Shown here: positions 1-64,000 of the stretch, piece by piece | Position numbering within the stretch: the first letter of the stretch is position 1 | Layout: each line of letters begins with the position of its first letter | NCBI GenBank assembly: GCA_003250355.1 | Contig: QKGS01000052.1 | Coordinates: 1,908 to 65,907, forward strand | DNA length: 64,000 nucleotides | Direction of reading: 5' to 3' | DNA from: Bacteroidota bacterium | Lineage (GTDB): Bacteria > Bacteroidota > Bacteroidia > Bacteroidales > SZUA-534 | Notes under the pieces: model-generated | The model's database searches: none | What the model was told of the DNA's origin: nothing | What the model saw: only the letters and a program-made list of their open reading frames with translations | Translations under genes and position numbers: made by a program

Positions 1-1270
1 GAATAGCATTATTATTGTGATTTTGACCTTGTTCAATATGGGGTTTTATGGGGTTCTCAATATTAAGTTTTATGAGGTTCTCATTATTGGAACTTTCGGG
101 CTTTGCTTTTTCATTTTGCAAAAAAAACTTTTTTTTCAGGGCTTCACTTTTTTCACTTTTTTCACGGGTTGAGGTTTCAACTGGTTTTTGTTCCGGCCGT
201 GGTGCTATTTTTATTTCAAGGCTTACAGGCTGTTTTCTGAACTGTTGCCAATCCTGTTTTATTAGATAGTCGGCAATGTCGTTTCCGTTCTGTTTATCCT
301 GTTCGGGTGCTAACTTTTCCAATAAGTCGGAAACATGAAACTTTGTACCCTGCAATTTGCTTTCAATCTCTTTGGCTTTATTGCTCCATAACTCAAAGGC
401 TTTGCCGTCTTTTGATAAGTCAGGAAATAAATAAACGTCTCTACCTTTCAACGTCTGGCACTTGTTGAGGTTCAAGCTGCTTAAATTGTAAACTGCCAAC
501 CAAAGAAAGTTTTCATTGTGTTCAGGATAACCAAAATACAACGAACAATAAACGGCTGTTTTTGGGGCTTCAATTAATGCAACCGGATTGTTTTTGTATT
601 TATTCAAAAGATGTTCACCAAACAAACAGCTTACCTTTGTTTCGTTCTTATTGTATGCTTGTAACCAGTCGGGCAAAGGTTTACTGTTTCGGGTGCAATG
701 TTTTTCAATAATAGAGTGTAAAAAATCCGTTCCGGTGGTGTGGTTAGTTTCGTCAAACTGTTTTACCTGAATAGCCCTAACCTTATTTTGAATATCAATG
801 AAAGGAAATGTAATTGCCCCTTTACGATACCCATTTTTAACCGTACCCAAATTATACAATGAAATTACTTTTTCAATGTCCGATACTTCAAACGGATATT
901 TCACACGGTTCAAAAGGTTTTGTATAAATACATTCTGTTCGTACGCTGAAAGCGTTTGTTTTAAAACCTCAACGGGAATAAATACAGGTTCAGGCTTTGG
1001 CTTTCTTTTTATTTGTGGCTTGTATGGTTTCCAGTTGTTCGGTAATTCCGAACTGTTGCCCTGTTCTTTTTGCCATATCATTTTTGCGTACCCGTCTGTA
1101 TAAGGATTAATGAAATAGCCGCAATTGCTCTCACGGTCGCAACGTCCGTACTGTTCGGGTAACAATTGCCCCTTTTCGGTGTCAATGTATCGTACAAAAC
1201 GCATTTTACCACATTCAGGGCAATGGTGCTTTTTACTGCCTTTCTCTAATATGTAACGATGTTCATTCAT
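1..1270 (-). CDS. Zinc-ribbon / Toprim-like primase-type replication protein of the integrative element (3' end runs off the window)
   Basis: Frame is open from ATG at 1270-1268 to position 2; I checked the frame by hand at three places. N-terminus MNEHRYILEKGSKKHHCPECGK...GRCDRESNCGY is a 4-Cys zinc ribbon. The start lies 1 nt after the upstream gene's stop. It is missing from the ORF track because no stop lies in the window. Confidence 0.6.
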   Translation of the reverse strand, partial: MNEHRYILEKGSKKHHCPECGKMRFVRYIDTEKGQLLPEQYGRCDRESNCGYFINPYTDGYAKMIWQKEQGNSSELPNNWKPYKPQIKRKPKPEPVFIPVEVLKQTLSAYEQNVFIQNLLNRVKYPFEVSDIEKVISLYNLGTVKNGYRKGAITFPFIDIQNKVRAIQVKQFDETNHTTGTDFLHSIIEKHCTRNSKPLPDWLQAYNKNETKVSCLFGEHLLNKYKNNPVALIEAPKTAVYCSLYFGYPEHNENFLWLAVYNLSSLNLNKCQTLKGRDVYLFPDLSKDGKAFELWSNKAKEIESKLQGTKFHVSDLLEKLAPEQDKQNGNDIADYLIKQDWQQFRKQPVSLEIKIAPRPEQKPVETSTREKSEKSEALKKKFFLQNEKAKPESSNNENLIKLNIENPIKPHIEQGQNHNNNAI

Positions 1271-1271
1271 A

Positions 1272-2831
1272 TTAGTAAGGCATCTTATTATTTGTCAAAT
1301 ATGCCACATTACCCACGTTTAAACGTTCGATAATTACCCCGAAGCCTGTTAACCTTTTAATAAAGTTTGATTTGTTCACGGGTTTAAAACCGTCCTCAAT
1401 ACAAAAGGCTCTGTATTCGTTGTATAGTTCTTTTATTAATCGGTAATCGGTGGGGCTGTTTTTGTATTCGTTTTCGTCAACAAACATTTTAACACTATCG
1501 GACTGGTTTTTATATTGCTCAACTGCCTTTTGCACGGCTTCACATTCTGTAAAACGCTTTTGCTTCAATAGTCGGTTAAGCCCCTCTAATACCCAGTTAA
1601 AAACGCCTGAAAGTTCGCTTTCAATTATTTTGGTATGTAGCTGTTTATCCTGTTCATGTGGTGGTATGGTTACATCAAAAGGAACAATTAAAAACCGCCT
1701 GAAATAAGCGTTTGTATGTTCAACATCTTTGGGTAACTCATTACAGTTAAAAATAAGTTTGGCATATTGTTTTATTGTGTACGGTTGACCGTATAAGGCA
1801 CGGGCTTCAATTGGTTCACCCGAAACAATTTGTTTGAAAATTGCACTTTCAAGTTTGCCGTTTATTTCACTTGCATAGTTTACTAATTTGGTAGCTATTT
1901 GCGCCCTATACTCACCCCTTGTATTTGTAAGGTTTTCAAGTGTGAAATGGCTTATATTTTCCATTCCGATTAAAGCGTTTACAACCTCAAAGAATACGCT
2001 TTTACCATTTGCGCCCGTTCCGTACAATATCAGGGCTTTTTCTTCTTTTAGTCGGTTGTTGCCATGTTTGATAAATACAAAGCCTAAATATTCAGCTAAT
2101 ACCTTTTGACGGTCTTTATCGGGTAATACTCTGTTTAAATATTGCTCAAATAGTGGGGCTGTTGCCTGTGGGTTGTATTCAAATGGTAACTGATAAGTAA
2201 TAAAGTCCGTTCGGTTAAATGGTCTTAGTTCTGTTCCCTGTGGCTTTATTTCAAATGTTCCGTTTTGTAGGTTAATAAATACCGTGTCTTTGTCGGTTTC
2301 CGGTGTGGGTAAATATGCCGTTCCTAAAAACTGTTTGTATAATTGTTCCCTGAACTGGTAAAACCTTGCTGAAAACTTAGCAACACCCATTTTTTCGGTG
2401 GCTTCACCTAAGAACTTTTGAAAGGTTTCTTTGTCAATTTCAGCCCAGTAAGTACCGTTATACAAGTAAATAAAATCATGGTTTTTGCATAAGCCCCAAC
2501 GGTTTTTTTCTGCAACCTTTATAACGTTTTCAATTGACAATACTAAATAATGCTTTGTATTGACCTTTATTTTATCCAGTCGCTTTCTTACATCTTTTGC
2601 CTGTTCGCTTTCGGGTTCGATGCTTTCCAGTTGCTTTCTTAATTGTTTAACTTCGGGAAACGCCAACGCTTCAAAGTCCAACGGCTCAAACTGTTTTATG
2701 AGTTTATCCAGTATTTCGGTGTGTGGGGTTGGCTCTTTTTTCTTTGTAAGTTCCTTAACGTGGTTTACAAATGTTTCAGCATTTTCAAGGTCAAGGAATA
2801 CGGGGTTTATCTCTTTATTATTCATTCTCAA
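1272..2831 (-). CDS. P4-family phage/plasmid primase-helicase (D5_N-like region + SF3 NTPase)
   Basis: 519 aa. Walker A in LILYGTGANGKSVFFEVV, followed by FNCNELP and FRRFLIVPF, which is typical of the TIGR01613-type C-terminal domain. Overlaps the upstream ORF by 14 nt. Confidence 0.8.
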   Translation of the reverse strand: MRMNNKEINPVFLDLENAETFVNHVKELTKKKEPTPHTEILDKLIKQFEPLDFEALAFPEVKQLRKQLESIEPESEQAKDVRKRLDKIKVNTKHYLVLSIENVIKVAEKNRWGLCKNHDFIYLYNGTYWAEIDKETFQKFLGEATEKMGVAKFSARFYQFREQLYKQFLGTAYLPTPETDKDTVFINLQNGTFEIKPQGTELRPFNRTDFITYQLPFEYNPQATAPLFEQYLNRVLPDKDRQKVLAEYLGFVFIKHGNNRLKEEKALILYGTGANGKSVFFEVVNALIGMENISHFTLENLTNTRGEYRAQIATKLVNYASEINGKLESAIFKQIVSGEPIEARALYGQPYTIKQYAKLIFNCNELPKDVEHTNAYFRRFLIVPFDVTIPPHEQDKQLHTKIIESELSGVFNWVLEGLNRLLKQKRFTECEAVQKAVEQYKNQSDSVKMFVDENEYKNSPTDYRLIKELYNEYRAFCIEDGFKPVNKSNFIKRLTGFGVIIERLNVGNVAYLTNNKMPY

Positions 2832-3195
2832 ACATCTTTAATTGTGTATCACTTGACTTTTGCTCTTTGGGGTTGGTACTTACAAGGTGTGCAAGGTCGC
2901 CTGTATAAGGGCATCGAAATTCATCTGTTGACGAAACCAATTGCCCCAACTTTTCTAAACGCCTTTTGTATTTTGTTCCGGCTTCAACGGGAACATACAT
3001 TGCCTCACAAACTGCCTTATTTGTTGTGGTTACGTACCATAAAGCTAACTTGTACCGCCTTAACTCTGAATACTCTTTAATAAGCTGTGAAAGTGGTTTG
3101 CCCGTGCCGTTTTCAACCTGTGTTCTTATGAATTGCAGCGTAAAAGCCCTATCTTTGAACTGTCTTTTATGTAAGGGGGTGAATGGGTTACTCAT
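2818..3195 (-). CDS. Small element-encoded hypothetical protein (possible DNA-binding)
   Basis: 125-aa ORF translationally coupled on both sides: an 8-nt overlap with the HTH gene stop (ATGAGTAA) and a 14-nt overlap with the primase-helicase start. Confidence 0.5.
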   Translation of the reverse strand: MSNPFTPLHKRQFKDRAFTLQFIRTQVENGTGKPLSQLIKEYSELRRYKLALWYVTTTNKAVCEAMYVPVEAGTKYKRRLEKLGQLVSSTDEFRCPYTGDLAHLVSTNPKEQKSSDTQLKMFENE

Positions 3196-3545
3196 GTTTG
3201 CCCCCCTTCTTTTTTAGGTAGCTTTCGGCTTCAATTTCAGCGTTTGATTTTCGCTTACCTGTTTTTAACCACTCGTCTATTTCCGACTTTAAGAATACGA
3301 GATTTTTTCCATTTTTGTGGTAAGGAACTAGCCCCCTTGACACAATACTATACCATGTTGGCTTTGTGCTTTGTTCTTTTGGCAGGGTCGTACTTTATAA
3401 GTTCATCGAGGTTAAACCATTGGTCGGGCTGTTCGATGTTTTGATGTTCCTGCTTTTCGATTAACAGGCGTTTTAATTCACTAACCTCTTTAGTTAGCAT
3501 TGTTACCGCTTGGGGTAAATCATTGAAAGTTAAATTTTCAGTCAT
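3188..3545 (-). pseudogene. Excisionase-type HTH (HTH_17/MerR-like) gene split by a +1 frameshift
   Basis: The N-terminal part (3348-3545) ends ...YDPAKRTKHKANMV*. The next frame continues KPTWYSIVSRGLVPYHKNGKNLVFLKSEIDEWLKTGKRKSNAEIEAESYLKKKGGKHE and stops at 3188-3190. Deleting one copy of the 7-bp duplication restores ...DPAKRTKPTWYSIVSRG... Confidence 0.75.
3361..3374. repeat. Perfect 7-bp tandem duplication GCTTTGT GCTTTGT (ACAAAGC x2 on the coding strand)
   Basis: Read directly from the sequence at 3361-3367 and 3368-3374. It lies exactly at the frame break of the HTH gene. Confidence 0.95.
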
Positions 3546-3642
3546 AACGAAAGTATTTTTGTTTGTAATACTTTGCGAAGTACTGAAACGGGAAACCGCT
3601 TAATTCACGTAAAAAAAACGTGTTTACGGGAACTTATATTTA

Positions 3643-5262
3643 TTAGTATAATAGCATCAGTTTTTTTACTTCGTCTTTGTTTTTCTGATTTACCCTCCAA
3701 AAGTTCTTTTCCGAATACCCTTTATAATCTACAAAGCTACTCTCCCACAAGTTAAATAAAGTTTTCGCTCTTGTTCTTTGTGTATGAAAGTCTGATTTTC
3801 TCAATTCATCAAACAAATACAAAAATGAAAGTTGTGTGTAATAATCATTTGTATTTACTGTTTGTATTGGTTCAGCAATTTCAGGCACTTCAAAATTATT
3901 CTCATAAAATAATGTAGTCCACTTAATTAGTTTATCAAAGTCATTCTGATTTAAAATTTGCCTCCCTTTTCGTGGGCAATTCCCTAATAAAAAGCCTAGA
4001 TGATACCTTATTTTTTCGTAAAGTTCGTTTTCTTTCTGTTCTTCTTCTTGCTTTTCGCTCTGTTGAGGTGGCAACGTTTTAAAGTATTCCTGAAATAAAG
4101 GGGCAAAAAGGTTATTACTTGAAAAAACAGTACTCCATGCCCTGTAAAAATACCCTTGTTGTTGCCCGTTTTCAAAGGCGTTTACTATTTCATTGTTTTG
4201 GTTGGTTGTAAATCCGGTACGTAAATTAGCCCAACCATGTTTAAATAACAGGTATTCAAATACCTTATTTACATAGTCCTGCTTATCGGGAAACGGTGTT
4301 AAATAGAGATTTATTTGCGTATTGTCGAACTCATTAAAGCCATCCTGAAAACCTTTTGCATATTCTTTTAAATAGGGTATTAAATCAGCAAAATACTTTA
4401 TTGCTTTTCCATCAATAAACATTTGTCTATGACTTACCCCTGTTAACTTCCAAACTAAATCAGAACGGGAATAATAAGCCCCGTAAACAATATTTGAATA
4501 AGGGTGCAAAGCTGTTTCTTTGTTGCCTACAAAACCGGTGTCTTTCATTTTCTGAAATTCACTATCAGATAATAGGTTACTGGTAGGTAAATGATAATAT
4601 TTATAAATACTATCATCAATATCGAAGTTACTTAATAGATAATCGTGTGTTAATTCTTTGGGTACAATTTCGGATTGTTCGGTTTTGTCGAATATCCAAT
4701 TTGTTGTACCAAAGTTCAGGCGTAAATAATCTATAAAATGTTTGTTTATCAATTCCCTTTTTTCAACCGATTCGATTTTGTTCAGTTTAGTTAGTAACCA
4801 GTCTTTATAAAGAAAGTATTTAGCATAGACCTGAACTGCATTACTATTGAAATAACTAAAAACATGAGGAAAAAACGGCTTATTATCATTTTTATAATAG
4901 TCATTTGCTAACCTTGAATATTCGTATAAATCTGATTCTTTCGGGTCTGCCCACTTATTTTTAAATGTTTCAGTAGTTGAAAGTTGATTTGCCTTTTCTA
5001 TGAAGTTGTTTATTGCTGCTAATTCATCTTTTATTATCTTTTCTGTTGGTTTGCCGTATTTTTCATTGAAAAGCTTTTGCAATGTTTCAAAATATCTTTG
5101 TGCATGAAGTTTTTCAAATTGTTCAAACAATTCATCTCTATTTTGAGCTTCGGGTATTATGCTGTATTCATCGCCAATTTTGCAGCCCAACCGTTCGGCA
5201 TCTTCTTTGGTTGCTTTCCTTTTAACCCTTATTGATTGTTCGTATTTTTCTGATTCGGTCAT
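3643..5262 (-). CDS. Hypothetical 539-aa cargo protein, no domain recognised
   Basis: Long uninterrupted ORF between the xis-like gene and the integrase. No TM segment, signal peptide, Walker motif or nuclease motif seen. Rich in Y/F/N/K, with an internal acidic stretch QQSEKQEEEQKENE. Confidence 0.6.
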   Translation of the reverse strand: MTESEKYEQSIRVKRKATKEDAERLGCKIGDEYSIIPEAQNRDELFEQFEKLHAQRYFETLQKLFNEKYGKPTEKIIKDELAAINNFIEKANQLSTTETFKNKWADPKESDLYEYSRLANDYYKNDNKPFFPHVFSYFNSNAVQVYAKYFLYKDWLLTKLNKIESVEKRELINKHFIDYLRLNFGTTNWIFDKTEQSEIVPKELTHDYLLSNFDIDDSIYKYYHLPTSNLLSDSEFQKMKDTGFVGNKETALHPYSNIVYGAYYSRSDLVWKLTGVSHRQMFIDGKAIKYFADLIPYLKEYAKGFQDGFNEFDNTQINLYLTPFPDKQDYVNKVFEYLLFKHGWANLRTGFTTNQNNEIVNAFENGQQQGYFYRAWSTVFSSNNLFAPLFQEYFKTLPPQQSEKQEEEQKENELYEKIRYHLGFLLGNCPRKGRQILNQNDFDKLIKWTTLFYENNFEVPEIAEPIQTVNTNDYYTQLSFLYLFDELRKSDFHTQRTRAKTLFNLWESSFVDYKGYSEKNFWRVNQKNKDEVKKLMLLY

Positions 5263-5284
5263 TGTCTTTTATGCTTAGTAGGGT

Positions 5285-6562
5285 TTACAAATCCAGTTTA
5301 ATATTATCGGCTGCTTTGCGTTTGGCTTCGTCCACAATCTTAGCGTAAACCTGTGTTGTTTTCAGGTCTTTATGCCCTAACATTTTCGAGACGGTATAAA
5401 TATCTGTACCGTTAAATAGTTGCAGGGTAGCGAAGGTGTGGCGAAAACAATGAAACGTTATGTCTTTAGTTATTCCGGCTGCTCCAATCCATTGAAACAG
5501 GTGTTTATTGGCATAGGCTGAATATTTAAGCCCCTCAAACACCTTTTTATCCTGTTCCATGTCCTTTGGGTTTTGTGTACCCTCTGTAAAGCTGTAAGCC
5601 TGTTCTGATATTGGGAATACCTCAACACCTTTGGTTTTCTGTTGGTCGAAGTTTAAAAAGTATCCTTGACCTTCAACATAAACCAGTTCACACCAAACCA
5701 TTTTACTAATATCGGAAAAACGAAGCCCCGTTAATGCTGAAAACAACGCTGCACGTTTCAATAAATTATCATTGCACGGGGTTTTAACCAGTTTATTAAG
5801 TTCGTCAAGGGTTAAATACTCCCTTCGTGTTTCGGCTGCTTTTATAGGCTGTACTTTACTGTTGAGGTCGGTTTGTAAAATACCGTCTTTGTATGCCTGT
5901 TTTAATGTTGCCTTTACTTTATTAAAATATGAAACCGCTGAATTTTGCGAAAGTGTTGTTTTATCGCTTCGGTTGCTTTTAGTGGTTAACAGGTATTCTT
6001 TAAAGTCCTCTAAAAAACGTTCGTTGAGGTTAGCAAATGTTAACTTTCCATTGGTAAAACTTTCAAGGTAATTATAAGCAGAAACCCAGTTATCATGGTT
6101 TGAGTTTTTGCGTTTATCGGCTAACTTTCTGAAATACTCAATAAAACTTTGTTCGCCTTTTGCTTTTTCCTGTTTATCCTTTTCAATTAAACGTCTTTCT
6201 ATTTCCGTTAAGTCTGAATTTTCATTTAATTGTTTATACTTCAAAGCCTGAATATTTTCAGCTTTTTTCATTGTATTTTCATTGTGCAATTTTCGGGTTT
6301 CGTTTATTGAAACATCAGCACTATAAACGGGTATTTCTTTTACCTCACCTTTAGCATTTTTACGCTTATTGTATTTTATAGGTTCATAAACATAAAGCCC
6401 TAAAAATTCCCTTCGGGTTTCATAAATTAATTTGCCCTTTTTATTCTTTTTGGGTTCATCTAAGGGAACAGGTGGGTAAAAGTCAAGGTATAAGAATTTT
6501 TTACCCTTATCATTCGCTGATTTTTCCCGTAAAGTAACATTATAAGTATTTTTCTTTGCCAT
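5285..6562 (-). CDS. Tyrosine-type site-specific recombinase / integrase
   Basis: 425 aa. Catalytic signature LTGLRFSDI ... HCFRHTFAT ... LGHKDLKTTQVYA (R, H-x-x-R, H, Y). The long N-terminal arm/SAM-like region is typical of Bacteroidota element integrases. Confidence 0.9.
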   Translation of the reverse strand: MAKKNTYNVTLREKSANDKGKKFLYLDFYPPVPLDEPKKNKKGKLIYETRREFLGLYVYEPIKYNKRKNAKGEVKEIPVYSADVSINETRKLHNENTMKKAENIQALKYKQLNENSDLTEIERRLIEKDKQEKAKGEQSFIEYFRKLADKRKNSNHDNWVSAYNYLESFTNGKLTFANLNERFLEDFKEYLLTTKSNRSDKTTLSQNSAVSYFNKVKATLKQAYKDGILQTDLNSKVQPIKAAETRREYLTLDELNKLVKTPCNDNLLKRAALFSALTGLRFSDISKMVWCELVYVEGQGYFLNFDQQKTKGVEVFPISEQAYSFTEGTQNPKDMEQDKKVFEGLKYSAYANKHLFQWIGAAGITKDITFHCFRHTFATLQLFNGTDIYTVSKMLGHKDLKTTQVYAKIVDEAKRKAADNIKLDL

Positions 6563-6623
6563 TGTCTTTTATGCTTTTGTGAAAATAGTGAAAAAGGTGA
6601 ACGCTTTAAAACAAAATTATTTT

Positions 6624-7373
6624 TTACTCTATTCTTATTACATGGTGTTCGTCAAAGTGCTTTTTTGATATTTTACTAAACTTACCGTCTTTAGATTTCG
6701 GTATCTTAAACCGATTCACACGGCTATAAATTTGGTCTTTACTCAACCCGTATTTATTAATTATATCCTGAACCGTGTACCATTCTTTAATATGCTGTAT
6801 GTTTTTATTCTTATCAGTAAAATATTTGTCGATATGCTTTTTTGAAACAAAGGTTTTGCCATTGCTCATGGTCTTAGGCATTCGATTTTCTTTTATGATT
6901 TTAAAAACCCATGTATTACTAATATTGTATTTCTGTTTTATTTCGTCAATAGTATAAAATTCAGTAATTGGCTTTCGTTCTTTAAGCGTTGGCTTTTCGT
7001 ATGCCTGTCTGCTTTCAAACAATTCAATCAACTGATATTTAAAAAACAATACTTTCCGGTTACTCATACGCTTACCATAAATAACCCCTGAATTAAGCCA
7101 ATTATAAATAGTTTGTCGGCTTACTGACAAATACAAAGCTGCTTCGCTAACTGTTAATACATCTTTGTATTGTATGGTTTTAAGTTCCGAATAGGTATTT
7201 TCATTTACTGCCTGTGTTTCAATATTTGATTGATTAATTTTATTAGCCCTAAATATATTTTTATAGGCTTTCCCATTACATGACTTACTGCAAAACCTTG
7301 TTACTGTGGTTTTGGCTTCAAATTGCTTACCGCAATATTCACAAACTCTTAATATTGAAATATTACTACTCAT
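6624..7373 (-). CDS. Zinc-ribbon + three tandem excisionase-like HTH domains (DNA-binding protein)
   Basis: N-terminal CEYCGKQF...FCSKSC zinc ribbon. Three repeats follow of the pattern (L/Y)T(V/I)xE...Y(L/N/G)(V/I/L)Sxxx(I/V)(Y/F)...(K/H)(Y/H)(Q/I/F): LTVSEAALYLSVSRQTIYNWL, YTIDEIKQKYNISNTWVFKII and YTVQDIINKYGLSKDQIYSRV. Confidence 0.65.
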   Translation of the reverse strand: MSSNISILRVCEYCGKQFEAKTTVTRFCSKSCNGKAYKNIFRANKINQSNIETQAVNENTYSELKTIQYKDVLTVSEAALYLSVSRQTIYNWLNSGVIYGKRMSNRKVLFFKYQLIELFESRQAYEKPTLKERKPITEFYTIDEIKQKYNISNTWVFKIIKENRMPKTMSNGKTFVSKKHIDKYFTDKNKNIQHIKEWYTVQDIINKYGLSKDQIYSRVNRFKIPKSKDGKFSKISKKHFDEHHVIRIE

Positions 7374-7397
7374 TTACTTTTAATAAAGTCGCCTAAA

Positions 7398-7446
7398 ATG
7401 TCAAATATTGTAAACTATTGTACAATCATGTCAAATAATGTCAAAT
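7398..7446 (+). promoter_or_regulatory. Three direct copies of ATGTCAAAT (7398-7406, 7428-7436, 7438-7446) upstream of the triple-HTH gene
   Basis: Exact 9-mers read from the sequence, 25-73 nt upstream of the ATG at 7373. Candidate operator or arm-type sites. Confidence 0.5.
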
Positions 7447-7484
7447 TCATACACTAAAAAGACAAATAAAAAAGGGTTATTTTT

Positions 7485-7528
7485 TGTACCTCAACCCCAA
7501 AGGTACAATAAAGGTACAAATTTGTACC
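7485..7528. repeat. GGTACA/TGTACC motif cluster including the perfect 16-bp palindrome GGTACAAATTTGTACC (7513-7528)
   Basis: TGTACC at 7485-7490 and GGTACA at 7502-7507 form an inverted pair. The palindrome is at 7513-7528. Candidate core or att-type recombinase site at the element edge. Confidence 0.5.
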
Positions 7529-7572
7529 TAATAAACGAATAATAACACAAAATAAATTTAACTTAGCAATAT

Positions 7573-7597
7573 TAAAAAAGCCCTATTTATAGGGCTC
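7573..7597 (-). terminator. Rho-independent terminator of mnmE
   Basis: The minus strand reads AGCCCTA-TAAA-TAGGGCT followed by TTTTTT, 46 nt after the mnmE stop. Confidence 0.75.
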
Positions 7598-7642
7598 AAT
7601 AGTAGTTTTTAATATGTTTAATGATTATTTATTTTGTGTCGG

Positions 7643-9022
7643 TTACTTTCCGATACAGAACTGACCAAAAATATTCCCCAAAACTTCATCAGTAGTAATT
7701 TCCTCCCCTGTAATCCCTGCCAAATAATGTATTGCTTCCCTTATATCCATTGCAAGAAAATCATGTGTTACACCCAAATCCATTCCCAAAACAGCACGCT
7801 CTAGCGATTGCTTAGACAATTCCAAAGCCTCCAAATGCCTCACATTTGAAACTATTACACTATTATTTTCGAGTTGTTCAATACCTGAAATACTATTCAA
7901 TAAATCAAATAATTTATCAATATTATAATACGACTTAGCCGATATTGATATAGTTGCAAATGCTTTATCTCTAAAATCGTAAGAACAAACCTCATTATTA
8001 TCAGCCTTATTTAAAACAACAATTATTTTTTTGTCGCCATCTGTTTTATCAATAAGTTTTGTTAGTTCATGTTCAATTTCTTGTAAAGTCTTTTTTATAT
8101 CAAACATTGCCAGTATAATACTAGCTTGCTCAATTTTACGGTACGTTCGTTCTATCCCTATACTCTCTATTACATCGCTGGTTTCTCTTAAACCAGCAGT
8201 GTCAATAAATCGGTAAGTGATTCCGTTAAAAACAAAAGTATCTTCAATAGCATCTCTGGTTGTTCCGGCAATGTCTGATACTATTGCTTTTTCATCACCT
8301 AAAATTGCATTTAGCAACGTCGATTTTCCAACATTTGGTTCACCTACAATTGCAACAGGTATTCCATTTTTAATTGCATTACCAAGTTTAAAAGAGCCTA
8401 TTAGCTTATCAATTAACTTGATAAGCTTATCTACAATACTTTTTAATTGTGTTCTGTCAGCAAACTCTACATCTTCTTCGCTAAAGTCTAGTTCAAGTTC
8501 AATTAAAGAAATAAATTGCAATAGCTCCTGTCTCAGTAAAGCCAATTCATTTGAAATGCCTCCCCGCATTTGATTCATTGCAATTTTATGAGCAGCCTCT
8601 GTCGACGACGAAATTAAGTCAGATACTGCTTCCGCTTGCGAAAGATCCATCTTTCCATTCAAATATGCCCGCTGCGTAAACTCTCCCGGGCTAGCAAGTC
8701 GTGCGCCATTTTTTATTAATAGATGCAATATCTTTTGCTGTATAAATACTGAGCCATGACAAGTTATCTCAACAATATCCTCACCGGTATATGTTCCGGG
8801 AGATTTAAATAACGAAAGCATCACTTCGTCAATCAATATATTATTGTCAATAATTCGTCCAAAATGGACAGTATGACTTAACTCATTCTCCAATATTCGG
8901 GAACCCGATTTATAGCTAAATACTTTTGAGGCTATTAATAATGCTTCATTCCCTGTTATTCTAACAATAGCCATTGCACCTTGCCCTGTGGCTGTAGATA
9001 TTGCACATATTGTATCTCTCAT
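7643..9022 (-). CDS. mnmE: tRNA modification GTPase MnmE (TrmE)
   Basis: 459 aa. G-domain GEPNVGKSTLLN, DTAGLRE, NKAD. C-terminal FCIGK motif. Confidence 0.95.
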   Translation of the reverse strand: MRDTICAISTATGQGAMAIVRITGNEALLIASKVFSYKSGSRILENELSHTVHFGRIIDNNILIDEVMLSLFKSPGTYTGEDIVEITCHGSVFIQQKILHLLIKNGARLASPGEFTQRAYLNGKMDLSQAEAVSDLISSSTEAAHKIAMNQMRGGISNELALLRQELLQFISLIELELDFSEEDVEFADRTQLKSIVDKLIKLIDKLIGSFKLGNAIKNGIPVAIVGEPNVGKSTLLNAILGDEKAIVSDIAGTTRDAIEDTFVFNGITYRFIDTAGLRETSDVIESIGIERTYRKIEQASIILAMFDIKKTLQEIEHELTKLIDKTDGDKKIIVVLNKADNNEVCSYDFRDKAFATISISAKSYYNIDKLFDLLNSISGIEQLENNSVIVSNVRHLEALELSKQSLERAVLGMDLGVTHDFLAMDIREAIHYLAGITGEEITTDEVLGNIFGQFCIGK

Positions 9023-9192
9023 TAATACTTCTTTATTTTTTAATTTTCAAAAATATAATTTTACTGCAACATCAATAAGTATTAATAAAAAAATGAAGTG
9101 TAACTAACCAATTTAAATGGTACTCCCAAATGTTTTTTTTATCTTCGTTAATGTAGTTCATTAATAAAAATACACCCATTTTTAATTTTAAA

Positions 9193-11235
9193 ATGAAAAT
9201 AAACAGCATATACCAACAGCTATTAATAAATATTGTTATTCCGGTAATATTGGGGCTACTTATTTTAGGTATTTTTAGTTATAAAAACACAAAAACCATT
9301 CTAGATCAACACGATAATACAGAAAAGGACTTTATTTACGATGAAATTCGCTCATTTGTTGAATTACAATTTGTAGCTCTTGATATTATTGAAGAACCTG
9401 TTGAAAAGGAACTTGAAAAATTTAGTAATATTTTAGTAACTAAAATATTTAAAAACACTTCAAATATTGAAAATGCCAACCTTATTGAAGTTAGAAAAGA
9501 GCTTGGTATGAATGAGAAAGACTTTGACCTTTATATAATTAATAAAGATGGTATTGTTGTTAACACTACATTTCGCGAAGACCTTTTCATTAACTTTTTT
9601 AACTTTGGTAATGTTCATGAACGATATTTAAATAAAGTTTTTCGAGACGAAAAATTTGACAGTCCAACGTTTTTCTTTGAACACAAAACCAAACGATACA
9701 AAAAATATTCATATCAACCTACACTTGATAATAGATATATTATTGAAATAGGAGTTTACTCATATCAGGCCGATCAGGTATACGACTATATGATTGATCA
9801 TCTTGTTGAAATTCCGGTAAAAAAGCCAAATCTTACAGATGTCGATTTATTCTTTTGGCTTGATAAGCCAACACCGCTAAATTTAAAAAAAGAGTTTTTC
9901 CCCGAACATTTATCGGCACTACCTAGTTTAGCACAAGGACAAACTGTAACATTGCCTCACTCCAACACCAATGGGAAGGAGATAAATTACAGCTATTTCT
10001 TTATTGAAAATGTGAATCCAAAACTTATTCGCGGAACCATTGTAAGAATCGCCAACGACCCTGCGGCTCAGAAAGCTTTCATAAAAAAAGAGCTTACTAA
10101 AATTATTGGTATTTTATTATTCTCAATAATTGTTGTATATGTAGTAATATTTGTAAGAGCTCATAAAATTGTAAGCCCAATAAAAATGCTGATAGAAACA
10201 ACAAAACGAATTGCTAACGGCAATTATAGTGAACGTGTTAATACATTGGGTAACAATGAAATATCAGAACTTTCAAAGCAGTTTAATAAAATGGTCAACA
10301 ATATTGAAGAACGCAATAATCAAATTGAAGAACAATCGGAATTTCTATATCAGGCAAACCGAAAAATTAATGATGCATACAAACTCTTAGACCACCAAAA
10401 AAGCTTACTCGAAAATAAACAAGACGATATTACAGCAAGTTTAAATTATGCTTTAAGAATTCAAGAATCACTAATTCCAACACCTGAAGAATTTGATGAA
10501 ATATTCCCTGAATCATTTGTACATATAATGCCCCGCGATATAGTAAGTGGTGATTTTTATTGGTTTTCAAAAATAAAAGATAAAACCATAGTTGTAGCTG
10601 CCGACTGTACCGGGCATGGTGTTCCCGGAGCTTTTATGAGCATGATAGGAATGACAATTCTTCATAACCTTGTCAATTATGAACATATTTTAGACCCGGC
10701 TTCTATTGTTAAGCGACTTGATGCTGAAATATGTGATTTATTGGTATATCGCAATGCTTCTCAACTACGTTTTGAAGGAATGGATGCAATTGTACTTTGC
10801 ATTAACAATAATAACAATACTGTTACATATGCAAGTGCTCAAAGACCATTAGTTTTAATCAGAGATGGAGAAGTTCAAACATACAAGGGCAGTATATATC
10901 CTATTGGAGAATACTACGACGATATTCAAAAAATATTTAAAAACACAGAAATTGAACTTAAAGAAAACGACCTAATATACTTATTCTCTGATGGTTACAC
11001 TTCTCAGTTCAATGAAGAAAATACCAAAAAATTTAATTTAACTAAATTTAAAACCCTTCTGAAAGATATTCATAAAAAACCTATTAAAGAGCAAGCTATT
11101 ATTTTACAACGAACTTACGAAGCATGGAAAGGTTCAAATGAGCAAATTGATGATATTTTGGTGCTAGGATTCAAGTATACTCCCGGAATGGAAAAGAAAA
11201 AAATATCAGCTAAAACTATAATTGAAGAGCTATAA
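9193..11235 (+). CDS. Membrane sensor with HAMP domain and PP2C/SpoIIE-family phosphatase output
   Basis: 680 aa. N-terminal TM, periplasmic region, second TM, then HAMP (PIKMLIETTKRIANGNYSERV). The PP2C-like core has SGDFYWF, ADCTGHGVPGAFMS, FSDGY and DDILVLG. Confidence 0.8.
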   Translation: MKINSIYQQLLINIVIPVILGLLILGIFSYKNTKTILDQHDNTEKDFIYDEIRSFVELQFVALDIIEEPVEKELEKFSNILVTKIFKNTSNIENANLIEVRKELGMNEKDFDLYIINKDGIVVNTTFREDLFINFFNFGNVHERYLNKVFRDEKFDSPTFFFEHKTKRYKKYSYQPTLDNRYIIEIGVYSYQADQVYDYMIDHLVEIPVKKPNLTDVDLFFWLDKPTPLNLKKEFFPEHLSALPSLAQGQTVTLPHSNTNGKEINYSYFFIENVNPKLIRGTIVRIANDPAAQKAFIKKELTKIIGILLFSIIVVYVVIFVRAHKIVSPIKMLIETTKRIANGNYSERVNTLGNNEISELSKQFNKMVNNIEERNNQIEEQSEFLYQANRKINDAYKLLDHQKSLLENKQDDITASLNYALRIQESLIPTPEEFDEIFPESFVHIMPRDIVSGDFYWFSKIKDKTIVVAADCTGHGVPGAFMSMIGMTILHNLVNYEHILDPASIVKRLDAEICDLLVYRNASQLRFEGMDAIVLCINNNNNTVTYASAQRPLVLIRDGEVQTYKGSIYPIGEYYDDIQKIFKNTEIELKENDLIYLFSDGYTSQFNEENTKKFNLTKFKTLLKDIHKKPIKEQAIILQRTYEAWKGSNEQIDDILVLGFKYTPGMEKKKISAKTIIEEL

Positions 11236-11445
11236 AAAAGAAAGGCGTAACCATCTTCCCCTCTTTCTTCATGCGGCTACACCCTTCATTCCACAAAAAT
11301 TAACTCAATGAAAACTTATAAAACTATTGTTTCATTTAGTTTAACGATCATAGAAGTGTATTGTTCACAAACAATTGAAAAAGTTACAAAATATTAACGT
11401 ATTGATTCCTTAAAAAAACTAGACAGAGTTCATATTACATACACT

Positions 11446-11850
11446 CTATTTCTCTAAAATGTATCCCTTTTTATTTATTGCTTCCAATGCCTCTCTTTTT
11501 GATATATATATATCACCATCGGTTTCCCACCATGTTTCACCATAACTAACTTTTGTTTTTTCGCAATTATTGTTTGGCTCAAACGTAATATTTTCTATTG
11601 ATTTCACTTTTATTTCATTACTACGAACGTGTAATATTTTAATTTTTATTGGTTTGGCATGTTTTTCATCCTCAAGCTGCAAAACACATATTCCATATGA
11701 TTCTACTCCCGGCTTTACCCATTGAGCCGTATTATGTTCTTTTAATGCATTTATAGGCTCAATTGTTATTTTATCTTGTGAGTGATTATTTTTACCACAT
11801 CCAAACAAAATAAACAATAGAGTTACATATATTAATTTTATCCACCTCAT
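11446..11850 (-). CDS. Hypothetical lipoprotein
   Basis: 134 aa. Signal peptide ending in the lipobox LFGCGK. Confidence 0.55.
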   Translation of the reverse strand: MRWIKLIYVTLLFILFGCGKNNHSQDKITIEPINALKEHNTAQWVKPGVESYGICVLQLEDEKHAKPIKIKILHVRSNEIKVKSIENITFEPNNNCEKTKVSYGETWWETDGDIYISKREALEAINKKGYILEK

Positions 11851-11888
11851 TGCAATTGTTTTTTGAGCATTTAAACAAATATAGTTAA

Positions 11889-12338
11889 TTAAATTGATGC
11901 ATAATCAGGGAATCCGTCCATATACCTGTATGTATTTTCATTATAAAGCATTTTACAGCAATAGTGCTCCATTCCATTGGTAATTATTAAATAATCGACA
12001 TTTAGTTTTAGATTATATGTAGCTATTTGATTAAATACTTCCTGCGTTATTTTTACATCAGGCGCCTTGCATTCAATTATTAATTTAGGTATACCTTCAC
12101 GGTTAAAACAAACTATATCGCAACGCCGTTTTAAATTGTTGAACTTTATTTCCATTTCAACAGAAATAAGTCCTTTTGAATATTTCAGCTCATTAATTAT
12201 AAAATGAATAAAATTTTGCCTAACCCATTCTTCGGGTGTAAGGGCAACATATTTATTTCTACAAATATCAAATATTGTATTGTTGTAACTGTTTATAGTT
12301 AAAACACTCGAATAATCAGGTAAGTTCAACTCTTGCAT
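11889..12338 (-). CDS. HsdR N-terminal-domain (PD-(D/E)xK-like) protein
   Basis: 149 aa. CDIVCF...LIIECKAP matches the D...E-x-K core of the HSDR_N_2-type fold. I recall this small family next to holA in Bacteroidota genomes. Confidence 0.6.
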   Translation of the reverse strand: MQELNLPDYSSVLTINSYNNTIFDICRNKYVALTPEEWVRQNFIHFIINELKYSKGLISVEMEIKFNNLKRRCDIVCFNREGIPKLIIECKAPDVKITQEVFNQIATYNLKLNVDYLIITNGMEHYCCKMLYNENTYRYMDGFPDYASI

Positions 12339-12436
12339 TTATATTATTTTTGCTGCAAAAGTATGTTTTATTGAGTACAAAACTATTTTATAAAACAAAA
12401 AATCACTAGGTTTGAAGCTACACTAAAGCTATTGCA

Positions 12437-13207
12437 ATGCGTACAAAAAAAGAAATTGTAAATAACTGGTTGCCCCGATATACAGGCAGAAAAATTGAAG
12501 ATTTTGGAAAGTATATTTTACTTACCAACTTTCAACATTATATTGAAGAATTTGCACGAATATTTGAAGTGGAGGTTGTGGGTGAAGATTGCAATATGCC
12601 CAATGCCCATGCAAAGGGTATAACCATTATAAATTTTGGTATGGGAAGCCCCAATGCTGCAACTATTATTGACTTGCTCTCGGCTATTGAGCCCAAGGCA
12701 GTATTATTTTTGGGCAAATGTGGAGGGTTGAAACATTTCAGTTCATTGGGCGATTTAATATTACCAATAGCTGCTATCCGCTCCGATGGTACGTCAAACG
12801 ATTATCTACCACCGGAAATACCGGCATTACCGGCATTTAATCTTCAGCAGGCAGTAGCTGCAGCTATTCGTAAATATGAACGCGATTACCTTACCGGCAC
12901 AGTATATACTACAAACAAAAGAGTGTGGGAATACGACGAAAGATTTAAAAAATATTTGGAAAAAACACGTTCTATTGCTATTGATATGGAAACCGCTACA
13001 ATATTCTGTGTTGGCTTTGCTAATCATATCCCTACCGGAGCATTGCTACTGGTGTCAGATCAACCAATGATTTCAGCGGGGGTAAAAACAGCGGCCAGCG
13101 ATGCAATTGTTACCAGCAAATACGTAGAGCACCATTTAAAAATTGGTATAAATTCTCTATTAGAAATTATTGAGAATAAAACATCGGTAAAGCACCTAAA
13201 ATTCTAA
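12437..13207 (+). CDS. amn: AMP nucleosidase-like nucleoside phosphorylase (PNP_UDP_1 fold)
   Basis: 256 aa. N-terminus KEIVNNWLPRYTG, then GMGSPNAA, FLGKCGG and DMETATIF, which are typical of short AMP nucleosidases. Confidence 0.6.
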   Translation: MRTKKEIVNNWLPRYTGRKIEDFGKYILLTNFQHYIEEFARIFEVEVVGEDCNMPNAHAKGITIINFGMGSPNAATIIDLLSAIEPKAVLFLGKCGGLKHFSSLGDLILPIAAIRSDGTSNDYLPPEIPALPAFNLQQAVAAAIRKYERDYLTGTVYTTNKRVWEYDERFKKYLEKTRSIAIDMETATIFCVGFANHIPTGALLLVSDQPMISAGVKTAASDAIVTSKYVEHHLKIGINSLLEIIENKTSVKHLKF

Positions 13208-13224
13208 AAACATATTATACCTAA

Positions 13225-14250
13225 ATGCAAACTTTTGAGCAGATATTAGTTGACATAAAAAAGAAAATATATAAACCTATTTATTATTTAATGGGTGAAG
13301 AGGTATTTTACATTGACGAGATTACAAAAAAACTTGAAAAAGAGATACTTCCCGAAGCAGAGCAAATGTTTAATCAAACTATACTATACGGTAAAGATAC
13401 CGATATGGGTACATTACTAAATACTGCTCGCCGATTTCCTATGATGTCGAATTACAATGTTGTGATACTTAAAGAAGCGCAGGAATTGAAAGGTATAGAG
13501 GGGTTGGCAGCAGGTGAAACAGACCCTTTTTTACTTTATGCCGAAAATCCGCCCGAAAAAACAATAATGATTATTAACCTTCGCGGCAAATCACTCGATA
13601 AACGAAAAAAATTATATAAAACACTTGACAAAAACGGAGCTCTGTTCGAATCAAAAAAGCTTTACGACAATCAAGTAGGGGCATGGATTTCAAAATATGT
13701 TGGAAGCAAAGGTTATTCTATCGATATGCAAGCAGCAGAGCTTATGGCCGGGCATATTGGCAATGACTTGGCAAAAGTTGCCAATGAAGTAGAAAAACTT
13801 ACAATAACGCTGCCTAAAGGTTCTGCAATTAATAGTAAAATAATTGAAGAAAATATTGGTATAAGCAAAGAATTCAATGTGTTTGAACTTCAAAAAGCTA
13901 TTGGAAAATGCGATATTTATAAAGTAAATTTAATAGTAAAACACATAGGGCAGAATCCAAAAACCAAAAGCATTATACCAATGATAGCAACACTTTACGG
14001 ATATTTCACAAAAGTGTTTATGGTTCATTATGCCGACGATAAATCGAAAAGTTCAGTAGCATCTTTAATAGGTGTTAACCCGTTTTTTGTAGACGATTAC
14101 TTAGTTGCTGCCCGAAATTATTCAAAGGCTGCCTGTGTATCGGTTATAGGTATTTTACGCGAATACGATGCCAAATCGAAAGGCATTGATTCACCCACGG
14201 TCGACGATGCCGATTTAATGCGCGAAATGATGTATAAAATACTACACTAA
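13225..14250 (+). CDS. holA: DNA polymerase III subunit delta
   Basis: 341 aa. N-terminal PIYYLMGEEVFYID and the overall delta-subunit layout. Confidence 0.8.
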   Translation: MQTFEQILVDIKKKIYKPIYYLMGEEVFYIDEITKKLEKEILPEAEQMFNQTILYGKDTDMGTLLNTARRFPMMSNYNVVILKEAQELKGIEGLAAGETDPFLLYAENPPEKTIMIINLRGKSLDKRKKLYKTLDKNGALFESKKLYDNQVGAWISKYVGSKGYSIDMQAAELMAGHIGNDLAKVANEVEKLTITLPKGSAINSKIIEENIGISKEFNVFELQKAIGKCDIYKVNLIVKHIGQNPKTKSIIPMIATLYGYFTKVFMVHYADDKSKSSVASLIGVNPFFVDDYLVAARNYSKAACVSVIGILREYDAKSKGIDSPTVDDADLMREMMYKILH

Positions 14251-14252
14251 CA

Positions 14253-17200
14253 ATGTCGGCACTCACTATATACAAGGCTTCGGCAGGTTCAGGTAAAACA
14301 TTTACGCTTGCTCGCGAATACCTTAAAATAATGTTTAGTTCCGATAAAGCTTTTGCAGGAATATTGGCTGTAACTTTTACTAAGAAAGCCACAGCCGAAA
14401 TGTCGGAAAGAATTCTTTCCGAATTGTATCTCCTTGCGTCGGGCAATGAGTCAGGGCACTTAAGTTCATTAATAGAGGAATATAAATTATCGGAAAATGA
14501 GGTTAGGCAAAAAGCCGATTTTTATCTAAAACGGATACTTCACAATTATCATTGGTTCAATATAAGTACTATCGATAGCTTTCTGCAGGGTATTTTAAAA
14601 TCATTTACACGCGAAGTGGGATTAAATGCCGGGTTCAACGTTGAGTTGAATCAGCATATGGTTATTGAAGAAGCCGTAGCAATAATGTTCGACAAACTTC
14701 ATGAAAATGAAAATTTGCGGCGTTGGTTATACGACTTTGCAAAAGATAAACTCGATGCCGGTAAAAGCTGGGATATACAAAAAGAACTTGTTGAATTTGC
14801 CAAAACAGCATTGAAAGATCATTTTTATAGCTTATCGCAAAATGAAATAAATGAAATAGCTGATATTGAGAAGTTTGCTCAGTACAAAAAAGAGCTTCAA
14901 GAAATAATTAATAGTTTTTCTCAAGAAGTTATAAATATAGGAATAGAAGCAGTTAGGTTAATTGAACAACACAATCTTTGTGTAGATGATTTCAATAATG
15001 GAAAAACCGGTGTAGCCGGTTATATGCAAAAGCTTAGCACGTTAAAGTTTTTTGAGATTGGAAAAGAGCAAATACCCAAAGCCAGAGTTAGAAATGCTGC
15101 AAATTCCGACGATGGCATAACCGGCTGGGTAAAGAAAAAATCGCCAAAGGAATTGGAAATTCAGGCTTGTGTAAACAATGGATTACATAAGCTTGTACTA
15201 AATGTGGTAGATTTGTTTGATAATAAATCGGAAGATTTTTTTACCGCAAGAGCAATTTTAAAAGAGATTGACTCATATGCAATTCTTGTTGAAATATTCA
15301 AAGAGGTAATAAATTATTGTACAGAACAAAATATATTCCTATTGTCAATGTCATCGCCATTGCTGGCAAATATTGTAGGTAAAGACGATACTTCCTTTAT
15401 ATATGAAAAAACAGGGCAATTCCTTAAAAGCTTCATGATAGATGAATTTCAGGATACTTCGTTAGTGCAGTGGAATAATTTCTTCCCTTTGGTATTAAAC
15501 TCGATTTCTGAAAATAACCGCTCGCTGGTAGTTGGCGATATTAAACAGTCGATATACCGATTTAGAAATGGTGACTGGACTTTACTCGACAGCCAAATTA
15601 AAAATCAGTTTGCGGGTTATGGAGTAAACGAAGAGACATTGCCTAATAACTGGCGTAGCTTTGGTAATGTGGTTGAATTTAACAACTGCTTATTTGAAAC
15701 GTCTCCGCAAATACTTCAAAATTATTTTAACTCCGGTTTGCCCGAAGAATTTATAAATGAATTACATACCGATACGTTTATACGAATATTTAATAATTCG
15801 AGCCAGTTAATTCCACAAGAGAAAAAAATAGGCAAGGGAAAAGTAACGGTTAATTTTTGCAATAAAACAAAAGAAGACGATATTGAAAGTTTTGAAAATC
15901 AATACGATGAGTTTTTGTCCAAAATGGACAATGCCATACTTGAGTTAAATGAAGCAGGTTATGCTCCGGGGCAAATAGCCATTTTGGTGCGAACAGGTAA
16001 AGAGGGTGCTATGGTTGCCGATTATTTAATGAAAAAGTCACTTGAGCAACCTCACAAAGCAGATGTTTACAGTTTTATCTCTTCCGACTCGGTATTTTTA
16101 AAATCATCGGTTGTTATACAGGCAATAGTTTCGATATTACAATTAGTAGAATTGCCCGATAATAGCTTATTTAAAGCCAATGTACTTTTTCTGACAAATA
16201 AATTAAACGGAAATAAAATATCGGTATCTGATTTATTAATTACTGAAAATATTTTGGACAATGACCATTTTCTAAGTTTACTACCCTCTCAGTTAGTAGA
16301 ATTGTTTGAAGAGTTGAAGCATAAGTCATTGTTAGAGTCGGTTTATTCAATTAACGGAGTATTTGAAATTCTGGGATACGTTACTGAAACTGATTATCCA
16401 TTTATAAATACATTCTTCGACCAAATACTAGTATTAGTAAATAAAGGAAAGTTTGACTCTACCTCGTTTTTGCAATGGTGGTCAGAAAACGGCCATGTAT
16501 ATCCGGTACAGATATCGGAACAAAAAAATTCTATGCGCATTATTACTATTCATAAATCGAAGGGACTTGAGTTTGATGCAGTAATTATGCCATTTGTAAC
16601 ATGGGATATGGGAATGAAAAACCGAAATGTAATTTGGTGCGAAACCAAAGGTGTTTTTAACAAAATATCAAGAGTGCCGGTTAATGCAGTAAAAGAACTG
16701 GAATACACCCAATTTCGCAATAAATATTACAATGAGTTACTTCTTACTTATGTCGATAATATTAATGTGTTATATGTTGCTGTTACCCGCGCCAAAAAAG
16801 CAATGTATATCAATGCTCTGTTACCTTCCAATGAAGATAAAATTAGCAATTCAGGGGCATTACTATATAAATCGATAATTGATAATACAATACTAAATAA
16901 TTATTTTAATAAAGATAGCTTAGCTTTTGTTTATGGAGAATTAGAACCGCAGGAAAAAGTATCTGACAACAAAGAGAATACCCCTGTAAAAGCAGAAAGA
17001 GTTCAGAGTAAAACCAATAAGCTAAATGTGCGGATTCATGATATTGAATACTATAAAACAGAACCGGAAAATGACAAAGCCGGAAAAGGACGTATTTTCC
17101 ATAAAATAATGGAAGAGATTAAATACATTTCAGACATTGACAATACTATAAATAAAATGGTTATTTATGGCGAACTGTCAGAAAAAGAATCGCTACAAAT

Positions 17201-17498
17201 AGGCAATTTAATAAAAAATACAATAAAGGAATCAGGTAAAGAAGCATGGTTTATGCCCGGAGCAAAAGTTTACAATGAGCGTTCTGTAGTGTTAAGTAAT
17301 GGAATATTAAAACGCCCCGATCGCTATATGATTGTTGATGGTAAGCATATTGTGGTCGATTATAAATTCACAGAACAAGCATCGGCTAGTCATAAGCATC
17401 AGGTTAGGGAATATATGCATTTGCTTAAAAATATGGGAGATAATAATATTGAAGGTTATGTGTGGTATTTCCAAAAAGGTGAACTAATACCTGTCTGA
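14253..17498 (+). CDS. UvrD/AddA-like helicase-nuclease (SF1 helicase + C-terminal PD-(D/E)xK)
   Basis: 1081 aa. Walker A ASAGSGKTFTL, DEFQDTS, IHKSKGLEF and VAVTRAK. C-terminal nuclease motif RPDRYMIVDGKHIVVDYKF. Confidence 0.85.
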   Translation: MSALTIYKASAGSGKTFTLAREYLKIMFSSDKAFAGILAVTFTKKATAEMSERILSELYLLASGNESGHLSSLIEEYKLSENEVRQKADFYLKRILHNYHWFNISTIDSFLQGILKSFTREVGLNAGFNVELNQHMVIEEAVAIMFDKLHENENLRRWLYDFAKDKLDAGKSWDIQKELVEFAKTALKDHFYSLSQNEINEIADIEKFAQYKKELQEIINSFSQEVINIGIEAVRLIEQHNLCVDDFNNGKTGVAGYMQKLSTLKFFEIGKEQIPKARVRNAANSDDGITGWVKKKSPKELEIQACVNNGLHKLVLNVVDLFDNKSEDFFTARAILKEIDSYAILVEIFKEVINYCTEQNIFLLSMSSPLLANIVGKDDTSFIYEKTGQFLKSFMIDEFQDTSLVQWNNFFPLVLNSISENNRSLVVGDIKQSIYRFRNGDWTLLDSQIKNQFAGYGVNEETLPNNWRSFGNVVEFNNCLFETSPQILQNYFNSGLPEEFINELHTDTFIRIFNNSSQLIPQEKKIGKGKVTVNFCNKTKEDDIESFENQYDEFLSKMDNAILELNEAGYAPGQIAILVRTGKEGAMVADYLMKKSLEQPHKADVYSFISSDSVFLKSSVVIQAIVSILQLVELPDNSLFKANVLFLTNKLNGNKISVSDLLITENILDNDHFLSLLPSQLVELFEELKHKSLLESVYSINGVFEILGYVTETDYPFINTFFDQILVLVNKGKFDSTSFLQWWSENGHVYPVQISEQKNSMRIITIHKSKGLEFDAVIMPFVTWDMGMKNRNVIWCETKGVFNKISRVPVNAVKELEYTQFRNKYYNELLLTYVDNINVLYVAVTRAKKAMYINALLPSNEDKISNSGALLYKSIIDNTILNNYFNKDSLAFVYGELEPQEKVSDNKENTPVKAERVQSKTNKLNVRIHDIEYYKTEPENDKAGKGRIFHKIMEEIKYISDIDNTINKMVIYGELSEKESLQIGNLIKNTIKESGKEAWFMPGAKVYNERSVVLSNGILKRPDRYMIVDGKHIVVDYKFTEQASASHKHQVREYMHLLKNMGDNNIEGYVWYFQKGELIPV

Positions 17499-17649
17499 CA
17501 CCCTGATTTTAAAAGTTTGAAGCACTTGTATTTAAAGAATACTTTTATTATTATTAAAATATCAAAAAGAGTAACTTTCACAGCTAAGCACAACAACTTT
17601 ATTGTTTGCCTGTAAGTTATTTTAAATTAAAGAATTAACTACATAAATT

Positions 17650-20600
17650 ATGTATATTAAAAATAAATTCCAATTAAAGATTTTATCTTTTATTATTCCC
17701 GTTGTTGTATTGGTTATTTTGTTAATAGGAGTTTTTGTAGCTCTTAATAACAAGAGTTTTATTTTGGGTAAGGCTCAGAATTATGCCGATATGATAACCC
17801 TTAAAGATAAAGAAAAGGTTGAAGGTTTTTTTAAGTTAAAAGCAGCCGAGGTTGAGGCTTTGTCTTCAATGCTATCGGGTAAATCAATGAGACTAACACC
17901 CGAATTAGATTTATTGTACGATAACATATTGATGGGACAAGTTAAAAATAATGCATCAATAGGCAATGTTTGGGTATTGTGGAATAGTAGTTTTATTCAC
18001 GATTCATTGTTAAGTCAGGGGTGGATTTGGAAAAATTACTCCATCAAGGGAATTGAAAACACAGAAATTGGTTCAACCGAATCGTTTGAACAGCGATTTG
18101 AAAATATAATAAAATCAAACAGCACCGGAGCATCTGATCCATTTAAAGAAAATGGAAGACTAGTATTAGTAATGGGTGCCCCAATTAAACATATTACCGG
18201 AATTGTAGGCTATGTTGGTATTGAAGTTAAGCTCGACGAACTAAAAACAATACTTGAAAATGATAATGAGGTTAACTATTCGAGCATATTGTCAGGAAGC
18301 GGTTTATTTATATATGATTTCAATAAAAAAATAATAGGCCAATCATTTGAAAGTAGCTATCCTGAAATAGTTGAGGAAATAGACGTAGAAAAGAAAATAA
18401 GCCTTGGTGAAAAATTCTATTACAAAGAAAATATTGATGGAATAGATTACTATTCAAACTTTGAACCATTTAATATTCCGGGCAATACAAAAAAATGGTC
18501 AATAAAATCGACTGTGCCGGTTGGTTTTATTGCTGATGGTCATTCAAAATCTGTTTTGGGTTCAATAGTTTTTGCATTGGTTTTGGTTGTGGTAATGGTT
18601 TTTGTACTAATAAAATTCATTACAAAAATAATGGAGCCTGTTTCAAGTGTTAATAACGCTTTAGAAATACTATCAACAGGTAATATTAAAGGTGTTGAGG
18701 TACTTGACACAAAATCGAACGATGAACTTGGTCAAATATCGGGCTCGCTAAATACAGTCATAGATAGTTTATTAAAAACAGAAAAGTTTGCAATAGAAAT
18801 AGGTAGCGATAATCTCGATTCAGAATACAATGTAATAAGCGAGTACGATCAGTTAGGCAAGGCACTGCTTGAAATGCGGAGCAGTTTGCGAAATAGCCGT
18901 AACGAACAGGAAAAACGAAAACTTGAAGAAGAAAGAAATTCATGGGCAAATGTTGGTATTGCTAAATTTAGCGAAACACTGAGAAAAGATACCGACGACA
19001 TGAAGAAACTAGGATTTAACCTAATTTCTAACCTTATCGATTATCTTAATGTAAATCAAGGGGCTATGTTTGTAAAAGCAGAAGTAGATGATGACCAGGA
19101 AGATTATTTTGAACTTGCAACAGCAATAGCTTATGGACGCGATAAATATATGCAAAAAGAGATAAAAATGGGCGAAGGGCTTGTTGGTCGCAGTATTTAT
19201 GAGCAAAAAACCATTTATTTAACCGAAATACCCGATGATTATATGAATATAACTTCGGGACTTGGTACATCTACCCCTAAGAGCATTTTGGTAGTACCAT
19301 GTGTGCTTGAACAAGAGGTCTATGGGGTTATTGAAATAGCATCATTTACCGAAATAGAGCAACATGAAATAGAGTTTGTTGAGAAACTGGCAAGTTCTAT
19401 AGCTTCAACTATTGCCAATGTTCGAATGAACGAAAAAACAACAAAACTACTGGCAGCTAGTCAACATCAGAGCGAAGAGCTTGCTGCACAGGAAGAAGAG
19501 TTGCGCCAAAACCTTGAAGAAATGGAAGCGACTCAGGAAGACCTGAAACGCCAAATGGAAGAAAATTCTCAAATGAGAGTGAATCTTGAAAAACAAAACA
19601 CACTGCTCGATGCCTTGTTAAGTTCATTACCCGACTTTATTTACTTTAAAGATGAAGATTGTAAGTTCTTACGCATTAGCGATTCAATGCTTCATATTTT
19701 CAATGCAGAGCAAGTTGGAGAGGTAATAGGAAAATCTGATTTTGACTTCCAACCACACGAATTGGCTAAAAAATATTTCGACGAAGAAAAACAAATAATG
19801 CAAAGCCGAAACGGATTCATTGATAAAATACAGAAAGAAACTCTTAAAGATGGTTCCGAAGTATGGTCGTCTATTACTAAATTACCTTTAATAACTGCCA
19901 ATGGCGACTGTATAGGAACTTTCGGAATATCGAAAAATATTACAGAGCTAAAAGAAATAGAGGTTGCCGCAAGCGAACAAAAAGCTCTCCTTGACGCATT
20001 GCTTAAAACCTTACCCGACTATATATACTTTAAGGATAGGGATTGCAAATTTCTTCGAATCAGTAATTCAATGCTTGAACTATTCGATGCTGATACTGTT
20101 GACGAAGTTATTGGAAAAACCGATTTCGACTTCCAAAAGAAAGAAGATGCCCAAGAGTTCTACGATGAAGAACAAGATATTATTAAGAGTAGAAGAGGCT
20201 TTACCAATAAAATAGTAAGTGCAGTAAAACTCGATGGTACTGAGGCTTGGTATTCTATTTCAAAACTGCCGCTTATAGGTGATAATGGTAAGGTTATTGG
20301 AACTTATGGAATATCGAAGAATATTACTGAATATAAGTATGCCGAACTGCAAGCTAAAAAACAGAATACCCTTCTTGATTCACTATTAGACCTTCTGCCC
20401 GACTATATCTATTTTAAAGATACTGAAAGCCGATTCCTGCGTATAAGCAAATCAATGCTGCATATATTCGATGCCGATACCGTTGATGAAATAATTGGTA
20501 AATCAGACTTTGATTTCCAACCAAAAGCTTCTGCTCAGGTTTACTACGATGAAGAAAAAGAAATAATGCGAAGCCGAAAAGGGATTGTCAATAAGCTATT

Positions 20601-21096
20601 GAAAGAAACACTTGTTGATGGTACTGTTGTTTGGAACACTATTACAAAACTACCACTTATTACCACCGACGGTGAGTGTATCGGAACATTTGGTATATCA
20701 AAAAATGTAACACAAATAAAAGAACTGGAAGAACGTGTTGAACTTCAAAAAGTTGATATTGCAAATATTCTTAACGAAATACCGGCCGAAATATATCTTA
20801 AAGATAAAGATGGTGTTTATGTAGTTGCTAATAATGCTCGTGCAGCTCGCTTTGGCAAAACAGCCGATGAGTTAATAGGAAATACCGATGCTGTATTTAT
20901 GCCGGAAAATGAAGCAAAAAAGAATCAGGAAATTAACGAAAAACTTATAGCTTCGAATGAGACAATTGTTGAAACAGAGAAAGGGAATAAAGGGCAGATT
21001 ATTAAATTTATAAAAAAACCATTTGAAATTAAACATCTGAATACCCAAGGAGTAGTTGGCTTACGAATCGACATTGATGCTATTAAGAAAATATAG
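17650..21096 (+). CDS. Membrane sensor: Cache-like periplasmic domain, HAMP, GAF, coiled coil, four PAS domains; no recognisable output domain
   Basis: 1148 aa. TM1 at the N-terminus and TM2 at VFALVLVVVMVFVLI. The GAF core has GEGLVGR...VVPC...GVIEIASF. Three homologous PAS units plus a fourth divergent one. No HisKA, HATPase, GGDEF, EAL or MCP-signal motifs seen. Confidence 0.75.
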   Translation: MYIKNKFQLKILSFIIPVVVLVILLIGVFVALNNKSFILGKAQNYADMITLKDKEKVEGFFKLKAAEVEALSSMLSGKSMRLTPELDLLYDNILMGQVKNNASIGNVWVLWNSSFIHDSLLSQGWIWKNYSIKGIENTEIGSTESFEQRFENIIKSNSTGASDPFKENGRLVLVMGAPIKHITGIVGYVGIEVKLDELKTILENDNEVNYSSILSGSGLFIYDFNKKIIGQSFESSYPEIVEEIDVEKKISLGEKFYYKENIDGIDYYSNFEPFNIPGNTKKWSIKSTVPVGFIADGHSKSVLGSIVFALVLVVVMVFVLIKFITKIMEPVSSVNNALEILSTGNIKGVEVLDTKSNDELGQISGSLNTVIDSLLKTEKFAIEIGSDNLDSEYNVISEYDQLGKALLEMRSSLRNSRNEQEKRKLEEERNSWANVGIAKFSETLRKDTDDMKKLGFNLISNLIDYLNVNQGAMFVKAEVDDDQEDYFELATAIAYGRDKYMQKEIKMGEGLVGRSIYEQKTIYLTEIPDDYMNITSGLGTSTPKSILVVPCVLEQEVYGVIEIASFTEIEQHEIEFVEKLASSIASTIANVRMNEKTTKLLAASQHQSEELAAQEEELRQNLEEMEATQEDLKRQMEENSQMRVNLEKQNTLLDALLSSLPDFIYFKDEDCKFLRISDSMLHIFNAEQVGEVIGKSDFDFQPHELAKKYFDEEKQIMQSRNGFIDKIQKETLKDGSEVWSSITKLPLITANGDCIGTFGISKNITELKEIEVAASEQKALLDALLKTLPDYIYFKDRDCKFLRISNSMLELFDADTVDEVIGKTDFDFQKKEDAQEFYDEEQDIIKSRRGFTNKIVSAVKLDGTEAWYSISKLPLIGDNGKVIGTYGISKNITEYKYAELQAKKQNTLLDSLLDLLPDYIYFKDTESRFLRISKSMLHIFDADTVDEIIGKSDFDFQPKASAQVYYDEEKEIMRSRKGIVNKLLKETLVDGTVVWNTITKLPLITTDGECIGTFGISKNVTQIKELEERVELQKVDIANILNEIPAEIYLKDKDGVYVVANNARAARFGKTADELIGNTDAVFMPENEAKKNQEINEKLIASNETIVETEKGNKGQIIKFIKKPFEIKHLNTQGVVGLRIDIDAIKKI
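19597..20748 (+). repeat. Three in-frame tandem 384-bp (128-aa) PAS-domain repeats
   Basis: Units start at 19597, 19981 and 20365 (NTLLDALL / KALLDALL / NTLLDSLL). Each carries LPDxIYFKD...FLRIS.SML..F.A..V.E.IGK.DFDFQ...GISKN(I/V)T. Confidence 0.85.
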
Positions 21097-21201
21097 AATA
21101 TATTAACGTTCGATGTAAGGAAATGCTCAATATACTAATATTCTAATCTTTGTAATTATCATTGTTTAGTACAAAGTATCAAGATATGTGTAGTTGTTTT
21201 A

Positions 21202-21229
21202 CTTGATACTTGATACTTGATACTAATAT
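21202..21229 (+). repeat. Heptamer array (CTTGATA)x3 + CTAATAT
   Basis: Read directly from the sequence, in the convergent intergenic region between the sensor and the sigma factor gene. Same CTNGATN family as 50011-50059. Confidence 0.9.
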
Positions 21230-21297
21230 CCCACATTAGGATTTAAATAATAAATAATCAGTATATTCTTATATTGAACTGAGGTTATTAGAATAAT

Positions 21298-21325
21298 AAA
21301 GGCTGCCTTTTTAGACAGCCTTTTT
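21298..21325. terminator. Probable bidirectional terminator hairpin
   Basis: AAAGGCTG - 10-nt loop - CAGCCTTT followed by TT, located between convergent genes. Confidence 0.55.
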
Positions 21326-21365
21326 CATACAAAAACCATTTTGCTCTTGAAAGTAGATAGCGTTT

Positions 21366-21875
21366 TTATATATATTCTTCTCTGTATTCAGGTAAACTGT
21401 TCATTAGCTTTTGACGTGCAAAAAATATTTTACTTTTAACCGTTCCAATAGGTATATCGAGCTTTTCTGCAATTTCCTTATACTTAAAACCTTCGGTAAA
21501 CATTTGAAACGAAACCCTGAACTCTTCCGGTAAGCTGTCAACTTTCTTTTGTAACTCTTTATGAGCGTGTTCCGATTCAGGCGATATGGCTTCTTGTTTG
21601 TGTGGCAGATTCTCGTGGTTGTCTGTTTTATTAAAAATTGTATTCGATTTAGTGTTTCTGCGATAATTGTTTATAAAGGTATTCTTCATTATAGTATACG
21701 CCCAAGAATTAAAATTTCTTGGATCTGTAAATTTATTTTTATTTGACAAAGCCTTTAACATTGTTTCCTGAAGTAAGTCTTTAGCCTCTTCCCTGTCCGA
21801 TGTTAAGCTATATGCAAAATATTTGAGTTTGCTTTCCATGCCTAGCAAGCGTGTATTAAATTCTGTTGTTGTCAT
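21366..21875 (-). CDS. ECF-type RNA polymerase sigma-70 factor
   Basis: 169 aa. Region 2 has DLLQETMLKAL...WAYTIMKNTFINNYRR. Region 4 HTH is YKEIAEKLDIPIGTVKSKIFFARQKL. Confidence 0.9.
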   Translation of the reverse strand: MTTTEFNTRLLGMESKLKYFAYSLTSDREEAKDLLQETMLKALSNKNKFTDPRNFNSWAYTIMKNTFINNYRRNTKSNTIFNKTDNHENLPHKQEAISPESEHAHKELQKKVDSLPEEFRVSFQMFTEGFKYKEIAEKLDIPIGTVKSKIFFARQKLMNSLPEYREEYI

Positions 21876-22339
21876 AATATAAGTTTTAGAGAGTGTTTAA
21901 TTTATGTAGGCTTATGCTTAAACAAAAACCTGTATCAAAAATAATAAATACTTTTATTTAAATTCAGTATAAATAAAAATAAACGCAAATTTTATTTGTA
22001 AGCATTCTAAATAAAATACATTACTACATATGTTACACACACATAATCAATAAATTAAGGCTGACTACAACGTTTGCGTAGTTTAAAAACATAAATCCCA
22101 CACTCCTAGTATGTAAATATTTATATTTCGTGTAATGAAAACAAAAGTTGCCGTATAACATATAATTGTTTAATCTTTGTTAACAAAACGCTTACTGGTT
22201 GATATTATTTGTGAATGTTAGTGCCAATATTTACATTCGTATAATTAAATATTCAAGTAAAATATAGTGTGCCGGAGATTGTTTATTTAAAAATATTTCA
22301 ATATTAACACTGTATGCTACTACTAATAATATCAATACT

Positions 22340-25195
22340 TTGGAAACTTTTCTACAACAGGTAGCTTTTTATATTGCCAAACAAAATAATGACTATAATA
22401 AAGACTTAAAGATTGTTTTTCCTAACAGGCGATCAATAGTATTTTTCACAGAAGCTTTCAGAAACAATGCTAAAAATACTATGTGGATGCCCGAGTTGGT
22501 TACTATTTCCGACTTTGTTTCATCGTATTCAAATTTAGTGTCGGCTTCTGATATTTCATTATTGTTTGAATTATACAATACATATATCAAGCATAGCAAT
22601 AGCAAAGAATCATTCGATCAATTCTTTAACTGGGGTGAAATATTATTGAAAGATTTTGATGATATAGACAAATATTTGGTAAACCCCAATGCTGTTTTTA
22701 CCAATGTTAAAGATTTGAAAGAACTGGATAGCACACACTCTTTCTTAACCGATGAACAGATTGAGGTTTTAAAACGCTTTTTTAAAAATTTCACAGAAAG
22801 TGAAACAACCGTTTTAAAAAAGAGCTTTATGGAAGTATGGCAGGTAATGCTTCCGGTATATTTGTCGTACAATGAAATATTAAAATCGCGTAATTTGGCT
22901 TATGAAGGGGCTATTTTTCGACAAGCTTCTGAAAATGTAATAAAAACCAATACAAATGATTTGCCTAATGTAGCTTTTGTTGGTTTTAATGCAATAACCA
23001 AATGCGAAGAGGTAATATTTGAACACTTTAGCAAACATAATAAAGCAATTTTCTTTTGGGATTATGACCTGTTTTATATTAACGATAAATATCAGGAGGC
23101 AGGTTTATTTTTACGAAAGTATTTACAAAAGTTTCCATTACCAACCGATTTTATTCTAAAGTCAAAACTTGTAAGCAACGAAAAAGCAATACAGATAATA
23201 TCATCGTCGACTGACCATGGGCAAATATCGGTAGCATCGCAAATATTGTCAGACAGCAGTATTGATATTTCACAAACGGCTCTTGTACTTGCCAACGAAG
23301 AGCTGCTATTTCCGGTTATTAATAGCTTACCGGCTAATGTAACCTCTATAAATCCCACTATGGGATATTCTGTAATGAAAAGTAATGCCGGTTCATTTTG
23401 CAGTTTGTTTTTTAAGTTACACCAAAACAAGCGAATGTCAGCTAATGGTGTTTGTTCATACTATTATATATATGTATTGCGATTACTGAAGCACCCATTT
23501 TTTGTTACTTTAAGCAATAAAACAGCCAATGAGCTAATTAATAAAATAACCGAAAACAATATTTTTTACGTTAATGAAGAGTTGTTATGTACAATTCCTT
23601 TGTTGTCGGTTATGCTTAAAAAAAGTACTACCACAAGTGAGTTGCAAAATGTTTTTGAAAAAACATTGAGTATGGTAATAGACGAATATATTCAATTGGC
23701 AGAAAACAATAATACCATTGAGCTTGATTTGGAAATGCTGTATGAAACCAGAAAAATACACCGTCAGCTTGTTTCTGAACTTAGTCATAAAAAGCTTGAA
23801 CCGGAGCAGGCTACATATATTAAAATTTTCACAAAGCAGCTCCATTCACTCCGCATTCCTTTTGAAGGTGAAATGACCGGAGGCCTTCAGCTTATGGGAT
23901 TTCTTGAAACACGTAATCTCGATTTTGCTAATATTATTATACTCTCTGTCAATGAAGGACAGCTGCCATTAAATCAGGTCCGAACATCGTTTATACCTTA
24001 TTCGCTACGCAAAGGTTTTGGATTGCCCGATGCCGAAATGCATGGAGCTATGTATGCCTACTATTTCTTTCGCTTATTGCAACGAGCCACTAATGTTACA
24101 TTGGTTTACAACAATGGTGAATCGGGGCTCGATACCGGCGAACGAAGCCGATTTATTCCTCAGCTGATTTTTAACAACAACTTCAATACGATTGAGAAAA
24201 GTGTTCAACAAAGTATTAGCTCCTCTGTAAAAACAGATAATATTATTTATAAAAATGAGAGTATACAAAAATCGCTCAATGAATTTTTAAGTGGCGATAA
24301 TAAGCGAATACTATCGCCAAGCTCTATTGTACGTTATTTAACATGCCCACTCAAATTCTGCTATTACTCTTTACTCCGATTATATGAGCACGACGAGGTT
24401 GAAGAGAATGTTGATGCTCGAATATTTGGCAATATTTTCCATAAAGCTGCCGAAGATATTTACAAACCATATACCGATAATGGAAAGTTGCTAACTGAGC
24501 CGGAGTTTCAAAAGCTTGACGCCACCGATAATATACAAAAAATAGTAGCCGAAGCATTTAATGATTCATTTAATAAAAACGGGCTTGCAAACTTTCAAAT
24601 AGTAGGAAAAAACATATTGGTAGAGTCAGTAGTTGAGAGTTACTTACGTAAAATGCTTGAAATAGATAAACAATATGCCCCATTAAATATTTTGGAAACA
24701 GAAGGTGTACATTATAGTAATATCAATTTCTCGCTATCAGGTATAGAGCTATCGGTAAAAGTAGGCGGAACTATTGACCGTATTGATAGTTCTGCAAATG
24801 GAGTACGCATAATTGATTACAAAACAGGTAGCGATGAACTAGTATTTGATGAATTGAATGATGTATTTAACCCTTTAAAAATATCGAAAAACAAGGCTAT
24901 TTTACAAACATTTATATATTCATTGGTTTACTATCGCCAAACAAAAAGTGCTGTAATACGTCCATCTATTATGCAGGTGCGTAAATTATTTATACCCAAT
25001 CTTAAGGTTAATATTGAATCGAAAAAAGAAATAGGGTATGCATCGGGCAATTTTGTCGATATTGCTGAAGAATTTAATATAAAACTACAACATTTGCTGT
25101 CTGAAATATTCAATCCCGATATCCCTTTTACTGAAACAGTAGATAAAAAGAACTGTACTTACTGTGCTTATAAATTATTATGTGGCAAGGGTTGA
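22340..25195 (+). CDS. AddB-like PD-(D/E)xK nuclease with C-terminal Fe-S cysteine cluster
   Basis: 951 aa. Nuclease core GGTIDRID...RIIDYKTG. Cysteines LTCPLKFC ... CTYCAYKLLC give the C-x(n)-C-x2-C-x5-C pattern of AddB/Cas4-type nucleases. No intact Walker A seen. Confidence 0.75.
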   Translation: METFLQQVAFYIAKQNNDYNKDLKIVFPNRRSIVFFTEAFRNNAKNTMWMPELVTISDFVSSYSNLVSASDISLLFELYNTYIKHSNSKESFDQFFNWGEILLKDFDDIDKYLVNPNAVFTNVKDLKELDSTHSFLTDEQIEVLKRFFKNFTESETTVLKKSFMEVWQVMLPVYLSYNEILKSRNLAYEGAIFRQASENVIKTNTNDLPNVAFVGFNAITKCEEVIFEHFSKHNKAIFFWDYDLFYINDKYQEAGLFLRKYLQKFPLPTDFILKSKLVSNEKAIQIISSSTDHGQISVASQILSDSSIDISQTALVLANEELLFPVINSLPANVTSINPTMGYSVMKSNAGSFCSLFFKLHQNKRMSANGVCSYYYIYVLRLLKHPFFVTLSNKTANELINKITENNIFYVNEELLCTIPLLSVMLKKSTTTSELQNVFEKTLSMVIDEYIQLAENNNTIELDLEMLYETRKIHRQLVSELSHKKLEPEQATYIKIFTKQLHSLRIPFEGEMTGGLQLMGFLETRNLDFANIIILSVNEGQLPLNQVRTSFIPYSLRKGFGLPDAEMHGAMYAYYFFRLLQRATNVTLVYNNGESGLDTGERSRFIPQLIFNNNFNTIEKSVQQSISSSVKTDNIIYKNESIQKSLNEFLSGDNKRILSPSSIVRYLTCPLKFCYYSLLRLYEHDEVEENVDARIFGNIFHKAAEDIYKPYTDNGKLLTEPEFQKLDATDNIQKIVAEAFNDSFNKNGLANFQIVGKNILVESVVESYLRKMLEIDKQYAPLNILETEGVHYSNINFSLSGIELSVKVGGTIDRIDSSANGVRIIDYKTGSDELVFDELNDVFNPLKISKNKAILQTFIYSLVYYRQTKSAVIRPSIMQVRKLFIPNLKVNIESKKEIGYASGNFVDIAEEFNIKLQHLLSEIFNPDIPFTETVDKKNCTYCAYKLLCGKG

Positions 25196-25220
25196 TTATT
25201 TATTTTGAAAGTTAATTGGG

Positions 25221-25252
25221 TAAACAAAAACGGGCAACCATAAGATTGCCCG
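25221..25252 (-). terminator. Terminator hairpin downstream of tRNA-Pro (it also sits 3' of the plus-strand AddB-like gene)
   Basis: The minus strand reads CGGGCAA-TCTTATGG-TTGCCCG followed by TTTTTGTTT. Confidence 0.65.
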
Positions 25253-25256
25253 CTTG

Positions 25257-25331
25257 TCGGGGCAAGAAGATTCGAACTTCCGACCCCACGCCCCCCAGAC
25301 GTGTACTCTAACCTGACTGAGCTATGCCCCG
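25257..25331 (-). tRNA. tRNA-Pro (anticodon GGG)
   Basis: Hand-folded cloverleaf. Acceptor CGGGGCA/TGCCCCG. D arm GCTC...GAGT. Anticodon stem CACGT/GCGTG with loop CTGGGGG. T arm GGAAG-TTCGAAT-CTTCT. No encoded CCA. Confidence 0.85.
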
Positions 25332-25441
25332 ATTTTGTGCTGCAAAAGTAATTTTTTAAATATTATTTCAAAACCATATTTCTAAAAATCTTTATTTTAT
25401 TATATTGCTATTACCATTTTTCTTTATCATATTTGCACCCG

Positions 25442-25620
25442 TATGGTGGAATTTTCCTTTACTTGGAAAATCCTTAATATGGGAATCTCGTTAAAATCGA
25501 GAGCTGTACCCGCAGCCGTATGCCCGAACCAACACTTTGTTGGTTTGTATTTTCAAACTACAACCACTGGGTAACACCGGGAAGGAATTGAAAATCGGGA
25601 AAGCCGGAAGACCTGCCATA
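25442..25620 (+). ncRNA. Cobalamin (B12) riboswitch
   Basis: Conserved core AATATGGGAATCTCGTTAAAATCGAGAGCTGTACCCGCAGCCGTA, B12-box-like CAACCACTGGG...GGGAAGG, and AAAGCCGGAAGACCTGCCATA closing P1 with TATGG at 25442. Located upstream of the cbi operon. Confidence 0.85.
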
Positions 25621-25846
25621 TCTGTTATTACGTAACAATGCTTTCGGGAATAAAGGCTGCAATGATTCTTATTTTGAATTCATTCATAAAACTTTTATAA
25701 GCAACAAACTTTAGGGACTGATTTTTCTGTAAGTGGTTATTTAATATATACACCGTTTACCTGATTACAAAAAGCCTTATTTGTTGATTATACTTTACCT
25801 GCCTGCATTGTTTTTATTTGATTATTAATGATTTAAATAACATACT

Positions 25847-26215
25847 ATGCAAAAGGAATCAGTTATTATTTTGGGGCATGGCAGCAAATCGGCCGATGCT
25901 ATCAGCGACTTTAATTATATTGTTGAGCTTACTCGCCAAAAGAGTGGTAATAACCATGTATATGGAGCTCACATGGAGCTTGCAGAGCCATCGCTCGAAG
26001 ATACTATAGCTAAGGTAAATAACCTTGGTATAACACGAATAGTTATATTACCATACTTCCTATACAACGGCAACCACATTAAGGAAGATATTCCGGCTAT
26101 TATAAGCTCAATACAAAAAGAGTATCCTCATATGGAACTTTACTTTGGCACTCCAATAGGTAAAGAAGAGCTAATGGCCGAATTGATGGTTCGTAAAATC
26201 AATGCATATAATTAA
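25847..26215 (+). CDS. cbiX: Sirohydrochlorin cobaltochelatase, small form (CbiX-S)
   Basis: 122 aa. VIILGHGSKS...; single-domain CbiX size. First gene after the riboswitch. Confidence 0.75.
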   Translation: MQKESVIILGHGSKSADAISDFNYIVELTRQKSGNNHVYGAHMELAEPSLEDTIAKVNNLGITRIVILPYFLYNGNHIKEDIPAIISSIQKEYPHMELYFGTPIGKEELMAELMVRKINAYN

Positions 26216-26217
26216 TA

Positions 26218-26958
26218 ATGAACAAGTTCATTGTAACATTTGCACTATTGTCAGTATTGCCGTTTACCGGAAATGCTATGCACATAACCGAGGGGTTTCT
26301 ACCTCCGCAGTGGTCGGTTTTTTGGGCTGTGGTTTTTGTCCCTTTTTTTATTTTAGGACTTAGAAGCATAAAAAAACGGATTAATGATAATTCGGCCAAT
26401 AAGTTGCTAATAGCTGTTATGGGTGCTTTTGTTTTTGTGTTATCGTCGCTCAAGTTACCTTCTGTTGCCGGAAGCAGTTCTCATTTAACAGGTATTGCCC
26501 TGGGGGCTCTTTTAATCGGCTCTTCTTCTATGAGTGTACTTGGTATAATAGTACTTATATTTCAGTCTGTTCTTTTGGCTCATGGCGGAATTACCACATT
26601 AGGTGCAAATGCTTTTTCAATGGCTGTGGTTGGAAGTTTTACAGCAATAGCCATTTTTAAAGGTACGAGCGTATTTTTTAAAAATAAAAATATTGCCGTA
26701 TTTCTGGCTGCATTCTTTTCCGATATATCGGTTTATATATGCACATCGTTTCAGCTTGCTATGGCTTTTCAATCGGAGAGTGCACCGTTGTACAGCAATT
26801 TTATGAAATTTATATCGGTATTTGCCGTAACACAGTTACCACTTGCTATTATTGAAGGATTACTAACCGTACTGGCTCTGAAACTAATATTATCGGTAAG
26901 TAAAAACGACGATTTTATTTCGAGTAATAAATTCATGAAAGCATTAACAAAAAGCTAA
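26218..26958 (+). CDS. cbiM: Cobalt ECF transporter substrate component CbiM
   Basis: 246 aa. A signal-like leader is followed by MHITEGFLP, the metal-binding N-terminus of mature CbiM. Multi-pass membrane protein. Confidence 0.85.
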   Translation: MNKFIVTFALLSVLPFTGNAMHITEGFLPPQWSVFWAVVFVPFFILGLRSIKKRINDNSANKLLIAVMGAFVFVLSSLKLPSVAGSSSHLTGIALGALLIGSSSMSVLGIIVLIFQSVLLAHGGITTLGANAFSMAVVGSFTAIAIFKGTSVFFKNKNIAVFLAAFFSDISVYICTSFQLAMAFQSESAPLYSNFMKFISVFAVTQLPLAIIEGLLTVLALKLILSVSKNDDFISSNKFMKALTKS

Positions 26959-26961
26959 ACT

Positions 26962-27243
26962 ATGAAAATCATAAATAAAAAGGTAATGATTATTGCACTG
27001 GGTATATTTGTTGTTGTTGCTCAGGTAATTATAAGTATTTCTTTTGCCAACAATACCGGCACCGACGATAAATCGGTTGATGTTATAAACGAACTGGCAC
27101 CAAACTATAAACCATGGGCAAACAGTATATGGGAGCCCAAATGGGAATATTCCGAGCTTTTGCTTTTTGCGTTACAGGCATTAATTGGGGTTTCGGTATT
27201 TACATATTTTATATTAAAGCAAAAGTCAAAAACAGTTAAGTAG
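26962..27243 (+). CDS. cbiN: Cobalt transport protein CbiN
   Basis: 93 aa with two TM segments, positioned between cbiM and cbiQ. Confidence 0.75.
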   Translation: MKIINKKVMIIALGIFVVVAQVIISISFANNTGTDDKSVDVINELAPNYKPWANSIWEPKWEYSELLLFALQALIGVSVFTYFILKQKSKTVK

Positions 27244-27244
27244 C

Positions 27245-28006
27245 ATGAGTATTGCGGCACTATACAATTATAATCATAAACTTTGCAACGTTCCTGTTGG
27301 GATACGCTTATTATATTTTATTCCTGCTTTTATAATTGCAATGCTCAATAATTCAATACTCTTCAGCACCATTATAACAGTATTATTTTTTGTATTCACT
27401 ATTATTTTCACTTCTGTGTCATATAAGAAATTAGTGAAACTATACCTAATCCCTTTTACTTTTATACTTATTGGATGTATAACTATTGCTGTTTCATTTA
27501 GTGGAAGTAACTTAATATTTTCAATAGGAAAGCTAAAAATATTTGCCGATAGCGAAAATATAATAATAGCTCAATTATCGTTTTTTCGGAGCATAAGTAT
27601 TATTTCAATTGTTTTCGGAATACTGTTAACACATTCAATATCTGACATTTCGCTATTAATGAAAAAAGCAGGAATACCGGTTCTGTTTGTTGAAATATTT
27701 GTATTAACATATAAGTTTGTAAATAACCTTATTGTATTAAGCAAAATGCTATATACAGCACAAAAATGCAGGCTAGCTTATGCAAATAACAGAGGTAAAA
27801 TTAGTTCGTTTACTATGCTGATAACCAATATATTTCAACAATCGCTGGTGTATGCCCGAAATGTTGAAACAGCTCAGGCTGCCCGGGCAGGCAATGGTTC
27901 GTATATATTTATGAAAAAACCTCACACTTACAAATTCAATCAAACATTGATTCCTTTAGTTATAAATGGAGTTATTATATCACTTTATATAATTATTAAA
28001 GCATGA
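27245..28006 (+). CDS. cbiQ: ECF transporter transmembrane (T) component CbiQ
   Basis: 253-aa polytopic membrane protein. Its stop overlaps the cbiO start (ATGA). Confidence 0.75.
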   Translation: MSIAALYNYNHKLCNVPVGIRLLYFIPAFIIAMLNNSILFSTIITVLFFVFTIIFTSVSYKKLVKLYLIPFTFILIGCITIAVSFSGSNLIFSIGKLKIFADSENIIIAQLSFFRSISIISIVFGILLTHSISDISLLMKKAGIPVLFVEIFVLTYKFVNNLIVLSKMLYTAQKCRLAYANNRGKISSFTMLITNIFQQSLVYARNVETAQAARAGNGSYIFMKKPHTYKFNQTLIPLVINGVIISLYIIIKA

Positions 28007-28839
28007 ACAACATAATTAGTTTTCAAAATGTTGATTTTGTGTATCATTCAGGCACTAAGGCTCTGTGTAATATATCTATTAATATACCACGTGCGAAAAA
28101 AATTGCTTTAATAGGTGAAAATGGAGCCGGTAAGTCAACTTTAATGCTCCATTTGAATGGAATACTGAAACCAACTAATGGCAAAATTTTTTATAACTCA
28201 AACGAGTATCAATATTCAAAAAAAGAGCTCCTCAACTTACGCAAAAATGTAGGATTCCTTTTTCACGACCCTAATAATCAACTTATTGCTCCAACTGTAT
28301 ATGAAGAAATTACTTTTGGCTTATGCAACATTTCAAGTAACAAGGAGTGGATATATAACCAAGCCGATGCCATGATTGATGAATTTTGTTTGCATGAGCT
28401 AAAAAACAGGTCGCCGCACGAACTTAGTGCAGGACAAAAGAAGCGTGTTTGCCTTGCTTCTATTATTGCTATGGAACCTGAGCTTATTATTTGTGATGAA
28501 CCAACAGCAACGCTCGACCCTAAGAATGAGAAAATAACTTTTAATATTCTGAACAGGCTGAATAAAAACGGAAAAACAATTCTAATTTCAACTCACGATG
28601 TAAACCAAGCCTATGAATGGGCCGATTTTGTTATACTTATGAGTAAAGGCTCGGTTATTGATTCCGGACTGCCAAATGAAGTTTTTGCCAACGAAAAAAA
28701 GATGTTGCAAGCAGGTTTTGAAATTCCACACATTATTAAAACATGCTTGAGCCTGAAACCTGATATTAATAAAAATATGCTCCCAAAAAGTATGGACGAA
28801 TTAAATACATTTTTAAGTAAAACTATATGCAAGGCTTAA
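28003..28839 (+). CDS. cbiO: Cobalt ECF transporter ATPase CbiO
   Basis: 278 aa. Walker A GENGAGKST, signature LSAGQKKR, Walker B LIICDEP. Confidence 0.9.
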   Translation: MNNIISFQNVDFVYHSGTKALCNISINIPRAKKIALIGENGAGKSTLMLHLNGILKPTNGKIFYNSNEYQYSKKELLNLRKNVGFLFHDPNNQLIAPTVYEEITFGLCNISSNKEWIYNQADAMIDEFCLHELKNRSPHELSAGQKKRVCLASIIAMEPELIICDEPTATLDPKNEKITFNILNRLNKNGKTILISTHDVNQAYEWADFVILMSKGSVIDSGLPNEVFANEKKMLQAGFEIPHIIKTCLSLKPDINKNMLPKSMDELNTFLSKTICKA

Positions 28840-30170
28840 TTATAGCAGGAACAAACAGCGGTTGCGGTAAAACAACAATTACCATTGGGCTGATGAATTT
28901 ACTCAAATTGGCCGGTTATAGTGTTGCCCCATTTAAAGCCGGACCCGATTATATTGACCCACTGTTTCATAAATATGTTTTAAATAAAAATTCGTATAAC
29001 CTCGATTCTTTTCTAATGTCGGGCAATACAATTAACTACCTATATAACAAGCAGGTACACAACAATGACCTTGCAATAATTGAAGGGGTAATGGGGTATT
29101 ACGACGGTTTGGGAACCGAAATGAAAGGGAGTACTTATGAGTTGGCTTCACTATTGAATATTCCGGTAATACTTACAATTAATTGCAAAGGGTTATACCA
29201 GTCGGTATCGGCTATTGTAAAGGGATATTGTGAACTAATGCCCCATGCCGATATTAAAGGGGTTATTTTAAATAATGTTTCAAATTATGACCAATTCAGT
29301 TTTTTAAAATCGGAAATAGAAAAAAGATGCAATGTAGTATGTATCGGGTATTTACCCAATAACAGCAACTATGCACTAGAAAGCCGTCACTTAGGGCTTG
29401 TGCAAGCCGAAGAAGATACGAATTTGAAACTAAAAATAGAATTACTAACTAATACACTAAAGCAAACTATTGATATTGATAGCCTTATGAATGTAGCCGG
29501 AGGTTCTGTTTTACCTGAGCATAATTTCACTATGCCGGCTATTGATTTAAGTAATCTCAGAATAGGTGTAGCTTACGATAAGGCGTTTCGATTTTATTAT
29601 CATCACAATATTGAACTGCTTACTGAACTAGGTGCAAAGCTACACTACTTCAGCCCTTTGCGTGATAGCAAAATACCCGCAGAGTGCAATTGTTTATATA
29701 TTGGCGGAGGGTATCCCGAGGTATTTGCTCAAGAATTATCGGACAATAAACCAATGCTAATGTCAATTAACAATGCTGCTCAAAACAATATGCCTATATA
29801 TGCCGAATGTGGCGGATTAATGTATTTAACCGAAAGTATAATTGATATTGAAGGAAATGAAAATAATATGTGTGGAGTTTTTAATTCAAAAACACAAATG
29901 ACCAATTCGCTTCAACATTTTGGATATTGCAATATTGAATATAATGGCGAGAGTACTTTTGCTCATGAGTTTCATAAATCGAAAATTGATAATCGCAGCC
30001 AAGCAAACTATACACTGGAATATACACTATCAAAACAAAATAAAAATAGAAATTGGCAGTGTGGCTTAAAACACAAAAACACATTAGGAGCTTATGCGCA
30101 CATTCATTTTTATTCAAATTTCAAATTCTTTGAACAAATAACAAAACTATGGAAGCAAGCAATTATATAA
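28827..30170 (+). CDS. cbiA: Cobyrinate a,c-diamide synthase
   Basis: 447 aa. N-terminal AGTNSGCGKTT P-loop and a C-terminal glutamine amidotransferase region with ECGGLMYL. Confidence 0.85.
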   Translation: MQGLIIAGTNSGCGKTTITIGLMNLLKLAGYSVAPFKAGPDYIDPLFHKYVLNKNSYNLDSFLMSGNTINYLYNKQVHNNDLAIIEGVMGYYDGLGTEMKGSTYELASLLNIPVILTINCKGLYQSVSAIVKGYCELMPHADIKGVILNNVSNYDQFSFLKSEIEKRCNVVCIGYLPNNSNYALESRHLGLVQAEEDTNLKLKIELLTNTLKQTIDIDSLMNVAGGSVLPEHNFTMPAIDLSNLRIGVAYDKAFRFYYHHNIELLTELGAKLHYFSPLRDSKIPAECNCLYIGGGYPEVFAQELSDNKPMLMSINNAAQNNMPIYAECGGLMYLTESIIDIEGNENNMCGVFNSKTQMTNSLQHFGYCNIEYNGESTFAHEFHKSKIDNRSQANYTLEYTLSKQNKNRNWQCGLKHKNTLGAYAHIHFYSNFKFFEQITKLWKQAII

Positions 30171-30790
30171 ATCTCAATCCTATGGGAATAGAAAACGACA
30201 GTATGGCTATTATATCGGCCGAACTATCGCATTTAAATATTCCTGCCCAATACGATGCTATTATTAAGCGTATAATACATACAACTGCCGATTTTGAATA
30301 TGCTCACCTTTTCGAATCTTCAGATAATGCTTTAAATAAAGGGATTAATGCACTGAAAAACGGGTGTAAAATATATGCCGATACTACCATGATAACTTCG
30401 GGAGTAAGCAAACCTTCGTTGAGTAAACTCAATTGTGAGGCAAACTGTTTTGTACATAACCCTAAAGTAATGGAAGTTGCTAAAATTAAAGGAATTACCC
30501 GCTCAATATGTGGTGTTGATATGGCAGCCGAAAGCTCCGATTATAAAATATTTGTAATTGGAAATGCTCCTACAGCATTGGTGCGAATTTGTGAACTTTA
30601 CAAGCATGGGCTTATTAAACCCGATTTGGTTATTGGTGTCCCGGTAGGGTTTGTTGGTGCAGCCGAATCGAAAGTAATGTTGAAAGAGTCGGGTATGCCA
30701 TATATGATTATACGAGGCCGAAAAGGTGGCAGCACTGTTGGTGTAGCTATTCTTAATGCTATACTATACAATATTGTTAAACGCGACTAA
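30149..30790 (+). CDS. cbiC: Cobalt-precorrin-8 methylmutase
   Basis: 213 aa. IIKRIIHTTADFEYA and GNAPTAL motifs. Confidence 0.85.
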   Translation: MEASNYINLNPMGIENDSMAIISAELSHLNIPAQYDAIIKRIIHTTADFEYAHLFESSDNALNKGINALKNGCKIYADTTMITSGVSKPSLSKLNCEANCFVHNPKVMEVAKIKGITRSICGVDMAAESSDYKIFVIGNAPTALVRICELYKHGLIKPDLVIGVPVGFVGAAESKVMLKESGMPYMIIRGRKGGSTVGVAILNAILYNIVKRD

Positions 30791-30804
30791 TAAAATTAAT
30801 ACAA

Positions 30805-31911
30805 ATGCACAATAATAACCTGCTTACCGAATTAAAATCGGGATTCACTACCGGTACTTGCGCAAGCGCAGCTGCTAAGGCAGCTGCATATATGCTTATC
30901 AATAAGGTTATTATTAATCATGTTTCTGTTGTTCTTCCGGCAAGGCAGAACGTGGTTTTTGAACTTGTAAATGCTTCACTTTCAACTACAGAGGCTTTTT
31001 GCGGAATAATAAAAGATGCAGGCGACGACCCCGATATTACTCACGGTGCCGAAATATGCGCTAAGGCTGTTTTTACTAACGAACCGGGCGTTACTATTAA
31101 AGCCGGCAAAGGTATTGGAATGGTTACCAAACCGGGGCTGGCTGTTGCTATGGGACAGCCTGCCATTAATCCTACTCCCCGTACTATGATTATTGAAAAT
31201 GTATCGGAAATATTGCCACCAAACACCGGTATCGAAATTACTATTACCATTCCCAACGGCGAAGAGCTGGCTAAAAAAACATTTAACCCGCGGCTTGGAA
31301 TAGTTGGCGGATTATCTATTTTGGGTACTACAGGTATTGTTAAGCCTATGTCGGAAGAGGCTTTGAAAGATTCGCTGGTTATTAAACTTAACCAACTAGC
31401 GCATTTGGGGTGTTCATATGCTGTATTCTCACCCGGCAATTATGCTACTGCATTTGCTAAAGCTAATTTCAATTACAATGAGCAAAATACCGTATTAACC
31501 AGCAACTATATTGGCTTTATGCTTGAACAGGCTGTGAAACACAGGTTCAAAACAATTGTACTTGTTGGTCATATTGGTAAACTGGCAAAACTGGCCGGCG
31601 GAATATTCAATACCCATAGCCGTACTGCCGATGCCCGAAACGAAATATTGGCAGCTCACTATTTCAACCTTACCGGCGACAACGTGGGGTTCAATTTTAT
31701 AATGAAAGCCAATACCACCGAAGAGATAGCCGATAATATTAAAAATAAAGCTTTTTGGAATCATATTGCCGGGCTTATTAAATCAAAAGCTGAAAGCTAT
31801 GTGTACAACGATTTAACGATTGAAGTAATTGTTTTTTCACAAAACATCGGTATGCTTGCTTGTACCACCAATGCTTTATCACTTTTAAATTGTATATATG
31901 AATCAAAGTAA
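30805..31911 (+). CDS. cbiD: Cobalt-precorrin-5B (C1)-methyltransferase
   Basis: 368 aa. GFTTGTCASAAAKAA near the N-terminus and GGLSILGTTGIVKPMS. Confidence 0.85.
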   Translation: MHNNNLLTELKSGFTTGTCASAAAKAAAYMLINKVIINHVSVVLPARQNVVFELVNASLSTTEAFCGIIKDAGDDPDITHGAEICAKAVFTNEPGVTIKAGKGIGMVTKPGLAVAMGQPAINPTPRTMIIENVSEILPPNTGIEITITIPNGEELAKKTFNPRLGIVGGLSILGTTGIVKPMSEEALKDSLVIKLNQLAHLGCSYAVFSPGNYATAFAKANFNYNEQNTVLTSNYIGFMLEQAVKHRFKTIVLVGHIGKLAKLAGGIFNTHSRTADARNEILAAHYFNLTGDNVGFNFIMKANTTEEIADNIKNKAFWNHIAGLIKSKAESYVYNDLTIEVIVFSQNIGMLACTTNALSLLNCIYESK

Positions 31912-32545
31912 AATAAATATATGCGGAATAGGTCCGGGCAATCCTCAATATGTTTTACCTATAATTCATACAGTAGTTGCCGAATCTGATATTATTATTG
32001 GCGGCAAGCGTCATATCAGTTTGTTTACCGATTACAACAAACAAAGCTTCGAATTTACAGGCAACACTTCGATACTTAAAGATATAATTACCCGAAACAA
32101 CAGATTAAATATTAGTATTCTGGTTTCGGGCGACACCGGATTTTATTCACTTCGCAGCTTTATTGCAAATAATTTTCCAACGGTTAATATTACTGTTTAC
32201 CCGGGAATATCGTCGTATCAGTATTTTTATGCTAAGTTAAATATGGGATACGAACACGCTTTGCTAACTTCATTACACGGTCGCTCCGGAAATTTTATAA
32301 CCCATATTTACAAATATTCATCGGTTTTTATACTTACCGATAAAGTAAACACTCCGGCAAAAATTGCCAAAACCCTTACCGATAATAATTATCACAATAC
32401 AATAATGCACATTGGACTGAATCTCTCTTATTCCGATGAGCAAATTATTTCGGATGTGCCATCAACATTTTTAGCCTCAGAGTTCAATTTAAATTTATGC
32501 TCGGTAATAATTGAAAACAGAGAGTTCAACAAAATAAGAATTTGA
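31898..32545 (+). CDS. cbiE: Cobalt-precorrin-7 (C5)-methyltransferase
   Basis: 215 aa. The tetrapyrrole methylase N-terminus ICGIGPGNPQYV. Sits immediately upstream of cbiT. Confidence 0.75.
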   Translation: MNQSKINICGIGPGNPQYVLPIIHTVVAESDIIIGGKRHISLFTDYNKQSFEFTGNTSILKDIITRNNRLNISILVSGDTGFYSLRSFIANNFPTVNITVYPGISSYQYFYAKLNMGYEHALLTSLHGRSGNFITHIYKYSSVFILTDKVNTPAKIAKTLTDNNYHNTIMHIGLNLSYSDEQIISDVPSTFLASEFNLNLCSVIIENREFNKIRI

Positions 32546-32561
32546 TTAAGTATTTATAACA

Positions 32562-33119
32562 ATGAAAGATAGTGAATTTATACGCGGCTCGGTTCCTATG
32601 ACAAAGGGAGAAATTAGAACAATAGTTTTAAGTAAACTTGAGCTTAATAGTACCGATAGTTTTATGGATATTGGTGCAGGAACAGGTTCAGTTTCAATAG
32701 AAGCAGCAAAACTTGTAACCTCAGGCATTGTAATAGCCATAGAGCATAACTCCGATGCTATTGAGCTTATAAACAAAAACATAGAAAAGCATTCGGTATC
32801 AAATATTAATGTTATACAGGCTACTGCTCCCAATGGTATGGAAAGTGTAAGTTCGGTAAACAAATTTTTTATTGGCGGTTCGGGTGGTAATATTAACGAT
32901 ATACTCAAACTTATCGATACAAAAGCACCCAACAATGCAATTGTAGTTGTAACAGCCATTGTTATTGATACTATGTACCAAACATACCGTTTTATGAAAG
33001 AGCATAATTACAATTTTGAATTAATTCAGGTTGCTGTAAGTTCGGTAAATACCCAAACCGAAGTACCAATGCTTACAGCTCGTAACCCAATATTTATAAT
33101 TACAGGTAAAAAACAATAA
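32562..33119 (+). CDS. cbiT: Cobalt-precorrin-6B (C15)-methyltransferase, decarboxylating
   Basis: 185 aa. PMTKGEIRTIVLSKL and the SAM motif DIGAGTGSVSIEAA. Confidence 0.8.
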   Translation: MKDSEFIRGSVPMTKGEIRTIVLSKLELNSTDSFMDIGAGTGSVSIEAAKLVTSGIVIAIEHNSDAIELINKNIEKHSVSNINVIQATAPNGMESVSSVNKFFIGGSGGNINDILKLIDTKAPNNAIVVVTAIVIDTMYQTYRFMKEHNYNFELIQVAVSSVNTQTEVPMLTARNPIFIITGKKQ

Positions 33120-33125
33120 TACAAT

Positions 33126-33818
33126 ATGGAAGATATAAAAAAAGGGAAACTGTCAGGTATCGGAATTGGCCCCGGCGACCCCGAGCTCATTACACTCAAA
33201 GCTGTTAAAGCTATTCAGAATGCCGATGTAATATACGTACCTAAATCGCCCGAACAATCAAGTACAGCTTTGGCAATTGTAAAATCGTATATCCCTGAAA
33301 ATGCTGTTATTGAACACCTTGAGTTCTCAATGGCTAAAGATATTAATACACGCATTACTTCACGTAAAAACAATTCCGAATATATAGCCCAAAAACTCGA
33401 TGCCGGTAAAAACTCAGTATTCTTAACCCTTGGCGATCCAATGCTTTACAGCACTTACAGCTATGTTTTAGAATACCTCGATAAATCGTACACCACCGAA
33501 ACCATTCCGGGCATATACTCTTTTGCTGCTATAAGCAGTATTTTATCGGAGCCGCTTTGCAAGGGGAGTGAAAACCTTGTTGTTCTTTCATCATTTACCA
33601 ATACCGACATTCAACTAATAAATTCAATGAATACCGTTGTACTTATGAAAGTTTCATCGTTTAGCAATGAACTTTACAATTTCCTTTCTGAGTCGGGTGA
33701 ATTTAGCTTTACAATGATATCGAATGCAGGCAAAGAAAATCAGACAATTCATAACCACATTGATATACTAAAATCGCCCATTCCTTATTTTTCAACCGCA
33801 ATTTTAAAAAAACTATAA
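33126..33818 (+). CDS. cbiL: Cobalt-precorrin-2 (C20)-methyltransferase
   Basis: 230 aa. GIGIGPGDPELITLKAV...ADVIYVP. Confidence 0.8.
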   Translation: MEDIKKGKLSGIGIGPGDPELITLKAVKAIQNADVIYVPKSPEQSSTALAIVKSYIPENAVIEHLEFSMAKDINTRITSRKNNSEYIAQKLDAGKNSVFLTLGDPMLYSTYSYVLEYLDKSYTTETIPGIYSFAAISSILSEPLCKGSENLVVLSSFTNTDIQLINSMNTVVLMKVSSFSNELYNFLSESGEFSFTMISNAGKENQTIHNHIDILKSPIPYFSTAILKKL

Positions 33819-33819
33819 T

Positions 33820-34578
33820 ATGATATATGTACAATTTATTGGTGCCGGCCCGGGCGACCCTGAACTTATTACCGTAAAAGGGCAAAAGGCAATTGACAAT
33901 GCCGATGTAATTATTTATGCAGGTTCGCTTGTTCCCCATGCTGTTATTGCTACCCGTAAGGCCGATACTGAGGTTTACAACAGCGCTTCAATGGATTTGA
34001 CCGAAATAATTGATGTAATAACTAATGCTGTTGCAAATAAGAAAACGGTAGCACGTGTTCATACCGGCGACCCGTCGATATATGGGTCTATCCGCGAACA
34101 AATTGAAGAACTCGACAAACTTAATATTCAGTATGAAGTTATTCCGGGCGTTAGCTCATTTGTAGCTTCGGCTGCTGCTTTAAAAAGTGAGTTTACCGTA
34201 CCCGGTATTTCTCAAACAGTTATTTGTACTCGCATGGAAGGGCGAACTCCCGTTCCCGAACTCGAAAGTATTGAATTGCTGGCCTCGCACAAAACATCAA
34301 TGTGTATTTTCCTTACTGTTCACATGATTGACAAATTGGTTGATAAACTACTCACTCACTATTCGCCCGACACTCCTGTTGCCGTAGTACAAAGAGCAAG
34401 CTGGCCCGACCAAAAAATTGTAAAAGGAACTTTAACCAATATTGCACAGTTAGTAACCAACAACAATATAAACAAAACAGCTATGATTTTAGTTGGCAAT
34501 TTCCTTGGCAGCTATTATGAAAACTCACTGCTGTATGCAAGTAATTTTACTCACGAATACCGTAACGCAAAAGAGTAA
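33820..34578 (+). CDS. cbiF: Cobalt-precorrin-4 (C11)-methyltransferase
   Basis: 252 aa. FIGAGPGDPELITVKG...ADVIIYAGSLV. Confidence 0.85.
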   Translation: MIYVQFIGAGPGDPELITVKGQKAIDNADVIIYAGSLVPHAVIATRKADTEVYNSASMDLTEIIDVITNAVANKKTVARVHTGDPSIYGSIREQIEELDKLNIQYEVIPGVSSFVASAAALKSEFTVPGISQTVICTRMEGRTPVPELESIELLASHKTSMCIFLTVHMIDKLVDKLLTHYSPDTPVAVVQRASWPDQKIVKGTLTNIAQLVTNNNINKTAMILVGNFLGSYYENSLLYASNFTHEYRNAKE

Positions 34579-35612
34579 TGATTGCCTTTATTTCCATAAG
34601 TAAACAAGGTAAAGAGCTTGCTGATACTATTGCTCCACATTTCAATAATTCGGTGTTATATACTTCCGAAAAATGGATTGAAAGCGGCACTTTACCTATT
34701 GAAGGAAAGCTGAAAGAGTTTTGTCAAACACTATTTCAAAAATACGACAAGCTTGTATTTATAATGGCTTGCGGAATAGTGGTTCGTAGTATAGCACCAT
34801 GGCTTGGCAACAAAACATCAGATCCGGCAGTAGTGGTTATCGACGACTGCGGCATGAACGTTATTAGCCTGCTATCGGGGCATATTGGGGGTGCCAATAA
34901 CCTTTGCAACACTATTGCCCTAATTATTGGTGCTAACCCTGTTATTACCACTTCGTCAGATATTAATAACCTTCCTGCTGTTGATATGATGGCTGTTGCT
35001 AATGGTTTGGTTATCGACTCCATGGCCGATGCCAAAAATATTACTGCCAAAATTATTAGTCGCGAAAAAATATCGCTCTCCGATAAATATGGTTTACTTA
35101 GCAAATACAACCATTATTTCACAAACGAAGGCTTTACAGCCAAAATACTGGTTTCCAATAACCTTACGGTAAATGAGAATTTGCCGTTTGCAAAGCTTAT
35201 TCCCAAAAATATAATTCTTGGTATAGGTTGTAAAAAAGATACTCCACCAAGTGCTTTAGCGGGGTTTATTAGTGAAACCTTGAAAATGCTCAATATTGAT
35301 GCTCGCAGCATTTCGGCCATAGCTTCAATTTCAATAAAAGAAAATGAACCTGCTATAATTAATGCTGCCAATGAATATAAATGCCCACTCTTGTTTTATC
35401 CGGTTGCCGAGTTACAAACAGTTGAACATTTGTTTGTTGGTTCACATTTCGTACAATCAACAGTAGGAGTATCATCTGTAAGCGAAACAGCAGCATTCCT
35501 TGCAGGTAATAAAAGCGGAACATTCTTATTGCAAAAGCAAATATTGAACGGAATAACAATTTCTGTTTTTGAAAAAACAATAAACTCAAATAATAAAATT
35601 ACAAACAGTTAA
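34578..35612 (+). CDS. cbiG: Cobalt-precorrin-5A hydrolase
   Basis: 344 aa. The three-part CbiG layout with LGIGCKKDT in the C-terminal domain. Confidence 0.8.
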   Translation: MIAFISISKQGKELADTIAPHFNNSVLYTSEKWIESGTLPIEGKLKEFCQTLFQKYDKLVFIMACGIVVRSIAPWLGNKTSDPAVVVIDDCGMNVISLLSGHIGGANNLCNTIALIIGANPVITTSSDINNLPAVDMMAVANGLVIDSMADAKNITAKIISREKISLSDKYGLLSKYNHYFTNEGFTAKILVSNNLTVNENLPFAKLIPKNIILGIGCKKDTPPSALAGFISETLKMLNIDARSISAIASISIKENEPAIINAANEYKCPLLFYPVAELQTVEHLFVGSHFVQSTVGVSSVSETAAFLAGNKSGTFLLQKQILNGITISVFEKTINSNNKITNS

Positions 35613-35622
35613 AAAATATAAT

Positions 35623-36357
35623 ATGTCAGGAAAAATATTTGTAGTAGGTACAGGCCCCGGTTACAAAGAATATATATGCCCCAAAGCTATTGAAGCAATG
35701 GAAATAAGCGATGTAATAGTTGGTTACAAAACATATATTGAAATTGTAAAACCCTTTGTTCAAAATAATAACTTCATATCATCGGGTATGATGAAAGAGG
35801 TAGAACGCTGCCGTGAAGTACTTCAGCTTGCCGAAAGTGGCAAAACTGTTAGTATTATAAGTAGCGGCGACCCCGGAATATACGGTATGGCAGGTATTAT
35901 GCTCGAAGTAGTATCGGCACATAATTCAACTGTACCGGTTGAAATAATACCTGGTATAAGTGCCGCTTCATCGGCAGCATCGTTGCTTGGAGCCCCACTA
36001 ATGAACGACTTTGTGGTACTTAGCCTTAGCGACTTGCTTACCCCTTGGGAATTAATTGAAAAACGATTACACGCTGCCGGTTCCGGCGATTTTGCCGTTT
36101 GTATTTACAACCCACGAAGCAAAACCAGAATTACTCAGCTCGACAATGCTATTGAAATATTCCTGAAATATAAACAACCTAACACTCCGGTTGGTATTGT
36201 TAAACATGCTATGCGCCAACAACAAGAGGTTACTCTAACAACTCTAGCTCAACTCAATAATCACGATATTGATATGTTTACAACCCTTATTGTTGGTAAT
36301 TCAAAAACTGAAATTATTAACGGTAAAATGGTAACTGTAAGAGGATACACCGTATGA
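35623..36357 (+). CDS. cbiH: Cobalt-precorrin-3B (C17)-methyltransferase
   Basis: 244 aa. VVGTGPGYKEYI...DVIVGYKTYI and SSGDPGIYGMAG. Confidence 0.85.
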   Translation: MSGKIFVVGTGPGYKEYICPKAIEAMEISDVIVGYKTYIEIVKPFVQNNNFISSGMMKEVERCREVLQLAESGKTVSIISSGDPGIYGMAGIMLEVVSAHNSTVPVEIIPGISAASSAASLLGAPLMNDFVVLSLSDLLTPWELIEKRLHAAGSGDFAVCIYNPRSKTRITQLDNAIEIFLKYKQPNTPVGIVKHAMRQQQEVTLTTLAQLNNHDIDMFTTLIVGNSKTEIINGKMVTVRGYTV

Positions 36358-37085
36358 TTTGGGTTATAGGGGGTACAAGCGATGCTAACAGAATTGTTCA
36401 ACTGCTGACTAACAATAAATACAGCGTAACTATATCGGCTACAACAAATTATGGTACATTGCTGGCAAAAAATGTAACAACCCATGTTATACAAAATAAG
36501 CTGTCGGTACAGGCTATGATAAATCTGATTAACACTTCCAATATTCAATGTGTAATTGATGCCAGCCATCCGTTTGCTGCCGAGGTATCGCTCAATGCTA
36601 TCAATGCCTGTAAATTAACTAATGTTAAATACATCCGTTTTGAACGTGAGCAACAGTATATTAAAGGGTGTAAATACTACCAATCGTATACCGATATTTC
36701 TGAACAACTCACTCGTGAACAAGGGAATATTTTACTTACCACAGGGTCGAAAAACATCCATTTATTTTCACAAATAGAGAGAGAACGCCTTGTAGTAAAA
36801 GTACTCCCTGTAATTGAAAGCATTGAAAAATGCAATTATGCCTCAATTGTGCCTCACAATATTATTGCCATGAAAGGTATTATTACCGAGCATACAAGCA
36901 AAGCTATTTATAAAGAATATAATATAAAACACTTAGTAACAAAAGATTCCGGCCTTGCCGGCGGTCTTTCGGAGAAAGTAAGTGCAGCTTTAAGTATGGA
37001 TATAAATGTTCATATACTATGCCGCCCTGCCATTGATTATCCTTGCATGGTCAACTCCGATGCCGACATACTTAAACTATTATAA
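36354..37085 (+). CDS. cbiJ: Cobalt-precorrin-6A reductase
   Basis: 243 aa. N-terminal IWVIGGTSDA and DASHPFA motifs. Confidence 0.8.
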   Translation: MIWVIGGTSDANRIVQLLTNNKYSVTISATTNYGTLLAKNVTTHVIQNKLSVQAMINLINTSNIQCVIDASHPFAAEVSLNAINACKLTNVKYIRFEREQQYIKGCKYYQSYTDISEQLTREQGNILLTTGSKNIHLFSQIERERLVVKVLPVIESIEKCNYASIVPHNIIAMKGIITEHTSKAIYKEYNIKHLVTKDSGLAGGLSEKVSAALSMDINVHILCRPAIDYPCMVNSDADILKLL

Positions 37086-37096
37086 AACATTAAAAC

Positions 37097-38269
37097 ATGA
37101 ACTTTTTACCAATCTCTATTAATCTCGAAAATAAAAAAATACTTATTGTAGGCGGCGGCAATGTTGCTTATCAGAAAGTGAAAAACATATATCCGTTTTG
37201 CAAAAACATTACAGTTCTTGCACCTCAAATAAGCGATAAACTGAAAACTGATTTTACAGTCAATTCTATAACCGAACCATATAATAACAAGCATTTAAGC
37301 GGCTTTTTTATTGTATATGCCTGTACCAACAATTCGTTAGTTAATGAACAAGTGTTTCTCCAATGCGAAGAGTTAAATATACTATGTAACCGTAGCGACA
37401 ACGCCTCTGTATCGCACTTTCATTCGCAGGCTATTATTGAATCTGACGACCTTATAGTTTCAATTAATTCAAAACACACCGAAGTAGAAAAAACAAAACA
37501 GTTAAAACACGAACTGGCTACATATTTACATGAACGCGACCAACGAATACATGAACAAGGTACACAAAAAGGTAAAGTTTATTTAGTTGGTTTTGGCCCT
37601 GGCAATCCCGACTTACTTACCCGTAAAGGTGAAAAGTTGCTGTACCAGGCCGATGTAATTTTTTACGACGACCTGCTCGATGGCAACTTCCTAGAACGCT
37701 TTACTGCCGAAAAAATATATGTTGGCAAACGGCGTGGTAATCACAGCAAGGTTCAGAACCAAATAAACGATGTTTTATATCAAGCTGCTGCTCAAGGCAA
37801 AATGGTAGTAAGGCTTAAAGGTGGCGACCCTCTTATCTTTGGGCGTGGAAGCGAAGAACGCTATTACCTTGAAAAACTTGGTATTCAGGTTGAAATAATA
37901 CCCGGCATCAGTTCGGCTATTGCTGCGGCTGCTTATGCCGATATTCCGCTTACCCATCGCGGAATAGCATCGTCGGTTGCTTTAGGAACAGCCCATGCTA
38001 AAAACAGCTTCAAAATACTCGAATCTGACACCTCGGTTTACTATATGGGTGCCGATAATATAATTCAAATAGCCGCTCAATATCTTGAAAAAGGGTATAA
38101 CCCCGATTATCCGGTTGCAATAGTACGAAACGTAAGCCTTAGCAATCAGGAAATTATAAAAACAAACATAACCGAAATAGCCAATGGCAACATTAAAGTA
38201 GAAAGCCCAATTATATCCATTTTTGGTAATACGGTGAATTATAAGCAAATAGTTAATGATAATCAATAA
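37097..38269 (+). CDS. cysG: Fusion of a short precorrin-2 dehydrogenase (CysG-N/SirC-like Rossmann) domain with uroporphyrinogen-III C-methyltransferase
   Basis: 390 aa. N-terminal ILIVGGGNVAYQKV. C-terminal half has VYLVGFGPGNPDLLT...ADVIFYDDL...LKGGDPLIFGRG. Confidence 0.8.
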   Translation: MNFLPISINLENKKILIVGGGNVAYQKVKNIYPFCKNITVLAPQISDKLKTDFTVNSITEPYNNKHLSGFFIVYACTNNSLVNEQVFLQCEELNILCNRSDNASVSHFHSQAIIESDDLIVSINSKHTEVEKTKQLKHELATYLHERDQRIHEQGTQKGKVYLVGFGPGNPDLLTRKGEKLLYQADVIFYDDLLDGNFLERFTAEKIYVGKRRGNHSKVQNQINDVLYQAAAQGKMVVRLKGGDPLIFGRGSEERYYLEKLGIQVEIIPGISSAIAAAAYADIPLTHRGIASSVALGTAHAKNSFKILESDTSVYYMGADNIIQIAAQYLEKGYNPDYPVAIVRNVSLSNQEIIKTNITEIANGNIKVESPIISIFGNTVNYKQIVNDNQ

Positions 38270-38401
38270 CAGCTACATATTTGTAATTATTCTCTAAAAT
38301 CTGACTGCCATACACACCTGTATTTCAGCGTTTTATTTGCCATATATTACATTCGGTATAATTTATGTTACACTACTTTAAACTATATAAAAAGCACATA
38401 T

Positions 38402-38620
38402 ATGAAAGCCGAAAAGAGATATATTGAAGAGCTGTACTATTTAAAAAATGGTTGGATTGACGATAAGGAATACTATATATTTCGCAACTCCGAAGGTGAG
38501 TTTCGTGCCGTAGAAGCAAAACTAATAGAAATTCCACAATTAGAACCAAACAGCAAAATAAAAGCTCTTGTTAAACACACCGGTTGCTCGGGGCGGGTAA
38601 TTGACCAAGTATATGTTTAA
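38402..38620 (+). CDS. Hypothetical small protein (72 aa)
   Basis: Only the ORF and its position in an otherwise empty 460-bp gap. No recognisable motif. Confidence 0.3.
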   Translation: MKAEKRYIEELYYLKNGWIDDKEYYIFRNSEGEFRAVEAKLIEIPQLEPNSKIKALVKHTGCSGRVIDQVYV

Positions 38621-38732
38621 CTTATAAATTTTGTTTATAACTGTATAAAAACTAATTCACCTGTTTTGAATAACTCATTCTTATTTTGTTTTTATCTTTG
38701 CTGAAAAATAATAATACAGTTACTCAATAATT

Positions 38733-39737
38733 ATGGATCTTTCTAACTTAAATGCACCCAATACTCAAAACCGGGGTGCTTCTGCAAATACCGATGGCAA
38801 TGAACATGTAAAATGCTTAATAATAGGTTCAGGTCCGGCCGGATACACCGCTGCAATATATGCTGCCCGAGCTAACCTTAGCCCTGTTATGATACAAGGA
38901 ATGCAACCCGGGGGGCAGCTTACTACAACCACCGAGGTAGATAATTTTCCCGGCTACCCCGAAGGTGTTGACGGAAATGCTTTAATGGCCGACCTAAAAA
39001 AGCAAGCTGAACGCTTTGGTACCGATGTACGTTGGGGTATGGTTACTCAGGTCGACTTTTCAGGCTCTGTTCATAAAGTAGTAGTTGACGGTGAAAAAAC
39101 TATTACTGCCGATGCTGTTATTATATCAACAGGTGCAACAGCACGTTACCTTGGATTAGAATCGGAAAACAAATACCGCGGCGGAGGTGTTTCTGCTTGT
39201 GCTACCTGCGATGGCTTTTTCTATAAAGGCAAAGACGTAGCCGTAGTTGGTGCGGGCGATACCGCTGCCGAAGAAGCTACTTATCTTGCCAATATGTGTA
39301 AAAAAGTATACATGATAGTACGCAAAGATTACATGAGAGCATCGAAAGCAATGCAAAAACGTGTTGACGAAACTCCTAATATTGAAGTACTTTACGAACA
39401 TAATACAAAAGAAATATTAGGCGATGGAAATGTTGTTACCGGAGCACGTTTAATTAAGAAAGCAGGTACTGCCGAAGAGTCAGAAACAGAAATAAAAATT
39501 GACGGTTTCTTCCTTGCTATTGGTCATACGCCAAACTCTGACGTATTCAAACCATATATTAAAACCGACGAAACCGGATACATTATTACTAAGCCCAACT
39601 CTACACATACCAATGTACCGGGTGTATTTGCCTGCGGCGATGTTATGGATCACACATACCGCCAGGCTGTAACAGCTGCCGGCTCGGGCTGCAAAGCAGC
39701 TCTCGACACTGAACGATACCTTGCTTCAAAAGAATAA
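38733..39737 (+). CDS. trxB: Thioredoxin-disulfide reductase
   Basis: 334 aa. FAD motif IIGSGPAGYTAA, redox-active CATC in SACATCDG, NADPH motif VVGAGDTAAEEA. Confidence 0.95.
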   Translation: MDLSNLNAPNTQNRGASANTDGNEHVKCLIIGSGPAGYTAAIYAARANLSPVMIQGMQPGGQLTTTTEVDNFPGYPEGVDGNALMADLKKQAERFGTDVRWGMVTQVDFSGSVHKVVVDGEKTITADAVIISTGATARYLGLESENKYRGGGVSACATCDGFFYKGKDVAVVGAGDTAAEEATYLANMCKKVYMIVRKDYMRASKAMQKRVDETPNIEVLYEHNTKEILGDGNVVTGARLIKKAGTAEESETEIKIDGFFLAIGHTPNSDVFKPYIKTDETGYIITKPNSTHTNVPGVFACGDVMDHTYRQAVTAAGSGCKAALDTERYLASKE

Positions 39738-39748
39738 ATACAAAAAAA

Positions 39749-39772
39749 ACGAACCTTGCGGTTCGTTTTTTA
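39749..39772. terminator. Bidirectional rho-independent terminator (trxB and the convergent hybrid kinase)
   Basis: ACGAACC-TTGC-GGTTCGT flanked by an A-run upstream and TTTTTT downstream. Confidence 0.75.
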
Positions 39773-42700
39773 TTTATCTATAAGTAATGCCTGCTTAACT
39801 TTTGCTAATAATACTGCTTGGTTTATTGGCTTCGATATATAGTCAGTACAACCAGCCTCAAAAGCTTTATCCTCATCGCTCTTCATTGCAAATGCTGTTT
39901 GTGCAATTATTGGAATTTTTGATCCTTTACTCCTAATTTTCCTTACAATATCGAGCCCCGACATATCGGGCAAACCTATATCCATTAGTATTAAATCAAA
40001 ATCCTGTTTTACAAACTCCTCCATTGCATCTTTGCCACTATACGCAATAGTTATGTCAAATTTTAATTCTTGCATCACCTCTTTTAAAAACAAGGCATTG
40101 AGCTTATCATCTTCAACTATCAACAGGTTTACAGCATTTGACGTTAATGCTATTTCTTGTTCAGTAATACTTACTGAACCTTGCTCATACACAATTCCGG
40201 GCAAGGTAAAAAAGAATGTTGCTCCTTTACCAATCTCCGATTCTACCCATATACGCCCTCCCATTAAATAAAGTATTTCACGTACTATTGACAATCCTAA
40301 TCCATTGCCGCCATATAACCTGTCGTTACTTACCCCAACCTGCCTAAAGCGTTCAAATATTAACTCATGATTAATATTATCAATACCTATCCCTGTATCT
40401 CTAACATAAAAAGTTATATCGTGGTTACTAAATTGGTCTATACCAAACGAAACCTCGCCAGAATTAGTAAACTTTAGTGCATTATCAATCAAATTAGTAA
40501 ACACTTGCATAAAACGCGATTCATCGGCAATAATATATTTCACTTCATTTACTCTACTTACTGTAAGTTTTATATTCTTTTTAGTTTCTATTATTTGCCG
40601 TGCATATATATCTTCAAGATTGTTAAATACTTTATTAATTTGAACCTTTTTATTAAAAAGCTCCAATGAATTGTTTTCCAATGCCGATATATCAAGTATA
40701 TCATTTACAATATGTAGCAAACCCTGCGAACTACTTCTTATTATTGATGAATAATTCTCACGTTGGGCTTCTGACAAATTCGGCTTTGTAACCAACAAAT
40801 CGGTAAACCCCATAATCCCATTTAACGGTGTGCGAATTTCATGACTCATATTTGCCAAAAACACCGATTTTAACTTATTGGCCTTTTCTGCTTCGTCCTT
40901 TGCATTTATAAGTTCCTCTTTATACTCATTTTCTTTTAAAATTGCATTTAAAAGTGGAGTAATATAATTACAAAATTTACTTAGTGAATCCTTATCTATT
41001 TTAGAATAACCATTAGGTCTATTAGCTAATACTATTAAACCTTTAACTTTATTCCTATCTTTTATTACTGAAGCAATAGCATTATTAAGCTTTATATGTC
41101 CATAAGGCAACTTCAATTTACTGTTTTGAACAATGGCTTTCTTCTCCATAATGCTTCGCCCCCATATACCTCCCCACTTCTCTTTAGCAAAAACCATATT
41201 CTTATCGTCCATTTGACATTTATCCATAACTGTCGATGTTATTGATGGACAAACCAAATCGCCTTCTTTATTTATATATCCAAATAAGCCATATTCGCTA
41301 TCAAAAAATTCCAATAGTATTTCTAAAACTCCATTAAATACCATTGAATCATTTTTAGTTACAAAAGTCTCTGCAATTTTTGTCTCAGTCTCAAGACGCT
41401 TGTTTGTCATTATTTTTTCGGTAACATCTGAAAAAACAGTTACTATTTCACCTGAATCAAGTTTATATATATAATTATCAATCCACCCTTCCCACTTATT
41501 GTTACTATAAAAAAATGGCTCCAGCTTAATATCATTGCCTGTTATGTTTACACTTTGCAGTGCTGTGTAAAGAGGGCTGTTAACCATTTGAGAAAACTCT
41601 CCTAATAATGTTTTCCCCAACACCTCTTTACATTCGGTATTTGTTATTTGCTCTGCACTTTTATTAAATGCAATAAACTCAAAATCATCACCATTATGTA
41701 ATGGTTTATATATTGCCACTCCACTATCTATATTTTCTATAAGCTTATTTAGCCTTGTTTCACTTTGCAGTACATTATTATATAACTCCTTGTACCTCTC
41801 TTCACTAACTCTTATTTTTCTCTCTTGCTCTTTGAATAAAGTTATATCTTCTACAGTAAGCAAAACCATATTCCCCTCATTACCAATTCTCTTAGTTGAT
41901 ATAAGAATATTCAATACCCGAGCATCTCCGTTAGTATCTTTTACATTTAAAATTGTTTCTATTCTATAAACCTCTTTTCCTGCTCTAAGAGTATGTTCTA
42001 CAGAGTTACGAATAGAACAAACGCTGCAATTATCGCCAGCCCCACAACCATTGGGATTACTTAGTGCCTCAACGCATCGGAACACATCGCCCCCTTGCAT
42101 ACTGTATACTTCTTCCTGACTCTGACCTACCATTTCGAGCCCGGTATTGTTCATTTCTATTATCTCTGTTCTATCATTTAGTAATACCATACAAGTTGGA
42201 GCACTATTAAATACAGCCTTTAGTATCCCCTCTTTCTCCGACTTTTCGCTTAAAGCTTTCTCTAATTTATTATTTAAGGCTTGTGTGTTTTCAAGACTCT
42301 CTTCAAGCTCTGCATTTATTACTTCTAATGCAGCACTCTTTTCCTCTACCTCCTCCCTTGCCTTTACTCTTTGGGTTATTTCATAAAATGTTACAGCAAA
42401 AAAACCTTTCTGCGGCGAATACGAACGTGTATCGTAATATTTATCAAAAGCTTCAACATAATTTGTATAACTAATTGACTCCCCCGATAATGCAACTTTC
42501 CCATAAGTTTCTATCCAGCTCTTTTCCAAATTTGGAATTACCTCCAACACCCTTTTCCCAATTATTTTATTGCGTACTAAGCCGGTCTGTTTCTCAAATT
42601 CTGAGTTGCAGTCTATAAAAATATAATCACACGGTATTCCATTCTCATCAAAAACCATCTCATGCAATGCAAATGCAGCATTCATATTAGTAAATAACTG

Positions 42701-43168
42701 ATGATATTTCTCTCGCTCTTCTGTTATAATTCGATTCTTCTCTTCAAGTTCCTCTATCGAAGTTTGATACTCCTCGGTCAACGATTTATACTCTTCATTC
42801 TGTTTTAATATCTTGTTCTCTTTTTCAAAACAATCAGTTACATTACTTAAAATGGATACATATTTATTCTCCCCATTTACTAACTCCAGCTCTAATACTT
42901 TTGCTTTAAATATCTTACCATCTACAGTTATTAATTTTCCGACACTACCTTTTTCTTTATTCTTACAAAATAAGGAACAATCAATATCCGGTTCATTTTT
43001 ATCACATAACAAATCATAACAATGCAGATTGCTTATCGGCTTTTCTAATTTAAAAAGCTCCATACCACTATTATTGATATCTGCAATAGTATAATCTTCA
43101 TTAATAATAATAACAGTATCCGGAATCGTGTTATATATAAGCTCCAATATAGATTTTTCATCACCCAT
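39770..43168 (-). CDS. Hybrid sensor histidine kinase / response regulator with multiple PAS domains and a GAF-like domain
   Basis: 1132 aa. His[13 protein letters not shown]; HATPase DTGIGI...[10 protein letters not shown]; C-terminal receiver LLIVEDD...[11 protein letters not shown]...KP. Confidence 0.9.
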
Positions 43169-43488
43169 AACTACAATTTACAATTATACAATAAGAATAA
43201 TATTCTGAATTCAAATACCTTTTTATGAGTACTCCTAAAATTAAAAAATTATAGTGGCTAAAAAAACTCATATATATTATTAATTAACTACAACCGGAAT
43301 ATACACCATGTTTAAAAGCATTTAATACTATTATAATACCACAGTGTTAATAGAATTTTAATATAAAACATAGCAGATATATATTTCGTCTGTTTATATT
43401 TTATACTTTTATAACTAAACAAACAATAAATATTTGTATCTTTTTTATTACACTATTACAAACATTAGTTATTTTAAATTAGTCCTTA

Positions 43489-43860
43489 TTGATGAAAAAA
43501 ATATTAGTAGTTGACGATTCTGAAGTGAATTTATACTTAATACAATCTACCTTTGAAGACAATAAAAACATTCAGGTAGATATAGAAAGCAATAGCACTA
43601 AAGCTATTGCACGACTTAGTGAGAAGAAGTATGATTTACTACTTCTTGACCTTATGATGCCTATTGTTGACGGTTTTGAAATACTCAGGAAAATAAAAAA
43701 CAATAACCTTTCACCTAACACCAAAATTATTGTTATTAGTGCCAAACAGGATCAGGAAACTATTCAACTGGTTTTAGACTATGGTGCTTTACACTATATA
43801 AAAAAACCAATAAACTTACTTGAAATTGAATCAATAGTTAAGAAAACCCTTGATATATAA
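43489..43860 (+). CDS. Stand-alone response-regulator receiver domain protein
   Basis: 123 aa. ILVVDDSE...LLLLDLMMPIVDG...KP. Confidence 0.85.
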   Translation: MMKKILVVDDSEVNLYLIQSTFEDNKNIQVDIESNSTKAIARLSEKKYDLLLLDLMMPIVDGFEILRKIKNNNLSPNTKIIVISAKQDQETIQLVLDYGALHYIKKPINLLEIESIVKKTLDI

Positions 43861-43872
43861 GTTACTATTGAA

Positions 43873-44628
43873 CTAAATAACCACTAAATCGCTAACTTTT
43901 AACCAACCCTTATTACCATCGGACAAGCGAATACGGCGCCAGTCATCAAGCTGGTCTACAACTTTTATTTTTAATCCTTCGTGAATTATAAACAGTTCGG
44001 TTCCGGCTGCATTCGGAGCACTTTTTACTACTACCGATGGTGTAATAATTATAGCTTCGGGTTCTTTTTCGGCATACCACTTCATTTTGCGTGAAGCATT
44101 AAACGATACAAAAAATGAACCTATAAAAAGTATGCCAATCCAAAATGTTGCTTTACGTATAACCGATATTCTTGAAAAAAAGAAAACAAGCAATAGTAAT
44201 AAGCCACTTACAAACAATGCTATACTAATTAGAGCCCATATATTTGAACTTAATAAATGGTTGAATTTGTAACGCCAATTACTGAGGAAAAATTCAGGCA
44301 TCACTTCAAGTTTATCAATAATATTCATATTGGCCATTTCTAAGTTAAATGCAATATCAGAATCGCCGGGGCTTAGCTTTAAAGCACGCTCATAGTTAAC
44401 TATTGCCATTGGGTATTTGTTCGATTTATAATAGGCATTACCCAAATTATAGTATAGCTCTGAACTATGTACCCCCTCAGAAAGAACTTGCTCATATAAT
44501 TGTATTGCTTTTTCAAAATTACCATTTGAATAATAAGTGTTTGCCGAATCGAGTGGCTGATACGAATGCTGAGCATTGGCCGTAAAGGCTATATATAATA
44601 TTGATATAATTGTTATTGCTGACTTCAT
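43873..44628 (-). CDS. batE: BatE-like TPR + SH3 domain protein
   Basis: I chose the start at the internal ATG 44628-44626 (MKSAITIISILYIAFTANA signal), 2 nt after the batD stop. The track's start at 44736 would overlap batD. TPR repeats (YYNLGNAYYK), a TM segment, and a C-terminal SH3-like WRRIRLSDGNKGWL. Confidence 0.75.
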   Translation of the reverse strand: MKSAITIISILYIAFTANAQHSYQPLDSANTYYSNGNFEKAIQLYEQVLSEGVHSSELYYNLGNAYYKSNKYPMAIVNYERALKLSPGDSDIAFNLEMANMNIIDKLEVMPEFFLSNWRYKFNHLLSSNIWALISIALFVSGLLLLLVFFFSRISVIRKATFWIGILFIGSFFVSFNASRKMKWYAEKEPEAIIITPSVVVKSAPNAAGTELFIIHEGLKIKVVDQLDDWRRIRLSDGNKGWLKVSDLVVI

Positions 44629-44630
44629 AA

Positions 44631-46445
44631 TTACTTTATTTTTTGGTTTAGATTTGAAATTATATTGCCTGCTTTTTTGTAAATATCGGCAGTGCCGCCC
44701 GATACTGCCGATGGAGCATAGCGGGCAAACTCGCATGAATTAAGTAATTCCATAAGCTCATTTATTGCTTCTGTATCAACAGAATGTGATTTAAGTATAC
44801 CTTCAACATTGTCTTTTGACAGGTTTGAAACAGGTATTGAAAGTTTATCGCTTAAGAAACCCCACATAGCTTTAAGTATTTCTTCATAAAACAGAGCATC
44901 TTCATTGTTTTTCATATGCAATGCTGCTTTTTTAAGTCGCTTTTGCGAAACCTTACCTGCTTTACGGTTTTTCATTTTTGCCTGATTGGCATTTTGCTTA
45001 ATGCGGTTACGCTGAATAGCCAATATTACAATAAAAAGTGCAAGAGAACCAAATATTATTAAATAATACTCTTTGGAACCAAACAAAAAATCTTTCTTTT
45101 TGTAAAGTTCATAATTAGTTTTTATAAAGCGTATATCCTGCCCCAAAAAGCGGACATCTTCTTTGCTTACTCCCTGCACTACTCCTGAACTTTGTGCCTC
45201 GCTGTTTTCTCCGCGGGTCACATTTATTTCAAACTCATCGGAAGTGTGTGTCTGGTATGTTTTTGTTTTTGTATCGAAATATGTAAACTTAACAGGTGGT
45301 ATACGGTAAGTTCCGGCAAAGCGCGGTATTATTAAATAATTGAACGATACACTGCCTGTAACTCCGTTTGTTCCGGCATCGGTTTTAAGTGTTGTTTTTG
45401 GGTCGTATACATCAAGGTCGGGTGGAAAGTCAACTTTCAATGGTTTTATAAGTTTCATGTTCCCGTTTCCTGAAATACGTATTCGCAAATTAACAGCTTC
45501 GTTTGCCGCAATATCGGTTTTGTCAATAGCTGCAACCATATCCATGTCTCCAACAGCTCCGTTAAAATCGGCAGGCTTATTGGCCGGTAGTGGTTTTACA
45601 TTTATGGTAATAGGTTTACTTTTTACATTCTTTTTAACTGTACGATATGAGCCCCCGAAAAAATCGTCGAAAGGGTTGTTGCTACGTACCTGCTGACGTA
45701 CAAGCATTGTAATATCGAATGGTTCTATTGTTAGTTCGCCACTACGCTGCGGGAATAAAAGTGTCTTTTTAAATACCCCCACTTCGTATATTTCGCCATT
45801 TACATTTTCGCGGGTAAGTTGTATTTGTTGGGGTGTTTCTATGTCCTGACTCCAAAAACCGGTATAGGCAGGGAATTTTATATCCTCAAAACCGGCAAGC
45901 GAAACTTTTGTATATACTTTAATAGTAGCTGTTAAATGCTCGCCCTGATAAAGGTTACGCTTATCAACATCGACCGATACATACAAATCGGTACCGTTTA
46001 CTGTTCCTGTACTTTGTTGTGAGCCTTGGTTTTGTTGATTATTGCCGCCCGCCTGAGCCTGCTGTTGCCCCTGAACAACCTCAATCTGCCTTGCCGGTGT
46101 GGAATAATCTTTTCGCCCTACTTTTATGGTTGCCGAAGGTATTGTAAATGTTCCTTCTTGCTGTGCCATAAGTATATACGTGTAGGTAAATGACTGTTCT
46201 TGTGTCATTTGACCATTAATTATTTGTACACTACTACTACTCGACACATTGGGGCCGCTTAATACTGAAAAACCGTCGAGCGATGGCCAGTGAAAATCTT
46301 TACCCCGTTCGTTTACCGCAAAAGATAAACGGAACTGCTCTCCAACCCGAACAACTTTTGGTGCCGATGCGGTAAATTCTACCTGAGCTTTTAATGCTAC
46401 TGCTGCAAATAATAACAGCCATACTACACTAAATTTCTTTATCAT
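44631..46445 (-). CDS. batD: BatD aerotolerance-operon protein
   Basis: 604 aa. Signal peptide, a large beta-rich ectodomain, one TM near residue ~470 and a cytoplasmic tail. Position is between batC and batE. Confidence 0.75.
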   Translation of the reverse strand: MIKKFSVVWLLLFAAVALKAQVEFTASAPKVVRVGEQFRLSFAVNERGKDFHWPSLDGFSVLSGPNVSSSSSVQIINGQMTQEQSFTYTYILMAQQEGTFTIPSATIKVGRKDYSTPARQIEVVQGQQQAQAGGNNQQNQGSQQSTGTVNGTDLYVSVDVDKRNLYQGEHLTATIKVYTKVSLAGFEDIKFPAYTGFWSQDIETPQQIQLTRENVNGEIYEVGVFKKTLLFPQRSGELTIEPFDITMLVRQQVRSNNPFDDFFGGSYRTVKKNVKSKPITINVKPLPANKPADFNGAVGDMDMVAAIDKTDIAANEAVNLRIRISGNGNMKLIKPLKVDFPPDLDVYDPKTTLKTDAGTNGVTGSVSFNYLIIPRFAGTYRIPPVKFTYFDTKTKTYQTHTSDEFEINVTRGENSEAQSSGVVQGVSKEDVRFLGQDIRFIKTNYELYKKKDFLFGSKEYYLIIFGSLALFIVILAIQRNRIKQNANQAKMKNRKAGKVSQKRLKKAALHMKNNEDALFYEEILKAMWGFLSDKLSIPVSNLSKDNVEGILKSHSVDTEAINELMELLNSCEFARYAPSAVSGGTADIYKKAGNIISNLNQKIK

Positions 46446-46695
46446 ATTTTTATATTGTTTCGTCGTTTTAATATTTGTTGTTCAAAAATAGTATTTTTCA
46501 TGACTCTTAATATTGTATTCCAGTTGTATTCCAGTCTCTGCATTCAATGTCGTTTAGTTAAGGTGTTTAAAGTTCACCCTCCTGACCTCCCTCAATGGAG
46601 GACTTTTCCAATTTAGCATCACTGCTAAATAATATTTTCAAATTCAACTTTAATCATTATTGCTCACTTTATACACTTATTTACTGTCGGCTGCA

Positions 46696-47442
46696 CTACC
46701 AATCTTTCTCACTCTTCACATTCCTTGGCTGAGCCTTTTGTTTCTGAACTTTTTCCTGAACATCTTTTTCATCGTTTTGCAATGCTTCAAGTATTCTCAT
46801 AGCATCTTCTTTCGATATTTTTTCAGGATTACCCTGTTGTTCTTGTTCATTTTGCTGTTGCTGTTGCTGTTGCTGGTCTTGATTTTGCTGCTGTTGCTGC
46901 TCATCTTCGTTCTTATCCCGATTTTGGTCTTGTTCTTGTTGGTCTTGCTGTTGCTGTTGCGGTGGCTCCTGATTCTTTTTGTTTTGCGCCCATGCTAAAT
47001 TGTATTTTGTTTCAAAATCGTCAGGATTATTACGCAGAGAGTTTTTATAAGCTTCTATAGCTTCGTCGAGCTTTTGGTTAAACAGATACGAATTGCCCAT
47101 ATTGTGATATGCCTTAGCAAGCTTTTCTTTATCGGATTGATTCATGCCTGTAACTGCCTGATACTGACGGATAGCATCTTCGTATTTTCCCTGCTTATAT
47201 AGGCTGTTGGCAACATTGTAAAGTGCATCCCAGTTGTTAGGGTCTTTTTCCAATGCTTTACGATAGTCAGCCTCGGCCGATTGATACATTGTTGTATCTA
47301 CGGTTACCGAGTCAATAACAGCTTTTTTATAATCGCGGTTTCCCCTGCGAATATGTTTACGTTCGTCTTGTCCGCTCATTTGCACGTAAGTGCCGGCAAG
47401 CAGTAATAGTAGTGTTAGTATTTTTAGTTTGTTCATAATCAT
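46696..47442 (-). CDS. batC: BatC-like TPR protein with Q/D/E-rich tail
   Basis: 248 aa. Signal peptide, TPR repeats (ALYNVANSLYKQGKYEDA; AYHNMGNSYL), then a poly-Q tract. Confidence 0.75.
   Translation of the reverse strand: MIMNKLKILTLLLLLAGTYVQMSGQDERKHIRRGNRDYKKAVIDSVTVDTTMYQSAEADYRKALEKDPNNWDALYNVANSLYKQGKYEDAIRQYQAVTGMNQSDKEKLAKAYHNMGNSYLFNQKLDEAIEAYKNSLRNNPDDFETKYNLAWAQNKKNQEPPQQQQQDQQEQDQNRDKNEDEQQQQQNQDQQQQQQQQNEQEQQGNPEKISKEDAMRILEALQNDEKDVQEKVQKQKAQPRNVKSEKDW
46834..46959 (-). repeat. CAA/CAG-rich low-complexity tract encoding a poly-Q/D/E segment of BatC
   Basis: The plus strand is runs of TTGCTG/CTGTTG. The protein reads QQQQQDQQEQDQNRDKNEDEQQQQQNQDQQQQQQQQNEQEQQ. Confidence 0.9.
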
Positions 47443-47483
47443 ATTATTTATGCCGCTAATTTGCGAATATATTATTCCAGTTT

Positions 47484-47626
47484 GTTGCGATGCATATTAT
47501 CTTTGCACTTCCAATTCTTATGCTCTGCTTGCATCGCTTTTGTTATTGCCACTTTACCGTGGGGTTAGCTTCGCTGAATTTCAATTCACCCACGGCTATT
47601 ATATATCGCCCCGTTGGGGCTTTTTA
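47484..47626 (+). repeat. Copy A of a three-hairpin intergenic element (batC-batB spacer)
   Basis: P1 is GCGATGCA (47487-94) / TGCATCGC (47530-37). P2 is CCGTGGG (47557-63) / CCCACGG (47589-95). P3 is GCCCC-GTT-GGGGC (47608-20) followed by TTTTT. Homologous to 50127-50245. Confidence 0.8.
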
Positions 47627-47792
47627 TCTATTTATCTTTATCCCCTCTCCCTGTGGGTATCTATCCAATGGGAGAATAGCACTATATCAACAGTTATGCT
47701 AAATTGGAGTAAATATCCTTTTTATAAATCAATATAATAATTTTCAAATTCCATCATTCTCAAATTTTCACATTATTCTAATTTTCACATTA

Positions 47793-47827
47793 CTGCCTAC
47801 TGTGAACTGAATACTGCCAACTTCATT
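47793..47827 (-). repeat. Post-stop heptamer module; the minus strand reads GTTGGCA GTATTCA GTTCACA GTAGGCA G
   Basis: Starts 4 nt after the batB stop. About 27/35 identical to 62725-62759, which starts 3 nt after the DUF1641 gene stop. The two share the exact 11-mer ATACTGCCAAC (plus strand; 47811-21 and 62749-59). Confidence 0.8.
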
Positions 47828-48872
47828 ACTTCGCCAACAGATTATCTTTAAATAAATTTATCCCACTGAGCTTTCTGTTTTTTCTGAATAAAATAAAGAA
47901 TTCTACAAAAAGTAATAACAATGCAAAGCCTAAGAAATACTGATACTGTTCCTCATATTCTGAATAAACTTTCGCTTCCATTTCAGCTTTATCGAGTTGC
48001 TTTAGTTCATCGAAAAGTGCATTTAAACCTGTTTTTGTGTTATTGGCACGTATTGATTTTCCTCCACCGGCCGAGGCTATTTTGCTAAGCATTACCTCGT
48101 CGAGTTTTGAAATTACAACATTGCCTTGTTTGTCGGTTCTGTAATCCTTCTGTCCGTAATTGTTGTAAACAGGTATTGGTGCTCCTTTGGGCAATCCCAT
48201 ACCAATGGTATAAACCTTTATGCCTGCATCGTCGGCTGCTTGAGCCATTTCAACAGCATTTTCCTCATGGTTTTCACCATCGGTAATTATTACTATTGCC
48301 TTATTGTTTTCATCGCTTGGCGTAAAGCTTTTCATAGCCAGTTCTATGGCCGAACCTATTGCTGTACCTTGGTTTGAAATAAGGCTTGGATTAATAGTGC
48401 TAAGGAACATTTTTGCTGCGGTATAATCGGTTGTCATGGGCAATTGTACATAAGCATCGCCGGCAAAAACTATCAAAGCTATTTTGTCATTTTGCAGCCT
48501 GTCTACAAGCTTTGAAATAGCTCGCTTGGCATTTTCCAAACGGCTTGGAACTATATCCTCGGCAAGCATACTGTTTGAAATATCGAGAGCTATAACCATT
48601 TCTATCCCTTCACGTTTCGACTCACGTAATTTTGTACCAAACTGTGGTCCGGCCAAAGCAATAATAGCAAGCATAAGCGCTGTTTCTACCACCACCAACT
48701 TCACCCACGGACGCGACTTCGATGCATCGGGCATGAGTGCAGCTATAAGCTTTGAGTCGCCAAATGCCTGCAAGGCTTTTTTTCGGGCTCTACGGCCAAA
48801 TAAAAATACTATCCCCACTGCCGGAAGCAGTGCCAGTAAGTATAAAAATTCAGGTTTTGCAAATTGGAACAT
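47826..48872 (-). CDS. batB: BatB (VWA-domain, membrane-anchored)
   Basis: 348 aa. N-terminal TM and the VWA MIDAS motif VIALDISNSM. Confidence 0.85.
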   Translation of the reverse strand: MFQFAKPEFLYLLALLPAVGIVFLFGRRARKKALQAFGDSKLIAALMPDASKSRPWVKLVVVETALMLAIIALAGPQFGTKLRESKREGIEMVIALDISNSMLAEDIVPSRLENAKRAISKLVDRLQNDKIALIVFAGDAYVQLPMTTDYTAAKMFLSTINPSLISNQGTAIGSAIELAMKSFTPSDENNKAIVIITDGENHEENAVEMAQAADDAGIKVYTIGMGLPKGAPIPVYNNYGQKDYRTDKQGNVVISKLDEVMLSKIASAGGGKSIRANNTKTGLNALFDELKQLDKAEMEAKVYSEYEEQYQYFLGFALLLLFVEFFILFRKNRKLSGINLFKDNLLAK

Positions 48873-48887
48873 ATTCTGTTTTATTAA

Positions 48888-48915
48888 GTTGCAAGTTACA
48901 GGTTACAAGTTGCAA
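48888..48915 (+). repeat. Heptamer array GTTGCAA GTTACAG GTTACAA GTTGCAA
   Basis: Read directly from the sequence. Ends 16 nt upstream (in gene sense) of the batB ATG. Same family as the arrays around the four-helix-bundle gene. Confidence 0.9.
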
Positions 48916-48978
48916 GTTTTCGTATTCTGAAAACCTTATTCTTGAACCTAAATCTCACTTATATTATTATCATTTTTC

Positions 48979-49006
48979 GGTCTCCTGTTTCCGTTCTCCA
49001 GTCTCC
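48979..49006 (+). repeat. Heptamer array GGTCTCC TGTTTCC GTTCTCC AGTCTCC
   Basis: Read directly from the sequence, 5 nt from the batA stop. On the mRNA-sense strand it reads GGAGACT GGAGAAC GGAAACA GGAGACC. Same family as 62656-62690. Confidence 0.85.
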
Positions 49007-49010
49007 GGCA

Positions 49011-50006
49011 TTAAGGCACATTCCTCAATATCGTTGTTCTAATAACCAACTCAATAAGCAGAAGTAATACTCCTAACAGTAGAAAAGGGAAATATTCTTC
49101 GTTCTTTTTACTGTATTCTTTTACTTCTATTTTTGATTTTTCAAGCTTATCGATATTTTGGTAAACAGCCTCCAGCCGTTCGTTATCAGTTGCACGGAAG
49201 TACTCTCCATCGGTCAAATGAGCTATTTGGGTAAGTACATCTTCATCTATGTCAACATCCATATTCTGATAGCGCTTTCGTCCGAACATATCCATAACAG
49301 GATATGGTGCCTGCCCGCGAGAACCAATACCTATGGTATATACCCTTACTCCCATTGTCTGAGCAATTTCGGCAGCTGTTAACGGTGGTACTTCACCACT
49401 GTTATTTACACCATCGGTCATTAGTATTACTACTTTACTTTTGGCTTCACTATCCTTCAGGCGGCTTACTGCATTAGCCAATCCAAGCCCCATTGCAGTA
49501 CCATCTTCAATTAGTCCTTCTTTAACATCGTTAATAAGGTTTATAAGAACAGCATGGTCGGTTGTTAGCGGACATTGGGTAAAGCTCTCTCCTGCAAACA
49601 CTACTAAGCCTATACGGTCGTTTGGTCTGCCTGATATAAATTTAATTGCATCGGCTTTGGCAGCTTCCAGTCGGTTTGGCTTAAAATCTTCGGCAAGCAT
49701 TGAACCCGATATATCGAGTGCTATAACTATATCAATACCCTCGGTCGATGTGTTGTTCCAGTTATCGGTACTTTGCGGACGAGCCAAAGCTATTATAAGT
49801 ATTGCTAAAGCCAATACTCTGAGTACTGCAGGTATATGTCGTAAATAGTATTTGTACGATTTTGATACCTTACCAAACCCTTTAATTGTTGACATATTAA
49901 TAGATGCCTGATAGCTGTTGCGCTTCCATACATAGTACGCTATCATTGGTACAAGCAATAACAGCAGGTATAGTATGTTTGGATTGTTGAATGTTATTTC
50001 GTTCAT
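49011..50006 (-). CDS. batA: BatA (VWA-domain, membrane-anchored)
   Basis: 331 aa. Two N-terminal TM segments, VIALDISGSM MIDAS motif, C-terminal TM. Confidence 0.85.
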   Translation of the reverse strand: MNEITFNNPNILYLLLLLVPMIAYYVWKRNSYQASINMSTIKGFGKVSKSYKYYLRHIPAVLRVLALAILIIALARPQSTDNWNNTSTEGIDIVIALDISGSMLAEDFKPNRLEAAKADAIKFISGRPNDRIGLVVFAGESFTQCPLTTDHAVLINLINDVKEGLIEDGTAMGLGLANAVSRLKDSEAKSKVVILMTDGVNNSGEVPPLTAAEIAQTMGVRVYTIGIGSRGQAPYPVMDMFGRKRYQNMDVDIDEDVLTQIAHLTDGEYFRATDNERLEAVYQNIDKLEKSKIEVKEYSKKNEEYFPFLLLGVLLLLIELVIRTTILRNVP

Positions 50007-50010
50007 GTTT

Positions 50011-50059
50011 CTTGATGCTAGATACTAGATTCTGGATTCTGGATGCCTGACTCTAGTTG
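50011..50059 (+). repeat. Heptamer array CTTGATG CTAGATA CTAGATT CTGGATT CTGGATG CCTGACT CTAGTTG
   Basis: Read directly from the sequence. Begins 5 nt from the batA ATG. Confidence 0.9.
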
Positions 50060-50126
50060 CTCCGTTTCTTTCCAATTATTTTTAATCTAGTATGTAAATT
50101 ATCATTATATATTTTTCTTTTTCTTA

Positions 50127-50245
50127 GTTGCGATGCATGGTTTCCATTTTTTCAAAATTGACCGAGCTGCTTGCATCGCTTTTTTGCCATCATTCCGTGG
50201 GTTAAAACCCACGGCTATTATAGTGTCGCCCTTACAGGGCTTTTA
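50127..50245 (+). repeat. Copy B of the three-hairpin intergenic element (spacer between the hypothetical gene and batA)
   Basis: P1 is GCGATGCA (50130-37) / TGCATCGC (50172-79). P2 is CCGTGGG (50195-201) / CCCACGG (50208-14). P3 is GCCC-TTACA-GGGC (50228-40) followed by TTTT. Confidence 0.8.
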
Positions 50246-50272
50246 TTTGCGTTGCTATAACTACAAATCTAC

Positions 50273-51301
50273 TCACAACTTCTTACTTCCCTCTTCACTC
50301 TGCAGACTGCCTGCTGAAGACTGCTGACTTGAATCTTCCTCAACTTCTTCACTGCTCTCTTGTTCCACAACCTTAGTTCGCTCTACAAACTCATAGGCAA
50401 ATCTCATGCTTCGTTCGTTTTCGTCGGCCATGGCTGCTCCTTTGGCAAATTTTACCAAATCGGCTAGCTGAAGCATTCCTTTCAACGAATCTTTAGCATC
50501 GGGTGAAATATCCTTAATCGGCTTAATCATCTGAATAATCTCGCCTGTGGTTAATTCCATTGCCAATACCCCAAACCGGTCTTCAATATATGTACGTACT
50601 ATATCGGTAAGGCGAGAGTAGTATTCTTTGGTATCGCCGCTTTGCCATATTTTAGCTTCGCGCAAATGGTCGAGTTCACGAAATGCTATAATATGAGCCG
50701 GTTCTTTTGGTGCTTCTTTTTTTACAAACACAGGCTCTTTTTTTACAAATCGCTTATAAACATACCAAGTAATAAATGCCAGTAATAAAGCCAATAAACC
50801 ACCAAAAGCAAAAGGGGCAACCTCTTTAAAAATAACAGGAGCTTCCATTGGTGCTTTAATATCGGTAATAGCATTGGGGTTTGCAGAGTCGAGCTGCATG
50901 GTCATTACACCAAAGTAAACCGGATTTGTTTTGGCTGAATCTGCTTCAATGCTATTGGGCCATATTATCTGCATTTTGGCCGGTGGCAATTCATACCAAC
51001 CGCTATCGAACGATGTTACAAGCATTTTTTGTTCTACGTGAACTAAGTCATTTTCGTAAGTAGTATCATATTTAAAATGCTCAAGTATTTCAAGTTCGCC
51101 AATAATAGTGTCGGCAAATATCGGGAACTCTACATTAACATCTTTAGGAAATGATGCTTTGATACGGTAATATGTCTGGTCGCCAATAAGCATAATATTG
51201 GTATCCATTTTGGCTTCGAGTGTAACCTGAGCTTTAATGGTATTACCCATTAGAACAGCAGAAAGCAGAAGCAGCAAGTATATTTTTGTTGTTTTACTCA
51301 T
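50273..51301 (-). CDS. Conserved Bat-operon membrane protein of unknown function
   Basis: 342 aa. Signal peptide, one central TM (FAFGGLLALLLAFITWYVY) and an acidic S/E-rich tail. Occupies the slot between the DUF58 gene and batA. Confidence 0.6.
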   Translation of the reverse strand: MSKTTKIYLLLLLSAVLMGNTIKAQVTLEAKMDTNIMLIGDQTYYRIKASFPKDVNVEFPIFADTIIGELEILEHFKYDTTYENDLVHVEQKMLVTSFDSGWYELPPAKMQIIWPNSIEADSAKTNPVYFGVMTMQLDSANPNAITDIKAPMEAPVIFKEVAPFAFGGLLALLLAFITWYVYKRFVKKEPVFVKKEAPKEPAHIIAFRELDHLREAKIWQSGDTKEYYSRLTDIVRTYIEDRFGVLAMELTTGEIIQMIKPIKDISPDAKDSLKGMLQLADLVKFAKGAAMADENERSMRFAYEFVERTKVVEQESSEEVEEDSSQQSSAGSLQSEEGSKKL

Positions 51302-51303
51302 AG

Positions 51304-52173
51304 TTAGGCTCCCCTGTGTTTAAATAAGTAAATAAGTGGTTTCACATAATCGTCGCCGGTTGCAACTGTGGCATAATCAACACCGCTAAGTTTAAATTTA
51401 TCTTCAAGTTTTTGAGTATGTTCATGCCACCATTCGGCGTAGGCATCACGTACACGCTTACTCGATGTGTCAATCCAGTTGGCCTGCCCCGTTTCTGAAT
51501 CAATCATTTTCACAAGTCCCATTTTTGGTATTGTTGTTTCGCGTTGGTCAAAAACTCTAAGACCTACAATGTCGTGCCTGCGGTTTGCAATAGTTAGTGC
51601 ATTTTTAAAATCGGGCGATATAAAATCGGATATTATAAACCCTATGCTCCGCTTCTTTATGGCATTGGTAAGATACTCTAAAGCAACTGCAATATTAGTC
51701 TCTTTACTTTCCGGTTCAAAATTCAGTAGTTCCTGAATTATGCGAAGAATGTGTTTGCGACCTTTCTGTGGCGGTATAAATTTTTCTACTTTATCGCTAA
51801 AAAGTATTACCCCTATTTTATCGTTATTATTGATAGCCGAGAACGATATTACTGCGGCTATTTCTGTCATTAGTTCCTGCTTGTACTGAACATTTGTTCC
51901 AAAGCTTTTTGAACCGCTAACATCAACAAGCAGCATAACAGTAAGTTCACGCTCTTCTTCAAAAACTTTAACATACGGGTGATTAAAGCGGGCAGTTACG
52001 TTCCAGTCTACATCGCGTATTGCGTCGCCGTACTGGTACTCTCGTACCTCGCTGAAGGTCATCCCTTTTCCTTTAAAAGCACTATGGTATTCGCCCGAAA
52101 ATATCTGGTTCGATATTCCGCGGGTTTTTATCTCTATATGCCTTACTTTTTTTAACAGATCTGTTGTATCCAT
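51304..52173 (-). CDS. DUF58-family protein (MoxR partner)
   Basis: I chose the start at ATG 52173-52171 (MDTTDLL...); the track's 52188 start is a TTG codon. GEYHSAFKGKGMTFSEVREYQYGDAIRDVDWNVTAR is the DUF58 hallmark. Confidence 0.85.
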   Translation of the reverse strand: MDTTDLLKKVRHIEIKTRGISNQIFSGEYHSAFKGKGMTFSEVREYQYGDAIRDVDWNVTARFNHPYVKVFEEERELTVMLLVDVSGSKSFGTNVQYKQELMTEIAAVISFSAINNNDKIGVILFSDKVEKFIPPQKGRKHILRIIQELLNFEPESKETNIAVALEYLTNAIKKRSIGFIISDFISPDFKNALTIANRRHDIVGLRVFDQRETTIPKMGLVKMIDSETGQANWIDTSSKRVRDAYAEWWHEHTQKLEDKFKLSGVDYATVATGDDYVKPLIYLFKHRGA

Positions 52174-52181
52174 GTCTCCAT

Positions 52182-52260
52182 GTTGCAAGTTGCAGGTTAC
52201 AAGTTACAAGTTACAGGTTGCGAGTTGCGAGTTGCGAGTTGCAGGTTACAGGTTACAGGT
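52182..52260 (+). repeat. 11-unit heptamer array (GTTRCRR)n
   Basis: GTTGCAA GTTGCAG GTTACAA GTTACAA GTTACAG GTTGCGA GTTGCGA GTTGCGA GTTGCAG GTTACAG GTTACAG GT. Lies between the four-helix-bundle gene stop and the DUF58 gene start. Confidence 0.95.
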
Positions 52261-52301
52261 TTTTAATACACTCAATCTTTAACCTATCTGCAATTAACAT
52301 C

Positions 52302-52673
52302 TTACTTATCGTCTCTCCAACTTTCCTCTACATACTGTAGGAACTTGTATAACATCCTGCTTAATTTATCATACTCTTCCATTAACTGAGTTAATGGGGT
52401 ATCCTCAAAATGTAATTCACTAATCATTTCAAGCTGCGACATAGCTTCATCGCATGATGCATGAGCGTAAACCAAAAACTTTACAAACTCATTTTTATAT
52501 CTCTTTCTTCCGTAACCTTCAACAATATTATCTTTTATACTTTTTGTCGAACGTCTTATCTGACTTCCTAGTTCGTATAACTCATATTTAGGTAGTTGCA
52601 TAGTCATTTTATGCACATCAATAGCTAACCTGTAAGCCAACTTATATACATCTAAATCTCTATAACTCTTCAT
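52302..52673 (-). CDS. Four-helix-bundle protein (23S rRNA intervening-sequence protein family, PF05635/TIGR02436-like)
   Basis: 123 aa. SYRDLDVYKLAYRLAIDVHKMT...LGSQIRRSTKSIKDNIVEGYGRKRYKNEFVKFLVYAHASCDE matches the family consensus pattern. Confidence 0.85.
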   Translation of the reverse strand: MKSYRDLDVYKLAYRLAIDVHKMTMQLPKYELYELGSQIRRSTKSIKDNIVEGYGRKRYKNEFVKFLVYAHASCDEAMSQLEMISELHFEDTPLTQLMEEYDKLSRMLYKFLQYVEESWRDDK

Positions 52674-52698
52674 TTTATATTTTATGTGAGCAAATAAT

Positions 52699-52730
52699 AA
52701 CTTGTAACATGCAACTTGTAACCTGTAACT
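52699..52730 (-). repeat. Inverted copy of the GTTRCRR heptamer array; the minus strand reads A GTTACAG GTTACAA GTTGCAT GTTACAA GTT
   Basis: Read directly from the sequence. Starts 2 nt after the moxR stop and lies upstream of the four-helix-bundle gene. Inverted relative to 52182-52260. Confidence 0.9.
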
Positions 52731-52732
52731 AG

Positions 52733-53728
52733 TTAAGGAACTTCCACTGTATTCAGTATCTCACTTATAATACCTTCAGAAGTAATATTTTCAGCTTCGG
52801 CCTGGTAAGTTAACCCAATACGGTGGCGTAATACATCGTAACATACAGCACGTACATCTTCAGGAATTACATATCCGCGGCGTTTTATAAAAGCATATGC
52901 TTTAGCTGCTTTTGAAAGGTTAATGCTGGCACGCGGCGAACCTCCAAAGCTTATCATGTCTTTAAGTTTTTCCAAACCATAATTGTCGGGATAACGAGTA
53001 GCAAATACTATGTCAACAATGTATTTCTCTATTTTCTCGTCCATATAAACCTCTTTTACTACGTCGCGGGCTTTAATAATATCGTCTTTTGTAAGTACTT
53101 TATTTGCGGTAGGGAATTCTTTTGCAATATTTTGACGAACAATTAACTGCTCCTCTTCTTTTTTCGGATAGTTAATGATTGTTTTCAGCATAAAACGGTC
53201 AACCTGTGCTTCGGGAAGCGGGTATGTACCTTCTTGCTCAATAGGGTTTTGAGTTGCAAGAACAAGGAACGGTTTTTCAAGCTTAAATGTTTCATCGCCT
53301 ATAGTTACCTGCTTTTCCTGCATAGCTTCGAGCAATGCACTCTGTACTTTTGCCGGTGCACGGTTTATTTCATCGGCCAACACAAAGTTTGAAAAAATAG
53401 GACCTTTCTTAACGTTGAATTCCTCGTTTTTCTGGCTGTAAATCATAGTACCCAATACATCGGCAGGAAGTAAGTCGGGGGTAAACTGAATACGGCTAAA
53501 ATCGGCATCGATAGTAGTTGCCAATGTGTTTATTGCCAGTGTTTTTGCCAATCCGGGAAGCCCCTCAAGAAGCACGTGCCCGTCTGACAATAACCCAATT
53601 AATAAACTTTCAACCAACGACTTTTGGCCTACTATTACTTTGTTCATTTCTATGTTAATCATATCTACAAATGAACTTTCACGCTGTATTTTTTCGTTCA
53701 ATTCTTTTATGTCAACTGTCTGACTCAT
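52733..53728 (-). CDS. moxR: MoxR-family AAA+ ATPase
   Basis: 331 aa. Walker A LLEGLPGLAKT, Walker B FVLADEINRA. Confidence 0.95.
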   Translation of the reverse strand: MSQTVDIKELNEKIQRESSFVDMINIEMNKVIVGQKSLVESLLIGLLSDGHVLLEGLPGLAKTLAINTLATTIDADFSRIQFTPDLLPADVLGTMIYSQKNEEFNVKKGPIFSNFVLADEINRAPAKVQSALLEAMQEKQVTIGDETFKLEKPFLVLATQNPIEQEGTYPLPEAQVDRFMLKTIINYPKKEEEQLIVRQNIAKEFPTANKVLTKDDIIKARDVVKEVYMDEKIEKYIVDIVFATRYPDNYGLEKLKDMISFGGSPRASINLSKAAKAYAFIKRRGYVIPEDVRAVCYDVLRHRIGLTYQAEAENITSEGIISEILNTVEVP

Positions 53729-53744
53729 ATTTTTAAGATTTTAA

Positions 53745-53758
53745 GTTACCGGTTGCAA
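53745..53758 (+). repeat. Two-unit GTTACCG GTTGCAA heptamer remnant upstream of moxR
   Basis: Read directly from the sequence, 17 nt from the moxR ATG. It has the same orientation and relative position as the arrays before the DUF58 gene and batB. Confidence 0.6.
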
Positions 53759-53867
53759 CATTTTTTTCTAATGCGAATATTGTAAAATCAGTACAATTCT
53801 CCTAAATGATTAACAATGTTTAACTGGCTTTAACACTTTTTTAACAGATTATTTTAAATTGTATTTA

Positions 53868-55178
53868 TCAAATATCATTTAACGATAACCCTTTATACTC
53901 TATACTATACCCATTCAAATTCTGAATAAGCTTCTGGCTTTTCTGCTTTAGTTTATCAATATTTATTTTATCGGCATTTAATTTAACCTCTGCTATTACA
54001 GCCTCTTTGGTATCTTCATTAATGGCTACTATATCTATCTCATTCTTATTACCACGCTCCCAATACCTGCCAATAGTAGTGTACTTTTGCTCTTCAATCA
54101 TTTTTTCAGCAAAATATCTTTCAAGCATAATACCTGAAAAGGTATCAAAATCGCGTTCTACTACCTGCTTCATGTATTCAAAATTCTGTATTTCAACAGC
54201 AGACCGATATTTAAAAATAAAGCGAAACCAAAAAGTGAGAAAATTATCTACAATTTCAAACTTAACCGATCTGCTTTCAGGTTTTGACAAAACCGGACGA
54301 ATTTTTCGTATAATTGAAAAGTCTTTTTCAAGACGCTCCAAAAAGCCGCCTGTTTCTTTTTCCAATATTGATTCTATTTCCTGCCGCGATGTTTTTCCTG
54401 AAGCTATCAGCGAAAGTATTGAAAAGTAAGTGCCATAGTCTTTTCCAAATTCCTCAATTAATACATTCTTACCTTCATCAAGCAATAGAGAGTAAGGTTT
54501 AAATATTTCATTAAGAATTTCTTTCAGTCCAACTACCTGCTTATCAACAAAAAGCTCAACATATTTGGGCATCCCCCCTGTTAATGCATAAAAAGCCAAT
54601 ATATCTTTAGCCGTAAAAGGTTTCCCTATATCACTCACTATCTCCTTTAATAAGCTAACCCGAAAAGGCTTTATTATAATACGCTCATTAGCCCTGCCAA
54701 AAAGAGGTTCTCTCTTATCTTCAAATATTTTGCTCATTAAAGAATATACAGAACCACAAACCACAAGATTTATCTTACTTCTATCTTTATAACTATCCCA
54801 TACATACTGCATTTCACTATAAATGGCTGAATTAATATTATAAAACTCCTGAAACTCATCAATTACAACTGTAAATGAGCGCTTCTCTGATTCATACATT
54901 AACATTTCAAACAGTGCTTTAAAAGTAGTTATTTCGCCAAAAACAGGTATTTGCAACTTTTCTTTAACCTGCTCAATAAATTCTTTACACAAAAGAGCTT
55001 CACTCTTTTTTGATACAAAAAAATACAATGATGAAACACTTTCTAAAAACCTGAACATTAAGCGTGTTTTCCCTACACGCCTACGCCCTACAGCTATTGT
55101 AAACTGAGCACCCGCCTCAGCTCTGCATGCAATATCACCCAGATAGCTTAATTCACTTTCTCTGTTATAAAAACGCAT
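53868..55178 (-). CDS. AAA+ ATPase (archaeal-ATPase/ATPase_2 type) with C-terminal DUF234 PD-(D/E)xK-like domain
   Basis: I chose the start at the internal ATG 55178 (MRFYNRESEL...); the track's N-terminal 34 aa look non-genic. Walker A GRRRVGKT, Walker B VVIDEFQ. C-terminal EIDIVAINEDTKEAVIAEVK is a D...E-x-K core. Confidence 0.75.
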   Translation of the reverse strand: MRFYNRESELSYLGDIACRAEAGAQFTIAVGRRRVGKTRLMFRFLESVSSLYFFVSKKSEALLCKEFIEQVKEKLQIPVFGEITTFKALFEMLMYESEKRSFTVVIDEFQEFYNINSAIYSEMQYVWDSYKDRSKINLVVCGSVYSLMSKIFEDKREPLFGRANERIIIKPFRVSLLKEIVSDIGKPFTAKDILAFYALTGGMPKYVELFVDKQVVGLKEILNEIFKPYSLLLDEGKNVLIEEFGKDYGTYFSILSLIASGKTSRQEIESILEKETGGFLERLEKDFSIIRKIRPVLSKPESRSVKFEIVDNFLTFWFRFIFKYRSAVEIQNFEYMKQVVERDFDTFSGIMLERYFAEKMIEEQKYTTIGRYWERGNKNEIDIVAINEDTKEAVIAEVKLNADKINIDKLKQKSQKLIQNLNGYSIEYKGLSLNDI

Positions 55179-55339
55179 AATCGTGAAATTTAATAGAATG
55201 AATATATTTAAAAATTGAATTCTCAAGTATTTAATACAACCAATGCTCATTACAGTAATAACCATTACAGTAACACACATTACAAATGTACTTCATTTTC
55301 ATATACTTTCAAATTCAAAACAATATTTATATTTACGTT

Positions 55340-56095
55340 ATGAACTCAACACGTTTTTTCATACGACTCGATTATAATGGGAGCAACTATTGCGGGTGGC
55401 AAATACAACCTAATGGCATTACCGTTCAGGGGGAATTAAATAAAGCATTATCGCTATTGCTAAAGGAAGAGATAAATGTGGTAGGTTGTGGCAGAACTGA
55501 CACAGGGGTACATGCACGTAATTTCTACGCCCATTTTGATTCTGAGTCATTAACTGATAAGGCTATTCACCAGTTAGTATACAAAATGAACCGCTTCCTG
55601 TATAAGGATATTGCCATAAGAAGCATTACACGTATGCACCCCGATGCACACACCCGTTTCGACGCTACCAAACGGACATATAAATACTATGTAACTACAG
55701 CAAAAGACCCTTATCAGATTCATTACCGTTGGCTATTGGCTTACGACCTAAGTGTTGATAAAATGAATAATGCAGCACAGAAGCTTTTTAACTACACCGA
55801 TTTTACAAGCTTTAGTAAGGTTGACACTGATGTAAAAACCAACAATTGCAAAATATATGAGGCTAAATGGGAACAGGAAGGAGATACTCTAATATTTACA
55901 ATAAGTGCCGACCGCTTTCTGCGAAATATGGTTCGGGCTATTGTTGGCACTTTGGTAAATGTAGGCAAAGATAAACTCTCAGTAAGTGACTTTTGTAATA
56001 TTATAGAGAGCAAAGACAGAGGTAAAGCCGGGGCTTCAGCACCTGGGAATGCACTATTTTTAGAGAATGTGGAATATCCTTATACGACTTACTAA
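55340..56095 (+). CDS. truA: tRNA pseudouridine(38-40) synthase TruA
   Basis: I chose the start at ATG 55340 (MNSTRFFIRLDYNGSNYCGWQIQ). Catalytic GCGRTDTGVHA. Confidence 0.9.
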   Translation: MNSTRFFIRLDYNGSNYCGWQIQPNGITVQGELNKALSLLLKEEINVVGCGRTDTGVHARNFYAHFDSESLTDKAIHQLVYKMNRFLYKDIAIRSITRMHPDAHTRFDATKRTYKYYVTTAKDPYQIHYRWLLAYDLSVDKMNNAAQKLFNYTDFTSFSKVDTDVKTNNCKIYEAKWEQEGDTLIFTISADRFLRNMVRAIVGTLVNVGKDKLSVSDFCNIIESKDRGKAGASAPGNALFLENVEYPYTTY

Positions 56096-56209
56096 ATGTT
56101 AAAAAAATGTCATATTTCAATCAATAAATAAGATGATACGAATGATATAAATTAACACTTGTTCATAATTCTTTTTTAGTTATAATTGTAGCCAATTTGT
56201 AACACGGTA

Positions 56210-56536
56210 ATGAGAGCTTTCTATTTAATTTTAATAGCTTTATTTATACAAAGCACTAATCTTTGTGGATTAGAAGCTAACAATAATTCATTATCATTTT
56301 CAGAAAACACTGTCTCTTCCCTAAATGTGTATAGCAATACATTACAATTGGATAATACAATTAATGAAACTTGTATTTCTGAAACCAAATTTGAAAATCA
56401 TTATACAATCTCAAAAAAATTATATTACTGCAAAAGTTCAAATAATAGAGAACTTGTTTATATAAGAATAGCAATTGTATTCAATTCGTTAGGAGATTTT
56501 ATTATTTTTCAAAATCTTCCTCCCCCTTTAGTTTAA
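56210..56536 (+). CDS. Hypothetical secreted small protein
   Basis: 108-aa ORF with a signal-like N-terminus. No other support. Confidence 0.3.
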   Translation: MRAFYLILIALFIQSTNLCGLEANNNSLSFSENTVSSLNVYSNTLQLDNTINETCISETKFENHYTISKKLYYCKSSNNRELVYIRIAIVFNSLGDFIIFQNLPPPLV

Positions 56537-56711
56537 CCCGATTTATTCATTAGTTTTTTTTAAATCATAATGGAATATATGAGCAAATAGCATATGTTAC
56601 TATAATGCAATTGCAATATGTTCACATCTCGGTATTACTAATATTACTACAAAAAGTATATCTCACATACCAATATTGAATTACTATCGGTAATACCACA
56701 ACAATAATTAC

Positions 56712-58166
56712 ATGTTTAAAATAGTATCGTTTAAAAATATTATTCACATAATAGGTATGGCATTAGTAATAGAAAGCCTATTTATGATTATACCTGTATT
56801 TATTTCAATATTATATTCTGAAAATAATATTTCAGGAGAACTAATAGCTACTGCAATAACTCTAATAACCGGTTTTATCTTATATTATTTAAATAGGAAT
56901 GTTGAAAAACAAAAACTATGCAGTCGCGATAGCTTTGTGTTAATTACATTAATTTGGATAATAATACCATTATTCGGCACCTTACCATATATTTTAACTA
57001 GCTCTATTTCAGGTTTTATAAATCCTTTATTTGAATCGGTTTCGGGTTTTACAACTACCGGAGCTTCAATATTAAATGATATAGAAGCATTACCCAAAGG
57101 GATACTTATGTGGCGAGCATTAACCCACTGGCTTGGAGGTATGGGAATAATAGTGCTTGTAGTTGCAGTAATGCGCAATATGCAAATAGGAGGAAGTCAT
57201 ATAATGGCAGTTGAAGGTTCATTGCTTGGTGTAGATAAAATTAAACCGCGACTTATTGATGTGGCAAAAAGATTGTGGACTATATATATGATTTTAACAT
57301 TAGCAGAAACTATTCTATTAATGATTGCCGGAATGGATTTATTTGATGCGGTATGTCATTCTTTTGCAACAATTGCTACGGGTGGTTTTTCAACAAAAAA
57401 TACGAGCATTATAGAAATGTCGCCTGCTATTCAATATATTATATCAGTGTTTATGATTCTGTCAGGAGTCAATTTTTCGCTACATTATTTTGCTATACAT
57501 AAAAAGTTTAAGAAGATATTTAGCGATGAAGAGTTTAGAATGTATATTGGCATTATCGGTGTATCAACAATTTTAATTACAATAAACATATTCAAACAAT
57601 ACAATACCTTTGAAGAATCATTCAGGCACTCATTATTTCAGGTAAGTTCAATACTCACATGTACCGGTTTTGCATCGGCCGACTATGAAATTTGGCCTTC
57701 AATGTCGAAAGTAATTATATTTTCTATAATGTTTATAGGAGCATCGGTAGGTTCAACAGGAGGCGGAATAAAAGTAGCCCGTATAGTAATTATTTTAAAA
57801 TCGGCTAAACAAGTATTTAAAAAACTATTAAGCCCTAATACAGTAAAAATTACTTTCTATAATAAGGAGAAAGTTGGAGACCAGATAAAAACAGGTGTTT
57901 TTGCATTTATATCAATTTATATAATAACATTTATAACAGGGACAATAATAATGTGTGCTGCCAATAACAGTATTGCAACATCGGCAGGCAGTATTGTTAC
58001 AACTTTAGGAGGGATAGGTCCCGGATTTGGGACAACCGGTCCGATAGAAAACTTTTTTGGATTGAATATATTTTCAAAATTATATTTGTCTGCAAACATG
58101 ATACTTGGTAGGCTTGAAATATTATCGGTATTAGTAATATTTCATCCGAGTTTTAGAAAGCTGTGA
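56712..58166 (+). CDS. trkH: TrkH/KtrB-family potassium uptake membrane protein
   Basis: 484 aa, polytopic. Repeated selectivity-filter-like segments SGFTTTGAS, TGGFS, CTGFA and STGGG. Confidence 0.85.
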   Translation: MFKIVSFKNIIHIIGMALVIESLFMIIPVFISILYSENNISGELIATAITLITGFILYYLNRNVEKQKLCSRDSFVLITLIWIIIPLFGTLPYILTSSISGFINPLFESVSGFTTTGASILNDIEALPKGILMWRALTHWLGGMGIIVLVVAVMRNMQIGGSHIMAVEGSLLGVDKIKPRLIDVAKRLWTIYMILTLAETILLMIAGMDLFDAVCHSFATIATGGFSTKNTSIIEMSPAIQYIISVFMILSGVNFSLHYFAIHKKFKKIFSDEEFRMYIGIIGVSTILITINIFKQYNTFEESFRHSLFQVSSILTCTGFASADYEIWPSMSKVIIFSIMFIGASVGSTGGGIKVARIVIILKSAKQVFKKLLSPNTVKITFYNKEKVGDQIKTGVFAFISIYIITFITGTIIMCAANNSIATSAGSIVTTLGGIGPGFGTTGPIENFFGLNIFSKLYLSANMILGRLEILSVLVIFHPSFRKL

Positions 58167-58271
58167 TTAACTAATATTTGTATTCATCAGTATTCAAAGG
58201 AATATGTTTGGAATAATAACAAAGTTTTTTTGTTATTTTTAAGCTCTATTTCATAATTAAAAAACATAGAG

Positions 58272-58838
58272 ATGAAACAAACACTTGAAGCAATACAAAA
58301 ACATATAGAAGATACTTTTTATAAAGAGAAACCTGCTACCCGATACGGTTTTACAGAAAAATACACTTCAGTTTTTGACGATATAGTATATAAGGTTTCA
58401 GTAGAGAAGGAATCATTTGACTTGCACGAGGTAGTAAAAGAACTTCAGGGGCCATTATTTAAATATAATAACGACCATAGCGAATTATTTATATGCAGCC
58501 CTATATTTAGGCTGCTATTTAACCTTAACGGTTCTAACAAATTCAGCGATATACCTGTTGAAAAATGGTTCGACAGAACATTTTGGGACAATCAAATAAA
58601 GCATATTTCAACCTTTAACGGATTAAGTTACACTACAAAAGAGGGCGATATTCCTGAATTTATGGGCTTAATACAGAAAAAAGATGACGGAAATATTGCT
58701 GTACATGTATTAAGAAGTCCTTACTTAATTAATTTAGAATATAATCATGAATTTCTTGCAACAGAGGCTCCCCTTATTTTTGAATTAGATAACTCTGACC
58801 CTATTCATTTGGTACGTTTCTTAATGGCTAGAAAGTAA
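58272..58838 (+). CDS. Hypothetical protein (188 aa)
   Basis: ORF only; no motif recognised. Its stop is 14 nt before the CYTH gene start. Confidence 0.45.
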   Translation: MKQTLEAIQKHIEDTFYKEKPATRYGFTEKYTSVFDDIVYKVSVEKESFDLHEVVKELQGPLFKYNNDHSELFICSPIFRLLFNLNGSNKFSDIPVEKWFDRTFWDNQIKHISTFNGLSYTTKEGDIPEFMGLIQKKDDGNIAVHVLRSPYLINLEYNHEFLATEAPLIFELDNSDPIHLVRFLMARK

Positions 58839-58852
58839 TTTTTAAAAATAAA

Positions 58853-59320
58853 ATGGCTTTTGAAATAGAACGCAAATTCCTTGTAAAAAATTCAGCTTGG
58901 AAAGAGCTTTGCGACAAAGGAACACCAATAAAACAAGGATACTTAAATTCACACAAAGAGCGCACTGTAAGGGTAAGAATAAAAGGCGATAAAGGATTCT
59001 TAACTATAAAAGGGATTGCAAGAAACATCACTCGCCACGAATTTGAATATGAAATACCCTGTTCTGATGCTGTAAGTATGCTTAAAATATGCGAAATGTC
59101 GATTATAGACAAAACTCGATATGAAGTGAAGCAAGGAGATATTACCTGGGAAATTGATGTTTTTTATGGCGATAACGAAGGATTAATTATAGCCGAGGTT
59201 GAACTTAAATCAGAAAATCAGCAATTTGAGAAACCCAAATGGCTTGGGCAAGAAGTATCGGGCAATGTAAGTTACTATAATGCCAATTTGATAAGTAACC
59301 CTTATAAGAATTGGAAGTAA
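58853..59320 (+). CDS. CYTH-domain protein (triphosphate tunnel metalloenzyme)
   Basis: 155 aa. N-terminal EIERKFLV (ExExK signature) and later EVEL. Confidence 0.8.
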   Translation: MAFEIERKFLVKNSAWKELCDKGTPIKQGYLNSHKERTVRVRIKGDKGFLTIKGIARNITRHEFEYEIPCSDAVSMLKICEMSIIDKTRYEVKQGDITWEIDVFYGDNEGLIIAEVELKSENQQFEKPKWLGQEVSGNVSYYNANLISNPYKNWK

Positions 59321-59462
59321 TAGTGGTACACCATCTTAAAAAACGATTATCAAATAGAATTGTTTTTTACTAAATACTGTTTAAAAACAATTATTGGCAG
59401 TTTCAATTCAAGTTTCATATATTTACACCCACTTAATTATTTAACCTTTAATTATATTTAGC

Positions 59463-61364
59463 ATGAATAAAATCCACTATTTGCAAAAAATAAAAGCTAT
59501 ACTTTTGCTTTTTATTTTAAATTTCCCAATTATTTTATCGGCACAATCTACTGAACTTTTCAGTAGTGAAGTAACAGGTGCCACAAATTTTTCAGACAAT
59601 AGTGAAACATATAACTTAAGTTCAAACCTGAGTATTGAATTTGGAAGCGGTTATGGTCATACCGGTGATGACAGATTTATAGGTACAGGAGCGAACCCTC
59701 CCGGAGGGCCTGGTGTTATTGGATCTATTACAAATAATTCAAATAATTTTTATGTTCACAGCCTTTGGATATACCCCTCATCTGATGGTGGAAATAACCC
59801 TACCAATAATGGCACGGTTATATTCAAAGGAAAACTAAACGGCTCTACCGTTTTTACACAAACTGTTAGCAGTGGTTTTAGTACAAACTATGCTGATGCT
59901 GATTACGGATTCTCCAAAGTAAGTTTTACTAGCTATAACACAATAGCTATTGATGAACTAGAAGTTGAAATAACAGGCAGTTTCAATTACCTTGCCATTG
60001 ATGATTTTGAGCATGAAAGAGCTATTTCCTGCATCAATCCTCAAATACCTACTGTTACAGTATCACCAACTTCAGTTTGTAATGGAAGTAGTACTACTTT
60101 ATATATTTCAGGAAACTTGAACGATGCCACTAACTGGCATATTTATACAGGGTCGTGTGGAGGAACTCTAATTGGTACTACTTCTACCGGCTCATTTTCT
60201 GTAACACCTTCATCGCCTTCAACTACTTACTTTGTAAGAGGTGAGGGTGGATGCGTTACTCCCGGTAGTTGTGGATCTGTTACTGTTATGGTAAACGCTA
60301 ACACTACCATTGATGTTCAACCAACTACTACAACTAATATGTGCCAGAGAGATCCTTCAATAGAATTATCTGTTTCAGCTTCGGGGTCAGGTACATTATC
60401 TTATCAATGGTATAATCTAACAGGTGCAATTTCAGGTGCTCAGTCGTCAACTTTACAAATTGCAACTCAGACCGGCAATTCTAATACTTATTACTGTAAA
60501 GTAACAGCTACTTGCGGATCTGCTACAAGTAACAATGCTGTAGTAAATATAAATCCATCGTATAATCAAACCAAATACGTTTCTGTTTGCTCGGGTGAAA
60601 GCTTTACATTCCCTGACGGTACTACTCAAAACAATATTACAAGTCAGGTTATATATACAAGCAACCTTTCTACTGTTAACACCTCATGCGACAGTATTAT
60701 TACTACTACCGTAAATGTTAATCCGGTTTATAATTTGAACGAATCCGTTTCTGTTTGCTCGGGTGAAAGCTTTACATTCCCTGACGGTACTACTCAAAAC
60801 AATATTACAAGTCAGGTTATATATACAAGCAACCTTTCTACTGTTAACACCTCATGCGACAGTATTATTACTACTACGGTTAACATAACTGAAGTTAATA
60901 TTCAAACCTCATCAACAAATGCTTCCATTATAGCTGAAGCTAACAATGCAATATACCAATGGATAGACTGCAATAACTCAAACCAACCTATTCAAAATGA
61001 AAAAGAGAAAGAATTTTTCCCCTCGCAAAATGGTTCCTATGCAGTAGAAATAACAATTGATGGATGTAAAGAAATATCAAGCTGTGAAACATTCACAACT
61101 GTAGATGCCAAATATTCAATCAAAAAAACAAACCCAATTATATATCCTAACCCTACTACAGATATTGTAACCATTAAGTTCAATTCCTCAAATGATACTA
61201 TATTTATCAAATTATATAACGAAGCAGGGAATTTAATAAGTAATATGAAAACAGAAAAAGCAGAATCAGTAGATATAGCCATTGAAGGTGTTGAGGGATT
61301 ATACTTTATTGAAATTTCAGACAAATATGGTAATACCAATACATATCAAATAATCAAGAAATAG
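59463..61364 (+). CDS. Secreted repeat protein with T9SS C-terminal sorting domain
   Basis: 633 aa. Signal peptide and Cys-containing Ig-like repeats. The C-terminus IYPNPTTDIVTIKF...GLYFIEISDKYGNTNTYQIIKK is typical of the Por/T9SS CTD. Confidence 0.8.
   Translation: MNKIHYLQKIKAILLLFILNFPIILSAQSTELFSSEVTGATNFSDNSETYNLSSNLSIEFGSGYGHTGDDRFIGTGANPPGGPGVIGSITNNSNNFYVHSLWIYPSSDGGNNPTNNGTVIFKGKLNGSTVFTQTVSSGFSTNYADADYGFSKVSFTSYNTIAIDELEVEITGSFNYLAIDDFEHERAISCINPQIPTVTVSPTSVCNGSSTTLYISGNLNDATNWHIYTGSCGGTLIGTTSTGSFSVTPSSPSTTYFVRGEGGCVTPGSCGSVTVMVNANTTIDVQPTTTTNMCQRDPSIELSVSASGSGTLSYQWYNLTGAISGAQSSTLQIATQTGNSNTYYCKVTATCGSATSNNAVVNINPSYNQTKYVSVCSGESFTFPDGTTQNNITSQVIYTSNLSTVNTSCDSIITTTVNVNPVYNLNESVSVCSGESFTFPDGTTQNNITSQVIYTSNLSTVNTSCDSIITTTVNITEVNIQTSSTNASIIAEANNAIYQWIDCNNSNQPIQNEKEKEFFPSQNGSYAVEITIDGCKEISSCETFTTVDAKYSIKKTNPIIYPNPTTDIVTIKFNSSNDTIFIKLYNEAGNLISNMKTEKAESVDIAIEGVEGLYFIEISDKYGNTNTYQIIKK
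60578..60877 (+). repeat. 168-bp in-frame tandem duplication with a 132-bp perfectly identical core
   Basis: 60578-60709 is identical to 60746-60877. It encodes VSVCSGESFTFPDGTTQNNITSQVIYTSNLSTVNTSCDSIITTTV twice. Confidence 0.9.
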
Positions 61365-61370
61365 ATAAAG

Positions 61371-61400
61371 AAAGCCGCTCCTCCCAAAGCGGCTTTTTTA
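61371..61400 (+). terminator. Rho-independent terminator after the T9SS substrate gene
   Basis: AGCCGC (61373-78) - loop - GCGGCT (61389-94) followed by TTTTTTA. Confidence 0.8.
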
Positions 61401-61438
61401 TTTCCCCCCACAAATAGCCCAACTCAAACACCCTATAC

Positions 61439-61939
61439 CTATGTAAATATTATTTGAGTACCTTCGCCCCCGCACATTGCATAAAAATCGCCTACGGTAA
61501 GCACACCGCTCACTTGATCATGCAAATCATCCTTAGTTAATTTAAACATATCCATAGCCAGTTTACAGGCATATATTTCACCGCCTCCGGCAGTTATCAT
61601 TTCCAAAAACTCATCGACAGGCGGAATATCGAGTTTTTCCATTTGGCTTTTCATCATTGCCGAAACTCCGGCCTCAACACCTGGCAACATTCCCAGTATA
61701 GTAGGAAAAGGTAAACCGCCGGGCATACGCATAGCCGGATTTCCCACTGTTGCGGTATGGAGTTTATTCATTTGCTTTTTTGTAATGGCATCGAGCCCAA
61801 AAAATGTAAAAAACACTTTAGCCTCTATACCTTCCATTACGGCACCATTGGCCATAACCAATGTAGCGTATACATCTTCAATACTGCCTTTGGCACATAT
61901 TATACAGACTTTTTTTAATGGTTTATCGTGTTCGCTCAT
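61439..61939 (-). CDS. DsrE/DsrF-like sulfur-relay family protein
   Basis: 166 aa. Layout VCIICAKGSIEDVY...FFTFFGL...IYACKLAMDMF with a conserved Cys. Confidence 0.6.
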   Translation of the reverse strand: MSEHDKPLKKVCIICAKGSIEDVYATLVMANGAVMEGIEAKVFFTFFGLDAITKKQMNKLHTATVGNPAMRMPGGLPFPTILGMLPGVEAGVSAMMKSQMEKLDIPPVDEFLEMITAGGGEIYACKLAMDMFKLTKDDLHDQVSGVLTVGDFYAMCGGEGTQIIFT

Positions 61940-61940
61940 T

Positions 61941-62056
61941 GTTCTATGTATTACTGTTATTACTAAATCTTCTACAGTTATAACTTTTATGTTATACTGC
62001 TCTACTTATCTGTTATAGGTTATAAGTTATAACCTACTGCTTAGAACTTATAACCT
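61941..62056 (+). repeat. The entire 117-bp spacer shows 7-nt periodicity (NNGTTAT family)
   Basis: In one fixed 7-nt register across the spacer: CTGTTAT, CAGTTAT, ATGTTAT, TACTTAT, CTGTTAT, AGGTTAT, AAGTTAT, AACTTAT. Contains the near-palindrome GGTTATAAGTTATAACC. Confidence 0.8.
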
Positions 62057-62368
62057 CTACACACAACTCACCGGTTTGGGAATACCTGCTATTTTCGATG
62101 AGTACTTTAATGGTCCGCCGGGAAACAAATCGTAAAATCCTTTAATATCAACAATTCCCGACTTACCAACCTTACGAATTGTTAACGGTTCGCCCGCAGC
62201 ATTTTTATCTCTTAAGAAATTTAGAACTTCAAAATGCTTATCGGTTAGTTCTATCTCAAGTTCTTTTGCAATTTCGGTTGCAATTTCCTTGTTCCATTGT
62301 GAAGCATCGGTTAAGTAACCCTCTTCATTTACCTGTACAGTTTTACCTGCTATTAATTTTTCGGTCAT
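62057..62368 (-). CDS. TusE/DsrC-family sulfur-relay protein (single C-terminal Cys type)
   Basis: 103 aa. The C-terminus GIPKPVSCV has the invariant penultimate Cys. No second Cys sits ~11 residues upstream, so it is TusE-like rather than a bona fide DsrC. Confidence 0.8.
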   Translation of the reverse strand: MTEKLIAGKTVQVNEEGYLTDASQWNKEIATEIAKELEIELTDKHFEVLNFLRDKNAAGEPLTIRKVGKSGIVDIKGFYDLFPGGPLKYSSKIAGIPKPVSCV

Positions 62369-62550
62369 ATTTATATAGTTTATTTGTTTAACCCGTATTA
62401 TTCATTAGGTTCTCAATATTTTCATTAATCAATTATTAATCAGCACCTTTAGCTTTGCTGAGCTCCACTTCGTTACGGTTCTAATGCAACGCATTTACTC
62501 ACCCTATCGGGCTTCGTGAGATCGCTGCGCTAAGTTGAGCGGGCTGAACC

Positions 62551-62585
62551 CAGATGGTTAATTGATGTTTTCCATTAACCATCTG
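62551..62585. repeat. 12-bp perfect-stem hairpin CAGATGGTTAAT - 11 nt - ATTAACCATCTG
   Basis: Read directly from the sequence, inside the 394-bp spacer between the DUF1641 and tusE-like genes. Confidence 0.85.
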
Positions 62586-62655
62586 TATTGCTTCTATTTA
62601 CCCTCATTATTTCAATTTTATCGCATAATTCTGGTTTAACAAGTCTGTCTTATTT

Positions 62656-62690
62656 AGTCTTCAGTTTCCGTTTTCTGGTTTCCCTTCTAC
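62656..62690 (+). repeat. Heptamer array AGTCTTC AGTTTCC GTTTTCT GGTTTCC CTTCTAC
   Basis: Read directly from the sequence. Same NGTYTCC family as 48979-49006. Confidence 0.8.
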
Positions 62691-62762
62691 CCTATATATA
62701 CAGTTACTATATCGTTCGTTCTTTCAATGTCTACCTACTAAGAACCGGATACTGCCAACAGG

Positions 62763-63431
62763 CTATTCTCTGGACATCCCTTTCATAAATGTTACCATAA
62801 ATCCCATAGCACGTTTCATTTCCGGTTTATTGAGTTCACGCATCATTCTAAAAACCGAGTATTCGGGAATTTTCTCGCCTTGCACAGTTTCAAATACTTT
62901 CAAGGCATTATTTATCAGTTTTTGAAATTCGGGCGTAGTAAGGCTCTTTACCGTTTCCAACAGAGTAACAATATTATCGGCCAAATGCCTAATGTCGTCA
63001 ACAGTAAAATGTGATACAGCATTATCAACAACTTTCCCGAATTCCGATAGTTTATCGAAATATCCTTTTTTATCGTACTCATTAAATTTCTGAATCATAT
63101 CAAGTACCACATCGTGAACTATTGGTTGGGCATCTTTCACAAAATCGTTAGCACTTTCAAATAATGACAACGCCTGATTAAAATTTTTAATATTCCGCAA
63201 TAGCCCTATACCTAGCTCCCGCATATCTTCGGGATGCAGTTCTATTCTTTGATTTTCGAGCTCTTCAACCGCTGAATCATAAATATCTTTTCCAACTATT
63301 GTTATGTCAGCTATTAAATCGTTAACCTCTTCAGTTTTCATTTTCTGATGATTAACAATGTCGAGTATCATGTCCATTTTACGGTCAAGCTCATCCATTC
63401 TTTTTATTAAATCGTTGTTATCCATGACCAT
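62763..63431 (-). CDS. DUF1641-domain protein
   Basis: 222 aa, helical and acidic. It sits directly downstream of an SQR-like flavoprotein, which I recall as the usual DUF1641 context. The call is by context and general resemblance only. Confidence 0.5.
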   Translation of the reverse strand: MVMDNNDLIKRMDELDRKMDMILDIVNHQKMKTEEVNDLIADITIVGKDIYDSAVEELENQRIELHPEDMRELGIGLLRNIKNFNQALSLFESANDFVKDAQPIVHDVVLDMIQKFNEYDKKGYFDKLSEFGKVVDNAVSHFTVDDIRHLADNIVTLLETVKSLTTPEFQKLINNALKVFETVQGEKIPEYSVFRMMRELNKPEMKRAMGFMVTFMKGMSRE

Positions 63432-63437
63432 AAGATT

Positions 63438-64000
63438 TTAGAAACTTATTCTTTTTTTACCTGCCATCGACATATCGGCATCAATAGGTAACTCTTTGCC
63501 TTTGAGTAGAATATGCCAGTATATCCATCGGAACATTATTTTTCCGTAGTGGTTTATTTTGGTATTTTTCAACAACCCGAATGGTCCTATTCCCGGCAAA
63601 GGAAATGTACCCGGAAGCGGCTCTGTTTCGTAATTGAAATCAATTAAAGCTCCTTTACCAAAACCTGTTTCAATATAACAGTTAGCATGACCGTCGAAGC
63701 TTGCCGAAAGCGGACGCCCTTCAATGTAATCGATAATATTATCGAACAATATTTCAGAAGCAAAGTGAGCTACCGAACCGGCTTTGGAAGTTGGGATATT
63801 TGAAGCATCGCCAAGCACAAAAATATTTTGGTGAGCATCGGACTGTAGTGTATGTTTATTTGTAGGTACAAAATTAAGGTCGTCGCCCAATCCGCTCCGT
63901 TCTATCATTGCATCGCCCATATTTACAGGCACTATTGTAAGTAAATCGAATGGTACTTCCTTTGCATCGTACGATACCAGTTTTTTATTGTCATTGTCGA
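63438..64000 (-). CDS. Sulfide:quinone oxidoreductase-like FAD-dependent oxidoreductase, C-terminal part (5' end outside the window)
   Basis: The frame stays open upstream of the track's GTG at 63932 (...DNDNKKLVSYDAKEVPFDLLTIVPVNMG...). FVLGDASNIPTSKAGSVAHF matches the second FAD-binding motif of SQR/NDH-2-type flavoproteins. Confidence 0.65.
   Translation of the reverse strand, partial: DNDNKKLVSYDAKEVPFDLLTIVPVNMGDAMIERSGLGDDLNFVPTNKHTLQSDAHQNIFVLGDASNIPTSKAGSVAHFASEILFDNIIDYIEGRPLSASFDGHANCYIETGFGKGALIDFNYETEPLPGTFPLPGIGPFGLLKNTKINHYGKIMFRWIYWHILLKGKELPIDADMSMAGKKRISF

What the first reader, a model, noticed from the sequence alone, without database searches (positions are those of the whole stretch)
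3643..5262. Orphan 539-aa ORF in the xis-int cargo slot of a P4-like element
This is the only gene in the element without a replication, recombination or DNA-binding signature. It occupies the position between the regulatory/xis module and the integrase.

In P4-like satellites the integrase-adjacent cargo position is an established hotspot for anti-phage and other accessory genes.

I could not recognise any catalytic, nucleotide-binding, TM or secretion motif. If it is functional, it would be a single-gene system of an undescribed family.
Basis: inference. Interest (0 to 1): 0.65.

Follow-up and report, generated by a model that had tools for sequence, protein, structure and literature searches.

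The report
Hypervariable integrase-partner gene of mnmE islands
The 539-aa "orphan" is one allele of a constant but very variable gene that sits between integrase and excisionase in a phylum-wide family of small Bacteroidota mobile elements, and it looks more like the element's own DNA-binding control protein than like anti-phage cargo.

Summary
The ORF is real: 3643-5262 on the minus strand, 539 aa. It has no hit in Pfam, NCBIfam, PADLOC, PHROGs or PDB sequences, and two confident AlphaFold models match no known fold.

It is not an orphan. It has 447 relative clusters and is a mosaic of three modules.

The element is not P4-like. It is an integrative element of about 8 kb related to Bacteroides Tn4555, and it sits in the last ~19 nt of mnmE.

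In 72 related elements from across Bacteroidota, the gap between integrase and excisionase almost always holds one co-directional gene. 67 of 75 such proteins form one similarity network.

These proteins share one plan:
- a variable, acidic head;
- a hinge (LPPQ) that is also conserved as DNA (TTRCCACCTCAA);
- a variable, basic tail of about 120 aa.

Heads and tails assort almost independently, giving 59 combinations in 75 proteins. The tail type tracks short repeats lying between the gene's stop codon and the excisionase gene.

Real defence genes do occasionally sit beside it: a Type ISP restriction enzyme in one locus and a reverse transcriptase in another.

My best reading (about 45%) is an element-specific regulator comparable to an immunity repressor or SaPI Stl. 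In this reading the tail binds operators upstream of xis and the head senses a signal. A defence or exclusion payload remains a live rival.

The parts
7643..9022 (-). mnmE (tRNA modification GTPase), the host gene whose 3' end is the integration target
   Evidence: Pfam TrmE_N, MnmE_helical and MMR_HSR1. mnmE precedes the element in nearly all of the 80 related loci.
7643..7660 (-). att core: the last 18 nt of mnmE (ttctgtatcggaaagtaa). This is the left junction of the element. The right junction lies beyond the left edge of the window.
   Evidence: The same core (TTTTTGTATCGGAAAGTAA) is directly repeated 8053, 8300 and 8621 nt apart in L002, L022 and L041. The window sequence was read.
7374..7642 (-). 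Element end region, with GGTACAAA/TTTGTACC repeats (about 7480-7530) and the tnpA promoter region
   Evidence: Sequence read. The same TTTGTACC repeats occur at both ends of the L002 and L022 elements (families D5 and D2).
6624..7373 (-). TnpA-like protein: a zinc ribbon plus three HTH_17 units
   Evidence: Pfam HTH_17 in 3 stretches. Full-length BLASTP match to Tn4555 TnpA, E=4e-29.
5285..6562 (-). Tyrosine integrase
   Evidence: Pfam Phage_int_SAM_5 and Phage_integrase. 33% identity to Tn4555 Int over the full length, E=2e-61. 59-75% identity to the integrases of 80 mnmE-linked loci.
5263..5284 (-). Conserved int-X spacer (ACCCTACTAAGCATAAAAGACA, followed by the ATG)
   Evidence: The consensus CCACTTAAAGCATAAAAGACAA(A)ATG is shared by most of 77 loci. 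Similarity stops right after the ATG. A relative in run X4 keeps the spacer and diverges after the ATG.
4759..5262 (-). Protein X, module N (aa 1-168)
   Evidence: It occurs on its own in 29 other proteins, at varying positions.
4075..4758 (-). Protein X, module M (aa 169-396), the commonest head type
   Evidence: Found in 128 proteins, mostly as the N-terminus of 340-390-aa proteins with unrelated tails. 22 invariant residues, mostly aromatic.
4063..4074 (-). Hinge LPPQ (TTGCCACCTCAA)
   Evidence: The same 12 nt, synonymous positions included, occur in 26 genes with unrelated flanks. A minor contig in run X2 diverges exactly at 4062.
3643..4062 (-). Protein X, linker plus basic tail module C (aa 401-539) and the stop codon
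   Evidence: Module C occurs at the C-terminus of 59 other proteins. Tail pI is 8.6 here and 9.15 at the family median. Tail type co-varies with Xis.
3546..3642 (-). X-xis spacer, with the inverted repeat ACACGT-N7-ACGTGA (about 3600-3623), CCGTxAA repeats and a likely xis promoter
   Evidence: Sequence read. The inverted repeat is unique within the element. Spacers of elements with the same tail type share these motifs, and other tail types carry different repeats.
3188..3545 (-). Excisionase-type HTH_17 gene, split in this assembly by a 7-nt tandem duplication (3361-3374)
   Evidence: Two frames of 65 aa and 51 aa. The second frame matches HTH_17 positions 23-49 of 51. A contig of run X3 lacks the 7 nt.
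2818..3195 (-). Small 125-aa protein of the backbone
   Evidence: Homologues follow xis in many related loci (label P5small). No family hit.
1272..2831 (-). Primase-helicase (D5_N, DUF5906, P4-family primase C-terminal domain)
   Evidence: TIGR01613, 8e-58. Replaced by a DUF3987 protein, or by Rep_1, in some relatives.
2..1270 (-). Zn_ribbon_16 + DUF6371 protein (PG0870-like), cut by the window edge
   Evidence: The same protein type is found in Tn4555 and in nearly all relatives.

Best explanation
**Shown**
- The ORF is one allele of a constant, very variable gene that belongs to the integrase-excisionase module of a phylum-wide family of small Bacteroidota integrative elements. These elements are about 8 kb, are related to Tn4555, and target the 3' end of mnmE.
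- The protein has two exchangeable parts. One is a variable acidic head, here made of two modules, N and M. The other is a variable basic tail of about 120 aa.
- The parts are joined by an LPPQ hinge whose DNA sequence is itself conserved.
- Heads and tails recombine at two conserved junctions: the int-X spacer and the hinge.

**Inferred mechanism**
- The tail is a sequence-specific DNA-binding domain. It recognises the tail-type-specific repeats that lie directly behind its own gene and in front of the xis promoter.
- Through this binding the protein controls the excision and replication operon (xis, small protein, primase-helicase, DUF6371).
- The head senses or binds a variable partner, such as a helper element, a phage or a host signal, and switches the tail's activity.
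- Functionally this is the element's immunity or master-control protein, comparable to phage CI, ICEBs1 ImmR or SaPI Stl.
- Diversity would be driven by elements that compete for, and stack at, the same attachment site and need control circuits that do not cross-react.
For: **Constant presence and position**
- 72 loci retrieved through the integrase alone have one co-directional ORF of 200-660 aa in the gap, starting about 20 nt after the int stop.
- 67 of 75 such proteins form one BLASTP network through local head or tail matches.
- The gene is linked to int and xis, not to the replication module. It occurs with D5_N primase, with DUF3987 and with Rep_1, and behind integrases only 21% identical to this one.

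**Architecture**
- Head pI has a median of 5.6 and tail pI a median of 9.15.
- The hinge LPPQ lies 106-154 aa from the C-terminus in about 30 of 75 proteins.
- 26 hinges read TTRCCACCTCAA, with one Pro codon used in 88-95% of cases. In conserved Pro columns of the integrase the mean is 62%.

**Independent assortment**
- About 33 head types and 22 tail types give 59 combinations.
- A second tail allele that diverges exactly after the hinge, and a relative that diverges right after the ATG, are seen in metagenome contigs.

**Tail and DNA**
- Tail type co-varies with the neighbouring Xis (adjusted mutual information 0.53, p<0.0005). Head against Int gives 0.07.
- Each tail type has its own repeats in the X-xis spacer. 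Examples are 2-3 copies of TAACCAGTT at a 10-nt period, confined to that spacer, and ACACGT-N7-ACGTGA in the window type.
- Xis proteins of most tail types remain in one cluster.

**Defence**
- No family member hits a defence model.
Against: - No DNA-binding domain is recognised by any HMM, and neither AlphaFold model matches a known DNA-binding fold.
- Co-variation of the tail with Xis and with the spacer repeats could be plain physical linkage, since they are adjacent.
- The repeats could be bound by Xis, by the primase-helicase as origin iterons, or by a host factor.
- The gene runs in the same direction as both int and xis. Classical immunity modules are divergent.
- Extreme diversity with shuffling at conserved flanks is also what defence or exclusion genes show, and the same gap takes real defence genes.
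- In L097 a homologue persists next to mnmE and an AbiE pair without any integrase. That fits a host-useful gene.
- In a related Riemerella island, integrase plus attP alone sufficed for integration and excision (PMC6764341).
Confidence: 0.45

Rival explanations
1. Defence, anti-defence or exclusion payload. The gene is the one host-directed or competitor-directed function of an otherwise minimal element. It would be a single-gene polymorphic system whose head and tail diversify in an arms race with phages, with other mnmE-targeting elements, or with host defences.
For: - Diversity is extreme and combinatorial, with conserved flanks.
- The same gap holds a Type ISP restriction enzyme in L066 and a reverse transcriptase in L009.
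- In L097 the gene is kept next to AbiE without an integrase.
- The complete elements carry no other cargo.
- The folds are unknown.
Against: - It is always present, always one gene, and always in the same orientation, about 20 nt behind int. It is found across integrase clades and replication modules. That is unlike hotspot cargo.
- No PADLOC hit in 74 members apart from the inserted restriction enzyme.
- No enzyme-like conserved polar motif. Invariant residues of module M are mostly aromatic.
- No homologue in the phage or plasmid collections.
Confidence: 0.22
2. Origin-recognition or replication-specificity adaptor. The tail binds iterons in the spacer, which would be the element's origin, and recruits the primase-helicase, as iteron-binding plasmid Rep proteins do. 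Tail and iteron diversity would set incompatibility between co-resident elements.
For: - Short tandem repeats at a 10-nt period lie next to the gene and track the tail type.
- The tail is basic.
- The elements replicate with a primase-helicase that has no separately identified origin-binding partner.
Against: - The gene travels with int and xis, not with the replication module, which is swapped among D5_N, DUF3987 and Rep_1. Tail similarity does not track helicase similarity (0.39 against 0.35).
- Primase-helicases of the P4 family usually bind their own origin (established knowledge of the P4 alpha protein).
- Large, unrelated heads are not expected for a Rep adaptor.
Confidence: 0.13
3. Architectural cofactor of site-specific recombination. 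It would be a directionality or efficiency factor acting with Int and Xis at the att sites, as reported for the gene in the same position of NBU1 (Orf2). The review PMC5704250 says that Tn4555 needs one more element-encoded protein, besides Int and a directionality factor, for optimal excision. It does not name that protein.
For: - Same position as Tn4555 TnpC and the pBUN2 homologue.
- Tight coupling to int.
- Co-variation with Xis.
- The review states that Tn4555 needs an additional element-encoded protein for optimal excision and that NBU1 excision needs further genes (PMC5704250).
Against: - Homology to TnpC was not demonstrated (BLASTP E=0.037; hhalign probability 4%).
- The type-specific repeats lie about 4 kb from the att core, in the middle of the element, and not in the att arms.
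- Integrases are 59-75% identical while heads and tails are unrelated. A dedicated Int cofactor should co-vary with Int, and it does not.
Confidence: 0.1

Closest known systems
Tn4555 (Bacteroides mobilizable transposon) and its tnpC gene
   Same: - Same gene order: TnpA (zinc ribbon plus HTH_17 repeats), Int, a gene of unknown function, Xis (HTH_17), an ATPase or helicase, then a DUF6371 protein.
- TnpA and Int are homologous over their full length (E=4e-29 and 2e-61).
- TnpC also has a basic-looking C-terminal domain behind a low-complexity linker.
   Different: - TnpC is 285 aa with two N-terminal membrane helices. Its similarity to this tail is not significant.
- Tn4555 carries a Mob relaxase and cfxA, and inserts with low specificity guided by TnpA (PMC5704250).
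- The elements here are about 8 kb, have no relaxase and no cargo, and sit precisely in the mnmE 3' end.
SaPI Stl, ICEBs1 ImmR and phage CI master repressors (immunity modules)
   Same: - Next to int and xis, always present, and highly polymorphic and mosaic between related elements.
- Two-part protein with a linker.
- Adjacent to short repeats in front of the excision and replication operon.

This is a resemblance in logic, argued and from established knowledge of those systems.
   Different: - No recognisable HTH domain and no sequence or fold similarity.
- Co-directional with xis instead of divergent.
- The putative DNA-binding part is C-terminal.
- Repression has not been shown.
P4-like satellites and their integrase-proximal defence hotspot
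   Same: - Small integrative replicon with a P4-family primase-helicase domain.
- Defence genes can be found near the integrase.
   Different: - No P4 genes other than the primase domain, and no capsid-redirecting genes in complete relatives.
- Different phylum and a different integrase type.
- The gap is filled by one family, not by unrelated cassettes.
- No X homologue in IMG/VR.
SGI1/MGI-type islands at the 3' end of trmE (mnmE) in Gammaproteobacteria
   Same: They use the same chromosomal target, the last bases of mnmE (earlier scan notes e1-3610248 and e1-4308783).
   Different: Unrelated gene content and phylum. No counterpart of this gene is known to me there (own knowledge, not tested).
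Pfam DUF6043
   Same: Two slot proteins match it weakly. In L035 the match covers the tail (residues 117-210 against profile positions 195-280 of 314). This DUF is therefore probably built from members of the same mosaic family.
   Different: P0001 itself does not match, and the DUF has no assigned function.

Membership tests
P4-like phage satellite | P4 alpha-type primase-helicase | tested here: met
   TIGR01613 primase_Cterm at 8e-58, plus D5_N and DUF5906, in the neighbouring gene 1272-2831. Relatives swap it for DUF3987 or Rep_1.
P4-like phage satellite | Helper-exploiting genes (capsid size and transactivation: sid, psu, delta, epsilon) and packaging by a helper phage | tested here: not met
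   Complete 8.0-8.6-kb relatives hold only tnpA, int, X, xis, a small ORF, a helicase, DUF6371 and 1-3 small ORFs without family hits. No X homologue in IMG/VR, and only 4 small contigs there carry a related integrase.
Tn4555-type integrative mobilizable element | TnpA-Int-(gene)-Xis-ATPase-DUF6371 order, with homologous TnpA and Int | tested here: met
   The order is conserved in 80 loci.
Tn4555-type integrative mobilizable element | Own relaxase (MobA) and oriT | tested here: not met
   No relaxase in the complete relatives L002, L003 and L001. The right end of the window's own element lies outside the window.
Tn4555 TnpC family | Sequence homology to TnpC (two membrane helices, a linker and a C-terminal domain) | tested here: inconclusive
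   BLASTP E=0.037 over the tail. hhalign E=0.009, probability 4%. hhalign between tail clusters gives E=0.008-0.022. No N-terminal membrane helices like TnpC's are evident in the P0001 sequence or in the AF2 secondary structure; no TM predictor was run.
Known anti-phage defence systems (PADLOC 2.0) | Match to a defence protein model | tested here: not met
   No hit for P0001. Among 74 slot proteins, only the inserted Type ISP enzyme of L066 and one marginal AbiQ hit.
Known anti-phage defence systems (PADLOC 2.0) | Protection against phage when expressed | not testable with these tools
   Needs a plaque assay.
Immunity-type master repressors (CI, ImmR, Stl) | Recognisable DNA-binding domain (HTH) | tested here: not met
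   No HTH family in Pfam or NCBIfam. No fold match for two models. The C0 tail model has a three-helix arrangement, but without a significant match.
Immunity-type master repressors (CI, ImmR, Stl) | Cognate operator repeats at the controlled promoter, differing between immunity types | tested here: inconclusive
   Tail-type-specific repeats in the X-xis spacer. Binding is not shown, and linkage is not excluded.

The most novel reading that the evidence does not exclude
The int-xis gap of these elements is a two-cassette diversification locus. Head cassettes and tail-plus-operator cassettes are exchanged between elements at two dedicated, nucleotide-conserved junctions: the spacer CCACTTAAAGCATAAAAGACAAATG and the hinge TTRCCACCTCAA. 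This produces a combinatorial repertoire of control or immunity specificities across the whole phylum Bacteroidota, built from protein folds that have no known relatives.
Probability: 0.22. Interest if true: 0.8.

Novelty: new variant of a known kind. Interest (0 to 1): 0.6.

Why it matters
Small integrative elements at mnmE are common across Bacteroidota, from gut to marine and vent bacteria. Their biology is barely described beyond Tn4555 and NBU1, and the gene in this position has never been explained.

This work shows that the position holds one constant, modular, very variable protein with conserved exchange junctions. That turns an unannotated 'hypothetical' into a defined family with a testable function.

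If the tail and its repeats form a cognate DNA-binding pair, the family offers many natural, mutually orthogonal protein-operator pairs for Bacteroidota genetics. It would also explain how stacked elements at one attachment site avoid cross-talk. If the gene turns out to be a defence or exclusion gene, it would be a new fold family with built-in modular diversification.

Tried and rejected
**Domain, sequence and fold searches**
- Pfam, NCBIfam, PADLOC and PHROGs on P0001 found nothing.
- PDB sequence search with the single protein and with the module M profile found nothing.
- Foldseek of the P0001 model against PDB and BFVD, and of the P0043 model against PDB, gave no match with E below 0.4.
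- Pfam on 109 homologues of varied architecture gave only one DUF6043 hit and one marginal PDDEXK_9 hit.
- tblastn against the phage and plasmid collections gave no match.

**Homology tests between modules**
- Homology to Tn4555 TnpC is only marginal, so I did not claim it.
- I tested whether all alternative tails are one diverged domain. Only some clusters link: the window type links with two others at 89-95% probability, and most do not.

**Satellite reading**
- No X homologue in IMG/VR, and only four small contigs there carry a related integrase. I therefore dropped a phage-satellite reading as the lead.

**Searches that failed or were unavailable**
- A scan with the mosaic alignment A1 failed for lack of conserved columns.
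The right end of this element could therefore not be seen.
- The primary Tn4555 and NBU1 excision papers are not held.
- No RNA runs hold the locus, so expression is untested.
Full report
**1. The observation**

Coordinates 3643-5262 hold an ATG-started ORF of 539 aa on the minus strand. It starts 22 nt after the stop of a tyrosine integrase gene (5285-6562). It ends 97 nt before an HTH_17 excisionase-type gene (3188-3545).

Pfam, NCBIfam, PADLOC, PHROGs and PDB sequence searches give nothing. Logan contigs of two metagenome runs cover 4135-5384 without a difference, at the same depth as the integrase. The window comes from a hydrothermal-vent metagenome bin.

**2. The element is a relative of Tn4555, not of P4**

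On the minus strand the order is:

| Gene | Coordinates |
|---|---|
| mnmE | 7643-9022 |
| Protein with a zinc ribbon and three HTH_17 units | 6624-7373 |
| Integrase | 5285-6562 |
| The ORF | 3643-5262 |
| xis | 3188-3545 |
| 125-aa protein | 2818-3195 |
| D5_N/DUF5906/P4-type primase-helicase | 1272-2831 |
| Zn_ribbon_16 + DUF6371 protein, cut by the window edge | 2-1270 |

These assignments rest.

A paper that lists the Tn4555 gene block pointed to the DUF6371 link (PMC13183296). A circular 10,057-bp Tn4555 copy (CP103138.1, locus L008) has the same order: an HTH protein (TnpA), integrase, 'transposase' (TnpC), excisionase, AAA ATPase and DUF6371. It then carries a mobilization protein and cfxA.

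The window's zinc-ribbon protein matches Tn4555 TnpA over its full length (E=4e-29). The integrase matches Tn4555 Int at 33% identity (E=2e-61). Only the primase-helicase domain is of the P4 family.

**3. A phylum-wide family at the end of mnmE**

I scanned one genome per species with the integrase alone. This returned 241 relatives, and the best 80 were kept. Their integrases are 59-75% identical. They come from Flavobacteriales, Chitinophagales, Cytophagales, Sphingobacteriales and Bacteroidales.

Nearly all have the same order: mnmE, TnpA, Int, a gap, Xis, a small protein, a D5_N primase or DUF3987, then DUF6371.

In L002, L022 and L041 the last ~19 nt of mnmE (TTTTTGTATCGGAAAGTAA) are repeated 8053, 8300 and 8621 nt downstream. 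The elements are therefore about 8 kb. They carry no relaxase or recognisable cargo.

In the window the core is at 7643-7660. The other end lies beyond the left edge.

Earlier scan notes on other genomes describe the same mnmE-targeting islands and stacks of their junctions (e1-3610248, e1-4308783). They are consistent with this picture but are not independent evidence.

**4. The gap always holds one gene of one mosaic family**

In 72 loci the gap between the int stop and the xis start is 0.7-2 kb. It holds, with few exceptions, a single plus-strand ORF of 200-660 aa that starts about 20 nt after int.

67 of 75 such proteins, P0001 included, join one BLASTP network at E<1e-4. They join through local similarity at the N-terminal or the C-terminal part, and rarely over the full length.

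I split each protein into its last 125 aa and the rest. This gives about 22 tail types and 33 head types, in 59 combinations.

P0001 itself has three modules:

| Module | Residues | Where else it occurs |
|---|---|---|
| N | 1-168 | 29 other proteins, at varying positions |
| M | 169-396 | The commonest head; usually the N-terminus of 340-390-aa proteins with unrelated tails |
| C | about 409-539 | The C-terminus of 59 other proteins |

P0001 is the only N-M-C combination among the roughly 200 relatives held. An exhaustive profile-free search found 447 clusters at 50% identity. 'Orphan' is therefore wrong. The gene is a unique combination of common modules.

Homologues looked up by exact sequence lie directly behind a tyrosine integrase in 8 of 10 distinct contexts (9 look-ups and the window). 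These include integrases only 21% identical to this one, and an element whose replication gene is a rolling-circle Rep_1. There are two exceptions:
- One sits next to mnmE and an AbiE pair, with no integrase.
- One sits in an unrelated neighbourhood.

The gene therefore belongs with int and xis, not with the replication module. An earlier scan note (e1-1223582) reached the same view for another genome.

**5. Architecture and junctions**

Heads are acidic (median pI 5.6) and tails are basic (median 9.15). In P0001 the values are 6.2 and 5.7 for N and M, and 8.6 for C.

Between head and tail lies a hinge, LPPQ followed by (P/Q)(I/T)xxKxKP. It sits 106-154 aa from the C-terminus in about 30 of 75 proteins.

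At the DNA level the hinge reads TT(A/G)CCACCTCAA in 26 genes whose flanks are unrelated. The two Pro codons are a single codon in 88-95% of cases and Gln is always CAA. In conserved Pro columns of the same loci's integrases the mean is 62% and the maximum 79%.

The left boundary is also conserved as DNA. The int stop is followed by CCACTTAAAGCATAAAAGACAA(A)ATG in most of 77 loci, and similarity ends right after the ATG.

Metagenome contigs show both junctions in use:
- A minor contig in run X2 (depth 3.4 against 43) matches the end of module M and the hinge (4062-4164). It then diverges exactly after the hinge, reading on as LPPQ-PINTGNDSIK.
- A relative in run X4, whose int-tnpA contigs differ at about 6% of positions, keeps the spacer and diverges after the ATG.

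Elements that share one attachment site and can stack there would recombine readily at such conserved stretches. That last step is inference.

**6. Structure**

| Model | pLDDT | pTM | Content | Foldseek result |
|---|---|---|---|---|
| P0001 | 91.4 | 0.64 | Mostly helical, three domains, a disordered stretch at 401-409 | No match better than E=0.4 in PDB or BFVD |
| P0043 | 90.1 | - | Module M plus a different tail | No match in PDB |

Invariant residues of module M are mostly aromatic or glycine, with no obvious catalytic set. Among 183 scanned relatives and slot proteins, the only domain hits were:
- weak DUF6043, which covers a tail in L035;
- one LRR;
- marginal PDDEXK_9 and AbiQ;
- the inserted Type ISP enzyme.

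**7. What the tail goes with**

Pairs of elements with similar tails have clearly more similar Xis proteins (normalised score 0.65 against 0.42). Their Int, TnpA or helicase proteins are not more similar. Head and tail similarity are almost independent.

With Xis clustered finely, the adjusted mutual information between tail type and Xis type is 0.53 (p<0.0005). It is 0.12 for head against Xis and 0.07 for head against Int.

The spacer between the gene's stop and xis carries short repeats that are specific for the tail type:

| Tail type | Repeats in the X-xis spacer |
|---|---|
| C2 (window type; T0) | ACACGT-N7-ACGTGA plus CCGTxAA repeats, shared with L003, L015, L021, L022 and L071; the inverted repeat is unique within the element |
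| C0 | Two or three TAACCAGTT units at a 10-nt period, confined to that spacer |
| C5 | Two GCCCCYNA units, 10 nt apart |
| C3 | ACCCC and GGGGTAT inverted repeats |

Xis proteins of most tail types still fall in one cluster at a looser threshold. The repeats therefore follow the tail more closely than they follow Xis.

**8. Interpretation**

*Shown.* The gene is a constant, integrase-coupled, two-part, combinatorially variable component of the recombination module.

*Inferred.* The basic tail binds the adjacent repeats and so controls the xis-replication operon. The head provides a variable sensing or interaction surface. The logic resembles phage immunity regions, ICEBs1 ImmR and SaPI Stl. 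Those are also next to int and xis, always present, and the most mosaic part of their elements.

I put this at about 45%.

*Main weaknesses.*
- No DNA-binding fold is recognised.
- Linkage alone could produce the co-variation.
- The gene is co-directional with xis.

*Rivals.*

| Rival | Probability | For | Against |
|---|---|---|---|
| Defence, anti-defence or exclusion payload | about 22% | The diversity, the occasional true defence genes in the same gap, and the integrase-less remnant | Universal presence, fixed position, and no defence-model hits |
| Iteron-binding replication adaptor | about 13% | - | The association with int and xis rather than with the replication module |
| Architectural recombination cofactor, like the genes in this position of NBU1 and Tn4555 | about 10% | The review PMC5704250 notes an extra protein needed for optimal Tn4555 excision and extra genes for NBU1 excision | The primary papers were not available |

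Homology of the tail to Tn4555 TnpC is marginal, so I do not file the protein under TnpC.

**9. Verdict**

- The 'anti-phage cargo in a P4-like hotspot' reading is only partly supported.
- The finding is more interesting as a family than as a single gene. It is a dark, modular protein with DNA-level conserved exchange junctions, present in a widespread but little-described class of Bacteroidota elements.
- Novelty: a new variant of a known kind, namely an accessory gene of Tn4555/NBU-type integrative elements.
- Interest: 0.6.

Noticed in passing
window 3188-3545 (duplication at 3361-3374): The excisionase-type gene is split by a 7-nt tandem duplication (acaaagc acaaagc on the coding strand). 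The second frame still matches the C-terminal half of HTH_17. A contig from a smaller run of the same sample (X3) lacks the 7 nt. An intact allele therefore exists in the community, or the duplication is an assembly or strain variant.
   Followed up: yes
window 6624-7528: The 249-aa zinc-ribbon protein with three HTH_17 units is a full-length homologue of Tn4555 TnpA, the protein that directs target choice in Tn4555 (E=4e-29). Its upstream region carries TTGACA...TACAAT promoter-like pairs and ATGTCAAAT repeats.
   Followed up: partly
L066:10156-15087: In a Flavobacterium sp. MedPE-SWcel MAG, a 1643-aa Type ISP restriction-modification enzyme lies between the integrase and the slot-family gene. 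The int-proximal gap can therefore take real defence cargo in addition to the constant gene.
   Followed up: partly
L009:5605-6462 (Bacteroides uniformis pBUN2): A reverse-transcriptase family gene and a small ORF lie on the opposite strand, between the TnpC-like gene and xis of a Tn4555-like element. That element also carries MobC, a relaxase and a type I R-M system.
   Followed up: no
L097:5518-10138: mnmE is followed directly by a slot-family homologue (367 aa) and an AbiEi/AbiEii pair, with no TnpA or integrase. This looks like a decayed element that kept this gene.
   Followed up: no
L002:8095-8121 and 15951-15977; window about 7480-7530: TTTGTACC(T)TT repeats occur just inside both ends of the elements. 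They are likely arm-type binding sites for Int or TnpA.
   Followed up: no
L099:7001-10283: The same int, slot-gene and HTH_17 module is joined to a rolling-circle Rep_1 gene, followed by type I R-M and Abi_2 genes. The recombination module is therefore combined with different replication modules.
   Followed up: partly
window 4135 and 5355-5384: Logan contigs of two runs break at the conserved end of module M and inside the 3' end of the integrase. This fits assembly-graph branching caused by other related elements in the same community.
   Followed up: no

Follow-up and report, generated by a model that had tools for sequence, protein, structure and literature searches.

Two three-hairpin blocks in a Bacteroidota Bat operon belong to the Acido-Lenti-1 family and are probably REP-like repeats of a Y1 transposase

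The Bat operon in the 64,000 nucleotides of DNA analyzed here (the window) contains two similar blocks of three hairpins in spacers between its genes, which raises the question whether they are a small RNA gene, a regulatory structure of the operon or DNA that came from elsewhere. Both blocks, termed copies A and B, are located on the plus strand and are antisense to the operon (Table 1). A sequence-only reading had described an ordered skeleton common to the two, and inspection of the sequence located it in both. The longest common block, CTGCTTGCATCGCTTTT, is identical in copies A and B, while 0.16 matches with up to three mismatches would be expected by chance. All three helices are kept and the loops differ, as had been claimed: the P1 loops are unrelated in sequence, and the P2 loop of 25 nt in copy A compares with 6 nt on a 7-bp stem in copy B, the latter being equivalent to 4 nt on an 8-bp stem. 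The linker CTATTATA is invariant between the copies. RNA folding energies were better than those of shuffled sequences on both strands (z of -2.4 to -3.3), and for the plus strand folded as DNA the z-scores were -4.4 and -4.8.

Table 1. Genes, spacers and hairpin elements around copies A and B, numbered from the first letter of the window
Feature	Position	Strand	Remarks
TPR BatC-like gene	46696-47442	-	
batB/batC spacer holding copy A	47443-47825	.	383 nt
Copy A, three-hairpin module	47484-47626	+	in batB/batC spacer; sequence, R1 31.4 bits, partial RF01687 match
Copy A P1	47487-47537	+	GCGATGCA 47487-47494 / TGCATCGC 47530-47537, 35-nt loop; folding
Copy A P2 and linker	47557-47603	+	CCGTGGG 47557-47563 / CCCACGG 47589-47595; 7-bp stem
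Copy A P2 loop insert	47564-47588	+	25 nt
Copy A invariant linker CTATTATA	47596-47603	+	
Copy A P3	47608-47625	+	GCCCC-GTT-GGGGC then TTTTT; terminator-like on + strand only
VWA BatB gene	47826-48872	-	
BatA gene	49011-50006	-	
Spacer 342-aa ORF/batA holding copy B	50007-50272	.	266 nt
Copy B, three-hairpin module	50127-50245	+	in 342-aa ORF/batA spacer; sequence, R1 43.1 bits full length, RF01687
Copy B P1	50130-50179	+	GCGATGCA 50130-50137 / TGCATCGC 50172-50179, 34-nt loop
Copy B P2 and linker	50195-50222	+	CCGTGGGT-TAAA-ACCCACGG; 8-bp stem, 4-nt loop; linker CTATTATA 50215-50222
Copy B P3	50228-50244	+	GCCCT-TAC-AGGGC then TTTT
342-aa ORF	50273-51301	-	
Common block GTTGCGATGCAT	47484-47495 (A), 50127-50138 (B)		
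Common block CTGCTTGCATCGCTTTT	47525-47541 (A), 50167-50183 (B)		0 mismatches
Common block CCCACGGCTATTATA	47589-47603 (A), 50208-50222 (B)		
GC stem then T-run	47608-47625 (A), 50228-50244 (B)	+	

The blocks matched the Rfam family Acido-Lenti-1 (RF01687), described for Acidobacteria and Lentisphaerae as an sRNA with two hairpins and no known function (Weinberg et al. 2010, PMC2864571; Rfam), which Rfam types as 'Gene; sRNA'. Copy B matched the full model (1-46) at 50195-50241 with 38.1 bits at a gathering score of 37. The match of copy A was partial with 26.6 bits at 47589-47621 and remained below the gathering score, since P2 is interrupted by the 25-nt loop insert. Both copies have the layout of RF01687, i.e. 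an 8-bp hairpin, a GGCUA-nnn-UA linker and a short GC hairpin, in the form of CCGTGG..CCACGG, CTATTATA and GCCC(C)..(G)GGGC, and P2, linker and P3 of both align to the 46-nt model. A covariance model, R1, was trained on 20 modules taken from other organisms, leaving out the window copies. R1 found both of them at full length, copy B with 43.1 bits (E ~1e-6) and copy A with 31.4 bits (E ~2e-4). There were no further R1 matches in the window below E = 0.2, and the copies seen directly in it are these two only. Copies A and B are members of the RF01687 repeat family.

They differ from Acido-Lenti-1 as described by a third, upstream hairpin (P1) and by their host, a Marinilabiliales-like member of the Bacteroidota; moreover, the family has the character of dispersed DNA and is linked with a transposase (see below). 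The full family unit consists of a first hairpin, hpX, a spacer of ~20 nt, P2, a conserved YTAT linker and P3. P1 of copy A takes the place of hpX, which is the hairpin adjoining the transposase gene, and P1 of copy B was set on hpX by the R1 alignment. In sequence the P1 of the window (8-bp stem, 34-35-nt loop) is unlike every hpX collected. A metagenome scan for the P1/P2 junction of the window (TGCATCGCTTTT..TTGCCA..CCGTGGG) gave 0 matches, and a regular expression for P1-type hairpins found only unrelated P2-loop inserts in all fetched loci. We also looked for a group II intron near copies A and B (cf. the remark of Weinberg et al.) and found nothing of the kind.

The sequence-only reading had further taken the structure to be under selection. 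This is borne out by the family: in 78 distinct members 90.3% of the pair cells were paired, double (compensatory) changes were seen in 19 of 20 pairs and the covariation score was 0.551 compared to 0.03-0.10 in slid controls, with the alignments used for the pair counts being fitted to the model and hence biased toward the structure. G:T pairs outnumbered A:C pairs by 65 to 19, which indicates that selection acts on folding of the top strand. The 3' flank at the foot of P2 was conserved as CTAT (C 79%, T 94%, A 76%, T 65%), which the opposite strand shows as ATAG. No such conservation was seen 5' of P2 in the family.

The operon of the window was compared with three Bat operons from the closest relatives that could be fetched (BatB 75-81% identical; two on long contigs). 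The batB/batC junction measured 48-78 nt in one relative and 2-12 nt in the two on long contigs. The junction of the 342-aa ORF and batA was 0-2 nt in two relatives and was taken up by 650 nt of unrelated repeats in the third. Neither Rfam nor R1 detected the element in these three operons, the spacers of which carry other repeats. Because these junctions are compact in the two relatives on long contigs and all three lack the element, copies A and B lie within lineage-specific insertions. Outside the module of copy A the batB/batC spacer amounts to ~240 nt of AT-rich DNA; comparing the remainder of both spacers with the window and with all fetched loci gave no significant similarity. The copies themselves are old, because they share only 76% identity and have unrelated loops.

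Outside the window the repeat is widely dispersed. The exact 22-nt core CCGTGGG..CCCACGGCTATTATA, comprising P2 and the linker, was present in 56 stretches, with carriers in Bacteroidales, Cyclobacterium, Chitinophagaceae, Blastocatellia and Planctomycetes, i.e. in Bacteroidota, Acidobacteriota and Planctomycetota. The rumen Bacteroidales isolate RGIG3374 had 32 exact cores including an array of six units with a period of 71 bp. Matches to the model were mostly intergenic (90 of 94), and family copies between co-directional genes had no preferred orientation (15 sense, 19 antisense). ORF clustering did not yield a recurrent protein neighbor of the dispersed copies. A transposase surfaced only via a filter for HUH/Y motifs.

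Two of the genes recovered in this way, Y1_Tnp genes at 3220-3762 of locus L020 and 1871-2320 of locus L050 (Pfam E of 1e-19 and 3e-21), had inverted modules on both sides. Of 85 loci encoding Y1 homologues 41 contained an R1 match, and in 35 the module was within 150 nt of the gene; the other 44 had no match at E<=0.01, many of the contigs being short and R1 being biased to one P2 variant. The arrangement was strict. Modules upstream of Y1 were on the minus strand in 23 cases and on the plus strand in 3 (n=26), modules downstream were plus in 28 and minus in 5 (n=33), and 16 loci had inverted modules on both sides. On either side the hpX end pointed toward the Y1 gene, with the module 0-30 nt from the start codon or ~10 nt past the stop codon. 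The Rfam model also detected such inverted pairs around Y1, with 61 and 35.5 bits in a locus of Acidobacteriota, with 37.8 and 34.7 bits in Prevotella (threshold 37) and at or near threshold in metagenomes.

Furthermore, in RGIG3374 and in Cyclobacterium the dispersed copies agreed in their hpX and P3 sequences with the modules flanking the Y1 gene of that genome. Many gene-less modules occurred between genes in genomes with Y1, be it singly, as inverted pairs or in tandem arrays, and in RGIG3374 modules are far more numerous than the Y1 gene, of which one was seen in 23 stretches. At a site in locus L005 orthologous to the Y1 gene of L050 only the ATG and about the last seven codons were left between two modules. 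This site is a deletion derivative that lost the gene and kept both modules. The search of the 64-kb window did not find a Y1 gene.

The transposase has 147-150 residues, typically 148, with the motifs DH[IV]H, WQ and Y-x3-Q-x2-HH; H54, H56, W94, Y114, Q118, H121 and H122 were invariant in alignment A2. The tyrosine motif, YI(K/D)NQxxHH, is the signature of class 1, subclass 1.2. We assigned the enzyme to subclass 1.2 because the literature gives DH[IV]H, WQ and Y-x3-Q-x2-HH as the marks of that subclass (PMC6006769), with which it also shares length, low copy number and occurrence in Bacteroidota. Subclass 1.2 has been described as devoid of REPs and, in general, of IS200-type terminal structures (Quentin, Siguier, Chandler, Fichant 2018, PMC6006769). 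In contrast, a module abuts the gene in the 35 loci above, and we found homologues in Acidobacteriota and Calditrichota as well.

From these data we consider copies A and B to be probably gene-less REP-like repeats that belong with a Y1 transposase, the family having a layout of the REP/RAYT type. The sequence-only reading had offered a REP-like stabilizer or processing site as an alternative, which is correct in the kind of element it names. By analogy with the TnpA of IS608 and TnpA-REP of E. coli, the Y1 enzyme may recognize the P2 hairpin and the adjacent tetranucleotide on single-stranded DNA; cutting and rejoining there would disperse the modules. Two of them would have landed in formerly compact junctions of the Bat operon. 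Their orientation places the terminator-like P3 and the T-run on the non-transcribed strand, such that read-through of the operon would be preserved. The hairpins would form in the operon mRNA, too; if this altered how stable the mRNA is or how it is processed, the change would be a by-product. An intrinsic terminator for the operon was rejected, since the GC hairpin followed by a T-run exists only on the plus strand, antisense to the operon.

A mobile origin would be compatible with a later co-option of the modules as cis-acting structures on the minus-strand mRNA of the operon. They might protect 3'-ends in a REP-like manner or serve as processing or attenuation sites, which would set differing levels of the MoxR/DUF58, BatA/B and BatC/D segments. 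The minus-strand RNA indeed forms the same three hairpins and is as stable as the plus strand (z of -2.9 and -3.3), both copies are inside a co-directional operon, and the REPs of E. coli stabilize upstream mRNA and attenuate transcription (reviewed in PMC6006769). Yet the element is not kept at the junctions of the relatives, where the genes abut or overlap, and the family is tied neither to particular genes nor to the sense orientation. Thus we regard co-option as unlikely.

The modules might instead belong to another protein or to other vehicles, for instance as the interior of miniature transposons of unrelated transposase families, and the association with Y1 would be secondary, for instance because Y1 genes insert beside such hairpins. 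That adjacent modules were found in only 35 of 85 Y1 loci at the threshold used, and that the exact core is common to three phyla, would fit such a view. We nevertheless hold it to be very unlikely, because the strict geometry, the intragenomic agreement of hpX and P3 between gene flanks and dispersed copies and the gene-deleted derivative that retains both modules are better explained by a matched pair of enzyme and repeat than by chance neighborhood.

Least probable is the antisense small RNA gene of ~140 nt with a terminator favored in the sequence-only reading, that is a plus-strand RNA of ~120-145 nt extending from just upstream of P1 to the P3 terminator and acting on Bat mRNA or in trans: the terminator-like P3 and T-run of both copies, the Rfam type of the family, its conserved structure and the excess of G:T over A:C pairs on the top strand agree with it, but a T-run follows P3 in only 9 of 178 copies and is not a family feature, copies A and B share nothing upstream of P1 that could be a common promoter, the element is missing from the Bat operons of the relatives, tolerance of G:T is equally expected of a single-stranded DNA substrate, and the family has no orientation bias relative to genes, is found in tandem arrays as well as in inverted pairs and flanks a transposase gene on both sides.

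How does a repeat paired with a subclass 1.2 transposase compare with known systems? As in the REP/REPIN-RAYT system (the REPtron of E. coli), the other genomes contain many short intergenic hairpin repeats as singles, inverted pairs and clusters, family loci have a single-copy Y1/HUH gene between inverted repeats, and a conserved tetranucleotide is located at the foot of a hairpin. On the other hand, the enzyme is not a class 2 RAYT/TnpA-REP with a YxxxNP motif but a 148-aa relative of IS200 transposases, the unit contains three hairpins rather than a single one, and the canonical 5' GT[AG]G is replaced by CTAT 3' of P2 (ATAG 5' on the other strand). With IS200/IS605 elements such as IS608 and ISDra2 the family has in common a related Y1 enzyme, and they likewise have end hairpins recognized on single-stranded DNA and gene-less derivatives. 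However, an IS200/IS605 element has both end hairpins on the same (top) strand, moves as a unit and is present in several near-identical copies, whereas here the modules on the two sides of the gene have opposite orientations, and a single-copy gene goes with a vast excess of modules. An IS200/IS605 insertion sequence was rejected as the identity of the element because of the inverted flanks (23 of 26 and 28 of 33) and the surplus of gene-less modules.

We therefore favor the view that Acido-Lenti-1 is likely not an RNA gene but a single-stranded-DNA recognition repeat of subclass 1.2 Y1/HUH transposases, that the two form a second, independently evolved REP/RAYT-like system and that the Bat copies are relics of it. 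The proposed system would be defined by the three-hairpin unit with a 3' CTAT flank and would extend over Bacteroidota, Acidobacteriota, Planctomycetota and other phyla. In the literature searched we found no published statement of Acido-Lenti-1 as a recognition repeat of subclass 1.2. An abundant Rfam family that had been an orphan since 2010, i.e. for 16 years, is thus offered a testable function, based on the strict inverted bracketing of Y1, the agreement of dispersed copies with the gene flanks of their genome and the derivative that lost the gene; the same evidence provides a transposase subclass published without a DNA partner with the missing one. If this is true, Acido-Lenti-1 matches in genome annotations are mislabelled as ncRNA genes. 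For the Bat operon, a candidate specific regulatory RNA is removed, and both blocks are better annotated as repeat or mobile DNA, because they represent a repeat already catalogued, copies of which invaded a formerly compact operon.

Some minor points concern the window itself. An echo of the P2 loop insert, TTAGCTTTGCTGA, had been claimed and was located at 62449-62461, where 12 of 13 positions match; chance alone would give 0.12 such matches. This is not significant; the echo had no R1 match and no similarity to any fetched locus, and its kinship with the element was not supported. A protein-coding reading of the plus-strand ORFs 47490-47702 and 50133-50327 was rejected because the common block CTGCTTGCATCGC has an offset of 35 in one ORF but of 34 in the other and is hence read in different frames. 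GC skew, inspected as a cue to the direction of replication, tracked the coding strand only and was uninformative. The window derives from a metagenome-assembled genome of a hydrothermal vent, and its sequence was located in DNA metagenome runs only. Contigs of the source-sample metagenome (~62% of the run read) contained two short partial matches to copy A at 80% likeness.

Copies A and B, two blocks inside the Bat operon which the sequence-only reading had described as sharing one ordered three-hairpin skeleton, did so when their sequences were compared (see table). Both modules consist of hairpin P1, a T-rich spacer with TTGCCA, hairpin P2 with the stem CCGTGGG/CCCACGG, the linker CTATTATA, P3 as a short GC stem and a T-run. 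The long exact blocks common to A and B are well above chance level; for a shared 17-mer 0.16 matches at ≤3 mismatches are expected in the whole window. The claim of differing loops was borne out as well, as the loop sequences of A and B are unrelated and the P2 loop has 25 nt in A versus 4 nt in B; the P1 loop has 35 and 34 nt, respectively. The three hairpins were the predicted minimum-energy structure upon RNA folding of either strand (z -2.4 to -3.3) and upon DNA folding of the + strand (z -4.4 and -4.8). + strand ORFs starting from ATG within GCGATGCAT were rejected as genes, because the frame in which the shared block is read differs between the copies (offset 35 versus 34).

The Rfam covariance model RF01687 (Acido-Lenti-1) matched P2-linker-P3 of both copies on the + strand. 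Copy B reached 38.1 bits at a gathering score of 37, and copy A 26.6 bits in a partial match, because the 25-nt insert splits P2. Acido-Lenti-1 was described from Acidobacteria and Lentisphaerae as an RNA that is probably not cis-regulatory and is sometimes found near group II introns (Weinberg et al. 2010, PMC2864571). A 2026 preprint reports copies in Tannerella and speculates on regulation, and no function for Acido-Lenti-1 was given in the literature searched. The window copies are new members of RF01687, a known family without an explained function.

The distribution of the module was explored by a scan of one genome per species for exact CCGTGGG-N(4-30)-CCCACGGCTATTATA in a collection that did not include the window's own genome. 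It returned 56 stretches from rumen and gut Bacteroidales, Muribaculaceae, Prevotellaceae, Cyclobacterium, Chitinophagaceae, Blastocatellia (Acidobacteriota) and Planctomycetes. The rumen Bacteroidales genome RGIG3374 contained 32 exact cores, some of them arrayed as six units at intervals of 71 bp. Core-anchored alignment showed the same order in every lineage: an upstream hairpin (hpX) at the position held by P1 in the window, a spacer of about 20 nt, P2, linker and P3. The sequences of the hpX and P3 stems were lineage-specific with pairing always kept. A covariance model of the full module (R1), trained on 20 modules to which the window contributed none, yielded 43.1 bits for copy B, with P1 aligned to hpX and a 33-nt insertion in the loop, and 31.4 bits for copy A; no further matches beyond A and B were found within the 64-kb window. 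E-values of R1 are rough due to a shortened model calibration.

In an alignment of 78 distinct matches from independent loci, itself fitted to R1, 90.3% of pair cells were standard pairs, 19 of 20 pairs had changes on both sides, and the covariation score was 0.551, where slid controls gave 0.03-0.10 and shuffles 0.17. The proposal of a structure under selection thus held in a larger alignment. G:T pairs outnumbered A:C pairs by 65 to 19 in the family, which indicates that selection for folding acts on the modelled (top) strand. The unpaired bases at the 3' foot of P2 were conserved as C-T-A-T, while the 5' side was without conservation.

According to crude ORF calls, 90 of 94 R1 matches at dispersed loci were intergenic, and orientation was unbiased with respect to the neighbouring genes (co-directional, 15 sense and 19 antisense; convergent, 15; divergent, 8). 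Many copies formed inverted pairs, either head-to-head or tail-to-tail. The T-run after P3 lends the window copies a terminator-like look, which had suggested the end of a possible antisense sRNA gene; yet no more than 9 of the 178 family copies had a T-run behind P3, and this view found no support.

Several variations of the module were seen. P2-P3 tandem arrays with periods of 71-74 bp and up to 6-8 units occur in one rumen Bacteroidales genome (L044 1985-2437, L020 3775-4400, L002 2840-3076). The P2 loop insert of copy A (47564-47588) carries its own small hairpin, TTAGC-TTC-GCTGA. Inserts of 12-30 nt at this position recur in L016, L028, L030, L048, L110 and L144, often with a small hairpin (GCGATGC..GCATCGC in L110 and L144); therefore P2 tolerates or attracts nested insertions. 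Some RGIG3374 modules (in L010, L022, L047, L052 and L055) have a variant segment of about 40 nt, TTTAGTTCTCCGCTTCGCTATCGAAAGCTYCACTGGAGCTTTCTTCA, with its own hairpin between CTATTATA and P3. Thus the repeats are built from interchangeable parts. Comparison of L001, L030, L036, L048 and L054 with Bacteroidota loci revealed an identical 22-nt P2+linker core (CCGTGGG..CCCACGGCTATTATA) common to Acidobacteriota, Planctomycetota and Bacteroidota, with differing flanking hairpins. This identity points either to strong constraint by a conserved protein or to inter-phylum transfer; contamination of metagenome-assembled genomes may be another source.

A HUH...Y motif filter applied to all fetched loci yielded two ORFs, both of which were Pfam Y1_Tnp (E 1e-19 and 3e-21), i.e. 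genes of Y1/HUH single-strand-DNA transposases. In L020 of RGIG3374 a reverse module lies upstream, with about 25 nt between its end and the Y1 start codon, and a forward array begins 13 nt past the stop codon. In L050 of Cyclobacterium the gene is preceded by a forward and then a reverse module and followed by another forward and another reverse one, with the hpX ends towards the gene. In a homologue set of 85 loci (five named genomes and 80 metagenome loci) R1 found 84 matches in 41 loci, numbers which are lower bounds because many contigs end near the gene and R1 favours one P2 variant. Of the modules no more than 150 nt away from the Y1 gene, the upstream ones were on the minus strand in 23 cases and on the plus strand in 3, the downstream ones on the plus strand in 28 and on the minus strand in 5. 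Inverted modules were present on both sides in 16 loci, on the left only in 7 and on the right only in 12, usually with a gap of 0-30 nt to the start codon or of about 10 nt from the stop codon. The RF01687 model, which is independent of R1, confirmed inverted pairs around Y1 genes in an Acidobacteriota and a Prevotella locus and in several metagenome loci.

A protein HMM run against the window and the 56 dispersed stretches detected only the Y1 genes of L020 and L050; therefore modules without a gene are far more numerous than the gene. In RGIG3374 and in Cyclobacterium, dispersed copies had the same hpX and P3 sequences as the modules beside the Y1 gene of the same genome. At the site in L005 orthologous to the Y1 gene of L050, only the ATG and some seven codons from the 3' end of the gene are left between reverse and forward modules, and the gene-less unit recurs in tandem about every 415 bp. 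The L005 unit is a gene-loss derivative.

The Y1 proteins have 147-150 aa and the motifs DH[IV]H, WQ and YI(K/D)NQxxHH. In length and motifs they share the marks of TnpA-Y1 subclass 1.2, which has a median of 148 aa, a Y---Q--HH motif and low copy number and occurs in Cyanobacteria and Bacteroidetes (Quentin et al. 2018, PMC6006769). The literature searched contained no link of subclass 1.2, or of any transposase, to Acido-Lenti-1.

Features of the Bat operon modules and of Y1-associated loci
Feature	Position	Strand	Basis or score
Copy A	47484-47626	+	
P1 stem of copy A, GCGATGCA/TGCATCGC	47487-47494 with 47530-47537	+	
Copy B	50127-50245	+	
P1 stem of copy B, GCGATGCA/TGCATCGC	50130-50137 with 50172-50179	+	
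MoxR ATPase	52733-53728	-	Pfam
DUF58	51304-52188	-	Pfam
342-aa ORF	50273-51301	-	
BatA	49011-50006	-	Pfam
BatB	47826-48872	-	Pfam
TPR BatC-like	46696-47442	-	Pfam
BatD	44631-46445	-	Pfam
Acidobacteriota L147, RF01687	downstream of Y1 gene	+	61.0 bits
Acidobacteriota L147, RF01687	upstream of Y1 gene	-	35.5 bits
Prevotella L150, RF01687 pair	at Y1 gene		37.8 and 34.7 bits
Gene-less site, uncultured Cyclobacterium	L005 4566-4650, 5030-5060		vs L050 1816-2330

In the window, where Bat gene identities were confirmed with Pfam, copy A occupies part of the 383-nt batB|batC spacer and copy B part of the 266-nt spacer that separates the 342-aa ORF from batA, both antisense to the operon. AT-rich spacer DNA beyond the modules amounts to about 240 and 150 nt, respectively. 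BatB homologues place the organism, whose DNA came from a hydrothermal-vent metagenome, among Marinilabiliales/Salinivirgaceae-like Bacteroidota. In the closest fetched Bat operons, L057, L059 and L061 (BatB identity 81%, 77% and 75%), the batB|batC junction has 2, 48 and 12 nt, and the 342-aa ORF|batA junction 2, 650 and 0 nt; the 650-nt spacer is filled with unrelated repeats. None of the three had Acido-Lenti-1 or R1 matches. The much shorter junctions of the relatives therefore indicate that the ancestral Bat operon was compact and that the spacers with A and B were gained in the window lineage, the relatives being too distant for nucleotide-exact empty sites.

Other Bat spacers of the window contain 7-base repeat runs of the GTTGCAA/GTTACAG type (48886-48920, 52182-52263, inverted 52698-52730), and mirror-image runs flank a 123-aa ORF (52302-52673, - strand) inserted between MoxR and DUF58. 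Therefore at least two unrelated kinds of repeats have invaded the operon. The relatives have long spacers of their own at other junctions (L059 4340-4991 and 1277-2427, L057 5797-6000) with repeats that differ from the module, e.g. GTTGAGCGTAGCGAAAC units in L059. Bat operon junctions are recurrent landing sites of repeat DNA within the clade.

The data directly support structural selection on the top strand, the P2-foot tetranucleotide, the inverted modules on either side of a single-copy Y1 gene, the many gene-less copies and insertion at formerly compact junctions. By analogy to the established mechanisms of IS608 TnpA and of TnpA-REP from E. coli (reviewed in PMC6006769), the Y1 enzyme would act on single-stranded DNA, where it would recognise the hairpin together with the tetranucleotide beside it and would cut and rejoin at this site, whereby modules would be dispersed in trans. 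The Bat modules would be transcribed within the polycistronic mRNA in the orientation without a hairpin plus T-run, so that read-through of the operon is presumably preserved. Predicted folds suggest that the hairpins still form in this mRNA, where they might affect the decay of Bat mRNA segments like E. coli REPs.

The system is not an IS200/IS605 element because its ends are inverted and its gene is single-copy. It would work like the REP/RAYT system, yet the module lacks the defining 5' GT[AG]G and the enzyme it flanks is not class 2. At the system level, Acido-Lenti-1 is probably the matching repeat of subclass 1.2 Y1 enzymes, a reading put forward as the novel case.

The sequence-only reading had also noted an echo of the P2 loop insert, which was located at 62449-62461. 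The match is 12 of 13 with 0.12 expected by chance, neither R1 nor similarity search of the fetched loci supported it, and the echo was dropped. It falls into a GC-richer patch of short hairpins (62440-62585) that matched neither the module model nor any fetched locus. A cobalamin riboswitch at 25427-25634 (+, 76.7 bits) adjoins a tRNA gene at 25257-25331 (-, 57.2 bits); both are ordinary.

Follow-up and report, generated by a model that had tools for sequence, protein, structure and literature searches.

A four-helix-bundle gene between inverted heptamer arrays in a Bacteroidota moxR-DUF58 operon: a candidate mRNA counterpart of the 23S rRNA intervening sequence

To our knowledge, a function for four-helix-bundle (4HB) proteins of the PF05635/TIGR02436 family is known only within diversity-generating retroelements (DGRs). 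Genes of this family also lie in the intervening sequence (IVS) of 23S rRNA. The Coxiella IVS forms a 28-bp terminal inverted-repeat stem, with 2-3 tandem GACAGAT heptamers ahead of the ATG of its S23p ORF, and RNase III cleavage was mapped to the first repeat (PMC4990558). The Coxiella S23p ORF is seemingly unexpressed and decaying (PMC4990558). A mobility factor was suggested by Ralph and McClelland as the product of the IVS ORF (as quoted in PMC4990558).

We analyzed a window of 64,000 nucleotides from a Bacteroidota genome (contig QKGS01000052.1), in which a 4HB gene lies between two heptamer arrays. This cassette resembles the S23p IVS of the 23S rRNA of Coxiella burnetii and Leptospira (PMC4990558) in several respects. 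The same protein family is encoded in the loop, terminal inverted repeats enclose the ORF in a stem of about 28 bp (a predicted one in the window), variable-copy tandem heptamers in the 5' arm precede the ORF, and the distribution is sporadic with signs of horizontal transfer. Both are embedded in a host transcript, with which the window cassette would be co-transcribed. The two differ in site, which is the mRNA operon moxR-DUF58 in the window and rRNA helix 9, 25 or 45 for the IVS, and in the arms, which in the window are wholly repeat arrays of 4.5 and 11 units. The window ORF is under strong purifying selection, judged from homologs at matching junctions, whereas the Coxiella ORF shows decay and is apparently not translated. 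Excision by RNase III is documented for the IVS and would be a prediction for the window cassette.

Avd, the accessory protein of DGRs (PDB 4dwl, 8ub7), has a homologous four-helix-bundle fold. The Avd pentamer binds a structured RNA encoded beside its own gene; five of five protomers contact the RNA stem-loop adjoining avd, and identical residues of different protomers touch successive bases (bioRxiv 10.1101/2023.10.23.563531). The window locus is a candidate parallel. Unlike the Avd system, it has no reverse transcriptase (RT) among the scanned neighbors, its protein fails the Avd equivalog model, and its candidate RNA ligand would be a periodic array or a long stem, not an 11-bp stem-loop. 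No template/variable repeat pair was noticed around the cassette in the tandem-repeat listings.

Heptamer arrays have also been described by themselves. In Beggiatoaceae, Cyanobacteria and Bacteroidetes, TAACTGA arrays stop between 1 and a few nt short of the start codon (PMC4679880), and heptamer repeats are reported from Nostoc (bioRxiv 10.1101/2022.06.06.494920). The window arrays share with both the intergenic location, the 7-nt tandem unit and copy numbers that change in 7-nt steps, and with the TAACTGA arrays the AAC-containing sense a few nt from an ATG (8 nt for the 3' arm and 13 nt for the batB array); the batA array, of another unit, ends 3 nt from its ATG. However, the window units are CTGTAAC/CTTGCAA and ATCYAGN, none of them TAACTGA, and the reported arrays are single and linked to no neighboring gene family, whereas the window has inverted pairs around a 4HB gene and a core that follows the protein subfamily.

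REPIN-RAYT systems likewise combine a single gene with inverted copies of a short repeat on either side, occurrence of the same repeat alone in spacers, and long vertical residence. RAYTs, however, are HUH/Y1 transposases, whereas the 4HB protein has no catalytic motif, and REPs are palindromic hairpins rather than tandem heptamer arrays. TRAP (11 x GAG/UAG) and HutP (UAG-N4 repeats with 7-nt spacing) offer another likeness, as homo-oligomeric rings that recognize an invariant 3-nt core at fixed spacing, at a site in the leader of the regulated gene. Their folds are unrelated to 4HB, and the 4HB protein is a putative binder of its arms.

Anatomy of the moxR-4HB-DUF58 locus

The original prediction described a 549-bp segment, carrying a 123-aa 4HB gene in operon orientation, between moxR and its DUF58 partner, and the sequence and Pfam searches confirmed this arrangement. 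All three genes lie on the minus strand in a Bat-type operon: moxR upstream (AAA_3 ATPase, 52733..53728; Pfam AAA_3 E 9e-67 and AAA_lid_2), the 4HB gene (S23p / 23S-IVS protein / TIGR02436 family, 52302..52673; PF05635 E 2e-28), and the DUF58/vWA gene downstream (51304..52173, ATG at 52173; Pfam DUF58 E 1e-79). The DUF58 start, MDTTDLLKK, is the same in loci L003 and L081.

Both inverted arrays were present at the predicted distances from the neighboring genes. The 5' arm (52699..52730, minus strand) reads AGTTACAGGTTACAAGTTGCATGTTACAAGTT from 52730 to 52699 and begins 2 nt past the moxR stop codon (52733-52735, minus strand). Pattern and TRF matches divide it into about 4.5 tandem heptamers, namely GTTACAG, GTTACAA, GTTGCAT, GTTACAA and a final GTT. 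An A/T-rich leader of 25 nt (52674..52698, minus strand) connects it to the 4HB start codon. The 3' arm (52182..52261, minus strand), identified in the same way, comprises 11 heptamers of the form (N4-AAC)n in the mRNA sense; on the plus strand these are eleven exact GTTRCRR units at 52182-52258, and the gap to the DUF58 ATG is 8 nt. The window contains 18 occurrences of the double-unit GTTRCRR pattern, compared with 0.8 expected, and 0 of 100 shuffles reached 18. The outermost 24 nt had been claimed to match at 22/24; we found 21/24, and 28/32 for the whole 32-nt arm. These features establish the anatomy of the element.

The assumption that moxR and DUF58 are normally adjacent was correct for a part of the related junctions, with gaps of at most 20 nt in 26 of 77, whereas 42 of the 77 had spacers of 40-1149 nt. 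Related moxR-DUF58 junctions lacking the insert, for which a search had been proposed, were found. Pfam scans covered the neighboring ORFs that are 150 aa or longer, between about 15 kb downstream and 11 kb upstream of the cassette; they revealed no transposase, integrase or RT, which agrees with the earlier statement. Sigma-70-like sites for a promoter of the cassette's own were at chance level in a scan that is ill-suited to Bacteroidota promoters, and no intrinsic terminator was found in the cassette scan. The sole Rfam match over 48-54 kb, at E up to 1, was the unrelated Acido-Lenti-1, and no known RNA family was assigned to the arms. This region also had no rRNA match; the cassette site is the moxR stop and DUF58 start, not an rRNA helix.

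The window protein scored 99.1 bits with PF05635 (cut-off 33.8) and 106.6 bits with TIGR02436 (cut-off 24). Its AlphaFold monomer model has four helices (pLDDT 94), and Foldseek matched this model to 2gsc (Xcc0516; TM 0.82/0.89), 2rld (BT_0352; TM 0.75/0.82), and Avd 4dwl and 8ub7 (TM 0.65-0.8); phmmer against 2gsc gave E 4e-7. The model and these matches show a small helical bundle that carries no known nuclease or recombinase motif. The helix-2 motif Q..R...S...N..EG..R is present, and Q38, R41, S45, N49, E52, G53 and R56 are invariant in three subfamilies. The Avd equivalog model NF033474 did not match the window protein, and P0121 reached just 23.6 bits against the cut-off of 80. PADLOC returned zero defence-system matches for three subfamily representatives. 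The dN/dS ratio among 4HB homologs at matching junctions in other genomes was 0.02-0.09, indicating strong purifying selection on the protein.

Folding predicted that the arms pair in RNA and loop out the 4HB ORF, as had been suggested, and this structure fits the S23p-IVS architecture (PMC4990558). In the MFE fold and pair list, a section of the 3' arm (52188..52215, minus strand) is the predicted partner of 52703-52730, with 26 of 28 positions paired and two 1x1 mismatches. The calculated energies were -37.4 kcal/mol for the arm duplex and -39.8 kcal/mol for the hairpin, and the MFE of the 611-nt transcript segment had a z of -3.3. Because promiscuous G/U-C/A pairing inflates the long-range duplexfold energies, we relied on paired comparisons and the short-arm fold. 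Across 78 loci, own arms paired better than composition-matched controls, by a modest margin (Wilcoxon p ~1e-11), and their advantage over the arms of other loci was likewise modest. Locus-specific complementarity of the arms was rejected, as the own partner ranked about 20th-25th of 77. The stem is not obligatory, because the 3' arm is missing in cassettes L004, L013 and L025, and AAC-type arrays stand on both sides of the 4HB gene in L006 and L017.

Recurrence of the module and subfamily-specific cores

We compared 80 homologous loci from other species with 1128 control windows, calling an array when at least 3 in-phase units were present. The question raised with the original prediction, whether other 4HB genes have flanking inverted short-repeat arrays, received a positive answer that is nearly a rule: GTT-N4 arrays were located upstream of the 4HB gene in 65 of the 80 loci and N4-AAC arrays downstream in 56. 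Opposite polarity was observed upstream in 14 and downstream in 11 of the 80 loci, and the control windows gave 0.8-0.9%. Arrays were present in 77% of the spacers flanking 4HB genes versus 4-19% of other same-strand spacers. Genes on the same strand bordered the 4HB gene on both sides in 63 of 69 loci, and the arms abutted these neighbors (median 5 nt past the stop and 9 nt ahead of the ATG), with a median of 36 nt from the last 5' unit to the 4HB ATG. All 80 loci were in housekeeping operons. The module thus recurs in many lineages with a fixed polarity and placement between same-strand genes.

In the literature, we found array-flanked 4HB genes described for the Coxiella IVS alone. The expected novelty of a repeat-bounded 4HB unit is thereby reduced, since heptamers and an inverted-repeat stem around the S23p ORF were already known from that IVS. 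Further unit types were found in 24 IMG/VR loci of 38-68% GC; in the viral-contig scan, a single divergent protein query yielded one locus, and an alignment-based query succeeded. The entire cassette is read through by a host methylase ORF in L210 and L161, so that excision there would destroy the host mRNA. Gene callers merged 4HB ORFs with their neighbors (P0124, P0128), and repeat arms broke assemblies.

The invariant core of the unit varies with the protein subfamily. In subfamily 1, the core was GTT-N4 (53/63 loci with an upstream period-7 array and 52/53 with a downstream period-7 array). Within these arrays, G1, T2 and T3 were 98-100% invariant versus 79-88% at N4, N6 and N7, and the pyrimidine at position 5 also belongs to the invariant core. 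GTT/AAC was found in just 18 of 48 arrays elsewhere in the same loci, where 26% was expected. The core of subfamily 2 is GTGA-N3, seen in Marinilabiliales, Flavobacterium, Xanthomarina, an Eremiobacterota-labelled MAG, a 7.7-Mb genome and an IMG/VR contig, and that of subfamily 3 is GGGACGA. Two core types occur in one genome (L014, L024) or in one genus (Xanthomarina, L079 versus L168). A strict rule of one core for each subfamily was rejected, as it is broken by L181 and L182, one subfamily-3 lineage with GTGAAA hexamers, and softened by their relative L186, which has composite GGGACGAGTGAAA units.

Arrays without a 4HB gene and inheritance of the cassette

Heptamer arrays were also detected where no 4HB gene is present. 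In the window, a solo AACYTGY array of about 5 units (48886..48918, minus strand), with a unit of the cassette type, lies 13 nt ahead of the batB ATG and shares 29/31 identity with the start-proximal end of the cassette 3' arm. An array of an unrelated unit, ATCYAGN x5 (50009..50044, minus strand; TRF and sequence), lies 3 nt ahead of the batA ATG and shows that the Bat operon more generally places arrays in front of its start codons. A further array, GGAGACN x4 (48981..49007, minus strand; TRF and sequence), is directly past the batA stop and has no complementarity with the batB-proximal array. The batA-batB spacer was rejected as a decayed cassette copy, since its interior scored 19 against a shuffle mean of 19.6 and only the arrays match.

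Among all tandem arrays in 1.1 Mb of collected loci, period 7 was the commonest (205 of about 372). Arrays without a 4HB gene were present in 35% of the moxR-DUF58 spacers of 40-400 nt, and ORF-less spacers kept the polarity (G-rich beside the stop, 11 versus 2; C-rich beside the start, 12 versus 5). Thus, the arrays are not exclusively cassette ends, and the pattern is partly a general property of operon spacers. At least one ORF-less spacer, L093, can be aligned with the 5' arm and leader of a cassette of subfamily 3, which is what a remnant should show, and L105 is a frameshifted intermediate.

Comparison of 122 locus pairs with matching junctions gave a mean identity of 0.79 for the cassette versus 0.75 and 0.76 for the flanks. 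In Xanthomarina, genomes whose flanking genes share only 61-89% identity carry cassettes that are 100% identical. The identical block takes in about 10 nt of the upstream gene and about 55 nt of the downstream one, a pattern that homologous recombination would produce. The cassette was far more alike than the flanks in several other locus pairs. Different subfamilies occupy the same junctions. At moxR-DUF58, the window and L003 have subfamily 1, and L105, L174 and L183 have subfamily 3; at wzm-wzt, subfamily 1 is found in L056, L064, L069 and L073, and L166 and L168 have subfamily 2. Inheritance is mostly vertical, with occasional exchange or new insertion.

The segment had been proposed as a cassette or miniature mobile unit. 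The shared junctions and the identical cassette in diverged flanks support a discrete unit over evolutionary time; they do not extend to a miniature transposon with terminal inverted repeats, given the lack of a transposase and of a target-site duplication. The bases outside the arms, ...TTAACT and ATGGAGAC..., form no direct repeat. Unit numbers in the arms range from 3 to more than 20, both sequence and length vary, and the copies have no defined termini in common.

An RNA-level explanation and its alternatives

We lean towards the view that the segment is an IVS-like cassette in mRNA operons, working like an rRNA IVS that has been moved, with the arms probably serving as the RNA partner of the encoded pentamer. 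The segment is one copy of a widespread module, a promoter-less 4HB gene with two arms of ~7-nt tandem units, of which the G-containing arm is placed directly past the stop codon of the upstream gene. The module would be transcribed together with the Bat operon, and the arms may pair in the transcript into a stem of ~28 bp with the ORF looped out. The periodic conserved core is a putative binding site of the encoded pentamer, by analogy with the Avd pentamer on the RNA stem-loop beside its own gene. Binding versus pairing, possibly with RNase III cleavage, could determine what becomes of the operon mRNA at the junction and how accessible the DUF58 start region is; the stretch of that region 15-42 nt from the ATG would lie inside the predicted stem.

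The arrays could instead be generic spacer repeats, produced by replication slippage or used as a translation-leader device, with the 4HB gene merely sitting in tolerant spacers and having no functional link to the arms. The dominance of period 7, the unrelated units before batA, after batA and before batB, the arrays in moxR-DUF58 spacers that have no 4HB gene, the unchanged polarity in ORF-less spacers, the AAC-type array ahead of the 4HB gene itself in L006 and L017, and the published TAACTGA arrays ahead of start codons (PMC4679880) are all consistent with this. We nevertheless regard it as unlikely, as arrays are 4- to 18-fold commoner beside 4HB genes than in other same-strand spacers of the same or related loci, and the core tracks the protein subfamily across phyla rather than the host, with two cores within one genome. 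Moreover, GTT stays invariant while other unit positions drift, even at saturated dS, L093 aligns as a cassette remnant would, and L105 is a frameshifted intermediate.

Another possibility is an element mobile at the DNA level. The arrays would then be the terminal inverted repeats of a transposon, either non-autonomous or novel, and a trans-acting transposase, or the 4HB protein itself, would recognize them as DNA; the segment would have arrived by transposition. Inverted arms at the extreme ends of the insert would be expected of such an element, and different subfamilies at the same junctions, the identical cassette within diverged flanks and the mobility-factor proposal of Ralph and McClelland (quoted in PMC4990558) also favor it. 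We consider it quite improbable, however. The 4HB gene is the only ORF of the element and its fold has no known nuclease or recombinase motif, the scanned neighboring ORFs include no transposase, integrase or RT, no direct duplication lies outside the arms, and these vary in unit number and lack conserved termini. With a period of 7 bp, neighboring sites would face different sides of the DNA duplex. In addition, the cassette diverges like its flanks in the 122 locus pairs, and the identical Xanthomarina block enters the flanking genes in the manner of homologous recombination. A stranded DGR accessory protein, without or far from its partner genes, would account for the fold shared with Avd (4dwl and 8ub7); this reading is effectively refuted by the lack of an RT among the scanned neighboring ORFs, the lack of a match to NF033474 and the housekeeping operons of 80 of 80 homologous loci.

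The IVS-like reading can be extended, more tentatively, to the family. PF05635 proteins might be sequence-specific pentameric readers of periodic repeats, each subfamily co-evolving with its own core (GUU-N4, GUGA-N3, GGGACGA and others). On this reading, gene and arms would together make up a self-contained ribonucleoprotein cassette and represent a new class of element, selfish or domesticated, that colonizes operon spacers, rRNA helices (the classical IVS) and even ORFs, and the protein would also be a partner of intergenic heptamer arrays in Bacteroidota, Cyanobacteria and Beggiatoaceae. A core that follows the protein subfamily provides a specific candidate ligand for a large family that lacks a function outside DGRs. 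The S23p-containing rRNA IVS, a 30-year-old puzzle, would become a special case of a general cassette, and unexplained intergenic heptamer arrays would gain the 4HB protein as a candidate binding partner.

A single phmmer query returned 9,291 clusters at 50% identity for the PF05635/TIGR02436 family. Genes of the 4HB family are spread over housekeeping, polysaccharide, restriction-modification and CRISPR operons.

The 4HB gene and its flanking arrays at the moxR-DUF58 junction

The four-helix-bundle (4HB) ORF is located at 52302-52673 on the minus strand and encodes a 123-aa protein matching PF05635 (23S_rRNA_IVP; E 2e-28) and TIGR02436, 'four helix bundle protein' (106.6 bits; cut-off 24). 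The AlphaFold model has four helices (pLDDT 94) and superposes on 2gsc (Xcc0516; TM 0.82-0.89), as well as on 2rld (BT_0352) and on 4dwl and 8ub7, structures of the DGR protein Avd. The upstream neighbour moxR (52733-53728) and the downstream neighbour DUF58 (ATG at 52173) are on the same strand, in a Bat-type operon that continues with a 342-aa ORF, batA, batB, a TPR gene, batD, and a TPR/SH3 gene.

The 5' arm, AGTTACAGGTTACAAGTTGCATGTTACAAGTT (52730-52699, minus strand), starts 2 nt past the moxR stop. The 3' arm, which ends 8 nt before the DUF58 ATG, repeats GTTRCRR eleven times without mismatch on the strand opposite to the 4HB gene (52182-52258). Across the window, the double-unit GTTRCRR pattern was counted 18 times, where 0.8 would be expected. 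The arms match each other at 21/24 positions over the outer 24 nt, a recount of the 22/24 given in the original prediction, and at 28/32 over the entire short arm. The array-bracketed 4HB gene at moxR-DUF58 described there was thus confirmed, and the ideas of a cassette (the 4HB gene plus its two arms), of its generality, and of an RNA stem were retained. A transposon with terminal inverted repeats was not upheld; no transposase, integrase, or reverse transcriptase was detected by Pfam among the flanking ORFs (≥150 aa) between about 15 kb downstream and 11 kb upstream of the cassette.

A scan using one genome per species yielded 80 loci from Prolixibacteraceae, Salinivirgaceae, Ekhidna, Flavobacteriaceae, Balneolaceae, and others, whose proteins are 55-72% identical to the window 4HB. 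GTT arrays (at least three in-phase units of period 7) were present within 250 nt upstream in 65/80 loci and AAC units within 300 nt downstream in 56/80, a pattern that the original prediction had proposed to test at other 4HB genes; 49 loci had both. The reverse polarity was seen in only 14 and 11 of the 80, and such arrays occurred in 0.8-0.9% of 1128 random windows from the same loci. Tandem Repeats Finder (TRF) detected a period-7 array in 77% of the spacers adjoining 4HB genes, compared to 19% of the other spacers between same-strand genes of these loci and 4% in an independent locus set. Both neighbours were co-oriented with the 4HB gene in 63/69 loci, and the median distances were 5 nt from the stop codon to the first unit and 9 nt from the last unit to the next ATG. 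The same cassette, arms included, occupies the moxR-DUF58 junction of a Salinivirgaceae MAG (L003). An array-flanked 4HB gene is the rule rather than an accident. The literature searched contained no account of operon-borne 4HB genes flanked by arrays.

Some public gene calls are fused or extended, as certain arms lack stop codons: P0124 and P0128 join the 4HB ORF to a neighbour (hexapeptide transferase and DegT), and the C-terminus of P0121 runs on through the 3' arm.

Repeat cores, predicted stem, and proposed mechanism

We compared the repeat units among three 4HB subfamilies. In subfamily 1, which includes the window protein, the units contained GTT in 53/63 upstream and 52/53 downstream arrays. 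G1, T2, and T3 agreed with the majority base of their array in 98-100% of cases and positions 4, 6, and 7 in only 79-88%, with a pyrimidine at position 5. Among other period-7 arrays of the same loci, GTT/AAC was found in only 18/48 (26% expected). Subfamily 2 (31-35% identity to the window protein; NIAEG motif) has GTGA-N3 units in the upstream arm and N3-TCAC units in the downstream arm; its carriers are Marinilabiliales MAGs, Flavobacterium terrigena, Xanthomarina, a MAG labelled Eremiobacterota, a genome of 7.7 Mb, and an IMG/VR contig of high GC. In subfamily 3 (motif ANIEEGYGRG), the flanking units are GGGACGA and TCGTCCC, and two of its lineages occupy moxR-DUF58; the exception is one Ignavibacteria-like lineage with GTGAAA hexamers, a relative of which has composite GGGACGAGTGAAA units. 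Differing cores occur side by side in one genome (two cassette types in L014, likewise in L024) and within the genus Xanthomarina (L079 versus L168). An alignment-based scan added 24 IMG/VR loci (GC 38-68%), nearly all with an upstream arm and a complementary downstream arm, and with additional unit types including GGCnnTC, GAAGGCA, ATAGGGT, CAACGTT, AGTAGGG, CAGTTGC, and CTGTTCG. Across these comparisons, the repeat core goes with the protein rather than with the host.

When a 611-nt transcript segment was folded, 52730-52703 was predicted to pair with 52188-52215 in 26 pairs with two 1x1 mismatches (z -3.3; arm duplex -37.4 kcal/mol). The stem has its foot 2 nt away from the stop codon of moxR and covers DUF58 positions -15 to -42. 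Across 78 loci, pairing between a locus's own arms was stronger than in controls (median -42.9 vs -32.8 for reversed and -30.8 for shuffled arms; p ~1e-11), and the preference for its own partner over the arms of other loci was weak.

The S23p-encoding IVS of Coxiella 23S rRNA has terminal inverted repeats forming a 28-bp stem, with two or three tandem GACAGAT heptamers, strain-variable in copy number, ahead of the S23p ATG, and the mapped RNase III cleavage lies at the first repeat (PMC4990558). The window cassette resembles it in predicted stem and heptamer anatomy, and by this analogy the element may work like an rRNA IVS. It does not have the location that defines rRNA IVSs and therefore lies outside that class. 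The Avd pentamer, a homologue of the window 4HB, binds an RNA stem-loop adjoining its own gene, with identical residues of all five protomers on successive flipped-out bases (10.1101/2023.10.23.563531).

Since GTT is invariant while the other positions drift, and a stem alone is insufficient to account for this, we infer that the 4HB pentamer encoded by the cassette reads the periodic core. The core would most likely be read as single-stranded RNA, because the 7-nt spacing fits a ring and not one face of a duplex. Pentamer binding, arm pairing, and possibly RNase III cleavage may jointly decide what becomes of the operon mRNA at the moxR-DUF58 junction.

Junction variation, inheritance, and exchange

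Of 80 metagenomic relatives of moxR (74-88% identity), 77 were followed by a recognisable DUF58. Related junctions without the insert, which the original prediction had proposed to look for, were found. The spacer was ≤20 nt in 26/77, 21-39 nt in 9/77, and 40-1149 nt in 42/77. Many longer spacers without a 4HB gene are short-repeat arrays, often inverted (L082, L104, L112, L118/L135, L148, L154, L155, and L160), and the fold z was below -2 in 15/36 of the 4HB-free repeat spacers. L105 has a frameshifted subfamily 3 gene with its arms present, and the L093 spacer aligns with the L174 cassette over its leader and inner 5' arm (score 36; shuffle maximum 27); thus, at least some ORF-less spacers appear to be cassette remnants. 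The junction accumulates varied inserts. The closest moxR relative, L081 (88% MoxR identity), has a 1149-nt spacer (L081 1911-3059) with several distinct arrays of short repeats, recurring CTGAGCTTGTCGAAG-like motifs, and an ORF of 82 aa that is unrelated; several lineages (L100, L102, L103, and L121) carry a small, unrelated ORF whose N-terminus resembles a signal peptide.

The dN/dS of 4HB homologues at matching junctions was 0.02-0.09, and the protein is functional. In 122 locus pairs sharing both neighbours, mean nucleotide identity was 0.79 for the 4HB ORF and 0.75 and 0.76 for the flanks, a similarity that shows inheritance to be mostly vertical. The ORF far exceeded its flanks in L035/L041 (0.97 vs 0.80 and 0.77) and L073/L079 (0.91 vs 0.66 and 0.80), and likewise in L019/L021 and L050/L058. 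Four Xanthomarina-like loci (among L168-L173) have in common a nearly 100% identical block of ~560 bp (about 1432-1995 of L168) comprising the arms and ORF, from ~10 nt before the wzm stop to ~55 nt inside wzt; the flanking wzm and wzt are only 61-89% identical. This pattern points to recombinational exchange. Subfamilies 1 and 3 occur at moxR-DUF58 and subfamilies 1 and 2 at wzm-wzt, and the presence of different subfamilies at one junction shows that insertion or replacement recurs. The cassette is an old resident that now and then moves.

Arrays beyond the cassette

The heptamer arrays are a wider phenomenon than the cassette. Repeats of 7 nt make up nearly every spacer of the Bat-type operon in the window: ATCYAGN x5 (50009-50044) stops 3 nt short of the batA ATG, GGAGACN x4 (48981-49007) follows the batA stop, and a weak AGTnnnC x5 (about 47788-47822) follows the batB stop, all with units unrelated to those of the cassette. 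An AACYTGY array before batB, without a 4HB gene, is identical at 29/31 positions to the DUF58-proximal end of the cassette. Period 7 predominated among tandem repeats in all DNA fetched, and ORF-less spacers share the polarity of the cassette, being rich in G next to the stop and in C next to the start. Arrays preceding start codons, with no known partner, have been reported (PMC4679880; 10.1101/2022.06.06.494920).

Some cassettes have one arm, or same-sense arrays on both flanks. In two IMG/VR contigs, a long ORF crosses the whole cassette uninterrupted, on the same strand but in a different frame: L210 (ORF 6-2486, with an Eco57I methylase domain by Pfam; 4HB at 1459-1860) and L161 (ORF 103-1617, no Pfam match, flanks resembling those of L210; 4HB at 656-1021). 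The arms read ..FSEQWVVISGQ.. and ..HYSLTTNHYS.. in the host frame. These cassettes are nested within a coding gene whose own frame is kept, and such read-through fits poorly with excision being obligatory.

Other repeats were observed in the window. A three-hairpin element of ~140-160 nt (GCCC..GGGC, CCGTGGG..CCCACGG, and GCGATGCA..TGCATCGC) occurs before batA (50107-50244, minus) and after batB (47467-47624, minus), with 111/128 aligned bases in common; on the other strand, Rfam matches 50195-50241 to Acido-Lenti-1 with 38.1 bits, the gathering score being 37. CTG/TTG-rich triplets at 46834-46968 encode a Q/E/D-rich low-complexity stretch of the TPR (BatC-like) protein. A 168-nt tandem repeat (60574-60877; 1.8 copies, 99% identity) is located in a 633-aa ORF with a Por_Secre_tail domain (59463-61364). 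In a spacer of convergent genes, TACTTGA x3.6 (21170-21224) can pair with the preceding AAGTATCAAG, giving a short-repeat hairpin at the ends of the genes.
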